A stretch of 64,000 nt of DNA from Calcarisporiella thermophila CBS 279.70 (Eukaryota; Fungi; Calcarisporiellomycota). The notes under the pieces were generated by a model. That model made no database searches and was not told where the DNA came from. It was given only the letters and a program-made list of their open reading frames with translations. The stretch is from contig NW_027192198.1 of NCBI RefSeq assembly GCF_041956535.1, forward strand, positions 504,714 to 568,713, read 5' to 3'. The position numbers were made by a program, and so were the translations under genes. Shown one piece after another: positions 1 to 64,000 of this stretch; the stretch's first letter is position 1; each line of letters opens with the position of its first letter.

Positions 1-1216
1 ATTCCCTGCATGCTCTGGAGAGGCGGCTCCGCGTTGAAAGGAGAAAACCGGCCCGAAATAAAACCGGGAGCTTTAGACGAAAAAGTTGTCCAATAGAGGT
101 GAGGACCAGTGTATGCGCGAATGGAAGAATTGGTTAGAGTCCATTCTAGATTGAATCTCCCAACGAGCCCATTGCGCATATACGCATAGAAAGAAGGCAT
201 ATATTCAACTCACGTAAACATCTGAGGGCTGGATTGTAGGTTATTGATTGGAGCTGGCTTACTTCAGTGCAATAAAGTGAAGCATCAGGAGCAGTACTGT
301 GGCTTCTATGCTTTTGCGTTGTTTGCATGCTTTCCTCCATTTTCAAGCAAAGATCTAGCATAGAGACTTAGCATACATTGACCAAAACAACAGCTTCGAC
401 GTTACCCTTTAATCTCGGTAAGCTCTATCTTTATAGCTTCCAGTTGAAAATTTAAGCGAGTAAGAATAGTGATATGGCTCAATTGGCTGGCAACAGCTCA
501 ATGGTAGAGGTTCGAAAAAGCAAACCGTCCCCGTCCGAAAATTTATCTTCCAATTTAATATGCCTCGATCGATAGCTTCAGATTTCTGATAGCAAATAAA
601 GAGTTTGAAATCGGTTGCCGATTTGAAAGTTCATGAACTTCTACACAGATCCGCGTGGATTCCTACCTAACTCTCGAAGGGTATTATAAGTGACCATCCA
701 ACATGAACTCTATCGACCCCTATCTCTCCACTCCCACCTCCCCGCCCCCTTCGTGTCATCGTCCCACTTTATCCGAGTGCTACTCCAAAGCCATGGTGGC
801 CAAGCTTGACCATGTTTAAGGAGATTAAGCTATTCCTCTTGAGTCACGTAAAACAAAATCGGCAACTATATTATAGAATTCAGGATCCAAAGCTCTCGGA
901 GAGAGAGGAGGACATGCCAATCAAAAGCTATATAAAATTACAAAAACAAAGAAAGCTACAACTAAGAGGAAAGAAGAGTTAAATATTTTAGATCAATAAG
1001 GAAATTAAAAGGAAATAACAGTGGAATGCTCGAAAATAACCTTTTCGATTTCTAGCCATAAACAGAATAAAACAGATCACTATATATGTTAGAAGGGGGG
1101 GGGGATAATTATTACAGAAAGAAAGAAAGAAAGGAGACAAGTAGGAAATTAAATATACTTTTCTTATAAATTATTCACCAAGGGGGAGGGGAGGGGCAAG
1201 CGTGTCATGGCACCCA

Positions 1217-2864
1217 TTATGCCATAGTGAGCGGAGCCATTGGATGATTCATCGAGGAAGTGCATTGCATTTGCCATTCGCCGCGCTCCTCGCCATCCGA
1301 ATGGTATGCTTGCGGGTGCATGTTGGGACGGCGCGACGGATGGAAGCCTTCGTCAAACTCTTGCGCGGGATAGGGCGGAGCAGCCAGGGGAGGGCGGTCC
1401 AGGGAAGGCGGCCCACCCTGCTTAGCACTCGCCGCCCAGGGCCGCTCCATGCTCTGGATGTTGAGCCCCAATGGCAAGCGAGTCCGGTGCTCCAGTGGCC
1501 GGTACTCGCCATTCTCGGGGGATGCGTTTCCCTCTCCATTGGCCATGTAGGAGGGGGGAACGGACGGGGCCTGGAATGCGGATGGGTAGGATGTTCCATA
1601 GGTTGGGTAGCCCATCTCTCCGGGCAATACCGCGGGCCGGGGGTATGGCGAGAAGTATCGGCCGTCGACGGAGAGCGGGACCATGGGGCTATAGCGCCCC
1701 TGGTTGTCCGAGTAGTGGCCGGGAGAGCGCCCCCGCACCACCAGCGGAGAGGACTGTGCCACCGCCACACAAATCTGCTGGCCATTGTCACAGTAGGCGT
1801 GCAGCTCGTTCAGGAGGATGTAGTATTGCTGAGCCGCGCGCCGTTTCCCGTTATTTGCGGTGGCGGTTTTGAACTGGATGCGCTCGAACGTCGCGATGTT
1901 GGGCTGAGTCCCAATGGTGGCGAGGTTGAGGTCTCCCCCGGCGCGGATTGGTTTGGGCATCGGGGTGGTCTGGGGGCCTTTGTCGCGCTTCGGCGTGTGC
2001 TGCACAAGCTCGATGCGCTTGTCGGAGTTGGAAACCCGCGCGCTAAGGCCAATTAAGAACTGGGTGACGGTGTAGTGCTGGCCGTCGACCTCGATCAAGC
2101 AGGGAGTCTCAGGCTCGGCCAGCGGATAGTTGACGCCCTGGACGGAGAGGGCGGAGCTCACCTGGAAGTAGTTGCGGCGGTAGCAGGTCCAGTCGTTGTC
2201 GGACAGGAAGAATCCCTTGTCGACCTTGGAGTGGATGCGCACCTTGTATCTATAATGGGGAGGGAGCAGAGGGTCAGCGCCAGGGCGCAGCATGCAGGGC
2301 GTGCGGAGCCGCACACTTACTCGTTCATTCGATCCATGCTGTAGAGCGGATAGTGCTGCTTTGTCTGGCAAAAGAATGGGGTTGCGTCCACCTGGAACCC
2401 AGGCATGTCAATGCGCCTTCTGCGCACAGCGGAGAAAGGCAGTGGGCTGCCGGGAATCGGCGATCTCGGGGCATACTCGTGCACGGGAGGGGTCATGGGT
2501 TGGGTGGGGCGCGGCGTGCTGGGCGAGCTTAAGGCGGACTGAACAAAGCTAAAATGCAGAGGGGGTCAGTGCTAAGCTGCAATGCCAATCGCCCAAGATC
2601 ACGCTTACCCTCCTGCATAATAGTGCGGGCGCTCGGAGGGGGGCTCCAGGCCGGGCGTCATGGAAGATGAGTGATGTTCCGGGCTAGAGATGGGGCAAAT
2701 CTCATCAGGGGGCAACTCGGGGAGTCGCGGAGGAGCGCAATGACTTACATGGGGGTTGGCAGCGAGCTCTGGCCGTGGCCGAGGCCGTAGGATGAGTAGA
2801 ACTCGTCAGGATGATGGAATGGGCTCGGATGCGGGCGATCCCATTTATCGACTTGAGCATTCAT
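1217..2864 (-). CDS. NDT80/PhoG-family transcription factor (3 exons: ~2864-2749, ~2683-2609, ~2548-1217)
   Basis: ORF 1217..2371 contains NDT80 DNA-binding motifs WTCYRRNYFQV, LVQHTPKRDKGP, FERIQFKTATANNGKRRAAQQYY and PLVVRGRSPGHY. ATG at 2864 (MNAQVDKW) is joined by GTAAG..AG introns. Confidence 0.92.
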
Positions 2865-4071
2865 TGCGGCCGGGATTGTGCTGGAGGAGGAGGAGGAGGA
2901 GGGGTCGGGGGAGTCGGAGGGGCAAGGACCAAGGCCAGTCGTGGGCGAGGGGGTTTGTGCGAGCGAGGAGACGGAGGGGAAAACAGGGGGAAAGCAGCTC
3001 CGGAAGCAAGGAGAGCGCACAAAGTATAAATAATAGCCCTCAAAAGAGAATTGCAAATTTGCGGGGAGAAAATATTTCAGAAGCTGGGCGATTGGGTGAG
3101 CTAGTTTGAAAAAACGCGCGCAAGTGGATTCGACGGCTGGTCCGTTTTTGGCACACGTGCACAATTAAGGTTTATCGTCGCAGGCTTCAAGCTCCTTCCA
3201 CTCCCACGAGCGGTGAGAAGAAAAACAGAACACCAATCCGGCTATCCGAGCGGCTCGCGGCGGCAGAGGCCTCACACCCTCGACCCGCTCCACGGCTGCG
3301 CGCCCGAGGCTGCCAGGCCGCAAGGTTTGCTTGGATAATCCGGCAATCCCTGTTCTGGCCGTCGCCCCCCCTCCCCCTCGCCCAGTTCCACCCGATAGTC
3401 AATGGCCACAATCCGCTGACGTTGCCCAGCTCCGAACGATAAATTCCGAGAATCGATACGTTTATCCAGCAGGGTCTGATTTGATGTGAAAAGCTCCCTC
3501 ATCCTTGTGCTCAGGCTATCTACGTCTGTACTCCTTTACTAAGGCGATAAGACGCGCGCACAAGTACCCTCTCGCACCACCATCCCCATTAGGCCCAGAC
3601 GGCCGTATGAAAGCGTTCGACAAGTCGCCGCCGGCCGTCGCTCCAGGAAAAGCGCCGCGCACACCACGCCGCCGAATTCAAGTCCCAACGCCGCACTCTC
3701 TCCCTCGCCTCTCCCTCCCCAACAAAGTTCGGATATATAGGATGAGTAAGGGGCATTTTCTCTGAGAGATTGAATTCATCAATTTCCCTCAACCACGCTT
3801 TTGAGTGGGCGCGCCCAAGTGCCAAAGCTAAGCTAACCAAAAAAAAAAAGCTTGTAAAAGGGTCTATGGCGGTCCAAGCGTACAACGTGACATCTCAAAA
3901 AAGCACCATGTAGTTTAACAAAACAAACCGTTGACCTGCCAAGCTATATTTATTTCATCATACACATGATACTTCGAGTTAATAAACACATGGTGCGGCT
4001 TATGGACATACAATCAACAATATGGAGAATAATGAAAAAAGAAAAACAATGTGGGAGAGGCGGAAAAAACC

Positions 4072-7000
4072 TTATTGCGTCGACGTCATCGCCTCGCCAA
4101 CTGATTCGGCCGAGGCGGCATTCAGACGCCGATTGGGTAAACGTATATGGAGCCGCTCAACCTCGCGCTCAAGCCTGTTCCAAACGCAGCAAAATCGGGT
4201 CGATATCACCCAAGTTTGACTTTCAATTTTATGGATATGGAAGCTTACCTTGCGGCACGATCCTTCGCATCCTTGGCCTCTCTCTCAGACCGCCTCTTGC
4301 TTAGCTGAAGCTCGCTCTCCAAGTTCTCCTAATGGTCCGCACAGAATCCGAAAAGATTAGCTATCCCCCTCGCCAAACTTCAAAGGATCAAACTCTAAAA
4401 CACCCTACCAGCTCTTTCAGGTTGGCTCGCAACCGCTCGGCTTTCTCTCTAAGCCACGTCATCTCCTGCTCCTGTCGAGACACCTTCTTCTCTCGCTCCG
4501 ACAGCTGGTGCTGAAGCTCTCGGATCTGCTGGCGGTAGGCTCTGGCGGCCTCATTTTTCTCTCGGGTGGCCTGCTCCAGTCGCGCTGTTACCTCCTCGAC
4601 CCGCTTTTCCAGACGCTGCACCTGGCGCGCGGCGCTGCCACTCTGAATTCGGGCATCCTTTTCAATGATCCGAACGCTGAGCTCCTTCAGCTGACGCTCA
4701 AGGCTCGTCTATCGGGTCGTGTGATGCTAGGGTCAGTGCCAAGTAACAAACCAATCAATCCAAAATGCGGGGTCACCTTGGCGCGGAAAAGCTCGGCGCT
4801 CATTTCCTGTTCCTTCGCTACCTCGGCCAGGGCCTCGGACGCCACCTGCTCCGCCCTACGGGCTTTCTTTTCTTCTCGATGCACGGTCGCCTCCATCTCG
4901 TCAAGCTGCCGTTGTAAGCCGTCGAGCTTCAAGGTCAGCTCCGTAAGCTTCCCTTCCGCAACATATCGTGCTTCCACCGCATGCTTGTGTTCCGCTTCCA
5001 GCTCTTCGAGCTGCTTCTCAAGCAGTTGTCGCGATCGCTCGGCACCCGATAATCTCTCCTCGGCGGCTTCGAGCGCATGTCTAAGCTCTTTGGCTTCGTC
5101 GGAGAGTCGTGACATACGTTTTTCGATCTGTGACTGGTGTTCATGAGAGTTCTGGGCCGCCTCTGCGAGTTCAGCCAAGCGAGCCTCGTAGCGCTCTCGC
5201 TCTCGCTGCCAGGTGGCCTCCTTGTGCATTTCTTCCGCGAGACGCTCGTTCGCCTCGTCCAATTCTCCCATAAGCTGACGCTTCTGCTCGTTGAATCTTG
5301 AAGCGGCTAGCTTCTCGTTCTCAAGCTCACGCAACACCTCCGTAAGCTCCTCCTGGAGAGCAGTATCCAGCTCCTTACTAAAGTTGTGCTGTGCCTCCGC
5401 GAGATGCTTTCTCTCTGCCTCTAACTCCTCAGCCAATTGGCGCCGCTCGTGAGCCAGCTCTTCCATTTCAATCAAAGTTTCTTCTAAACGACCCTCCGCC
5501 AGCGCCGCACGCTCCCTCTCGGCACACGCGTCCTCCTCGGCAGCATTCCTATCGCCCAGCGCGTTCTTAAGCTCTTGCTCCAAGTCGGAGATTCGTGCTA
5601 GCAACTCCGCTCCCTGTCGATCGGCCTTTTGCCGCTCTAAATTCACTAACTCAAGCACCCTCGCCGAATCTTCGGTCTGAGAACGCCTAGCCTCGAGCTC
5701 TTCGGCCAACTCCCGAGCTCGTGCTTGCTCCGCATACACCAACTGCTGCATTTCCTCGACCATGGCCGCCAGCTTTTCAGCACGGCTCTGCTCCTTGGCA
5801 CGCTCTGCATCCATGTCGCGTAAGCGTGCCTTGAGCTGAGCAGATTCGGCTTGGAGCGAACGATGGAACGTGCGCATCCGAGAAACTTCCTCCTCCCGCG
5901 CAGTGGATTCCTGCTCCAGTACACGATGGGCGGCCAATATCTGCTCCTTTTCCGCCTCTAGCTCTAGCACGCGCTCCTCCAACTCCTCAGCCCTGCCCCG
6001 AGATTGCAGCTCGAGCTCAAGCTGTTCGCGCACTTCGGCCTGCTGTATGACTTGTTCTTCTAGCTCCGCTATGCGAGCATTCGTGGCAGCCTTCAGCTCG
6101 GCCATTTCTCTTTCGCGCTGGTCGGCAACCGCTCGGAGATCCTCCACCTCGTCGGACAGGGATCGCGAGCCTTTACCCACTTTGTGGAAGCTGATCACCT
6201 CCGCCTGCTCCTCAAGCTCAGTTTCGAGCTGACGAATCCGTGCGTCGCGTTCCTCATTCTCCGAGCGCAACTTCTTCACCAACTCAAAGGTCTCCTCCAG
6301 CTCATGCTCAAGTTGTTGCGATTCTTGAGCCCTCTTTTGAAGATCACGGAGGCCGATTTTCGCATGGTGAAGCTCCTCCTCCAAAGCCAGCTTCTCCTTT
6401 TCGAGCCGGTGCACGGTGGCCTCCAGCTCAGCCCGCTCCGCCTCGACGCGCTTCAATCCAGCCTCGATTTGCTCACGCCGAGTATCGAGTTGACGCTGGC
6501 GTTGCTCCACGTCTCGAACGGCCGTGCGATGCAGTCGCTCTAACTCCGTGCACCTTGCTCGTAATCTCTCTCGTTCCGCAGTGACCATCTGCAAACGCTT
6601 CTCTATCTCTTGAGTGCGCTCATTCGCCTTCTCGACTTCTTTCGAATGTCCTGCCGCCACATTCTGGTGGCTCATGAGTTTATCCTCTATCGCGCGTCGC
6701 TCCGTACGCTCTTCTTCCAATTGCTCTCTTAGTTCGCGGGCCTCAATCTCCAATGCTTTCCGCTCTCGTTGAAGCTCATCGCTTAGTGCCTCCATCTGTT
6801 CTAACTCTGCGTTCACCTCACGTAACTCTTCGCGCAGTTCTACTTCACGCTCCTGAGTGCGCTTCAGAATTTCCTCCTTATCCACTGCTATATTGCGCTC
6901 ACTAATGAGCTGTTCTTCCATCTCACGCTTCTCAGTTTCAATCTGTCGCTTCAGTTGTTCAAGCCGCACGCGTTCTTCCGCCTCTTCACGCAGTCGCTCC

Positions 7001-10000
7001 TCAAGCTTCTCCACAGTACTCTCCATCTTGCGCATCTCTTCATCCATCTGAGTCACATTGAGTAGGGGCTTCACCTTAGAATAGAGTTTCCACCACGGCC
7101 ACTCGCGTAGTCGAACGTAGATTCTCGCATTGCGTTGAATTATCGTAATGGCCTGCAGCTGGTTGAGGCGACGACGCAGGCGTTTGCGAGCAAGAAATCC
7201 GCGGCATATTGCTTGACAAGCCGTAAATACTTTAGAAAGTGTCTGATCACGTACTTCTTCCAGCTCAGCAAGCTACGTATTGTATATAAATATAACTTCA
7301 AAACATCGCCTAAATCCAACTGCAGATAAATGACTCTTACCACTCCAGCTTTAAAGAACACTTTGCTTGTTCCAAGACGAAACTGGGTTGGCTCAAGCTG
7401 CATTGCCTCCAACAACCGCTGCGCCGCCGTGCGACCATCCATGAATCCCCGTGGGATGACCCCTGGGCATAAAATTTCATATCGTTGTCTAAACTCTGCA
7501 AACGGTAGACGATTCGGAAAGCCGGAGCGGCAGATCCGAATCCCCTCGAGTACACCGTTGCAGCGTAATTGATCAAGCACAAGTGGAACGTCCACCTTGC
7601 CGGGCTTTTTCTCTGCATTCGGAAGGATGCAGCGCACGAAGTGGGGGGAGGTGGAATAGAGCTGTTTCATGAGAGAGTTCAGCTGTTCCTTATGACGCTG
7701 AGCAACCGTGCGGAACAATCCCTTCTTGGTTGTATGCGTTTTATTTCCAGAGGTCACGATAGAGTTCTCCCCATCATCACAGGAGTAGTCATCAAAGAGA
7801 CGGGCAATATAGCGCTCAGATGAGTGCGCAAGCAAACGCGTGAGACATTCGTTCAGCGGATCCTTGTTCTTATCGAGCCAACCCGTTGTACGATATTCAA
7901 CGCGTCCTGCATAGTGCTGCAGAATGAAACCTTCTTGAAAGCGGAGCGGTTCAAATTTGGTCGATTTCTCTCGCCAAAGCCCATTTAATTTGTCAATAAA
8001 AGTCTTATCGGTCGCTTTAGGCATCACGCATTCTTCGTCAAGACAAGAGAGAATACCGACAGGCTAATCGTAAAAATAATAAGAAACGGAAGAATATTGC
8101 AACAACCATTCTGGACATACGTTTGCTTTGTCGATCAGATCGATAGTCGGCTGCAAATCGAGCCCATAGTCAACCCATTGCCAATCGATGTTTTCGCGCT
8201 TATACTCCTCTTGTTCGAGGATAAACATATGATGGTTGAAGAATTGTTGAAGACGTTCGTTTGTATAGTTAATACACAACTGCTCGAAACTATTGAGCTC
8301 GAAGATCTCAAACCCAGCAATGTCAAGAACACCTATGAACGTGCTCTTATGGCCTGGACGATCGAGTGCTTTATTGATTCGCTCAACGAGCGTCCGAAAC
8401 ATACGTTCATAAAGCGCTTTTGCAAGCGCCTGCAATGAGTAAATAACCTGCTCCTTAGTCCGTGATTGGGTTACCCAGTCACGACCGGCTTTAATGCGGG
8501 GTCTGAGCATCGCTTTTGTGAATTCGTTCAGCGGGATACCTAGTAGGTGACATGCACGCTCTGCAACCGATGTATCAGGAAGTTGAGCTTGGTCGCTTCG
8601 GTCGGAGGTAAGTGCAATATTCCCCAAATGCAAGATAGCAGCTATTACGCGGAAGAGATCGACTTGCTCTTCTCTTGATATTCCCATTATATCCAGAGAT
8701 TCCTAAAAACGGAAGAAGTGTTAGCAAATGGGTTGTAATGCGCTCGTGAAAAATCAATATACCCTTAAGAGCTTGAACTCAGAAATATCGTCTACTCCAT
8801 CAATATATTTGTTAGAGTTTTTGGTATATGCATAATAGTCTAAAGAGCCATCAAGAAGCAGTGTACCTATAATGATTATGAAGAAGAATTATTAGTACTA
8901 TTGCTTGAAACACCAAGGCTGTCGAATACAAACGCCGCAAGTCCTCCTCTGCTCCATTGATGAGCTGATAAAAGATATGATAATTGCGCTCCTTCGGATG
9001 TTGATAGGTGACTCGAGATTTTTCTAACAAGTACCATTCGATGTTCGCCCCGGCAATCTGACCAGCAGGGTTGAATTCGAGACGAATGAATTTACCCTAC
9101 CACAATTGATGTATTGATGAGTTAATGCTAACTTTCATAATCCATCTGCTCGCTTACAAATCGCGAAGAATTATTATTCCTTATAGTTTGCGCATTTCCA
9201 AATGCTTCTAATATTGGATTTGCCTAATTAATAATTTATATGTGTGTGTTAGAACACCACGTAAATTCTTCAAGTTGAGGACAAAAAAAACAAATACTTG
9301 AAGGATTTGCTGTTCGAGTTCGCCTAATTGTCGTAACTTTGATTTATCGCTGGCGACTCCGGCAAGATATTGAATAACTTTTTTAGTGTTTTCTGTCTTG
9401 CCCGCACCGGATTCACCGCTAATTTAATGTTAATGATAATTAGAGATTATATAAATTAAGGAATCACACAAGAAACTAACGTGATGAGTATGGACTGGTT
9501 TTCTTTATCCTGTAACATGTCGCGAAAGGCGATATCGGAAGTTGCAAATATATGTGGTGGCATTTCGCCACGTCGCTGGTTTTTATATTTACGAACAACC
9601 TGCTCAGCATAGATAGGCAATTTTCTGTACGGGTTCACAGCAACCAAGAATAAGCCGGAGTATGTCTATTTAACAAGTAGTTTAATTTAAGATATGCAAA
9701 GGAGTACGCGTAACCTCTTACATATATGAGATCAGAAAGGTATCGAAGTCTTAGATTGTGAATTACGGACGCCTCATTGAGGTATGTTAAGCTTGCCATA
9801 TCATCAACTTTGTCAAATTTCGGCGGATTCATTTTCTCGGTCTCATCGATATGCGCGGTTATAATCTACATTGAGAAAAAACGCGTAAAAAATTAATAAG
9901 AAATTAGCATATCTTTCACTTCCTAGAACATGTTAAAATTTATATTACCCTTCCATCCGCTAACTGCACCTGAACATGATTTTCCCCCTCCTCCTTTACT

Positions 10001-10227
10001 ATACTTCCCTCAACATATCCTTGCGATTTATCACGCACCCAAACACGCTTCTTTTCGTTAAAAGCTGCATGAGCTACTGCGTCCATCACGCCCAAATTGC
10101 CATTCCGTAGAAACACTTCTGATTCACCAGAAAACCCAAATGAGTTTCGTTGCGTGATACGTGTAGGCTTATCGGAGTTTGCGTTTGAATAAGCAAGTGT
10201 ATGTCGCCGAGGCTTCATGACATCCAT
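4072..10227 (-). CDS. Myosin II (conventional) heavy chain, multi-exon
   Basis: N-terminal SH3-like region, [20 protein letters not shown]-loop [13 protein letters not shown] (~9400), [30 protein letters not shown] and neck WPWWKL, followed by a long coiled-coil tail (ORF 4687..7074). Last exon ends ...MTSTQ* at 4072. Confidence 0.95.
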
Positions 10228-11194
10228 TACAATATAACTTAACGCTTAATCCGACTACTGACTGGCAAAAGATGAAACCTTAGAAAACTGATATGAGCTT
10301 GATATAATTCTCTCAAAATAAGATAAAAAAGATAGGAAAAAAAATTAAGAAATAAGTGGAAGAAAGAAAACAACAGAGCGCGTCTTAACGCGTCAAGTGA
10401 TGCTGGATTCCATTTATGAATGGCTTGTGCATTAATCTCAAAGATGTATTGGAGTTATGAACCTGAATTCATAAGCCACGAAATTAGACGCGATGTAAAA
10501 ATCAGAGATCTCCTAGTAGTTCATTTCGAAGGAGTATGAAAATTCAGCATACACTACTAATGATGACGATCTCGGGGTTAACAGTAAATATTTTAATACT
10601 GTGGGTTGCAATTCAAAAGAAACGCATTCGAAATATGGCATTTATATCTATTATATTGTATACATGCATATGTATGTTGTTTGATGGTTTAGTCTCTCGC
10701 AGAATAAGAGTTTTTATGCGCTTTATTTTACTATTTTATTCCAAGGGTAATTTAGGAAAATGAAGTAGTATCTACTTAACTGAGATTATTTGCTCTCAGG
10801 TAGTTTTAGCAACTATTTTGTTTAAATAAATAAAAGAGAAGCCCAAGTAAATTTACTGGCGATTTTTTTAGACAATTTTAATTCATTCGCCTAGATGGCA
10901 TTCTAGGTTACTGATGAAAAATAACAAATAACTTATACCCGTCGTCATTATTTATGTTTAAAAATGCGCTCTCCTTCCATTCTTCATTTGGTCTTTTAGT
11001 CCATTTCCTAATACCAGCTGCCGTACAAATGAAATAATAATATAAATATAAAGCTTCTCCTCACGATAACTAAAAGCAACTTATATATAATGGGATTATA
11101 CAGTTTGGCCGCCGTAATTTATTGCAAACTTATATTTTTCACACATGATAGAAGGTTCAGTGTTTTAAGAATTAATAGGAGCCACACAGTCGCC

Positions 11195-12636
11195 TCATGA
11201 GGCTGGTTTGTGATAATCGATAAACCCGATTCCATCAAAGAGCTTGGAATCTTCGTTAGATTGAGCTTTGTATGCCCACGCGATGCAGTAGTGCCTGGCA
11301 AGAAGGCGCCACTCCTCAAATTCATCCAACATCTCGAGTCTCGAAATCCTATTTAGAGCGAGTGGAACGCGTGATTAGCAAGTAGATTAATGCATGAGGC
11401 AAACTCTAAGAATTCTCACCTGGTTAGCTCCACTGGATCGATGTGCCTGTCATGAATTTTCTCAATATCAACAGAATCGGCATATGTCCAACCTCGTTTC
11501 AGGTATCTGTCTCGTTGGCATTCCAAAGTAGGATATGCGTGTATCCCTTTCAAGGTAAGTCCCCTTTGCTATTAAAATCAAGAAATAAAAAGGTCAACCT
11601 CATCAAACAAAATTTTCAGTGAAATGCACTTACTTTCAAATTCTGTATCATGACCGATCCAAAAGCATCGTTTGGAAGAATTTGCTCATATACTACAAAC
11701 ATTGAAGTTGCCATGTTATTTCCTACCCATTCAACAATCCTATCAGAATCGTGAGGGTCCAGGTATATAAGTACGCACTCAGACAGAAAAAGAGTCGGGA
11801 GCCTAAGAGCCAATCCATCAATCAAGTTCATGAAAATAATTCATCTATCAGATCGACATTTACTTCAAATCCAGTCCAGCTTGGACTAAACTTGGTACAA
11901 CTTTACTCTCCCAATGCCTTAAATCACCAGGTATAATATGAAAATCAGCAGTGTGAAGTTCGGTACCCCCTGATTCTAATTAGAGTAAAAGGTTTAAGTG
12001 AAAAATCGCAGAAACCTGTATCCATTGATATACACACCTACTCTGATATCCTCCCCCAATATTCTACATAGCTCTTGGTTTCGGCGCAATATTGCAATTT
12101 TATTAGCTGTTATCTCAGGGTAATCAATCTCAAAGTAATTGTTTGGCGTCAACAATGATTGCGCCTGGAGAAGCAATAAACAAATGAGTGTCAAAGCTCA
12201 GTATTTCAAATATAACACCTACTTTGTAGCAGAAGAATCTTGTATCTGAACCAGCTCCGAGAGAAACTACTTGTTTCTTTATATTGCTATTCCCGGCAGC
12301 TAAAAATTGCTGTATGAGTCGATCGAGGACAGTCGTGCGAATAAAGGTACCTAGATTACACAATTAGAGGATATCTCCACTGCATAGCAGAAAACGTACC
12401 TCGATTTATGATGGGCGGTCTGCGAACTGGGCGTTTTACAAAATACTGTACAAACGGATCATTTAAGTATCCTATATTAGCGGCCGAGCTAAATTATAAA
12501 TGGTAGAATAAATGGAAACAATCAAATGAAAAAAAAAAAAAATCAAATTTTACAGCCTGCCAATTACAGCATCATCATTTGTACGCCTCACAGCATCATC
12601 ACTGGCTGAATTGAGCTCGCCTGGACGTGGAAACAT
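11195..12636 (-). CDS. PPM1: Leucine carboxyl methyltransferase 1 (PP2A methyltransferase)
   Basis: Spliced reading gives [69 protein letters not shown] and [18 protein letters not shown]. Confidence 0.93.
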
Positions 12637-12990
12637 TGCGCGACATTAATCTACCGTTAAACTTCTACTTTGTAAGTGCAATATAAATTAAGGCCGGTGG
12701 CGCACTATTATTTAGCAGTCGCGAAAATTGGTTTAGAAACTAGTTAAAAATTAATAAACCAAAAAGGAGAAAAATAAACAATTAATATTTAAATGCGACG
12801 CGATATAGGGCTCGTAGATGGAGCAGAAATTTCAAGGTCTTCCACCTAATCCAATTTAGTTTATTACGCATAATACTATTAAAGAAAACTATGCAAGGGA
12901 CAATTAAGAGAACAAGAGAAATGCATGAAATCTAAAAGATAAACTAATGAAAAAAATTGTAAGGGAGATCAATGTTTACAGAAGAAATCT

Positions 12991-14070
12991 TTAGCTTAAT
13001 ACCGAGGGTAACTCAAGCAAATGTCCCACTCTCTGTACTTTCACCAGATAATTTAAAAAAATTATCAAGGTCTTTCAGCATGCCTGCAGAATTTTGTTCC
13101 CATACTTGTGGCACCATTGGGACACGCTCCACTATCCGTACCCTCGTATGTTCCAATTGTGAAATTTTATCAGAATTCTTGGTGAGCAGGCGAATTTCAC
13201 TAATTCCAAGGTCCTCTAGAATTAGCGATGCAACTTGATAGCTACGCCCATCAGTCGGGTGTTGCAAAAGAAGATTAGCAGTAACAGCGTCGTGACCAAG
13301 ATCCTGTAAATTATAAGCCCTTAAGAGTATCGGAATGTAGATTAAAATTTGAAACAGTAAAAAGTAGTTTATATTCACACTAACCTCAACTTTTCTAGTA
13401 GTCCAATTCCTCTCTCTTCCCGTTTCAGATACACGATTACGCCATAACCCTCCTGTAATATCATCCGCATTGACCTATTGAGCTGTTCACAGCAATCACA
13501 CCTTGTAGACTTAACAGCTTCACTAGTTAAACACTCTGAGTGAATCCGAACAAGTGGCTTCGTTTTCACTTTGCCTTCGGCAATCTCAGAAAAGGAGAGA
13601 GGGCTTGCACCCCGCAATATTCGGTCTGACACCGACTCTCCAGGACGGAAAGCTTCCAGACTTTGGCTGCGGAAATCTCCATACACAATTGCAAGGTGTT
13701 CTTTATCGTCATGTGAATTATGATAGAGATAAAGATAAAACTCCCCATGTGTAGCTGTTGGAATGAGAGCACGAACTTTGCATTCGACTTGAAGTCCAGA
13801 GGATCCGGTTGATGACAAAGTGGTATATTCGGTATCTTTTGCACCTAAGTGTGGGGGTGGAGTTGAAGGCGGGGTAAAAGTGGCTGATGCAAGTTGGGAA
13901 TGATACGACGAGGAAGTTTTGTGGGAATGGCAGCAACCTTTGCGACACCGGCTTACAGTAACTAATGAAAGGGGATCAACCACGTCGAATTAGAGATCGT
14001 TCATTTTGGAATTAGGCGAAGGTGGTGATATTATTTATCCACGTGCCCTATGATGGTGGTGAAATCTCAT
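12991..14070 (-). pseudogene. RIB1: GTP cyclohydrolase II (RibA/RIB1-like), probably degenerate; C-terminal frameshift
   Basis: [23 protein letters not shown]|RAYNLQDLG and DGRSY are present. Several consensus positions are altered, and the terminal YL.K..R.GHLL motif is in a different frame after a T7 run at 13055-13061. Probable first exon 14070-14043 (MRFHHHHRA). The family call is confident; pseudogene status is not. Confidence 0.6.
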
Positions 14071-14663
14071 CCTTAATTTTCCAATTATTTTAAGTGAAAT
14101 GAGAGTTGAAAAGAAGTAAAATTTGAAAAGCTAAATTTCACTACTTTCAACCCCGGAGAGAACAAACATTTGAAATTTTACAATTGAAATGGCACAGGTA
14201 AGAAAGCATATTAAAAATTCATTGGATGTGGAAAGGCATAATTTTTTGTACTAAGAGCAATGGTATATAAAATCTACGGTATATTGTGGTAAATTGCTCA
14301 TAGAAAATGGGCTATGATTACAAACGATAGCGTAATATAATAATAAGCATACAATTGTTAATTCCAAATTTGTCGACGTAATGATCGATAATCTCACTAA
14401 CTTGTATACAAAAGAGATTTACATCAAGTAGGTGAGGGATCATGTTTTGCGCTCTATTTAGACTACTTAGGTCTGTTTCCGCGTTCTGAATCTATTGGCC
14501 AGTTTTGGAGCGATTTGCTGATGCATTAGGCACTCTTTTCATTCTAATATATTAAAAAACTCGCTTAAAAGAAAACAAATAATATATTTAGTAACATTCA
14601 AATTAATTCGGATAATAAAGTGTGTCTATGCAATATCTAAAATGGTGTCAAATTTTGAATATT

Positions 14664-17600
14664 CTAGTCTTTTTTTAGCCGATAGGGCTCTGTCACCACC
14701 GCATGCCCCACCAGTAAATGGCTTAGTGAGAAGAGAAAGATCGTAAACAATACAAATAAACTTGCGATGATAAAGTGCGAGATGCTAGTTCCGATTTCTA
14801 ACCAGCTGCCGTCATCCCGTACTTGATAGAAGAAATTAAGCGTAATGATATCAGTAGTCGAAAGCACAAGTAGGAATAATGAGAAAGGTGGTAACCCGAG
14901 AATTCTTGATAGCACCCCATATATAGACGTCAATATAAGGAATGGAATGAGAATTTTGCCGATTAACAATACGCCCATTAAGAAGGGATTAAACACGGTC
15001 GTTAACCGATAAACTGATTCGAGACTGAAAGTGCTAAGGCTTGCGATGTTACCGGTACCAAAGAATCCCACTTGGATGAAAAAGAGGAAAGTAAGGGCTA
15101 TACGAGCATCTCCTATCACAAGGCTCCGTTGGCCAGTTGACGATTTTGTTTGACTAGCAACAATACGCTCTATGTGTAGCCAAAGGAAAAGCACGATTGA
15201 GAAGAAATAATAAAAAAGTACTTCGTAGGAGATGCTGAGTAGGATGAAAATAGGTGCGAAAGCAAGCCAGATGAAAATAAGTCGATGGAGATAATGTTGC
15301 TGATTATGCATTCCATAGATAAATGGACTAATACCCGATACACCTATCAAATAGAAGCTGACGTTGGATTGTAAAAACGAATTTGACACAACAAATGTAT
15401 CTACCTAACACAACCCAGCTCATGTACTGATTGAATACACGCAATCCAGTTTTTGCTCGTAAGCTTGCAGATGTATCCCACACTAATATCATGCTAACTA
15501 TAGTCATACTGAGTTGGGCAAATATTAAGAATCGATCGAATGCCAACGTAGTCGATGGCTTGGCTGTCATAAAATGCGAACTCTTCCAGAATGCGAGACA
15601 ACCAGTCAACACGATTAATATTCCGCCAGCAATCCTATATGTTCATGTTAAACATTAGGTAAGGTATTGCTCTTCCCTACTGGGCTCTCTACATTCTCTC
15701 AAAAATAAAAGTCATACACTAGATGGGTATTCTCTGAGAGTTCCGGCGAAAGCATCGTGAATGCGGATGTGCAAACACAAAAAAATGACCACTGAATCAA
15801 GAGTGGCCAGTTAGCTTTCAAGGAGGTGGCTGAAGAAAACCATGGCCAGCACGCAAGCAATATAAAACCAGCCGATAAAAGCTCCCGATGGTGGTAACTA
15901 GTAACCTTTAAAAACCAACTTTATGAATATATATTCCTCTAAAATTATAATAATATACATACCAGTAGCTGCATTCCACCAATATAGAATACCACCATTA
16001 GAATGATAAAAGGTAGACGATGTTGATGATAAGCCAATTTCAATATATTAAGATAGATATCACGACGCTTGGCGATTTCAGTCCAGAAGAAGATGGGAAA
16101 TATAGCATAAGCGTAGTACATGAAGGGCATAGACTGTATGTATATCATGCCAAAAAGAATAGATGCAACAGTAAGTGCAACTCCATATATCTAGGAATCA
16201 AATAAAAAAGAATCAATCTTATTCCATATTAGCCTATAGCCATTCAAAGGTTACCAAAGAGCGATATGCGTCTATATGGGTAGTCTTTAGAGCACTTCCA
16301 TTTTGCTCTGAACTAGATAGCACATAGCGTCTGAGAACGAAGCTGAATGAAAATAGTATCCACCCTATATATCCTGCACTGACAATGCTTCTCAGAAAGA
16401 GCCAATCATAGGTCTGGAAATAGCGCAATCCTTCTAGGCACAAGTCAATTAATGTCATACAGAAAGATATGGCTTCATCGTAATTAGCTGACTCGATAAG
16501 GTTATTAATCAGTTCGAGCAGCACTTCAGGACGGTGGGTTGAATTGGAAAGCGGAGAAAAAGGCTTAAAAAAGAGTTCGGTGCTCGCCTTACTCGCTATG
16601 TAAAAATACAATGTATCAACACAGGTATGGCTATACTTCAAAAAATTAATTACCGTATTTCACTTGGTACTGGGCAAGAATCTGCTTAGCATTTACAAAT
16701 GCCGTATGTGCTTTGAATTCCGGTGTGCTTTCAATGTAGTCTAATGGCAATTTTCCAACTGAATTGAGTGGATAAGAGATTCCAATTAGAGAAGACATAA
16801 GTGGAGCAATATCAGCCTGATTAACATCATTGCGCTGAACGGGCAAATTCCACTCTGCTGAAAATTCATCATGCCCACTGGGGTGAGTATAATTTGGGCG
16901 GGAAATTCCAGCACCCCATGCTATCAACGGAGTACGTGTATTGTCTGGGTGCCCATCTCCGTGCACCCCGCGATTGTTCATACCATGATCGGCTGTAAAA
17001 ATATAGGCAGTGCGTCCGTCACCATAGAATTGCTCGAAAATATTCACCATTTTCTGCACCCCTTTATCAACATAGAGGATATTGTTGATATATTGCGGAG
17101 AGTTCGGACGATGCGCATGGCCATTAGTGTCAAGACCCAGTAGATGCAAGAAGAAAATGTTCTTTGGTTGGCGAAGTTTAATGTTGAGTTCTGGGTCTTT
17201 GGTGGCATTATCGAAGAGTTCTTCAACTTTTTCAAACACCCATTCATCTAATATATACGCATCTATTTTATAATATGATAAAAATTAAATAAGTGAAGTC
17301 GAAAGAGTCAGAATGATTCAAATACCTTTCATTCCAAAATCTTCCCATTCAGGTGGATACATTTCCATTTCAACACGATCAGGGTCTGACGCTCCGTGCG
17401 CAAACATAGGTAAAATATCAGGAGATCCAAACGACCAAGTATGATGACTCTCATTAAAAACAGAATCAAATTCGACTGGATTCATCTTCCAACCTTCAAA
17501 AATAGATCAAAAGTTTGATAAAACAGTTGTAATATATAATATTCAAAAATTGTTCTATTAAATTTACCTTTAGTAACTGCACTGACATCTTCATAGAATC

Positions 17601-18044
17601 CGGCAATAATAGCAACGTGCCCAGGGCGGGACTCAGTGGGAACACGAGTATGTGAAACGCCCCACCGTCCTCGATTTAAAACTATATTGCGAAGATATGG
17701 TGCCTTACTGACCATATTGCCATCTTCGTTATGAAACTGGTATAATTTATCAGCACGCAAACCATCAGCTGATGATTATCATTAAAATTAGTGAATCAAA
17801 AATCAGATGATAATGAGAAGAGTTTACCAACGAATAGCACTAGTCGATCAGCGGGAGGTGGCATATCCACTTTTTGCGGAGTCATTCCATGAACAAGGGG
17901 AGATTTGAAATATATATCAAAGATGCTGAATATATAGAAGACATGGAAAAAAATCCCTAATAGAATTAGTAGCACAGTTGATGATTTTTGCATTTTTGGA
18001 AGCGTAGCCGTAGCAGACTTGCTCTCTTGTATACTAGAGAGCAT
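14664..18044 (-). CDS. MCD4: GPI ethanolamine phosphate transferase 1 (PIGN)
   Basis: [83 protein letters not shown] and [13 protein letters not shown]. Confidence 0.96.
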
Positions 18045-18573
18045 TCTGAACTAATTTGGAGCTAGAGTTGTTAAGTTCAAAATAGATGTTCGAGATAGTT
18101 GCATATTTAAATAGAGTGGTCACAAACCAACTTCGAAAGTATTAAATATTTCATTTCGTGATGAAATATTCCACCTCATAAAGCAGGATGGAATGACATT
18201 AATTCGGGATGTATATTAAACTCATGTCATTTAGGGTGTAAAAAATTATATTGTAGCCAAAATAATGAATAAAATAATTCATACTAGAATCATTATGAAC
18301 TGTTTGAACAGTTCGAATCGATAACATGATTGGGATATTAATATTTTCACATATATAATATGTCGCTGGGTACCGCCTAATCCTAAAGATATAATCTTGT
18401 CAAAGTGAATAATTTATGTAGAGAAGCTATATGAATAATGGCATGATAGTGTAGATAATCTAATAAAAATAATTCACACGAATATTACGCAAAACCAAAA
18501 TTAATGCGTTGTAATCGCGAATTTTTCGATTATAACACAGTTTCTATTATTTTTTTTCTCACCACTCCTCGCG

Positions 18574-20220
18574 ATGAATATAATAATCACACTTTGGTTA
18601 GGTGCCTTTTCCGCACTAAATGTGTGGGCATTTCCACATCAGCTACCATTTTCGCACCCTCTAACTACCTCAATAGCAGATTATAATATACCCGAACAAC
18701 CGCTAACCTTTGATGGACATGAAATACTACAAGTTAACGTCCGCAACCAGGAGGAATTGTTTGAACTACAACAACTTGTTGACGAATACCAACTTGATTT
18801 ATGGACTCCACTACGTGTAGGAAAGGTTGATGTGCGAATTCCGCCTGAGATCTCTTCTTTATTTTTTTCACGAATATCCTCGCCAACAGAAACGAAAATA
18901 TCTGATCTACAACAAGTGATAAATGCTCAGCGTCCTGCGCATAGTTTTACCAATTTTACGAATGGATTCTTTATGAATTATCACGATTACGATGAAATAC
19001 TGAATTTCACGCGTTCTATTGCTGAGCGTCATTCAGATATAGCTCAACTTATCTCCATTGGCAAAACATATGAGGGGAGGGATATTTATGGCTTACGAAT
19101 CCATAAACAATCTCAATCAGAAACATTAGATAAGTCCTCTAATAATTCAGAGTATAAAAACCTGTCAACCTTTCGACAAAGAAAAAACAATAAAGGATTC
19201 GTTATGCATGGTGGACAGCACGCAAGAGAGTGGATTTCTGTGGTAAGCATTTTGCTGCAGCATTATTGGATTATAACAAGGTATATCACCATTTGCTTGT
19301 TAAAATGTATTAGGCGGTCGTTACTTACATAATGGAGCAATTAACCTCGGGCTATGGAAAGAATCCAAAAGTCACACGACTTGTAGATTCGCTCGAATTT
19401 ACGTTAATACCTGTTCTAAACGTGGATGGATATGTGTTTACTCATAAGTATAATCGAATGGTATTTATTTATAATTTTGTTAAATCGCAAGGTTATCAAC
19501 TAAACATACCCTTCATACTACCAGTGGAGGAAAAATCGGCAGCCAACCGACATCGCATGGTGTAAGGGGATTGACCCTAATCGTAGCTGGGTATTCAACT
19601 TCTACTCTTTGCTTAAATTGCTGAATTCTGAACATAATTTCATACCACCAGGGTTATAAATGGGGCCACGGCGGATCTTCCAGCAATCCCTGTAGCGAAG
19701 CGTATCATGGACCTTCGCCTTTTAGCGCTATCGAAGCGCGTCTAATGGCAGATTATCTACTTGCGCAAGGCAACGTTATTGCCTATATTGATTTTCATGC
19801 CTATTCTCAACTTTGGATGACACCATTTACATCAGATTGTGAAGCTATTCCTCGTGATTATGAAGATCAAGTCGAGCTTGCTACTATCGCCACGCGTGCA
19901 CTTCGTAAAACGCATGGAACAAGATTTGCCGTAGGGCGAGGTAAGTATTTAACATTTTTAATATTTTTTAAATATTTAAATTAATATTCTATGTAGTTTG
20001 CGATATTATCTACCAAGCTTCGGGTGGATCCCTTGATTGGACATACGTTATCGCAGGAATAAAATATAGCTATGCAGTGGAACTAAGAGATACGGGGAAA
20101 TACGGTTTTCTTCTCCCCCCATCTCAGATTTTGCCAAGTGGAGAAGAGACCTGGAACGCTGTGTTGCATATGTCCGACTTTATTCTTGAAAGAGAAGTTA
20201 TAGGGCCGACTTATTCTTAG
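18574..20220 (+). CDS. Secreted zinc carboxypeptidase, M14A family, with propeptide
   Basis: Signal peptide, propeptide (LDLW..VDVRIPP), [44 protein letters not shown] and catalytic ELRD. TAG at 20218-20220. Confidence 0.93.
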
Positions 20221-20605
20221 CCTGTTTTGAATTTTTGTTAATAATGTTATAGTCTCCAACATAATGTTTGAAGTTATCTTTATCGTATCAGCACTGTATA
20301 TTAAATGTGTTTTCATTTAATTACTAAATTTTTCATATTCCAGCTGTATTTCTTGACAAATCGATTAAATGCATATAAATACATATACTCTTACGAATGC
20401 ATTGAAATAAAAAACTAACTGAACAGGACGATTCAAAATATATCATTGAAAACACGAAATAGAATCCAAAGTCAATGGGGAAAGCTAATGGTTCGACTAA
20501 TAAAACGTTGGAAATATTAAAGGAATATATGTAAACACAAGTCGAATATATACATGTTACAATATATTCTATTCCTAAAGCATAGGAATGCGCTCAGTAA
20601 TATAT

Positions 20606-21518
20606 TTAAGATTGTTTACGCTCCGAACTTCCCGGAGTATGGAAATATCCAGATGAAGAACGAGATCCGAGTGACATAAGAGTATACGCTGTCTGTTCAA
20701 GAGTAGGTTGTGGTAACGGCATTGACGGAAAATTATACGAAAATGCTGGCAATGATGGTGGACAAAATTTATTTGGTATTTTTGAACCTGCGTTCACCGA
20801 GTCAATATCCGAGTTAGGGGGAGAAGGAGGCTGATTCGAGCCACCAAAAATAGAGCGCAAAGGAGGTAATATCACCGCCCTGTTTCCAACTTTCTCATCT
20901 TCTCTACCCTCACATTGTTTTATTATGCGACGCTTTGAAGGGGTTTCTGCCGGTGTGCTTTCTCGAGTGAATAGAGGTGAACTTCTTGTACGTTTTAATT
21001 CTAGCATGGAATTTTCTTCAAGAGAAGATAGACGTGACATCTCAAGCAACAGACGCTTGTTCTCACGTTGAAGATGTTTGATATAACCGGCTGCAACTTT
21101 TAGGACGGCAACCTTTCCCAAACGTTGACGCGACTCCTCCTCGTGAAAAGTATCTGGAACAAGACGTGATATTTCAATAATAGTATCTCGAAGCTCCGTG
21201 CGATTCTCTCGCTCTCTTCGGTTGCTCGTTTCGCGAATATCTGTGTTTATCTTACCGCTCTTAACATGTCTAGCATTACTGTCAGACAGTTAACTTCAGT
21301 ACCAAAACAAACTGAATGTCATATAGAAGAAAAAATAAAAGCAACAAATACTTTGATGAATTGTCATTCAATCGCATTGTAATTGAAGATGTTGTGAGAG
21401 TAGCTGAAGAATTAGCTAGACTTTCTGAGAATGGCTGGCGGTGGCGTCGCGAAATAAATTTATGATTGACATTAACTCCCTCGAGTGGAAGGTCATGCTT
21501 AATTTTCTCTACGCTCAT
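20606..21518 (-). CDS. bHLH-leucine zipper transcription factor (2 exons)
   Basis: Reading upstream of ORF 20606..21121 gives SNRRERENRTELRDTIIEISRLVP....LGKVAVLKVAAGYIKHLQRENKRL. Intron at ~21350-21280. Confidence 0.8.
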
Positions 21519-22121
21519 AATGCAAATTTTTAATTAGAAAAAAAAATATTTGAAAAAGAGAATGAAGGAGGGTGAAAAAGAGCTTCTAGCGAGTAGATGG
21601 ATTTATAACAGATACAAAAACATTAGCTTCAGGAATCATGTATGTACAAACTGGTTTTTTTCAAACAAATTTTACCCTCTACCCAAAATTGCATATCTTT
21701 CTTTAAATAAAATTCGATAAGCGAGTGAAAATGAATATATTATCGCAGCGAAATGTTAACAATCTGCCCGTCCCAGAAGTATTTAATATATGAACTAAGC
21801 ATGCTCAATGTATAACTGAATTTGTATTTATATAATAGAGTGAACATGATGAAATCGCAAGTAATTTTTTAACACCTAATGGATGGAATCATTCTTCTTT
21901 ACGGGTAGTTGAAAAGTTAAAAGATCCACTATGGGCAGATAATTCATTTCCTCGGCATGAGGCTACAATAGCATATTGTATTCTTGGTATTGTTTTTTTA
22001 AATTCATTGTTGGCCTGGTTGTGAGATTTATTTAGTGATCTTAATTGAAATCGAATTAGATTTAGTTAAACACTAAAATATAGTACGAGAAGAATTGTAT
22101 AGCAATGAATTATAACAAATT

Positions 22122-22162
22122 CGCACGCGCACACACACGCATATATATATATATATATATAT
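22122..22162. repeat. Compound (CG/CA)n(AT)11 alternating purine-pyrimidine microsatellite
   Basis: cgcacgcgcacacacacgc followed by (at)11, read directly. Confidence 0.9.
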
Positions 22163-22940
22163 CTCTTGTTAGTTGTATTTTAGTTTATCAATTAATTCCA
22201 GAATCTTATGGTTAATGCTACTGACTTGAATATCTTTCTAGAGGCTCTCTATGTTTGTATAGAGATAACCGATGATTAAAAAACTAATTCAGCAACCATT
22301 CATATATATTATCGGTGTTTATCTGCCATGACAAACTCTTTGAGCAAAAATGTAGTCAATGTTTATATAACACTCCTTTCCAGTTTACATTTCTATTTTT
22401 TTTAGCGAAATGTCTAAATGAATCCCATCACCAAAGTATCTAATCTCAGCTTTCCTGTTCATATTGAGCATAAAAGTCTTACAATTTCCATGAAGGAAAT
22501 AAAAACGCCTTTTAGTTAAAACATAACTATGGTATTCAGTTGGCAAAGATACCCAAATAAGTATACAATACACCTCAATATTGAGCATTTCCATATTTGT
22601 CTAGAATATCTCTCTTAGACCTGCAAAATGATAGATCTTGGATTCATTCAATAGATGTTTTCCCACCGCATAAAAGTTCTCTCCGGCTTTTTGTATCAAA
22701 AGTTTATAAACCCTTGTCGGGGATTTTTCAAAATTGACACTATAGACCAAAGTATGAGTGAAGTTCGAGGAAGGAAAATGAATGGCGTTAACAGAGAGCT
22801 TGCTATAGATAGTTAGTTTGTCGAAGGCGCCCTTTTTGAGCGTAACTATGACGTTATATCTTTATTATCATTAAATATAAATTCGTATACTGATATTTTT
22901 CATTTCAAACAATAACGAAATTTATCAGTTCATTAAAACA

Positions 22941-24015
22941 ATGTCCGGTAATAACAACCGCACCGCGTATCCTGAACACATTCCGGGTCAAACTCAGTTG
23001 CAACAACCTCAACCTGGCATCGAGAGCCAGATGCACCCACGACCAATCTACTCTAGCCTGGAAGGCACCCGAGAGGAACAAGGCACTCATATCCCTACCC
23101 TTGAGGAATATCGAGGTGCTGGCAAACTTGCAGGGAAAATTGCACTTGTCACGGTACACTCGGAATTCTGCTGATAGTCTGTTCAATAAATAGCCTAAAT
23201 TACTGATCTATAAAACTACAATAGGGAGGTGATTCAGGAATCGGAAGAGCTGCTGCTGTACTTTTTGCAAAAGAAAAGGCGGAGGGTGTTGTGATAACCT
23301 ATCTTCCACAAGAGCACCAGGATGCCGTTGAGACTATGAATGCTATCGAAAAGGAAGGCGTCAAAGGTTTGGCCGTAAGCGTCGACCTCGCCAAAGGTGA
23401 GGAGGTTGCCAAAGGAGTAGTTGATCAGGTTATTAAAACATTTGGCCGGATTGATGTTCTTGTAAATAATGCTGCCGAGCAACATATGGTGGAAAAGATA
23501 GAGGATGTTAAGGCAGAAGAGATTGAATCTACATTCCGCACTAATATCTTTTCGATGTTCTATCTGACAAAGCATGCGCTTCCACACATGAAAAGGGGTT
23601 CATCTATTATCAACACCACTTCCGTGGTAGCATTTCAGGGACATCCAAAGTTGCTTGCTTATTCGGCGACTAAAGGTGCAATTGTATCGTTTACTCGATC
23701 ACTGGCGATGCAACTCGCAGATAGAGGAATCCGAGTGAATGGAGTTGCACCTGGGCCTGTGTACACTCCTCTACAACCAGCCTCTCGCGAAAAAGAGAAC
23801 ATGGAGGGGTGGGGTAAAGAAATGCCGCTTTCACGTCCCGGCCAACCTGCAGAAATTGGGCCTAGTTATGTATTCTTGGCCAGTCAAGACTCTTCTCAAT
23901 ATATTGGCCAAATACTTCATCCAAATGGTAAATGTTGATAAATCTCTAATCTTTAACTCTCAATATCCGGCTAATGAACTCGAAATATTGAAATACAGGA
24001 GGAACTCCGATATAA
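22941..24015 (+). CDS. Short-chain dehydrogenase/reductase, glucose/ribitol dehydrogenase (YhdF/YdaD-like) type
   Basis: QQPQPGIESQMHPRP N-terminus, ALVT|GGDSGIGRA, NNAA, YSATK and IRVNGVAPGP. Three exons ending HPNGGTPI*. Confidence 0.92.
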
Positions 24016-24223
24016 TCTTGGACTACTGATATATACGTATATTCTGATTTTTGTTTGGAATCCAATAAAATTTTCGAATATTGGAATTTTATACTATCAT
24101 TAGCACGGGTCACTACGATTGGTGAATACTTCAGTAAAAATAGAACAAATACATTTCTAATTTTTTGTGCACATATTCTTAGCACTTTGCACCTTTCATC
24201 TCTTTTATTTCCATCTCTTCTGA

Positions 24224-25400
<1,177 letters not shown>

Positions 25401-25648
25401 ACATAATGCTTGAGATATATAACTAAGCAAAGATTTTTGGCCAAAATTTTACCCTCCGTCCTATCTAGGCCTTTTCCTTATTATATAATAATGCTAATAT
25501 ATCAAGATAAATTTTATCATGCAAGTTTATTAAATATCAAATAACATTCAGTATCAATTATTGCATGCTATTCCTTGAAAATGACGATCTCCCAATTATA
25601 ATAGAATAATAGAAAGCAACATTGGGCGTTTTAAAACACGTAGAGAAG

Positions 25649-26632
25649 TTAATCCGCTTTTTTAATGTTCCGCATTCGAATATTGTTATCGCCTTTATCC
25701 TCGTTGATAATCTTTTCTTCCACGCGATACACACTAAGATCTTTCTCCAAATGATCTATTTTTTCTTGGAGCGTAAACTTGGATTCTTGAAGTTTATCGC
25801 ACTCTTTTGATTTTTCGATAAGCTATAATGCCAACATCAATATCTATCCAGATAGCATAAATTAATTTAATTTCCTATTCACCTGTTTTCTTAGGGCATC
25901 AACTTTTTCTTCACTCTTTAAAAAGTCCATCACAAGTTGGTATGTGCGAACTAGGATAAGTGATAAAAACAGTGTGAAGCCACAGAGATAAAAGTTACGC
26001 TGCGAATATAGCCGAGTTGTAATCAAGTGGTGGTTTTCTGAATGGGCATGATGAACTCCCTCTGCGCGTGAGCGTGCAAGTTCTCCGTTCGCTCGAAGCA
26101 TTCGGTTAATTGAATCTAGTAGAGGAAAGAAATGAGTAGCAAAATTATAAAATGTGAATTAGCAATAATTGCAGCTATATAAGAAAAACCCACCGATAAA
26201 TAGAATTAGAACGAATCTAGTGAAGAAACAGAAATTGATATCATCAAGATCCTTATACAGGTAAAAAATAAAAAAGTAACACTTACACAAACATGATTTT
26301 GAGACTATACACGACTTTTCCAACCTTAATGTAATTAATGAGAATTTAGAATTAATGAAGCAAAAAGCATCTTTAAATACCATGGGAGAGTTAGACATCC
26401 AGCGAAAAGTGGCGCGTCTCCAAGCTAATGGTAGTGGAAGCTATTGACAACATTGACTTTGTGAAGAAAGATCAAATGTTCTTGAAAGACTTAATACAAA
26501 CCACAAAAAAAACAAATGCTGCCATTTCAAGTACCAAAAGAGTGAACACCTTTAAATCAGATATAGTTGCATTAATAAAACGTCTCTAAGAAATGGTGTA
26601 AAATAACTTACAAGCTGATAGTGTAGAGCCAT
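25649..26632 (-). CDS. BAP31/BAP29 (Yet-family) ER membrane protein
   Basis: MALHYQL|VFTLLVLEM..LPLP, LF.DSINR and YSQRNFYLCGFTLFLSL, then a coiled-coil tail ending in the dilysine ER-retrieval motif KKAD*. Confidence 0.9.
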
Positions 26633-27321
26633 TTTGTAAGTGAATACTTAAAATTTGAAGTAAAGGGTAGATTAATTGAAAAGCTCTCAGACTGAAGTCT
26701 TATGAATTCGCCAAGAAATTTCGTGCTGCGCCATAAAATCCTCGGTTTTTAGAATAAAAATTTCCGGAGTGCATTCTACAGAGATATATATTTTTGATAG
26801 CTTCAGAAATTTTATGGTCGTGATATTTTATAATCTATAAACCACTTCAAGCTATTAAAAGGATCTAGTTATTTTTTTAAGAAGGTTCTCTATAACTCTA
26901 TTTTTTGTTTATTGGATACTCTATAATTCATAGAAATCGCAGCATAAAGTAATGGTTTTAGAAGAATTTATAGTGAATAGAGAATATTGTATTTAGCTAG
27001 AGTTTTACTCAAAAATACCGTGAAGAAAAAGGGTAGAATGTCTATCTATTATTCTGTAAGATATCTCGAATTATTTCTTTATGCTCTGTTGCGAATTGTT
27101 TTGTAGTGAAATTATCGGATTTTAAATAGATTTATGTAATCGGATTTGACGTATAAATGAAAAGTTGGATTTTCAATTTAAACTTGACGATATAGGTTAA
27201 TTTCGTCAGAAAAAACTGATCCAAAAAATGAAAATATTATAAATACTGCTTAGAGAAAGGGTGTAGAAAGAATAGAAGCGATTACATTATAAAGAGCTCT
27301 CTTCAATAAATTACTAAACTC

Positions 27322-28130
27322 TTAGAAAGCGAGCGATGCCAGCAAAGGGATTATGGCAAAGGCAACGGCAGGGAGCACTCCAGAAGCGCTAGACTTTTGT
27401 GCGGGTTGACTTTGAGCAGAGCCAGGGGAAGCACTTGAAGAGGTACCAGAAGTTGGTTGAGCTGCAGGTGCGGAGGTTGGAGGGTCAGGCGGGCAAGTTG
27501 GAACACAGCTCGCTGCGAGAACCGTGAACTGACCTGAATATGCTACGTTAGGTTCATTACCTATTGAAAAATCAAAATAGATTATTTTCCGAAATATTAT
27601 CTTCCATAACAGCTTGCTAACCTAATGCAATTGCATAAGTATTATCAACAGGAAGACTGTTAGGAATATTCCAAGTGAATGAGCCAGAGGCACCATCAAC
27701 TGAGCTTGACAAAACAGTAACTAGCTGCAGTGCAGCTGGATTTCCCTTGAGCAATTTAATAGTAATAGGTCCAGGAGCTCCATTATTCCTATTTTTGTAA
27801 TACAATTAGGGCAACAATGGAATCGGAGATATTTAATATGAATGGGAATATACCAAATAATTTGTTGAGTTTCTCCAGCTTTCCTAAAGATTTCGGAGAC
27901 AGGATTGTATATGTTATACTTTTAAAATCTTAAAAAAGACGTTTTTTAGAGCTTACCAGACTGTCCCGGTAACCTTTGTAAAGAAATTGTGGAAATAGCA
28001 AAGTTATACTATTTATATATTAATGACTATTTGGATCGATAAAGATGCTTACCGGTTGAGTAATGAATGGCTTTTGGGCTAAAGCAAAGCCGATATAGGA
28101 AAGGAGAAGCAAATAGACAAGCTTGAGCAT
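27322..28130 (-). CDS. Ser/Thr-rich GPI-anchored cell-surface protein (Kre9/Knh1-N-like domain)
   Basis: Signal peptide, ITQP|VTGTVW|KAGETQQIIW, GSFTWNIPNSLP..TYAIAL, YSGQFTV, an S/T/P/Q linker and a hydrophobic C-terminal GPI signal. Two very short internal exons. Confidence 0.85.
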
Positions 28131-28423
28131 AGTTAATGAGTGTTTTGCTTTGTGAATAGATAAAGAAACGAGAGAATCCGGAAGAAAAAGGGATTTAAAT
28201 ATATTGCGAGGTTAATAAATCTGAGTTCGAAACTGGTGAAGAATGCTCGATCATTCGCTAAATCAAAACCTGTCGAATCAATATGAAGGGGTTTGTTGAG
28301 GTTTGTCCATTCATTACACAAAAAGCATTGGAGCAAGCCCCGCTTGTAATAATAATAAAGCCATTTAATATTTGCTCGCATCCACACTTAGAACCTGGCG
28401 ATGAAAAACAAGATCATCAAACC

Positions 28424-31400
28424 TCATTTTTTGCCAGCAAGAAAAAGAGTTCGGAAATCCGCATTGCTTTTCCCGCTGGGCTGCGAGTCAGCCATTTGTT
28501 TATTCGATTCTGGTGAAGTAGGTGACCCATTCTCAGGTTTCATATTCCGAGCTTTTCTATGTTCGAATCCAAGGCGAGGATTGGGCCGTTGCAATCGCCG
28601 GGGAATCATTGGAAGCTGGTGGCCTTTCCCTTGAATATTACTATAAGTACCAAGTGATCCAGTGTTAGCTTCCATATCACAACATTTTCCAGCTGCCATC
28701 GGACCTTGTATGGACCGCTACGGTAGATGTGAGCGCAGGAGGTTCAGCAATATCGACATGTATCTTGTGACCGTTAAGATTATGCCCATTTAAGGCGAGA
28801 GCTGCTTTTCCAGATTCCTATAGGGGAACATATTTAAACATTAACAATTCCACAATATTAATGGAAAAAGAAGTGATAGCTACAACGATATCTTCCAATT
28901 CAACAAATGCCCCCCCTTTACTCGGGACCAATTCTACGCTTTTAACTTTGCCATAAGGAGAAAATAGAGCTCTTAGCTCCTCTTCCGTAGTGTCAGGAGG
29001 CAAATGATGAACGGAGACTCCATTTGCCTGGCGTTTAATATTCGAGGTGCTGGTTTTCACTGGGTTCTGCCGGGCCTTCTGTTTTTGCTCCTTTATGTGT
29101 TGTATGGTAGCATCAGCCCTATTTCATTAACATGGGTGAAATTCCATTAGCACGTTAGTTTATGTGGTTAGATTTTAACATACTCAATAGATTTCTTCTT
29201 GCGTTCTGCGTTCGGGTCAGCAATACTGACAACTATAATCCGCCCATTAAATTCGGTTGAATTCAGAGCGAGGGCATTAGTAGCATGCTCCTTTATATAT
29301 AAATGAATTTAAATCCCAGTGGTAAAATATATATTTGCCCATTTAGTTACCTCGTGCACAAATTCGACAATAGCACATCCTTTATATTTTCCATTCGGTC
29401 CATAAATTAAACGACAATCCTTTAGTTGGCCATACTAAGTAGAAAATGCATATTTTGGTGAAGGAATTTAATGTAATAAAAAGATGGTTGCCTCATTTGG
29501 ATACTTACAGCTTGAAAAAGTTTGGTCACTTCATCTAAATTGGAAGAGTGCGGTAAATTGGCTACAAACAGCACACAGGGATCGATTTCTTTTGGTCTAA
29601 TATGATCGTGCAGAAACAAAATAAGCACCAAAATCCAGGGCGTAAAATTTAGGTATTTAAAAAAAACAGACTTTTCTGGAGCTCTCTCTTGTTTCATACG
29701 AGGATTCGAAATTGCAACAGAAAGTGCTCGATCCGATTCGATCTCTTGTCCATTTAGTACGAGAGAATCCGTGGCCATTTTCTAAAACAATATTAATATC
29801 ATTTAAGGGTATTTCATAAATTTAAGCATTATAATAATTACAGCATCTCTAAACTCGATATAGGCAAATCTGCGAAGCTTCCCTGGTTTGGGCGCCGGCA
29901 TTCGTACCTCTACGATATCTCCAAACTACCGAGTGTAGGAGAGGTTATCAAATATCTATAAAAATAAACGTTTATAAAGTAATGCAAATACCATGCTAAA
30001 CATATCCCGTAGATCTTTCTCAGTTATTGCTGATGAAAAGTTGCACACATAAATAGTCTTAGGATCACGTTCATCCCTCTCCTCCGCTGCATGCACTCCC
30101 ACCTTTTGTGCACCCATTTGTTGGCCATCCTTGTTAAGCGCATTATTGGCTTCCTCCTAGAATGTTAACAATTAATATTCAAAATTTTTGGTAAAGGAAC
30201 TGACAAAATAAAATCAATAAAACTTCGTTCAATACCTGGTTTGTGAACAATATATACGCATAGCCCTTGCAGTTTCCATCAAAATCACGCACGATATTTA
30301 TTTTTTGAATATTACCACACTAAAAAAGAAGAAGGGTTAAAACTGAATTACGTAAATATTTGCAAGAATATTTGCAAATTACCTCACTAAAAAACTCTTT
30401 TAGTTGTGTAGTAGTGACATTTTTTTCAAGATTGTTCACAAAAATTGTCCTATTTTCGCTATCAATTAAAATAGGCATAAATTAAATCAATGTAAGTTGA
30501 ATACAATTTAAAAATATAATATACCGATCAAACAAGGTTTTATCTTTCACTTCATCAGATGCACTAACTGTGTTACCAATAACTTAGGATTAATAAAAGG
30601 AGAGCAATTAAAGAAATCTGCACTTTGCAATATATACCTTTGGGCCGTTTTATGTCTTCTCGGTTATCGTTGGAAATATCGTCGTTATCTATATCTTCCG
30701 CTTTACGTTTAGCCCGCTTCTCTAAATCACGCTTCTTTGCCTATTAAATTGTATTGAACGTAAAAACCAGAAATTGTACTATGGTACACATCTCTAGAAT
30801 GGACCTTAAATGCTTTATCTTTTTCAATTCTTTTCTGTCGTTTGATATCATCTTGCTCTCGAACAATTGCCTGCTGATTGGCCTCTTCTTGAAGAGCCTT
30901 TATAATGAGAAATTAGCAATAGTAGCAAAAGGACAAGTTAGAAGCCTGATATTTTACCTTTTCTCTTTTTGAAGAGATGATACGCATTTGCTTTTTAATG
31001 GAGGAGCGCGCATGCATGAAGCTTTCCAAGGAACCATACTCATGTTCAAAGGTAAGCCATGCATCAAAAACGCGTTCGGGCCAGTCTAAATTAACACGTG
31101 TACGTGCTTGCTTATAAATTGATCGTGCTTTTGCAATGTCTCCATGTTCCCTATTAATATATAAATAATACATTATGATGATACAATAGTGAATATAAAT
31201 ACAAACGGTTTACTTCTCAAACTGTGCAAAGGAGATCCATGCTTCAGAGGAAGACGCGTGTCGGGAAATAATTTCGTTCCAAATACGTCTTGCCTCACCG
31301 ACGTCCTTCAGCAGAGTACCCTGACGTTACATTAATTCAATATCAAACCAAGGCTTAGCTAAAGAATGTGTATTATAATTCACACACCTCAATAAAGGCT

Positions 31401-33231
31401 TGATACTTTTCGACGCGGAAATACGGGTCGCCGTCAGGGAATGCTAAAAAGGGAAGATGTTAGCCTGCGCTGTCAATAGTCGAATAATATACAAATACAA
31501 GCCTTGATATATTGCATCAATTCCCTGACTAAAAGTTTTGCGCAAACGAAGAGCTTGTTCTGAAGTAATCTCTAAAATATTTTCAAAATATAGAGAAATT
31601 ACACAATTGATATATAAAAATGTCAGTTGTTATTACCATTAGAGACAGCAGCTGCACGTCTTTCATAATCGCATTTTGACATTACTACTTTAGATAACTC
31701 TTCTATATAATAACTGATATCACTAGCAAGAGCCCTCGTAAATACAGCTATCAAAAAAGAATTAGATCGATGAATCTTTAACCATCAAATAACAGTATAC
31801 CTTCTACATCGAAGAGAGGTACTTTATATTTCTCCTAAGAAAATAGTAGACACAAATATTTAAATCCTCAATCACTTCTAAAATACCAGACTGATGAAAA
31901 ATTTTACCAATATGTTAATATAGAGAGACCATAAATCACCTGACCATGAGCAATATTTCAAAGATCTCTCCAAAATACGTATATGAATGCTCAAAGGTGC
32001 GTTATTTTCGAACTGTAAAATAAACTAAATTAATAAGATGTATAGAAAAATCCTTAAAGTCAAGTGCTTACCAAATGCAGAATAAATTCCTCCCAAATCG
32101 ATGGATCTTGATAGTATAAAATCAGTGCTCGTTCAAAAAGGGTATTAATCATAAGATAATTTGGCGGTCGCTTGCTCTTAATAAACTCGATATAGCGATA
32201 AAATTTCTCTATAGAATATCCAGATTGTTCCTTTGTCATAGATAAATTAAGTTATGATATAAGTTAGAAATTATAAAAGCAGTAAATACCCAAGCGATTT
32301 CATGTTTTTCAATTTCATCTAGTTTTTTCCTTGTATTACTGAAGAGTTTGTTAGCTTCTATCATATAAGCTTCATAGTTTCCGTTATCATATTTTGTTAT
32401 AAATGACGAATAATTAGAAAAAGTCGTCTCCTGAACTATATCAAAAAAAATTAAGAAAAGTTATAGAATTATGAATTATTCATCAATAAAACATTGAATA
32501 TACCAACCAGAGTGAGGAATATTTAATCGATCTAAATATAATTTTTTGGTTCTCTCAAAGAGCTCGGTGCTAATTAAGACACGTTAATTAATAGTCTCAA
32601 AGTTTTAGAAGATATATCCTAACAGTATACCTATAGGATCTCTATTATATAGAAAATATAGTTAGACAAATGTCAGCGCCTACAAATAGAAGCAATAAGC
32701 AGTACATACTTCAAGCAATCTCTCTTCAAAATCCTTAATGGAATCCCATACAATATGGCTCTATAAAAAGGGTCAATCGCTGCTTAATCATTGACAAAAA
32801 TATTAATCCACACCTCTAGTACATGATGTCCAACAGTTTTATTTGCTTCGGCAAATATTTCGCGAACCCTGTCAATAGTAAAATCTCTCTGTTCATCTTG
32901 GCTCATGTCTGCGTCCAACTTTTCATATTGAGCAATTGCAAAATCGACATATGATTTCCATATCTTAACATCTTAAATCGATTAATTGTAATATTAGTAG
33001 GAGGTAAGTAAAAGAAAAAAAGCAATATCAGTAGCAAGATTATACTTACAAAGGAATTCATTCAAAGCATTTTTATAGAGCTCGACGATATTATTTTTCT
33101 CTTCAAGCGTACAGGCTTTATTTGCCTCACTCTCGATTTTTTGCAGAAGTAATTCTTTTTAATCGTTAGAACTTTCTCAAGATAGAATTTATTAGCATAA
33201 ACATACCTTCATTAAAGATATCTTTGTCCAT
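28424..33231 (-). CDS. PRP24: Prp24/SART3 U4/U6 snRNP recycling factor (HAT repeats + 4 RRMs + Lsm-binding tail)
   Basis: HAT repeats (LFERAL..W, ILERSLKYCSWSGDLW, LDWPERVFDAWLTFE), four RRMs and C-terminal KSNADFRTLFL. Many small exons, including an 11-nt microexon at 32631-32641. Start codon tentative. Confidence 0.9.
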
Positions 33232-33385
33232 TCTCTAAATTTCACAATAAAGAAAACGGCAAGCTCATTAAAATGGCCACATTGGCTAAGCCACATTCGA
33301 TTTATTGCTCTTTGCGATTCAACCTTTAATGATATATTTTCGCCCTATCGCAACCACTCTCGAGCCGTGTCTTACACCGCACATA

Positions 33386-33825
33386 ATGGTAAACTATCCA
33401 TCCATCCATCCATCACTCTAAAATTCTCAGATATCATTCGATGGAGTCCGTAAACCCAAACTTGATTACAGAAATGATATGATAGAATCAATATATTGGG
33501 ATCTGATATGGAATTTATGATCTCGAGGATCTGTGGTCAGATCTATCATTTCTTAGCAACAATCACTTGTGTTCCAATCTTTATATTTTTAATGATGGCT
33601 TTATATATCTTCATTCATCAACAGGATCAGAAACAACCCATTAAACTTGCTAAAGTCATCAAAATCCTCGGGCGAACTGGTTCCCGTGGAGGCGTTACAC
33701 AGGTGCGCGTAGAGTTCATGGATGATACTACCCGTCAGATTATTCGTAATGTAAAAGGTCCTGTACGTGAAAATGACATTTTATGTCTCCTAGAATCTGA
33801 ACGTGAAGCCCGGCGCCTGCGCTGA
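33386..33825 (+). CDS. RPS28: 40S ribosomal protein S28 (eS28)
   Basis: ATG|GTAAAC, intron to 33624, then [42 protein letters not shown]. Confidence 0.97.
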
Positions 33826-34682
33826 GATAATTTTAGTAAAATGAATATATATCTAGGTATTTAATTGAATAATTATTTTCTATATTTGGTACATAGATTT
33901 AATTAGTGCTATTTCTTATTTAGATCTGCTTATCCTCCCCTTTCCACCTCTAATTAACCTTTGAATAAATCCGTTGCACATAATTACCTCAATAATTCCC
34001 TTGAAATATTACATTCAAAGAATAAAACAGATATCTCGATCTGAGAGTAATTGCAAAATTTCTTTCAATGTATTCTCTAACTGTACTGCATGATTCCCAA
34101 TGGTTATATCAAATTTGTTTCATATCTGACAGATTTTCAACTTCTGGACTACGGTGGTGATATTTTTGTAGAGTGTAAAGTGGTTAAGGGCAAAATGTAT
34201 TTATCATTTGACTGAACTTAATGAATTTACGACAATTTGCGTTATATACTCCGCTCTTAATTTTAGCATTCAGTGAAATTCCAGATCGTTGCTGGATCTC
34301 TAATAGTAAGATATATTATACCTACAAGAAATATGGGCTAAGGGCAATCAATGAATATTTAAGGATAAATCCTACAATTTGACCTCATTTTTAAAAAACT
34401 TTAGTGTATATTTGATATTTTGCTATTTAAATATATATTCCTCGAGTTACGGAGGTGTCGGGGTTCCAAAAATCCAAATAAAGTAATTCAAGAAAAGATT
34501 GATTATTTTTTATAAAAATCAAGGATTATTTATAAACTTCAAGAAAATTCTTTACATAATTAAAGTTGGCATTAAAGTTCAAATATAAACTAGTGTAAAT
34601 ATTACAAAATTAAAACATTATATAAGGCATAACGGTTTTCCACTTATGTTTTCTAAGAAAATTACAATAAATCAACTCCATA

Positions 34683-35180
34683 CTACTCTCCCCAACTTGA
34701 AAATCACCGCTTAGAATATATAAGGTTGCTTCGTAAAATTTCGTATTCCTGCATCGCTTATTGTTATCCAAATTCCGCACCGGTCCCCAGTTAATCTCCG
34801 CTTCGCCATAATCGGTCCACTTCACCTAATATTCTACTCTCTCGTTACTGTCGAACTTTCTTTTCCAAAACGCATTCAATTTCATATTCAATGCCACCTT
34901 CTTTATCGACTGGTGGAGACGGTGGGTTATATCTGTTAGGATACTCTTGTGGGGCACTTGTGAAATCGTTCAGAAGTGAGGCACGGAAAACTTGATGAAT
35001 TCTTAGCGATTTCGGCAACTTCTCTATACTGAGTGATATTTTATTTTCTGTGATTTCGTATGATCCAACGAACTTGTGTTGTAACTTCCTTGTCGGTTGT
35101 TGATCCAGTTACGTAAGTTGGAAGTTTGCTGTCGAGGTCATAACCTTATCTCTAATATCTAATTCTTCCTCCCTTGGATC
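34683..35180 (-). mobile_element. Decayed Ty3/gypsy chromovirus relic (integrase C-terminal GPY/F region, chromodomain, probable PPT)
   Basis: Minus-strand reading RKLQHKFVGSYEI..KLPKSLRIHQVFRASLL..EYEIECVLEK..EY*VKWTDYGEAEINWGPVRNL, with stops and a frameshift. Purine tract GGGGAGAGTAG lies just downstream (34683-34693). Confidence 0.8.
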
Positions 35181-35948
35181 TTGGATTTACCGCAAGCGAT
35201 AGTATCAGACACAGATTGACGATATATTAGAAGGCCTTAAATAATATTTATGAACTAAGGTCGCGATGTCAATATCACCCTGAAACCAACTATATCTTAG
35301 GGCAAATGCTGCGCGTATGTTTCATAATGACAAGATGATGGGGGGATTGTTTAATGGTTGCCGAATTTGCTTACAACAACGTAAAATAATCATAAACGAG
35401 AATGAATCCCTTTGTATCTAATATTAGGCAAACCCAATCGTAATATCAAGTCTTTTGGAATTCACGCCACGTCGGATCAACGTCCAAGCTACAGGTGACC
35501 TTCTTCTCAGAACGACCAACCTATTTAAGATTGCTTCAGATATTTTGGCAACTTGAAGTCAATCTAAGTACGCCAATCAAGATCCAATAAAAGATGAATC
35601 AGAAGAGTGCGCTGACCACAGCGTTGATACGTGCCGGTTGATATTTAATCTTGAACTGATATTTATTAAAAATTGTTACCCACTTCGCCTGTCTAGTAAC
35701 GATATATTATATCGTTACTCGATTTCATTATATTATTTATATGATTAGGTATATTAAATATACCTAGATAAATTTTTCATCTAGTTTCTTAGGCTTAAAT
35801 ACTTCGCCCTTCGCAAATTTCCAAATTTCCTAGAGTAATGACAGCAATTTCGGAGTGACGAAACGCTCATAATAAGCCTTCTGAATGTTCTCTTATTCAT
35901 TCAGGCTTTTTTTCTCCTATAATTGGTATATTGGCCAATTGCGATCGG

Positions 35949-37277
35949 ATGAGCTTGCCATCGAATTCACAGTCTGCAACAGAGGAGAAGCATGAAGATG
36001 GGGTGTCAAACGCGCTGGAACGTCCAAATCCTGCCTTCGACCTCAAATACGATTTCGATTGGTTGGCACCTGATGGATATACAGTGACTCATGTTGGCCA
36101 CCCTTCAGTGAACTCGTACGTCGCACTCTCAGTATTACAACAAATTTATAATCCAAAATTGCCATTTGATCGTGTCTTTAATAAGGCTGATAAAACTGTA
36201 ACTTTCCAACATTATCCTAAGAATTACCCTCCTGTGAGATACCTTAGACCAGGCGAGCGCAAACGCATTTTAGTCACTGGTGGAGCTGGTTTTGTTGGTT
36301 CACATCTAGTTGATCGTCTTATGATAATGGGGCATGAGGTCATCTGTGTAGACAATTTCTTTACTGGCTCCAAGCGTAATATCGAGCATTGGATGGGGCA
36401 TCCACATTTTGAACTAATTCGTCACGATGTTGTTGATCCTCTTGTAATCGAAGTGGACCAAATTTATCACTTAGCATGTCCCGCTTCCCCTCCGCATTAT
36501 CAGTATAACCCTATTAAAACTGTCAAGACAAGCGTTATGGGTACTATTAATATGCTTGGATTAGCGAAGCGAACTAAAGCCCGTTTCCTTCTGTCATCCA
36601 CATCCGGTAGGTTAAACTTTCTTAGTTACTATCTTTTGAAATATTCATTTTAAAACTTTTCCGATAATTTGAATGTAGAGGTTTATGGAGATCCAGAAGT
36701 ACATCCACAAAAAGAAACATATTGGGGGCATGTGAACCCTATAGGTCCTCGTGCGTGTTATGACGAAGGCAAGCGAGTTGCTGAGACACTTACTTATAGC
36801 TACATGCACCAGGGCGATGTTGACGTACGAGTAGCACGCATTTTTAATAGCTTTGGTCCCAGAATGAATGAGACAGATGGTCGGGTTGTGAGCAATTTTA
36901 TAATGCAAGCTCTAAGGGGTGAAGAGTTGACTATATATGGCGATGGATCGCAAACAAGATCTTTTCAGTATATACATGACCTTGTTGATGGTCTTATTCT
37001 TCTTATGAATAAGAACTTCACTGAGCCCGTTAATTTAGGCAACCCAGAAGAATATACAATCCTTGAATTTGCCGAGATGGTACGAGACTTAGTGAACCCC
37101 TCTGCCAAAATTAAATGTCTTCCTGCGACGACGGATGATCCCCAGCGCCGAAAACCAGATATTTTTCGTGCACGTCGGCATCTTAACTGGAGCCCTCGGT
37201 TCAGAGTGAAGCAAGGATTAGAAGAAACGATTCAATATTTCGCAAACGAGCTAGAGGGACCCAATGTTCAAGCATGA
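35949..37277 (+). CDS. UXS1: UDP-glucuronate decarboxylase (UDP-xylose synthase)
   Basis: [30 protein letters not shown]|[31 protein letters not shown] and [10 protein letters not shown]. One intron. Confidence 0.96.
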
Positions 37278-37846
37278 GCAATTAACTACTTTTCATCTTT
37301 AGTACACTTTTAAAAAAATTAGAATATCTCCTGGAAGATATATGACTGATGCCTCAGATAAAAAAAAAGATGGAAGAGGTGTGTTTTTCACAATTTTTAT
37401 AATTTTTATCATCTTGTATTTTTGCGTTTTTTTTTTTCAAGTGCAAATATTACTTCTTCCTTGTGTGCAAAATATAATAAACACCAAGTACCAAATTCGA
37501 ATAGTATTTAATATTATTGTAATAAGATACAAAAAAATAATATTAAGGATATCTATGTATGTTTATATGTATATTAATTTGTATTAGACATTTGTCCATA
37601 ATAAACATCGAGAAACCAAGCTCAATTCATTTCCAACAACAAAGGTATACCAACTGCAATACAAATTATCGCTTAAAAGTTTAAAGAAAGAACGAAAAAA
37701 AAAAACTGTAAGGATACAACCTATAGACGAGATAAAAAACTCAAATTGCAGCCTTTTCAATATACTTTTAAAACTTATGAACATAGTACATAGCTCGTTT
37801 TACACTTATCTCAATTTTACTTTTCGCATTCCTATCTTTCATATAG

Positions 37847-38089
37847 TTCCTTTGTTACGTAAGCATACGTTCCAACGGTTTTATGAAAGACGGGGAATAC
37901 TTACGTCCAACTGACCTAGGCCATCTTCGTAAGCAATTTAGTTAATCATTTGCTGAACTTTCCCCGGACGTCGTCGCTCTCACTGACGCATTTTGTCTAA
38001 AGATTATATTTCTCTGGAGTACACTTAGTTGTTACGATGGAGATGCCTATGGAGCCTTATGGGTTGCAGCATAACATTGGCTTATCAAT
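37847..38089 (+). pseudogene. Acyl-CoA oxidase C-terminal fragment (relic)
   Basis: Single-frame reading ..DGEYLRPTDLGHLRKQFS*SFAELSPDVVALTDAF..STLSCYDGDAYGALWVAA*HWLIN resembles the ACOX C-terminus (LRPDAVALVDAF..S.LG.YDG.VY). TAA at 37943 and 38072. Confidence 0.7.
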
Positions 38090-38405
38090 ATTGAAGTCTC
38101 TACATGGAACGGGGAGGCCATTATGAGGAATATATTTGTCTTTAAATTAGGGGAAGCCTTGAATTCAAGTTTTTAACGCCCATTTTTTTTACCATTAATG
38201 ATGTTTGACTCTTTTATAAATTTATGATTATATTTTAGTTTTCAAGTAAATTATTTTAAACCTTAAAAAAAGAAATTGTAATTAATCCTCATTAAAAGTG
38301 AATTGATCCCCTAGATCGAAATAGGATGAGTATATGGTATACTTGGGTGTATTGAATAACGAATGAAAGTACTCTTGAGTCAATAAAATAAATAGATGTA
38401 CAAAG

Positions 38406-39929
38406 TTAGAAAATTGCAGAGGATGGTAATAATTCTTGGGATGTAGATTTTTGTGAAGATAAAGTCGTTTTCGAGACAGAGACTAGAGAATAATCTATTG
38501 TAATTTAGTATATATTAGATAATAGTAACAAATGAATATAAACAGTAATTTTACATTTATTCGTTAATATCGGAGATGGTGGTTTTCGTCGGCGCATCAA
38601 AACCCATTCACTGAGCGCAGATCGATATTGTTGCATCTCCTCGTACGCTTTGACTAAAATATAAAAATACTGATTAATTATGGATCATGTGCAAACATTG
38701 AAATATATAGCGCACCATATGCACTTGCCCTCTCCAGCCTCGTTGCCTTTTTCAAATCGTTGTAGTGAATGAGGCCGGGGACAGTCGTGTCATGCCATAC
38801 CGCTCTTGAAATCGAAGGAGAACTTGAAATAGATTGATCTTCAGATAACCCTATTTTTTCACGCTGTTTTTCCATTAATTCACGGAGTCGAAGGACAGGC
38901 CCAAGGATGTTATCTTCTTCTGGAGCTTCTTCTTTCGACTGTGTACTTTCTCTCTTTGTCTCAATGTTTGACCAAGAATCGCTCGAATAATATTCATTCT
39001 CATCATCATCCTCTTGAGCATCGTTATCACCGCTCTCGCTCTCTTCATCGTATATATCATTTCGAGGGCTATTTGTTTCTATGACAGAGCTGGAGCATTC
39101 TTCAGACTTCATATCATTCGCTGGTAATTCCTCATCACTTGCTTTGTTTATAAATGTATGTCTTAATCTTTCACCGTCTCCATCTTCCCGAAAATAATCG
39201 TGTGTGGAGTGTGCATTCTTCGCTTTGATACTATGATTATATGGGAGATTATCCGAGGTATTTTCAACTAACGATGCTTTAGGAGCAACATATTCAGAAC
39301 ATTGTGGATTCGATGATGAGAGCTTCTTTAAATTTCGCCTGCACTTCCAGCATACGCATTTTCGACTTTCCGTAGTTTCGAGTATTTTTGGTTTGCATTT
39401 ATAACACATGCACCGAGAAGTTTCAGTGGCATCGAGTGGATCAGCTGAGGAGTTTAAACTAACAAAAATATTAAATATTTTGTAAAATGAACAGGCCAAA
39501 CGTTCGTGGATATTACCAATGGAATCCATCTTCCGGTGACTCTATACTAGGAGAATAAGACTTTTTTCGTAATTCAAATATCGAAGCAGTGCTTTCCAGC
39601 ATCTCCAGTAAATCTCCATGTTCAGTTTTCCACTCTGTGTTCTCCGGATTTTGTGCTGATTTTACTATCGAATTGTCAATCCCTGAACCTTTAGATTCGA
39701 AGTGAATTGAGTAGAGTAAGTTCCGTTATAAAATAAAAAATTTTGAAATCACTACTAACCTTTTTCTTCATTTTCTATTGCTGCCTTTTTATCGCGTATT
39801 AATACTATATATATAAGCAAATTTATTCAATGATAATCAATTAGGAGACAAATAATCTCACGTACGCTCATCTACAACTTGAGCAAGTTCATCGAGCTGT
39901 GAGCGTAGAAAATTACAATCCTCGGCCAT
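38406..39929 (-). CDS. Hypothetical protein with two CxCxxC motifs and an acidic tract
   Basis: Six exons can be joined in frame with GT-AG introns from ATG 39929 (MAEDCNFLRSQLDEL) to TAA 38406. Includes most of ORF 38678..39529. Confidence 0.65.
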
Positions 39930-40092
39930 AAGTTTTAAATAGACGAGATTATAGTATGGTAAAACGCGCTTTACGAAAAGGATATTGGAATTTCAATTTA
40001 TACAAAGCCACCATCAGTCTGAGTTTTTACGAGATATAAGGGATTAAAGGATGTATTTTATAAATTTTAATAGTAATATCGAGTCTCATTCC

Positions 40093-41509
40093 ATGCAGCT
40101 ACGACCGCGGGCTAGTATTACCAAAAAATTGCCAGCTATTACTGGGCTTGCTAAATCCCAAATCACAGATGATCTTGACTTAGCCGGAAAAGACAAGATT
40201 ATCAACACCGATGCTGAACCATTGCCTGTAGAAGAATGCTCTGGCAATTTTATCAGTCCTGTCGCTTCGAAAAATGATGCTTCGGTAGTAAAAATTCATC
40301 CTAAAAGAAAATTAGGAGATATCGGGCCAAAATCATCTTCAGCTTCTATTCCACCGCCTGATTGGCTTTCAACATACACAGCAATCCGTGATTATCGGAA
40401 AACTCATATAGGTTTGCCATTCATTTTTATTTAGGATGAGTCAAAATTAATTTTGTTAATTTATATTTAGCTCCAGTGGACACCATGGGCTGTGAACGGC
40501 TTGCGGAATATGGGGAAAATATAGATCCAAAGGTTAATAAATTTATTTTTATCATGTTTGCGGGATTTAACATTATAACCTATGTAGGTTTCGCGGTTCC
40601 AAACTCTCGTTGTAAGCTTTTTAGAATAGGTTTTGACATTTCACATTAATTTTTCTGATTTTTATATATATCCGGATTTTTCAACGTACAGTCCCTAATG
40701 TTGTCATCTCAAACGAAAGATACAGTCACCGCGGAAGCAATGAGAAACTTACAGCGGAAGCTTCCAGGAGGTCTTTCTATCAATAGTGTGCTGGCTGCTA
40801 GTGAATTAGACCTCCAGAAGTTAATATGCAAAGTTGGATTTTCTAGTCGAAAGTCAATGTAATATTATGCAATATCTTAGGTCTATCATTTCTTTATAAC
40901 TCACTTTTCATTTTGTACAATAGATTTATCAAAGATGCTGCTCGTATCTGCCTTGAAAAATACAATGGTGATATCCCTGACACTTTGGAGGGACTTTGCG
41001 CGCTTCCTGGAGTAGGACCGAAAATGGTATGCTTATCCATTAATTTGCTTGTCATATTCAAAAATATAACACTTTTTGATCCTTTAATTAGGCTCATTTA
41101 ACAATGCAATGTGCCTGGAATAAGTAATAGAAATGAATATGTAAATTTAAAAATTACAGAATGAGACTAACTTCTTTTTAGAACAATTGGAATTGGAGTC
41201 GATGTGCACGTTCATCGAATATGCAATCGCCTAGGTTGGTGTAAAACAGCCGGTGGGTTACCTGAGGATACACGAAAGGTAATCCAATAACCAATATATC
41301 CAGTATATCATCCTTATATTATAACTCGTTGATTATTTAAGGCACTCGAAAAGTGGCTCCCTCGCGAATATTGGCGTGAGATTAATGCAATGCTAGTCGG
41401 ATTTGGTCAAACGGTATGTTTACCTCGTTATCCACGCTGCTCTGATTGTCCTGTACGCGACGCTTGTCCATCTGCTTTTAAAGAAGCAAAAAAATCAAAA
41501 GTAAAGTAG
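40093..41509 (+). CDS. NTH1: Endonuclease III-like DNA glycosylase/AP lyase with 4Fe-4S motif
   Basis: [14 protein letters not shown]|[10 protein letters not shown], Hh[20 protein letters not shown] and [26 protein letters not shown]. Confidence 0.95.
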
Positions 41510-41757
41510 TTAATTTTATAATGTAATATAGTAAGGCGCATTCTTTATACATCACCCTACTCCTGTTAAATTTCAATAAATATCTAATAATAGCTAAAAG
41601 GCAAGAATATAGAATAGTATTTCACTAGTTGAATCTATATTATAGTTACAAAGCTCTTTGTGATTAAATTCATAACAGTCTAAAGAGTACAATTTGACTT
41701 GAATTCAAAATATTTATTTATAGTTATGCTTAGTATCATTAATACCATACACATCAA

Positions 41758-42651
41758 TTAATCGCCTGTGCCAGTAAGTTCCCAGAGTGATAATCCTGTA
41801 ATTCTGCGCGTGGAACCAGATTTATTAATCGAATGGATAGCAGCTAGTCGTGTTCTTGGGAAAGAGGGGGTATCTGGAGCTTGCGATGGTTCTTCAATTG
41901 GAAAAAGTACTGCGGTGGCATTCGTTTGAATTAACTCTTGTGCTTCTTCAGCTGTTAATATTCCTGTTGCACCAGGGTCCCTATTTGTAGCTCTTCTCTT
42001 TGATACAGTATTTGCAGATAAGGACGAAGATATTGCTAATGCGAGCTGTAAATCTTCGTCATAAGGATTATTTGAAGTTGTTTTTGAAGAGCTCGCTCCA
42101 TGGGTTGTTAAATACGAGTGTATGATGGTATCGGTGCGAAAATCTTCATCTATATCTTCGCATAGAGTTGCAGAATAGTTGCGTGATATCCTGTATTTCT
42201 GTCTACATGTAATACGAGATACACGGTCGGCACAAGATGGCATTGGAGTTTGGTTCCCTGACAATAAACAGCGCACTATCGAGATCATCTCTTGAGTAGT
42301 AATGCCTTTTTTCTTCATACATCGCTTTATATGTAGTGTTTTTTCGCTATGTGTGACGGAGGATCGTGTCCACCTCTTTTCACAGATAGGACACCAATGT
42401 AAATTATCAAATAGAGTGAATTCGTGGATATTACGCGGATCTTGCACATTTTCAGTACCGGCGAGTTCATCGAGGCAGCGATTTAGGTGCTGTTCGCGCT
42501 GTGAACAATTATAAATTGAAATATCTTTGCCACAGATTTCGCATAAACTTTTACATTTTATTCCGTCAAGACACTGGTTTACGTGAACTTCCATTTGGTT
42601 TAGGTCTAACAGAAGACCACATATAGGGCAGTCAGAGTAATTGCGTTGCAT
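41758..42651 (-). CDS. SLX4 N-terminal-like protein: three UBZ4 (C2HC) fingers + MLR-like region; single exon, 297 aa
   Basis: CPICG..HVNQC, CEICGKDISIYNCSQREQHLNRCLDE and CPICEK..HIKRC, then EDLQLALAISSS..TPSFPRTRL..SLWELT. Confidence 0.78.
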   Translation of the reverse strand: MQRNYSDCPICGLLLDLNQMEVHVNQCLDGIKCKSLCEICGKDISIYNCSQREQHLNRCLDELAGTENVQDPRNIHEFTLFDNLHWCPICEKRWTRSSVTHSEKTLHIKRCMKKKGITTQEMISIVRCLLSGNQTPMPSCADRVSRITCRQKYRISRNYSATLCEDIDEDFRTDTIIHSYLTTHGASSSKTTSNNPYDEDLQLALAISSSLSANTVSKRRATNRDPGATGILTAEEAQELIQTNATAVLFPIEEPSQAPDTPSFPRTRLAAIHSINKSGSTRRITGLSLWELTGTGD

Positions 42652-42809
42652 GTGAAAACATATTTACTGAAAACTGTCTCATATACGATTTCATACTAGT
42701 ATCATTTGCTGCTCCGCCACAGATCATATAGGTATTATTCCTGCGTATTATTAAGTTAAAACGGAAATAAGTTGACATTTAACTTCATCCAAAATAAATA
42801 TCTTCTAAG

Positions 42810-45159
42810 ATGTCTACTTCCTACAAACCACGTCGTGCCAACAGTGCTCTAGGAGATAGTTCAGATGTCTCAAGTTCTGTTAATGACAGTGCAAGAAAGA
42901 GACAATCTAAAAAAGATGAGGTATAAATATGATGAATTGATGAACATTTAAATTCTTTCTTATTTCCAAAGAATGAGATAAATTCTTTTTTATACCCACT
43001 TATATATGTTATATGTTATAAAATATAGGCAATTCGCAGAAAAATTGAACAAGAACTTTCTAAGAAAAAACGCAGTAGCCCTCGCTATACTCGGCAATCC
43101 ACTCGAAAGCAGGTTCAGGGCACTGTGAGCTCCTTGCGTATGTCGCCAGCCCATACTGTTCGTGAAAACATTACAGTGCTGGAAGCGAGCCAATTAATGG
43201 CCGCTAAACGGAGTGATTGCGTCCTTGTAGTTGATGATGACGACCATTTATGCGGCATTTTTACCGCGAAGGATCTCGCTTTCCGCTCTGTTGCAGAAGG
43301 TTTAGATTCTCGGTATATTATAATTGCATCAATAGCTATTTATATGTATTCCCAAAAGTAAAGTATTAAATTATACATCATTTATAGCGGCACGCCTGTA
43401 TCAACTATCATGACCAAGAATCCTCTCTGTGTTACAACTGATGCCTCTTCAACGGAAGCCTTGAGTACCATGGTGCAGCGAGGATTCAGACATTTGCCTG
43501 TAAGTTTTACCCTTTCGGTTTTCTAAAGTGTTCTTATCTATGTTAAACTTTTCAATAGGTAACTAATGAAGAAGGCGATGTAGTTGGTTTGCTCGATATC
43601 ACCAAATGCCTTTACCAGGCTGTTGACAAAATGGAAAGAGCATTTAATACTTCAAGTAAATTTTATGATGCACTCGAAGGAGTACAATCTGAATGGAGTT
43701 CCTCTGGCCTTCCATTTCTTCAATATATGGAAGCTCTCCGGGAAAAAATGTCTTGCCCTGATGTTAGTTCCGTATTAGACGGAGTTCAACCTGCTGAGGT
43801 TGGAGTCCGTACGAGTGTGCGGGAGGCAGCTAAATTAATGAAATCAGTGCATAAAACAGCCGTTCTGGTTATGGAAGGCAATAATATAGCTGGAATATTC
43901 ACAAGCAAGGATATTGTTTTACGTGTCATTGCTGCCGGGCTTGATCCGGCCACCTGTAGTGTAGTACGAGTAATGACTCCACATCCAGACACCATCACTC
44001 CCACAACTACCATTTTGGATGCTTTAAAGAAAATGCATGGTAACAAGCATTTTTCTCCTTGCAAGAATCCTCTTAATTTAATAAGATATTTATGACAGAT
44101 GGCCATTATCTAAATCTTCCTGTGCTCGAAGGAGATACTAACCAAGTCGTTGGAGTGGTCAATGTGCTTCAATTAACTTACGCTACTTTGGAGGAGGTAT
44201 ACATATTATATATATAATTTTTAGATAATAACTAATCGAAAATTTTATTCAAATCTCCTCACCAGATTAATAGTATTGAAGGACAAGATGAAAACAATGG
44301 TCCAATGTGGAATCGATTTTGGCAATCTTTTGTTCCCGACGGTTCTGAAACAGCATCTGTGGTGTCAGATTCCATTGCACCCTCGCATTCTGCATCTAAT
44401 CTACATGGTATGACACCATCCAATGTGTCTAGGAATTCTTATTCGCAATACCCTGAATCTCCTAATTCATCGCGCCCATTTACTCCTGATAATACTTATC
44501 CACTATCTGAAGTTCATCCCCATGAATCAGCATCAGCTGTCGGCAATAACGAGGAAAATTCAAGCATAGTCAATTCTAACCAGCAGAATGATACCACTTT
44601 TACCTTTAAATTCAAATCTCCTTCTGGCAAAGTTCACCGTTTTGTTTCTGAGGCGAATAACCTCGGAAATATTCGTGAAATCGTCAAAGCCAAACTAGTT
44701 ACAGAGCGCTTCAATTTAGAGGAACTTGCAGCATCAATGTCCATTGCGCCTGGAACAAACAATGAAGACGACTGGCTTGTGCTTAGCTATTTGGATGACG
44801 AAAATGATCACGTCCTTATTACCAGTGACATGGATCTGCTTGATTCAGTACATGTGGCAAAAAGGCAGGGTTCTGATAGAGTATTGCTGTTTTTGCATGA
44901 CCACACAGTTCAAAACCAAAGTGGTACAGCTGAACCTGCCGTTTCTCAGGCCAGTCAATTAGTATCGTCCGAATCCGGCAATAATAGTCCTGAAGTTGAG
45001 CCAGTTCCCAGTGACATAGAAATTTCCAGCCAAAAGAAGGAAAGCAAAGTACCGGAATATAATCTTCCTATTCCCCAAGAACTTCTATTACCAGGTGCAA
45101 TTGTCACATTGGCTGCCACTATTCTAGGAGTATTTATTGTAAACCGCCTTTCTCGTTAA
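42810..45159 (+). CDS. CBS-domain/PB1 protein with C-terminal TM anchor (Mug70/CBSCBSPB-like)
   Basis: RKRQSKKDE|AIRRKIE, four CBS repeats (GIFTAKDLAFR, RGFRHLP, GIFTSKDIVLR, HYLNLP), PB1 (FKFKSPSGKVHRF..LSYLDDENDHVLITSD) and a hydrophobic tail. Confidence 0.92.
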
Positions 45160-45522
45160 CTTTACGGATTTCGAAATTATTATTTTATTTCTATTGAATA
45201 TTATGATTATATCATTTATAAATTTCAAATTTTTATTATATATTCTTAACCTTTATTATATCTTATATATAAGATCTCTATGATATGGCGATTAGAGAAG
45301 TAAATAAATCAATTTTCCAAAAAAAAAATCTAGAAATTCTTCCAATAAAAAAAAATAAAATTATCATTTAAAAAAATATATTAAGAAAATACAAATATTT
45401 TCATTTTCAATTTATTTTTATTTGATTCAATTGCATTTACTTGAATATCATTTGTTCAGATATATTTCATTTTCCCAATCCTATAAAAATTCATATATAA
45501 CCTTGGGTTGTTATCGGAAATT

Positions 45523-48500
45523 ATGGACGCGTTTGACCTCCTTTATAATGGAGGCCATCCTACAGATAATCTAGATCTGGTACTCGAAATTTCATATTCT
45601 CTTTGTGATCTTCATCCTTCGATTAACTAAACCATTTCCTTCATCGATAAGAATTTCGAGCATTACTTGCCATTTATTTGGACAATACTTCAAGAATCGG
45701 AGAAGTCGCTATTCTTGAATAGATATGAGCAGGTACATAATCTATTCAAATTCTGCTAATAATTATAAGAGATTGAATTCTTTATTCTCAGTGTACAGAA
45801 ATTGAATCGTTACATAATACTAAGGTAGAATTAGTTTTAGAACGTGTACAAACGGCAATTACAAAAATCAATAAAACGCCAGATATCGTAAGTGGTTATT
45901 GGATATTGTTGTGTTTATATAATGAGATATATTTTTGTCATTAGATTCTCAGTTCCTGTGATGATTTTCTTGGTTGTGATTCAATTACACGCATGAGGTA
46001 ATCAGTATATTTCATAAACGTTTTCGAGATATATTCACGAAAAAAGAAAAAAGCTTTGTTCTATTAGAGCTGTGCCGTCTCCTTCAAGATAGTGCTACCG
46101 CAATTGACGTTTCGATTGACGAAAAAGTCTATCCCGTGTTGACTTCAGAAAAATGCATTGAAAATGCATGTTTGGTTTTTTCTGTAGTTCTCCAGCGATT
46201 TTGCCCGGAGGTCCTTGAGTTTGAGGCACGTTTACAATTATCCAAAAATAGCTTTTATGCTAACTCTTTAATAATGTGCAGACAATTGTTGGCTCTCTAC
46301 ATTTGCTACCAACTAGAAAACATTTAATAGCTGCCATTCTTTCTGCATTTCCCATGGAATTCGATAAGGTATGCATCTTCAGGATAAACAATCAGTTTCT
46401 TTAACCAAGATTTTTTCTAATCTATCATGCCATTTAAATTTGAGATTGCACAAACTCTGATATCTATGGCGCTAAAGTATCCTTCACACCGGTCAAATAT
46501 CAGGTTACAAAGTATCTCATTGGGAATATTTTAACTGTGATATTAATGTAGTCATATTTTAAATATATAGCTCTATGCTCTATTCAATGTGCAAGTTAGC
46601 CCCTGGACGTGCCGTATTTTTACGGTTCCAAGTTATCGAGCTGCATATTCTTGCTCCTCTAGCGTTCAGGCTTACTTTAGATTTTTGTAATGATGAGGTT
46701 TGTAGAGTAATATCTTCTTTTAACTTGATACCACTTATCTTACTAGCTAAATTTGCAGGTGACATTTTTGACCAGCATTTTTTCGGGTAATCCGACTTGG
46801 CTTCCTTCTCAACTAGCGCCTACAAATGCCAATGTTATTGCTATGAAAGATTCACTATGCCTTATGGCGCACCAGTTTATAGTAGTCTTACTTGCTTGAT
46901 TTCGAATGCTATTAAAAAAATACTAATTAACCCTACATTCTAGAAATCTCAACCTCCTGCCCAAATCGATTTAAACGGATTGCTTAGATCACTTGCTGGA
47001 ATGGCCGGAATTTTACAAACAAAATACTCTACTGAAGACCTTGACCTAATACTTGAGTTGATCAATAAAATTTCGTCTTTCAGGTATCAACTAGTATAAT
47101 GTACTCTTCTATCATAGATTGGTTATTGATATATCATTCTCTTACATCAAGGAACAACGAGCTTGCTACTTGTTTGATATTATTATGTTCAGATGGACTG
47201 CTTCAGTCTAATAAGGTGGATTTCTACTCTTTCTTAAACCAAGTTTTAATCCTTCCTTGTATTTAGTATTAATGTTTCTTGCACTCTATTTTAGGATCTT
47301 GTTATTAATTATCTTAACGTCGCTCTCGATTCAGAGCATTCGGAAATGCTTATTTTATTAGCCTTATATTTTCGCACTAATCAAATTAGCCAAATCGAAG
47401 TGTTAATTAGAGAATCAGTTGGAATGGCCGTTGGTATATGTAAGCATAATATTTTGATAATTTATACTATTTACTAATATAATTCTCCAATTTTATCACT
47501 TTCTAGCAAAATCCAGCCTACTTAGTTTACAGCGCATCTTTAACGAGGAACTGCTTTGGGACGAAAAAATTGCTGACCGGGCTATATCACAAATATCGGT
47601 ATAATAGGATATAAATATATTTGACATATTTACTTGTATTAACATTTGTTTTATATTACTTAGGTTAAAAGAGATGATGATAACCTTCTACTCTTGTGCT
47701 TTTATGAAATTTTGAAAGCTCAAATTTTTCAGCGCGTAGGAGTTGATATTAGCAAAAGTATCCACCAATTAATTATCAACTCGACAGAACCTGTCCATTC
47801 TTTGATGGGCCCTTTATTAAAAGAATATGCGGAATGGTTTGCATTTTATTTTGATATCGTATAATTACCTTAAGCTAACTGATGCCATACGTTTATATAT
47901 ATAGTATATTTTCATCACCAATGATCAACCCTATCCCCGAAGATAGCATATTGAAATTATATGAGGATACCTCTAATCTCACACCTGCGCACATCTTAAT
48001 GCTATTCTACGTTCTCTATTATAATGATGGTATTTTAAACATCAGCAGTGAGACAAGTGCAAAAACACATCTTCCAAAGGGTAATTTATTTTACGCTTTT
48101 TTTAATAATTTATTTGTATATTAATTTATCATTATAGAGTATTCTAATTCTCTGCTGGAAAGTATTCCTATTAAGAGAATCCTTCTTTATGCTGAAAAAG
48201 TTTCAGGCGGTCGGGCGTATGAGAATATATTCCCGGACTTATTGGCAGTTTCTGCATTTCACTACCCTGAGCTATTCGATGTAACTAGCTATTTACATGA
48301 AAATGAGTATAAGGAAACAATGTAATATTTGATACCCTCGATTTTTTTTTTTTGCATTTTGCACTAATAATAATATATTTGCTCTTAGATACAAGATGCT
48401 AAATCGTCAAAATTTGTTGAGCGCTCAGTCGACTTGCGAGATTGCAAAATCTCCTTTGCAGCCCCTTCGAGTTCTAGAGAGTAGGTCATCATTTTTAGTT

Positions 48501-50090
48501 GTTTTTGCACTTATATCACAATATCTATGTTCTTTTTACAGACCTATTGCAGTTGGCTTCTCATTCCTCATTAGAGTTTTCTCGAGATGCACCTCAATTG
48601 TGCGCTTTAATCCCTTATCTTATACAAACAAAGTATTTAACTATTATATTTTTTTTCCCTTTTTCAGTGATAACTTATACAAAATTTTGATTTCATCCTG
48701 TATTCATAGCGCCAATAGCGAAGCTCTCTATAATTTTTCCAATATTTGGACTCTTCTAAACACGGTTAATCCCCGAGAACTTTGGGTCCTTACTGCAAAT
48801 GCTTTGAACACCGAAGGAAGCCGCAAGTAAATCTAAGTCACCTAATATAATAGACATATAACGCAAGCTTATAATTGCACAATATATATTAGTTTGTATA
48901 CTCAGCAAAGCTTAACGTTAGATCCGCTGTTGCTTTTTAAAAGCGATTCTCGTGTATTTCGCTGCCCAACTTTATACCGCATATTTTTGCATGTAAGTGG
49001 CGAGCCCTTTATTGCTTGTAATAGTAAGTACGATTAATTTTTTTTTTCAAATCATTTATAGTTAGTCAAAGTCTATATGCTCGCATCAAGAGAGAAAATC
49101 AAACGTCATAATCTCCTCAAACAAACACGACAGATGGTAAGTAAAAGTTTTGCTTTGCATTTCCTAGATATATCCATAATTTTTATATAATCAAAGGCAA
49201 CCTTCCGAGAACCAAACATAACCGCGATGACTTATCTCCAAGACTCTATAATAATGGGAATCCTCTTAGAATTATGTTTAGAGCAAAATGGAGATAACCA
49301 GAGTAATATAATTTATTCTCAATATGTTTTTTTTTTCTGGTATTAAGAATTCTCTTTTCTAGGCATTCTCGATGAAACCCGAACTCTAACGTGCCAATTT
49401 TTGCATCAACTCTTTCTCGAGAATAAACTTTTGGTTAAACTACTCCATTTCCAAGGGTATGCTCATGAGTTGATACCCGTAACTGTTTCAGAAATTCCAT
49501 CAATACGTAAGATATCCCGTTAATGTACGACCATAATGTTATTTTTTTTTTCTAACATTTATTCTAGATACTTGCCTGGAGTTTTTACCAGAACTGCTCT
49601 CGCAGCCATTTCCAGAGAAACAGGTTTTTGGCATTCTCTTAGCCAGCCGTCTCTGTGAAAAATATCCTATATATAGTAGGTTAGTTAGTCACATATCAGC
49701 TTCAGTAAACTTATTCCATTTTTTGACGTATTTTAAAGTCTTGCAATTATCAAAGAGCACGTGCTGCCAAGGCTACGTAGTATTGCATTTCCAAGGGGTG
49801 CATCTCAGGTTGTCCCAAGCGAATATCTCCTTGAGGCTCTCCCCGCGGCACGGAGTATTTGTCGTGGATTCCCTAGCATGTCAAACTCAGTTATAGAGCT
49901 TCTACGAGGTATCAAACTTTTCAATATAATTTTTTTTAGTTCATCTCTAATATTTTCTTTGATTAAAGATATTGATCCACCAGCGAGCATTTATAAAGAC
50001 TTGTCGATTCAAGGCGAAAAAAAGGCTTTATTGCTTAATCGCATTCATTTATTGATCGAGGTTCTGATAAAAGAAATCTCAGATCAATGA
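45523..50090 (+). CDS. INTS2: Integrator complex subunit 2
   Basis: More than 20 exons giving [49 protein letters not shown] and [59 protein letters not shown], matching the recalled INTS2 C-terminal signature. Confidence 0.88.
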
Positions 50091-50154
50091 GATGTAAGGC
50101 TCGCATAGAGCTATAATCATGCGTTTTCTCGATTTATCCTCTCGCAAGGAGATA

Positions 50155-51895
50155 TTAACAGCCAGCAGGATTCTCTGGTTTTAGAGCGACAAAATATGCA
50201 CACTCATAGACATATTGTAGCATGGATAGCCTATTAGCTGTATATGTTGTTGGCACGCGCTTCTCCTTCTGGAATTTATGATTCAAAATATAGACAAACT
50301 CTGAAACTCAAAATATCAAACTGTTACTAATATACAACCTACCTCTACCTTAAACCCTACAGTATGCACCACCTCCATTACTTCTTGTAAACTCAATTCA
50401 ATTGAAATTTCACCATGCATATTTTCAAAGTGATAAAGTAGGGGGCCTTCAGGAAATCCTAAGTCAGAGTATTATATCAAAGATTGTTTAACCCTTAAAC
50501 ATACCTATATTTATCCAGATGCCTCCTGGTTTCAAAATGCGATATATAGCTTGGATATAATCTATAATGTTCTTAGCGGTGTCGATGAAAAAACTTGTAA
50601 CCACAGCATCCCATTTGTCTTGCAATTGTAATTGATATTACTCAATTGATAAAATTATGCAAAGAGAACACAAAGCTTACTGAGATTCTCCGCGCCCTCT
50701 CCATATACCTCTAGAAAATCTCCGGCAACCATCGAAAAATCAGCAGTCGAAGGCAAGTTACCAGGAGCTATATCCGGAATAAGAACTGGCTGAAGTTGAT
50801 CTTGAGCAGAGACCACATTCGAGAAAGAGTGGATATAAGGGAAAATGGTATGTTCTTTGGCTATTTTAGCTCTAAAATTTATATCAGTTAATCGTTCCTG
50901 AAGTTTGCATGGGATAATGCATCAACCTATTCAAGATGAAATGCGAAGTCAAAAGCTTCAGAGAAAAGTTAGAAGTAGTAATCAAGATGGGTAATGAAGA
51001 AAAACTTGCCATGTAGAACGAGAACTCATTGCCTAGTTAGGTACAACATGGTTCAGTTACAAAGAATTCCTGGATTAGTGTTCTAAAAAATTACCTTGAG
51101 TGCTGTATCCTATTGAATAATTTTTATTAAAGAACTATGTGCTGGAGTATATTGATGAAAATGCATACCTTGGCAAGCAATATCGTACGCTAATCTGCCC
51201 AATCCTGCCCCAGGAACTAGGATTTGGATATCCCCCCTAAGTTATGCATTTAGCATGAATATATTTTGGAATAAGACATAGTAGCATTTTGCTTATTAGA
51301 AGCAGTTTACCGTTCACTTATATCGAGGTTATTAAAGTGAATATTCAACTCCTTGATAATTGGAAGATACGTAGACTCCCTTTCTAGCCTTCCCTAGAGA
51401 TTGATTTAATTGAGAATATAATCGAATTAAGCAAGGGTGAACGCAATATAACCTCTTCAGACCAATCTCTTGCGATTTGCTTTATGGTGCTCCTTAATTT
51501 GTCCATATCAAACTCGGTAATGTGCGATTTGAAATTTTGCGAGGTAGGGAGACCGTGCAAATCGTCCTAAAGAAGGGTAAGCGCATTGTTGCTATATACT
51601 GTTAATAAAATAGAAATTTTACACTCTCGTCCTCGTTTATAAACATGCGGCTATCTGAAACAATGAGCTTCAAAACTTCATAATTTTGGATTATACAATT
51701 GTCGATGCTCTCTAGCCTACTAAGGAAATTAGGAGCAAGGGCTTGTTGAGATTTCGGAAGTGACTGGAAATCCGCGCGACGTTTTTGGTTCGCAGAAAGT
51801 GCACTAGACTTGTAGTGTGCGAAGGTGTCTAGAACTTTTTTGAATTGATTCTGCTCCTCTTTAACGGGATCAATTTCGTCGTGCTCGTGAGACAT
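50155..51895 (-). CDS. CARNMT1: Carnosine N-methyltransferase (N2227/CARNMT1 family)
   Basis: [83 protein letters not shown] and SMLQYVYEC. Confidence 0.93.
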
Positions 51896-52410
51896 GATTA
51901 CAAACTACGACTGTAAAGATATTCAGATTTTCCTATTCTATTCTTATAATGGGGCGCAGTAATAAAGTATTCAGTCTGAGAAGAAAACATGCATTAATAC
52001 CATTATGACGAACAATCTTAGTCAATTCTGACGCTTTCCTTTGACTCGCTTGAGGATGCTGTAATACGGAACCCAAGCAATAGTTGCAAAGGAGACTTTG
52101 ATAAAAAGAGGATTCTGAATGGTATATATAGATTATAATGAAGGTCCAGATTTATTTATAAATGAAATTTATCGTGTGAGCAATTGATTTCCTAGAGGGT
52201 TATTTATTATCTATATAACGATCGGTGGTATCGTTGCTAAAATAAAATTTCAGTTTATGAATGCATAAAGAGAGCCAATGTTGGTCCATAATGTTTTGTG
52301 ACTAGTTCTCCAAATGCTGAATAAGCATCAAGTTAATATATATTTGCTCCATTCTTTTTTCCCTATTTTCTTTCTTTCAAACATCTCGAGCATTTCAATT
52401 CTTAAATAAA

Positions 52411-53285
52411 ATGTTTACAGGCATAATCGAACACATGGGTACGGTAGTCTCAATTACCGAAATAGATGCTTCTGAATCAGGAGGAGGTGGATGGTCAATG
52501 ATAATAGGAGATGCTGCTAGTATCCTAGGCGATTGCCACATCGGAGATAGCATAGCTGTTAATGGTTAAGTTAATTGAGATCCTTTCTAAAAAACAAATG
52601 CTAACCTGATTATTTTTTAATGAAAAGGATGCTGTTTGACAGTAACTGAATTCAATGAAGATTCATTCAAGGTTGGGATCGCACCAGAATCTCTTAGGCG
52701 AACAAATCTCGGTATACTAGGGCTATAAATTACAGAATTGCTTGAATTAGTTTTTTTATTCCTTTATATACAAGGGGATTTGAAAGTCAACGACAAAGTA
52801 AACCTTGAACGGGCATTATCGGGAGGAACGCGGTTTGGAGGGCATTTTGTGCAGGTTCCTATACTCTCATTTTGAATGCTTTCAAGTCTCTGTTTAACCA
52901 TTACGAAATGTAGGGTCACGTAGACTGCACGGCGACTATTGTTTCGATAAAACCAGAAGGGAATTCCAAGTGGTTCGAGCTCGAACTCCCGGATCAATCA
53001 CTTCTGCCATATCTTATTCCTAAAGGCTTCATTGCGCTGGACGGCACTTCGCTAACTGTATGTGATGTAGACGACAATAAGCGAAGGTTCACTATTATGA
53101 TGATCGCTCACACTCAGAAACACGTGGTTATGGCTGAAAAACAACCAGGAGATCGAGTCAATGTTGAGATGGATATGGTTGGCAAATATGCTGTTAAGCA
53201 AGTTGAGGCTGCAATAGAGGGCATGCTGGGCGATAATTCGAAGCTTTTGGAAAGGATAGCCCAAAAGCTTGAACGAAAACAATAG
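52411..53285 (+). CDS. RIB5: Riboflavin synthase (alpha type)
   Basis: MFTGIIE, GDSIAVNG|CCLTV, VNLERAL, RFGGHFVQ|GHVD, KGFIALDGTSLTV and VNVEMDMVGKY. Confidence 0.97.
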
Positions 53286-53389
53286 CTATTCGAAATGAAA
53301 CATTTTATTGAATTTCCTGGCGAAAACTCCGTGACCAATATAATAAATTTCGATAATATATATACAAAATAACTCCAATGGTGGCCATA

Positions 53390-55701
53390 TTATTTGATAA
53401 ATTGAAGAACCCGTAGTATAAGTTGCCGTTTTAACTCAATGCTGGTGGTTATATTGTTAGGATCGTGTTCTGGTGGAATACGCCGTTTTTGGAGTCTGGA
53501 GCTCTATATGAGAACTTTAACATGAATCATCGTAATATATTCATTGCAAATGTGTAGTTGCTCACCAATGCTTCTATGGGATATTGTTTCGCCTGGCAAG
53601 ACATTTTCAGTATATTGATGATCCATTCCTCCCAAATAAGATCAAGAAAAGAAGAATGCTCGATAGTCTTCTCCTCAATGGAGGTTTCTGCAATAGTTTT
53701 AGCGCTCTCTACATCCGTTGTTGGAAGAAGCTGGTATAGAGCCAACGCACCGATATACTCTAAAATAAGTGAGAAAACACATCAAAAATATATAAGAATA
53801 CTTAATATTCTATTTTAATCCTTTTACCTTGTAATTTTGTTAGGCAATAAACGGCACGTAACACTAGCTCTGGTTTGCAAAACATAGTAAGCACTTTGCC
53901 ATCGGAAAAATAATCCGACGAAAGGCAAGCTGCCTCAAGAAAGAACCTATAATTCCCCGTTAATATGAATACAATTATTGTTTGAAGCAATCATAAGGAG
54001 TCTTACTTCAAAGCAAACTTATAATCTCCATTGGCAACATATAGATCCATTAAATTAAGTTTTATGGCAAGATCGGTAGGATTAGCTCTGCTCTGCTCCA
54101 GGAATAGTAAAACTAGCGTATCAATCAAGAATGGCACACTTTCTTCGGTCAGGGTTTTGACACCAGCCGTTTGCTCTACTACAGATACCAAGTGATGCAC
54201 TCTATTGTGGAATAAGAACTTCTCAGTAATTAACTAATTAGGGATTGCTAGTGCTTAAGGCTCCCACCGTTTATCCTGAAAAGTTAATGCAGAACTTGAA
54301 TTACAAGTTAAAGCACAAAACGGACCAATACGTTCAAGGTTTATCTAGATAAAAAACAATGTCCAGATTTATTCAACTCATCAAAGGGACACAAAGATAA
54401 AACATATCCCAAACATTTTAAACCTCGAGTTACCTTCAATGCTTCCGATTGCTGTGAGGTACATAGAGCGCCGGCAATTAGACTGCCAAATAAGAGGCGA
54501 ATATTCCAATTTTTGACGCTGAGAATAGCTCTAATAAACGGTTTCTGATAAACAATAAATGTAAATCATATTAAAAACAAATAAATTAAATATCGCGGAA
54601 CTACCTGAGCAGCAGATTCATTTCCATCGGATTCTATAGCACTTATCATTTGGTATACCCATTCGCGAAGTTGAACAAGAGAACCGAGATTGGTGTTTAA
54701 AAGAATATCTAAAACATCTGTATCTTTATAAAAAAAAATACGGGTGAAATCTTCAATTATTATATGTTCCATCGGCAAAAACGAACAAAACAGGAACTGT
54801 GTATATAAATACATACTCTCTACAGCTGAAATATCAATACTGAATTGTCGCAGAGTTTGCAAGAATAATAATAAAGGCGTTGCGGCTTCGCACAACAGTT
54901 TTTGTGAGCTATGGACTAACGGGTAAATAGGAATTTTACTAAAAGCCATAGATATCCCCCAAAATATAGCTTTAAACTAACCTTCCTCGGAGCATGCTTG
55001 AATTGTGGCCAGAAGATATTTCTGGAGTGCATCCCATTCCATAGCATCCAAGCAAAACGCGATCATTCTTCCCTTCAATAAAAAGTATTACCACAATAGA
55101 CTATATCAAAAATATGCAATGCAAACATACCAAAACCGGGGTGTCGAGCACTCCATAATATTCTAAATAGACTGCTATCGACTGAAGTATAGGTGGCACG
55201 CTACTCGCTGTTATACTAGGAAGGTCCTGTTGTTGAGAGATTGCTGCCCCAATACTAGTGGCCAAACGGTATTTTTCCAATATTAATCTTCGTAAGCTGT
55301 CAAGTTCAACATCGGTGAAGAAGTAGTTTGAAGTAAATCCAGGAAGATTTCCAGCATGCTCCAAGAAATTGATTGCCACAACATACTCCTCCTTTTCCGA
55401 GAATATATCAGTTACTTAAAGCGTTGAGATGGGAAAAAATTGAATATACTTTTTCGTAAAGGCTTATTCCGCAAGCAAATTCCAAAAGCGCCGCGTCAGT
55501 ATCCGATATCCCTTCCTATTATAAAAAAGCGATACCACTGCTTCAATATGCTTATTATTATTATTATTCTAACGGAGACAGACCTGTTGAATAAAAGTAT
55601 TAAGATCGCTAAGGTTATTCCAGAGAAGAAGTTTGGATGTATTCTAGTGAGATATACTTGATTAGACGAATTCTTGTTCCCATTATTTGTAAAATTACCA
55701 T
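53390..55701 (-). CDS. INTS8: Integrator complex subunit 8-like helical-repeat protein (5' end uncertain)
   Basis: DLYVANGDYKFALK|FFLEAACLSSDYF..LRAVYCLTKLQ|EYIGALALYQLLPTTD..FLDLIWEEWIINIL..EHDPNN..KRQLILRVLQFIK* resembles the recalled INTS8 C-terminal region. The start could not be fixed. Confidence 0.65.
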
Positions 55702-55988
55702 TCTAAAATACTTGCTCCAGGAATCTTCTTCCTTTTAACCTATTAAGTGTTTTGCTGACTGCTTTCCGAGAGTGGCCAAAATCTTTTGCAGGTTTCCAAA
55801 TCAAGCTTCTAAATATTTAGGCTTTTCAACACAAAGAGCATTTCAGCTGGTCATTTTATTCTTATTATGAATAATTATAGGTCTTTTTTTTAAAAAAATA
55901 TTAAAAATCACCCCATATACTCTTTGATAGTCTCAGTAGAAATCAAATATAAGCTCTTGCCCTTTTTCCAAGCTTTTCTCACGGTATT

Positions 55989-56622
55989 TTAGAGCTCGGA
56001 GTGACGATTAATATCGACCAACTCGACCTCAAACACCAAGGTAGACTTTGGAGGGATTAACGAGCCAAACCCGCCTTCTCCATAGGCTAGATCCGGCGGA
56101 ATAATCAACTTTCGTTGCTCTCCGATACACATACTATTTCGACACAGGGGACGGTCAGTTTTTTTCATTTTTTCATATTGGAAGATAGCTCCTTACTTTT
56201 GTAAGCCTTGATCCCACCCTAAAATTGATCCCATATTATTATCATGCGCGAAAAAGATAAAAAAAAAATGTATACTACACCTTTTATCACTTGACCCATT
56301 CCTAACTGAAATTCTAGTGGTTGATTGCGCGAGCGACTTGAATCGAATTCCTTTCCGGAATCAAAAAGTGTGCCCACATAGTGCATCGAGAGGCGGTCAC
56401 TACGAAGCCCATGTAAAAAAGTTACTCGTATAAATTAAGAATTCCATAAGATTGCGCCCGTGAGCAAAAATGCGATTTTTTTTTTCACCCTTTACGCGAA
56501 CGAATACTGCATTCAGCATCAGGAATCCGCTTTTTGACCCCAATTTGCAGGGATTTGGGTGGCTCTTTGGCTTGGACGAGTGAGACGAATAATGTAAAAG
56601 CAAGGACAACCGAGAATCTCAT
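55989..56622 (-). CDS. FPR2: ER-lumenal FKBP-type peptidyl-prolyl isomerase (FKBP2/Fpr2)
   Basis: Signal peptide, [28 protein letters not shown]|[37 protein letters not shown] and C-terminal HSEL. Confidence 0.95.
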
Positions 56623-56860
56623 TTTTGTCAAGGTGTTCAAGATCCTAAACAGATTAACACGCAACTTTCTTAAAATCGGTATAAATAATTATATAATTTT
56701 CTAAATCTTCTAGCATTAAAGCTCCGATGTAAAAATAAAAATTCTCTATCTCAATTTATTTGACTTTGCCATATTTTGCTCGAGACAATATAATGGGAAG
56801 CAACCAGAATAAAAAGAAGGATATCTTTTAATTATTGACACCATTGAACGAAGCAGCCCT

Positions 56861-59624
56861 TTATTGCTCCTGTTTGACAGAATCATGGATGGCGGTTTCC
56901 TGCATCTCCCACATACTACGATAAACTCCACTTGGTAATCTAAGGAGCTCTTCATGGTGCCCTTGCTCAACCACCTGACCGTCACGCAACACAATGATCT
57001 TGTCTAATATCCAAGAGAAAATGCTTCAGTAAAAATAAAGTGACATGGGCCCAACCAAAATACGCACCAGCATCGGCAATAGTTCGTAGTCTATGTGCAA
57101 CAAATAAGCTTGTTCGACACTTTTGTTGTAAAACCGCTCGGATATTAGCTAATAACTCTTGCTCTGTGTTAGCGTCTAGCGCAGAAGTAGCCTCATCGAA
57201 AAAGAGAATGGGTGGGTCCTTTAGAATAGCACGTGCAAGTGCAATGCGCTGTTTTTCTCCACCTAATATTGAAAGGTGCACAAGCGTTAATTCATACTAA
57301 TATCCATTTTGTACGATGGCCAACCTACCCGACACCATAAGCCCCCGCTCTCCCACTTTGGTCTGATATCCTTCAGGCAACCTTGTAATGACGTCGTGGA
57401 TTCTGGCTTGCTTCGCAGCTCCATACACCTCGTCTTCAGAAGCATCAATTCGCCCATAGCGTATATTGTGATAAATAGTGTTGTTAAAGAGGGCTGTGTC
57501 TTGTGGAACCACTCCAATATTTCGGCGCAGGCTCTCTAGAGTCACTTGGCGCACGTCCTGTCCGTTAATTAGGATCTTGCCGCTTTGAGGGTCATAGAAC
57601 CGGAAAAGTAAGCGGAGGACCGTACTTTTTCCGCAACCACTCGGCCCAACGATTGCCACCTTTTTTCCGTGAGGAATCACAAACGAAACCCCCTTTAGAA
57701 TCGGCCGATCTGGGTGATATCCGAAAACCACGTCCTCAAATCGAATTTCTCCGCCATCAAGAGCCAGGGGTGAAGAATGGGGAGAGTCCTAAAAAATACG
57801 AGCAATATGAAATTGCAGCTACTCTAAGATTGAGGTTCAGTTGACCAAACCTTTATCTTAATATGTGCGTTTTGTAGGTTGAAGAGCGTATCCATGTCGA
57901 TAAGGGATTGGCGCAATTCGCGGTAAACTGACCCTAAGAAATTCAATGGAAGGGAGAGCTGGAAAACAAGTTGGTTGACCATCACTACATCTCCAACCGT
58001 CAATGTCCCTAGGAGCATCAAAGTTAGATATCAAGAATACTCTATTATCCATTCCAAAAGAAAAAGTAGCTAACCCTGGATAACCCCCTGCGCAGCTAAA
58101 AACATCATCACAGTAAGAGCAGTACTAAAAATAACATTTTGCCCGGAATTAAGGAATGAAAGACTCTGAGCAATTTTCAACGAAGAACGCTCGTAATTTG
58201 CTAAAGCCTTGTCGTATTGCTCAGCCTCGAATTTTTCATTATTGAAGTACTTTAGAGTACCATATAAAAGTGAGTATGTGCTCCTATAGATGTGTAGATA
58301 CGCATATGGGTACTACCTTGACTGCTTCGAAGTTGATTAGAGAATCGACTGCAACGGTAGCCGCTTGATTGTCAGCTTTATTTGCTTCTTTGCGGAAGCG
58401 TGTCCTAAAAATAAGCGTTAGTGAAAAAGATATTCACCGACGAGCAGTCATAACTACACACCTCCATGAAGTGGTCTGAACGGTGAATGCAACGTAAGCA
58501 GCCATGGTTGTCAAAGTCACCGCAGCAAATGCTCCTCCGTATTTGCTTGCCTACATAAGGGAAGCCAAATTAAATGTCAGTCATCCTCAATAAAAATAGA
58601 GTCATTCAAGATTTTTCTAACCAAAATGCCGCACACCATAGCGATTTCGAGGGCGGTAGGAATGACATGAAATACCATGGATGACAGCAAAAATGAGATG
58701 CCCCTATGTGACATGATATAAGTATAGATACAGTTAATAAAAAAATCATTGCTATTACTTGGTACCACGATCGATTGCGCGACTCAAGCCTCCGGTTTGC
58801 CGAGATAGATGGAAGCTCATATCCAGTTGATGAAGATGTTCAAATGTCTGTCTCGCTACACGACGGATGGCCGATTGAGCTACGTTTGCAAAAATTGCAT
58901 TGCGTAGCTCCTGGAAAACAGAAGAGCCGATTCGAGCAAGTCCGTCTGTTCATTGGAGTATAAATGAGGAAATAGAGCAGGATGAAGAAGGGGGCAAAGC
59001 CGACTCGCTTACATCCGAGTAACATTGCGCCGGCAACGGCCCACACGGTAGCGTCTTCGGGGATTGGAATGTTCAGCTGATCGATCACTTGCTTGAAGAA
59101 AAATGGAACTTGAACGTTCAGCACCTAAACGCATAGTTTATATCTGTCAGCGTGGAACTATCTATGGTTGAAATCGATTGATAGATATACCTTTCCACTT
59201 ATTAGTAAGCCGAGAGCAATGACGACTCGTATTTTGACGCCTGTGTCATTTTTTGGCCAAATATATCGCATCAAATGCTTTATAATTTGAAGATCGGAAG
59301 CTGTCTTCTCCGCCTTCTCGGGAGCATTGATTGCCTCTTTCGCCTTAACCTCGGGGACTTTCTTTGTGGAGAAAGAGCGGAAAGAGGAGAAACGGGCGCG
59401 AAACGTTGCATTCTTTTTTTCGAAATAAACTGCCAAGTTAGTTAATAAAGGGGAATTAAGAATACCAGGCAACAACGCACATGCTTGGAAAGAGAATTCC
59501 CTGCAACCATTTTCGAACATGAATAGCTCTGGGGCTTAAAATTGCGACCCAACTCGACGGGAACGACCTCCAGGCGTGCATTCGAGGTGAACATCTTTGA
59601 TAACAGTCGGGTTGAGCGAAGCAT
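56861..59624 (-). CDS. ATM1: Mitochondrial Fe-S export ABC half-transporter (ABCB7)
   Basis: Arg/Ser-rich presequence, [54 protein letters not shown] and [16 protein letters not shown]. Confidence 0.97.
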
Positions 59625-61037
59625 GTTTGCCACCTCGTTCTGCTTAATCATCAAATGGTCGTTAATTTACCTTTGCATTTCCGACGACCGAAAAGGCCCT
59701 GTCATTAGCTCGGCCACAAAGCCGGCAAATCGGACTCTTTAAAACCGATCGCAAGCCTAGCCTCAGCATCTATATGAAGGTGACCAAGATGGACGCGTAA
59801 TCCTGCAATGCGAAGTTTTCTCGTCCCACTTTCTCTGCTCTACCGTTTTGACAAATGATTTATTTTATGGAAATGATACAGATAATCTGAAATAGGAAAC
59901 TGGGATTTTCAGAGCCGTTTCTGTCCTGGCCACCACCAACCGAATGCCGCGGGTTCAGATGGAACCGATGAATCTTAACAATGCGTTACCGCCCATTTCG
60001 ACAAATGCTCTGGAATATTCTGAGGCGCTATTAGCTTTGTGTATGTCTGCTCATGAAAAGGGGCGGGGAGCGTCGCGTCCGAATATACCAGCAATAGGAT
60101 TCAGGGTTTCCGGGAGAGGAGCATCGAGACAATGGAAGCGCAACACGCACACTCTCTGGAAGTTGTTAAGCAGGGACATGCTATTGCCTACAATGACATG
60201 GATGCCGAGCCGCCAATTGAACAGGGAGCGCAAAGAGGTGTGAAGCGAGAGGTTAGGGCGTGTGCCAGAAGAGGCTTGGGGCCCCGACAGGCAGAGAGCG
60301 GCTGGGTTGGGGCTTGAGATAGCGTTGGAATGGCAGCTTTGTATTTAATTGCATGCAACTTTGGGAGAGCCTCGAAACCGCCTGAGCCTTGTTTTGTTTT
60401 CCAGCCTGTGGGAAGGGCCGGGGAAGCGCAGGAAGAACAGGTGTGAAATTATTGAGGCAAGTTTTCCTTTTCAAACCGTGGCCCGGGCTGGGCGACAAAC
60501 GAACCTTGATTGTGTGCCGTCATCGGGGCGTTGCGTGGATTTCTTAGCTAATGGCAATAAATAACAAAAGCGTCGCCCGGGCGTGCACAGCAGCAACGCG
60601 CAACCGGGCCCTCGAACCGGTTCGCGCCTGGGCCGCGTATGGCAGGGCGGACTGCCCACGGAAAATTCTGGAGGCACGAGAGATCAGCAGAGCCTCGCGC
60701 TCTCCAACTCGGCACCTCGTGTAACCCTTGCTTGCTCTGCGACTCCGCACAGTCACTCCGAGGCGCTGTCGCCCGGCTCTGAGGCCGCAATCGAACTGAG
60801 CCGAATTCTCAGCGGCTGAATTCCCGGGTCACAGTAGCCCACGCGCATCCTCCAAAGGAGAAAAAGGGCAGAAGTTTACAGCGAGCATTTCGGCCTTTAA
60901 ATATTAAATTCATTTCTTGGAGATACAAATAGAAGCGGAAGCGGTTTTTGCCAGATTTTTATTTGTCCCGTCCAAAAACTTTGCTCCCGCAGAAACCGCA
61001 GGCATCCCCCGGGAATCAGCACTCACAAGGGGAGAGA

Positions 61038-62836
61038 ATGGCCGAGCATGTGTCCTCTTATCAGTTCGCAGCATACCGGCAGCCGAACGATCGACGCAAC
61101 CTGTGGGTCCCAATGTGCCCATTCTTACGATGCCTTTGCGCTGATGTTTTGTCCTCCTCTACCCTCTCTTGATAGCCATTACGATCTCATCTTCCGCCAG
61201 CAGCCGAAGCAGTCGCGTATGTGCGGGATTGGCGAGAAGGGTAAGCCCTCATTTCGTAAGCACCCTGTGACAAATACAAACATGCTTTTCCTTTGTGCTC
61301 TTTAGCCGATCGACGCCCGATCGACCCGCCCCCCATTATTCAGCTCAAGGTTGTCGACCTTGCGGAGAAGAGCCAGGAGAAAAGGTGGGTATGCGCGCGT
61401 AATGGGCCCAGGAATATTCGCATCGTTTCACTCATCTCTCCTCTTTGCAGTGGTTTTCTTCAGAACCCATATTTCTTCATGTATGCCTCGCTAGTGTCCG
61501 AGGATTGCTCCAAAGAGCTTCACCTTTTACCCGATGGAAAAACGCGCACCACCACGGGATCCATGGTTTCTTCTCTCTACCACCTCAAGGACGCAGACAA
61601 TACCGACGCGGCCTTCTTTGTATTTTCCGATATATCCGTGCGAATGGAGGGACGGTATCGACTCAAATTGAGCCTGTTTGAGTTTTTTGGGTACGCCTCA
61701 CCGCTACTAATAACAGGATGGACCCCTTTGTTGACGGGAAATGGTTTGATTTTGCGTTCATCATAGAAATGAGGTGCATCACTGTCGCTCAATCTATTCA
61801 GACGTGTTCACAGTCTATTCTGCAAAAAAATTCCCCGGCATGGAGGGTAAGGCGTGCGCAGTTCCTCATAATTTTCCCAGCGTATACTCACCACACCCAT
61901 CTAGAATCTACCTTTCTATCGCGTTCCTTTGCTGATCAAGGTCTAAAAATACGTATACGCAAGGAGACGAGGGTGCGGCGCCGCCTCTCTAAACGCAAAG
62001 AGACCGAAGGTATAGAAGGCATGGAAAATACCCATCCTCATAAACGGAATCGTAAGCACTCGAGAAGCGACGAAGACTCGGACGAGACGGATGGGCTCGA
62101 TTCGATATCACCCATTGTTTCCGCTAGATCTTTCTCCCCGTCACAGAACTGCGATCCGGTCGAACCTTTCCGACCTGAGCGCTTATCCACCCCTCCTCTA
62201 CCCCATAAACTTCATCCGCAATCGCCTATTTCATCCCATTATCCCAGTTTATCCCCCACTTTACGACCGCTACCATTCCCTACCGTTTCAGAGCGACCTT
62301 ATTTACTCCCCCCAATTTTACCATCTTCTCACGAGCGCAGATACTTTTCCCGGAATGCTTCGGACACTAGCTTGCCTTTACCTTGGACGCCGTATCCCCC
62401 ACTGCATTCTATGCATACTCCATTGGCCAATCTCCCACGCACTCCATTTCCTCGTACCCCTTCTCTCTCGACACAAACCAATCCAACCACTCGAGAAAAT
62501 CTCCACCCCTCTTCCGAATATCAACTGATGAGCCCTGCTCGGCAGCTACCGAATTTTTTCCCTTCATCCTCCTCCCTATTTCCCTCATCATTGGACAGTA
62601 GTACTGAGTACCGACTCTCCTCTGCATTGAACCCCTCCATGTCCCAACCCGGTAGGTTCAATCTCCCGCCACTCAGACCCCAACTATTGCACCAGAACTC
62701 GACTAGGAGAGTTCCAGAATCTACGCCATGGGTGGGAATGGACCAACACACAAAATCCCAGTTCTCAGACATTTCGCAAAATCAATCCACAGCTGAAGCT
62801 GAGTCTCTAAAACTGCCTCCGCTTAAACCTCCTTAA
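61038..62836 (+). CDS. Velvet-domain transcription regulator (VosA-like, Pro/Ser-rich tail)
   Basis: YDLIFRQQPKQSRMCGIGEK|ADRRPIDPPPIIQL, FLQNPYFFMYASL, GSMVSSL, FFVFSDISVRMEGRYRLKLSLFE and YSAKKFPGME|ESTFLSRSFADQGLKIRIRKE. Confidence 0.95.
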
Positions 62837-63309
62837 ACAACATCCCAACGCTTTTCTGGTTCTATTTTTTATTCTTTTATATCACTCATATAAATATCTT
62901 TTTTTTTGACTTCATGGATATTCTTGTTCATATATCAACCCTTTTTATCCATTTTCCTGTAGATAAAGCTTCTACTGGAACATATTAATCACCTTTTTAT
63001 ACTTTTAGTTACTTACAGTTAGTTTAAATTCCAAATTAATTCCCCATTTTTTTTAAAAAAAAAAAAGTGAATTGCTTTTTTGGTATTTTATATAACCGCG
63101 TTTAAGTGTAAACTAGTTTTCTGCTTTTACTTTTTAGAGTCTAAAATTTATAAATCGATGCAGTGGATATCAAACGAATGCAACTCTATTTCATTTTTGG
63201 ATGATCCGAATCAGAAACAATTCTGATAAAATCACATCTTCACTTCGTAACGTTGCCAGACTTTTGCGATCATTATTCAAACTTATAACATTAGTTTGTT
63301 TTTAAAATA

Positions 63310-64000
63310 ATGCCAGCATCCTCACTACTCCTAGAAAATCATGCCACCGTCCTCACATTTGATTTTGAAGAATTCATCAAAACCGAGCTTGGACTCGATC
63401 TAAACAAAGAATTTAACCGATCTGGTACATTATAAGATCTAATCTTTTCTCTGATTTTCTTTTTTTCCCCCGTACTAATAGTTCCTTAAAAATGCAGAGG
63501 AAGTATGTCGGTTCTATATTAAGGGGCAGTGTCAACGCGGCTCGGCCTGTCCTAATCGCCATGGTCTCCCCCGAGAGAAAGCAGTGGTTTGTAAGCACTG
63601 GCTCCGTGGTCTATGTAAAAAAGGCGAGCAGTGCGAATTCTTGCACGAATATAATTTACGCAAGATGCCCGAATGTTGGTTTTATTCAAAGTATGGAGAG
63701 TGCTGCAATGGAGACGAATGCATGTATCAACACATTGATCCGGATAATAAGGCAAAGGAATGTCCTTGGTATGCAAGAGGATTCTGCAAACATGGTAATG
63801 TTTTTCTTCAGAGATGATTTTCATCACTTGCTAATATGTTTATTGATATGAGTAGGGCCACACTGTCGTAATAAGCATATTAGGGCGATAGCTTGCCAGA
63901 ATTATTTAACTGGATTTTGTCCCCTTGGGCCTGAGTGTCCCAATGGTCATCCAAAGTATGAGCTACCAAAGTTGGAGAATGAGGTAACCAGCTCATCCAA
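63310..64000 (+). CDS. YTH1: CPSF30/Yth1 CCCH zinc-finger polyadenylation factor (runs off window end)
   Basis: FDFEEFI, then five CCCH fingers including VCKHWLRGLCKKGEQCEFLHEY and CPWYARGFCKH|GPHC. Confidence 0.96.

Follow-up and report, generated by a model that had tools for sequence, protein, structure and literature searches.

A single-exon gene of Calcarisporiella thermophila with homology to the UBZ and MLR regions of SLX4

In profile and pairwise comparisons, a 297-codon gene of the fungus Calcarisporiella thermophila is homologous to, and colinear with, the stretch of SLX4 on the N-terminal side of the BTB domain. This open reading frame (ORF) is likely to encode the UBZ-MLR module from the N-terminus of SLX4 (FANCP), set apart as a separate gene by gene fission. 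The window that we analysed is the whole 64,000-nucleotide stretch (C8:504714-568713), and the features that the text refers to are listed here in window coordinates.

41758..42651, minus strand: complete single-exon gene, probably a stand-alone SLX4 N-terminal (UBZ-MLR) module, 297 aa, stop codon at 41758-41760
42571..42630, minus strand: finger 1, aa 8-27, UBZ4-type CCHC, with the helix H-V-N-x-C-L-D
42475..42543, minus strand: finger 2, aa 37-59, equivalent to SLX4 UBZ-1 (..REQHLNRCLDE)
42262..42393, minus strand: finger 3, aa 87-111, and trailing helix, aa 119-130, equivalent to SLX4 UBZ-2 and its helix
42103..42189, minus strand: acidic cluster and conserved Phe F171, then a predicted beta-hairpin, aa 155-183
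42007..42063, minus strand: UIM-like helix, aa 197-215, DEDLQLALAISSS, the first conserved block of the MLR region
41899..41961, minus strand: helix, aa 231-251 (AF2 helix 234-249, pLDDT ~90), aligned with human SLX4 476-492
41845..41871, minus strand: TPSFPRTRL motif, aa 261-269, equivalent to mammalian STPPLPASRIL
41770..41793, minus strand: LSLWELTG, aa 287-294, first half of the XPF-binding motif, with W290 equivalent to human W531
41510..41757, no strand: AT-rich spacer of 248 bp between the two convergent stop codons

The gene and its homology to SLX4

The ORF runs on the minus strand without interruption to a TAA stop codon, and just four in-frame codons lie upstream of its ATG, which makes the open frame 301 residues long. 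Its blocks come in the order three CCHC fingers, UIM-like motif (DEDLQLALAISSS, aa 198-210), helix (ILTAEEAQELIQ..AVLF, aa 231-250), TP.FP..RL motif and terminal SLWELT. A first-pass annotation of this DNA had described a single-exon ORF with three fingers and a terminal SLWELT, ending about 250 bp from the stop of a convergent NTH1 gene. The reading frame and the motif positions bear out this description, and the distance measures 248 bp. The convergent gene ends with a TAG at 41507-41509 and carries an HhH motif in one of its upstream exons; the motif and the gene end fit endonuclease III (NTH1). On the other side, a divergent CBS/PB1 gene has its ATG at 42811, 159 bp from that of the ORF. 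The public gene model of the ORF begins at M20, which cuts off finger 1. The window sits about 0.5 Mb inside a contig of probably 1.24 Mb, and we see no sign at this locus of the assembly break that the annotation had named as a possible refutation. There is no second UBZ-MLR copy elsewhere in the genome. A Pfam scan of the 297 residues gives nothing above threshold, with no UIM, SAP, BTB or CCD, in agreement with the earlier description of a protein that lacks the BTB, SAP and SLX1-binding domains. A full-length SLX4 scaffold, which would have CCD, SAP and BTB, is accordingly rejected as the identity of the ORF.

An exhaustive search of a library of 1.8 billion proteins finds 132 relatives at E ≤ 1e-3, and by these comparisons the ORF is conserved far more than by chance. 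In a 29-member alignment, the Cys and His ligands, the Ser residues of the UIM-like block and W290 are invariant or nearly so. For the long relatives (1500-2600 aa, among them aardvark and gastropod SLX4), it is their N-terminal 100-500 residues that match residues 21-294 of the ORF. Pfam identifies all of the five long relatives scanned as true SLX4 proteins (BTB and PF09494), with the match lying before the BTB domain. Above about 830 aa, every relative carries the Slx4 CCD and/or a BTB domain, as do several relatives below that length.

The homology extends beyond the fingers. When the regions after the fingers of 47 short proteins are compared by hhalign with those of 24 SLX4 proteins having BTB and CCD, the match has Prob 98.6 and E 1.4e-15; the C-terminal ~110 aa of the ORF thus resemble, fingers excluded, the SLX4 stretch between UBZ-2 and BTB. 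This is the profile similarity to the SLX4 MLR on which the first-pass reading depended. In the PDB, the family profile's best match is human SLX4 285-555 in the XPF-ERCC1 complex (9QED/9QEE chain D, E 3e-11). The profile aligns there with 9qed_D residues 48-90 (about human SLX4 332-374), which correspond to finger 3 (pLDDT ~90 in the model of the ORF), and with residues 120-252 (about human 404-536). Rad18 and FAAP20 appear in the same search at E 0.2-0.3, and SLX4 leads by eight orders of magnitude or more. The best matches are thus SLX4, as had been proposed, and not other UBZ proteins, both by the CCD and BTB domains of the long relatives and by the top structure. Compared with human SLX4, the ORF has the same order of blocks as the N-terminal part, or as an engineered mini-SLX4, with low identity (about 21% in the MLR and 33% in the fingers). 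It differs from the human protein in being a separate 297-aa gene with one more N-terminal finger, without the 536-552 segment, and without BTB, TBM, SIM, SAP or CCD elements.

A generic UBZ/UIM ubiquitin receptor, similar to RAP80, Rad18 or WRNIP1, could also show fingers followed by a UIM-like block, and its resemblance to the MLR would then be a convergent similarity of low-complexity sequence. The closest look-alikes by protein language model are indeed RAP80 and TRAFD1/XAF1 clusters, at 0.88-0.89, which is below the trust mark of 0.9; a PDB search with the single sequence returned only a weak match to the Rad18 UBZ, and the UIM-like block matches the UIM peptides of Hrs and ataxin-3. We nevertheless find this reading very improbable, given the match of the finger-free region to the SLX4 linker, the six blocks in SLX4 order, CCD-bearing SLX4 proteins that match over 220-280 colinear residues, and the lead of SLX4 among the PDB matches. 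RAP80, Rad18, WRNIP1 and FAAP20 have UBZ-type fingers as the ORF does, and the UIMs of RAP80 may have a counterpart in the UIM-like helix, but there is no homology outside fingers and UIM. RAP80 is absent from the named or domain-scanned relatives, and no RAP80 structure is among the PDB matches. A subunit of the RAP80/BRCA1-A type, with tandem UIMs and an Abraxas-interacting region, was considered separately and rejected, the language-model resemblance of 0.89 being all that speaks for it.

Conserved blocks and the end of the XPF-binding motif

The three fingers have the form C-x2-C-x(n)-H-x3-C. In the 29-member alignment, C8, P9, C11, H23 and C27 of finger 1 are nearly invariant, and the ligands of finger 2 (C37, C40, H55 and C59) are invariant. 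The helices specific to SLX4 fingers occur in order, H-x-N-R-C-L-D-E as in UBZ-1 and then H-L/I-K-Q/R-C with the trailing helix as in UBZ-2. By BLASTP, UBZ-1/2 of aardvark SLX4 have 33% identity with the ORF's fingers over 107 aa (E 1e-13). Finger 1 is without a counterpart in vertebrate SLX4, but many invertebrate and fungal SLX4 proteins have one. The first-pass annotation had taken the third UBZ to be an extra of this fungus. That probably does not hold: of 37 SLX4 hits that bear a CCD, 17 have a third finger, a gastropod and chytrids among them, so it is probably ancestral, with a loss in vertebrates. Single fingers superpose on the UBZ structures of FAAP20, WRNIP1 and Rad18 within 1-2 Å over 25-32 residues, which is not significant, and a Foldseek search of the AF2 model against the PDB gave local UBZ superposition and no significant match. 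From the zinc ligands and the modelled fold, which is what we observe, we infer that the fingers may bind ubiquitin. Finger 3 has the UBZ-2-type helix (H-I-K-R-C), a type that is not known to bind ubiquitin in human SLX4.

Between the fingers and the LW motif, the block at aa 155-183 is kept in the stand-alone and the fused fungal forms, and its F171 is nearly invariant. The UIM-like DEDLQLALAISSS corresponds to SEDLLVAMALSRS in mammalian SLX4. A UIM pattern (acidic run, hydrophobic-x-x-Ala-x-x-x-Ser core) is present at aa 198-208, a helix is predicted at 199-215, and the family profile matches the UIM peptides of Hrs with E 0.029 and of ataxin-3 with E 0.2. By its pattern, this helix possibly binds ubiquitin as well. 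A basic patch follows, as in SLX4, before the helix that aligns with human SLX4 476-492; in the human protein, that helix docks on XPF and stimulates cleavage by XPF-ERCC1 (PMC12804970).

The last block of the ORF is one half of the XPF-binding motif. L289 and W290 align with L530 and W531 of human SLX4, where W531 inserts into a pocket of XPF and binding depends mainly on the segment 526-552 (PMC12804970). The ORF ends seven residues past W290, and it covers the family model of this region only to position 34 of 53; the segment equal to human 536-552, with F545, Y546 and L550, is absent. Almost all other family members, including the orthologues in Mucorales and Umbelopsis, keep the corresponding [FY]-x-[ST]-x-[FL]-[IL] block. 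The stretch from the LW codons to the stop contains no canonical GT donor, and the 248-bp spacer, compared with the family model in every frame, shows no trace of the missing motif. A hidden C-terminal exon, a read-through or a frameshift that would supply the FY..L block is thereby ruled out. With the second half of the motif missing, we expect the ORF's product to hold XPF less firmly than the Mucorales orthologues and human SLX4 do, or in a different way. A complex prediction that paired aa 225-297 with two parts of the XPF helical domain, each translated from exon sequence and entered as its own chain, scored 0.00 and gave no answer for or against binding.

This early stop allows a different reading of the gene, as the decaying relic of a fission: a true SLX4 homologue that has lost XPF binding and is at most a ubiquitin-binding competitor or reader at damage sites. 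Substitutions of F545, Y546 or L550 do impair XPF binding in human SLX4 (PMC8599992; PMC12804970), and it is this block that the ORF lacks. Against a gene in decay speaks a frame intact over 297 codons in which 12 of 12 zinc ligands, the UIM-like serines, the 476-492-type helix and the W-helix are all conserved. Two other family members, P0022 and P0064, likewise end directly after the W-helix, a finding that favours a tolerated variant over decay. We regard the relic as unlikely, and prefer an SLX4 module that may have an altered hold on XPF.

The other half of SLX4 and the fungal relatives

If SLX4 is split in this fungus, the genome should also hold the remaining half, and the first-pass annotation had suggested looking for a separate Slx4 gene with SAP and SLX1-binding domains. 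Such a gene is present on another contig (C2), as one uninterrupted ORF of 509 aa (public model VTP21DRAFT_4474, 503 aa), so that Calcarisporiella does have a yeast-type Slx4 with SAP and CCD, as in S. pombe and S. cerevisiae. Its SAP signal is weak; its CCD (PF09494) is the only one in the 28-Mb genome. The C2 gene has no UBZ or MLR signal, and no region shared between it and our ORF is detectable. By domain content, the two are complementary halves and not paralogues. Protein word-index searches with the ORF, with the C2 Slx4 and with its SAP-CCD part each matched the query itself only. FANCD2, FANCI, XPF and ERCC1, which had been named together with the second half, are all encoded, and the genome also has SLX1, FANCL and a MUS81-like ERCC4 gene.

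The closest relatives of the ORF are stand-alone as well. Orthologues of 230-520 aa with UBZ(x3)-MLR and without a CCD occur in Mucorales and Umbelopsis, and they are the best database matches (E 1e-24 to 1e-12, 27-33% identity). Examples are CEG63436.1 of Rhizopus microsporus, A0A367JCH2 of Rhizopus azygosporus, KAG0165650.1 of Apophysomyces and GAB5586153.1 of Umbelopsis nana, and the databases label these proteins as 'UBZ4-type domain-containing' or hypothetical. Almost all orthologues of Mucorales and Umbelopsidales retain the half of the XPF-binding motif that is missing from the ORF, and they often have an S/K-rich N-terminal extension. The genes of Rhizopus microsporus and Umbelopsis nana have unrelated genes on both sides; the next gene after the orthologue, in both Rhizopus and Umbelopsis, is Dis3L2-like, a neighbour that is not found next to the ORF in Calcarisporiella. 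For the Mucorales genomes, a separate SAP+CCD gene is taken from PMC11061109. The proposal of a split SLX4 in Calcarisporiella therefore stands as far as the two separate halves go, but this fungus is not alone in the architecture, which Mucorales and Umbelopsis share.

In other fungi the two halves are fused. UBZ-MLR and CCD occur together in Bifiguratus adelaidae (OZJ03080.1, 787 aa), in Mortierella (KAF9121241.1), and in the chytrids Synchytrium (TPX36927.1), Borealophlyctis (KAJ3293520.1) and Quaeritorhiza (KAJ3087014.1). The CCD was assigned by PF09494 in Bifiguratus, Mortierella and Borealophlyctis, and by a purpose-built CCD model in all five. The fused Slx4 of Bifiguratus, which also has a SAP-like stretch, matches the ORF in BLASTP with 27% identity over 280 colinear aa (E 5e-19), and the C-terminal 108 aa of the ORF alone match the CCD-bearing proteins of Bifiguratus, Mortierella and chytrids. 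In Bifiguratus, a predicted intron of about 60 bp joins both halves exactly where the stand-alone family ends. The fused form is probably the ancestral state. A maximum-likelihood tree built from 23 UBZ-MLR modules divides fungi from animals (100/100); the branching order at the base of the fungi is not resolved in it, and long branches lead to the fused forms, so that one fission and several look alike in this tree.

The Bifiguratus intron also bears on a third explanation, in which our ORF would be an artefact of annotation or assembly, the first exon or exons of a full-length SLX4 whose BTB, SAP and CCD exons lie elsewhere in the same transcript. At the locus, the endonuclease III gene stops 248 bp downstream and the ORF has no GT donor from its LW codons to the stop; the place lies about 0.5 Mb from the start of its contig, and the sole CCD of the genome is in the uninterrupted C2 frame together with the SAP. 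Splicing to distant SAP and SLX1-binding exons, which the first-pass annotation had listed as a possible refutation, is excluded at the genome level because the C2 gene is on a different contig. The Dis3L2-like gene that follows the Rhizopus and Umbelopsis orthologues also speaks against missing exons. We give an artefact hardly any credence, and retain gene fission as the explanation.

A proposed natural separation of SLX4 functions

Under gene fission, the protein would work as follows. The fingers, and possibly the UIM-like helix too, would bind conjugates of ubiquitin where forks are damaged or have stalled. From the conserved blocks we infer that the product binds XPF: W290 of the LW helix would insert into the XPF pocket, and the helix at aa 234-249 would dock on XPF. 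XPF-ERCC1 would in this way be recruited and stimulated while not being tied to SLX1 or MUS81, and the product may serve as an adaptor in crosslink repair. A wider scenario, to which we give somewhat less than an even chance, is that SLX4 was split at the MLR/SAP boundary, once or more, in Calcarisporiella, Mucorales and Umbelopsidales. Such a split would yield a protein that, guided by ubiquitin, recruits and activates XPF-ERCC1 autonomously in a Fanconi-type (FANCD2-FANCI-FANCL) crosslink pathway, independently of the SLX1/MUS81 half; in Calcarisporiella this protein would hold XPF by the Trp and activating helices alone. If true, some lineages can do without the F545/Y546/L550 segment.

According to a published survey of early-diverging fungi and their Fanconi pathway, the UBZ and MLR domains of SLX4 are absent from fungi. 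Contrary to that survey, the module does occur there. Chytrids, Mortierella and Bifiguratus have it fused to the CCD, and Mucorales, Umbelopsis and Calcarisporiella have it as a gene by itself that has so far gone uncharacterised; the public model of the Calcarisporiella gene is here corrected by restoring the first finger. The arrangement would amount to a natural separation-of-function allele of the Fanconi gene FANCP, in which one polypeptide recruits XPF and reads ubiquitin and a second binds SLX1 and MUS81. It becomes testable whether crosslink unhooking by XPF-ERCC1 needs physical coupling to the other nucleases bound by SLX4. Mucor and Rhizopus are genetically tractable, and Calcarisporiella thermophila, being a thermophile, may suit biochemistry.

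The ORF and its relatives

The 297-aa ORF runs uninterrupted from 42651 to 41758 on the minus strand, with only four in-frame codons upstream of its ATG (an open frame of 301 aa). Translation and a pattern scan agree with the first-pass annotation on the ORF itself, its three fingers, the motifs it quoted and the close convergent stop. The scan gives:

ORF aa 8-27, finger 1, C-x2-C-x(n)-H-x3-C
ORF aa 37-59, finger 2, same pattern
ORF aa 87-111, finger 3, same pattern
ORF aa 198-208, one UIM-type pattern

The ORF also includes ILTAEEAQELIQ..AVLF, TPSFPRTRL and SLWELT. The convergent gene fits endonuclease III, with a HhH motif in an upstream exon and a Cys-rich tail of that type at its end; its stop is at 41507-41509, which leaves 248 bp between it and the stop of the ORF. 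The window is G000:C8:504714-568713; the contig is probably 1.24 Mb long, and there is no assembly break nearby. On the other side lies a divergent CBS/PB1 gene; with only 159 bp from ATG to ATG (window 42652-42810), the two genes must, judging from this spacing, share a very compact bidirectional promoter. The public protein model of the ORF has 278 aa, starts at M20 and loses C8 and C11. These are the first two zinc ligands of finger 1 (window 42571-42651, minus strand), and since they barely vary across the family, the ATG at 42651 is most likely the true start.

Pfam, a single-sequence PDB search and a word-index search left the identity of the ORF open. An exhaustive phmmer search finds 132 proteins at E<=1e-3, and they are of two kinds. 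The long matches have 1500-2600 aa, and their residues ~100-500 align with query residues ~21-294; among them are aardvark SLX4 and an SLX4-like protein from a gastropod. All five long matches scanned with Pfam have a BTB and the Slx4 CCD (PF09494), and the aligned part precedes the BTB. Using HMMs built from those domains, the CCD appears in 38 of the 132 matches and the BTB in 28. The best-scoring matches are short proteins of 230-520 aa without CCD or BTB, from Mucorales (Apophysomyces, Phycomyces, Rhizopus, Circinella, Fennellomyces, Cokeromyces, Pilobolus, Radiomyces, Dichotomocladium) and from Umbelopsis. Databases name them only hypothetical or "UBZ4-type domain-containing", and once "5'-flap endonuclease". 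There are also fused fungal forms, with a CCD after the module, in Bifiguratus (787 aa, SLX4 by UniRef name), Mortierella and the chytrids Synchytrium, Borealophlyctis and Quaeritorhiza; Pfam confirms PF09494 in the three scanned (Bifiguratus, Mortierella, Borealophlyctis). One database match, P0020 (3997 aa), has a BTB, a CCD and paired fingers in two places (~245/287 and ~3008/3050); of its five UIM-like motifs, three are spaced ~600 aa apart. It looks like a gene model merging tandem SLX4 copies or internal repeats.

Homology to the UBZ fingers and MLR of SLX4

By BLASTP against aardvark SLX4 (33% identity, E 1e-13), finger 2 corresponds to UBZ-1 (..REQHLNRCLDE) and finger 3 to UBZ-2. Finger 1 is likewise of the UBZ-1 type. 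The third UBZ had been taken as an extra of this fungus. Among 37 CCD-bearing matches, 17 have two fingers and 17 have three, a gastropod and chytrids among the latter, so the third finger is probably ancestral and not an addition in Calcarisporiella. The AF2 model (mean pLDDT 71) has confident beta-beta-alpha fingers that superpose locally, without statistical significance, on the UBZ domains of FAAP20, WRNIP1 and Rad18.

The proposal that the C-terminal part is an MLR is upheld by profile comparisons. The last 108 aa alone match CCD-bearing proteins of Bifiguratus, Mortierella and chytrids and one BTB-bearing protein, always at a position after the fingers and before the BTB or CCD. When the parts of 47 short proteins that follow the fingers are compared by hhalign with the last-finger-to-BTB segment of 24 BTB+CCD SLX4s, 107 columns align, starting in the UIM-like block and ending in the LW helix (probability 98.6%, E 1.4e-15). 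Among all PDB sequences, a profile built from 29 full-length family members matches human SLX4 by far the best (chain D of 9QED/9QEE, E 3e-11). The two aligned stretches are UBZ-2 plus the helix behind it, and residues 120-252 of the chain. Because chain D ends in ...FYTARLVPPLV, we place it at human 285-555 and the second stretch at approximately human 404-536; that stretch ends in F-L-W, that is, L530-W531. A multiple alignment identifies six colinear blocks common to the query, the Mucorales proteins, the fused fungal forms and animal SLX4:

Block 1, UIM-like, DEDLQLALAISSS vs SEDLLVAMALSRS (window 42007-42063, minus strand)
Block 2, basic patch
Block 3, helix, TAEEAQELIQTNATAVLF vs DSAATWQWTGERVVQLF
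Block 4, TPSFP.TRL vs TPPLPASRIL
Block 5, SLWEL vs LLWEG
Block 6, [FY]-x-[ST]-x-[FL]-[IL], missing from only a few sequences; FYTASL in mammals, with F545, Y546 and L550

Block 1 conforms to the UIM consensus in both fungi and mammals, and is also found in database protein P0091 (~aa 405-420). The family profile also matches the UIM peptide of Hrs (E 0.029) and the UIM of ataxin-3; no paper on a UIM in SLX4 turned up in a search of titles and abstracts. Window 42103-42189 (minus strand) holds a cluster of acidic residues, the nearly invariant F171 and a strand of hydrophobic residues (..DEDFRTDTIIH..). This region has a SIM-like layout and is predicted to be a beta-hairpin; it is conserved in stand-alone and fused fungal forms, and is not alignable in vertebrate SLX4.

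A separate SAP-CCD gene

That SLX4 is split in this fungus agrees with a PF09494 search of its genome, which finds a single locus on another contig, C2. A 509-aa ORF without interruption (503 aa in the public model) matches SAP weakly and the CCD clearly there; its product is 100% identical to VTP21DRAFT_4474 and the only CCD-bearing protein of the genome. This protein shows no trace of the UBZ-MLR profile, and the genome holds no second UBZ-MLR copy. Word-index protein searches with this canonical Slx4 and with its SAP-CCD part matched only itself. A separate SAP-CCD gene has been reported in Mucorales (PMC11061109).

In Rhizopus microsporus (L016:6001-10523) and Umbelopsis nana (L017:6001-13390), the orthologue lies on Mb-sized contigs and is followed not by CCD exons but by the same Dis3L2-like RNB exonuclease gene. 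This common neighbour indicates orthology of the stand-alone genes of the two orders; it is not kept in Calcarisporiella, where no RNB gene was found on the window's contig. In the fused gene of Bifiguratus adelaidae (L021:3001-5548, MVBO01000105.1), a first ORF is followed by a predicted ~60 bp intron and then by the SAP-CCD part; with the intron unspliced, the first ORF ends 14 codons past the sixth block. The intron sits exactly at the end point of the stand-alone proteins of other lineages, so that the place of fission in their genes coincides with that exon boundary. The arrangement could represent either the ancestral condition or a fission at a poised intermediate stage. Fungal and animal sequences form separate groups in a tree of 23 modules, whose unresolved fungal base does not allow one fission to be told from several.

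Predicted XPF binding and crosslink-repair genes

In the 2025 cryo-EM structure of XPF-ERCC1-SLX4IP-SLX4(330-555), SLX4 526-552 is the main XPF-binding segment: 529-535 form a short helix with W531 inserted in a hydrophobic XPF pocket, and 536-552, with F545, Y546 and L550, are extended (PMC12804970). Helix 476-492 docks on XPF when DNA-bound, and is required for full cleavage stimulation (PMC12804970). Counterparts of helix 476-492 (predicted helix 234-249, pLDDT ~90) and of the L-W helix, whose W290 is nearly invariant in the family, are both present in the query, which stops seven residues past W290. Nearly all Mucorales and Umbelopsis proteins reach positions 49-53 of the 53 in a whole binding-motif model built from other family members; the query reaches only position 34. 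No GT donor was found between the LW codons and the stop, nor any match to the missing sixth block in any frame downstream. Two other family members, P0022 and P0064, end at the same point. The alignments show the query to be homologous to the XPF-binding region, of which it has the first half only; actual binding to XPF is an inference.

The crosslink-repair genes proposed as a check (FANCD2, FANCI, XPF and ERCC1) are all found in the genome (G000), which also encodes SLX1:

XPF, contig C31, multi-exon
MUS81-like ERCC4 gene, contig C1
FANCD2, G000:C17:145306-150742, nine exon matches
FANCI, G000:C28:204979-205869
FANCL, G000:C7:382047-382300

The presence of FANCD2, FANCI and FANCL fits published work in which early-diverging fungi retain the ID complex; Calcarisporiella thermophila (phylum Calcarisporiellomycota) belongs to these lineages.

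Our literature search found no paper tying SLX4 to Mucorales as a split gene. The one Fanconi survey of early-diverging fungi, in which SLX4 was detected through PF09494, reported UBZ and MLR as absent from fungal SLX4 and called this a gap (PMC11061109). The fungal UBZ-MLR module fills that gap, and the gene fission is a new domain-architecture variant of the known SLX4 scaffold, not a new system.
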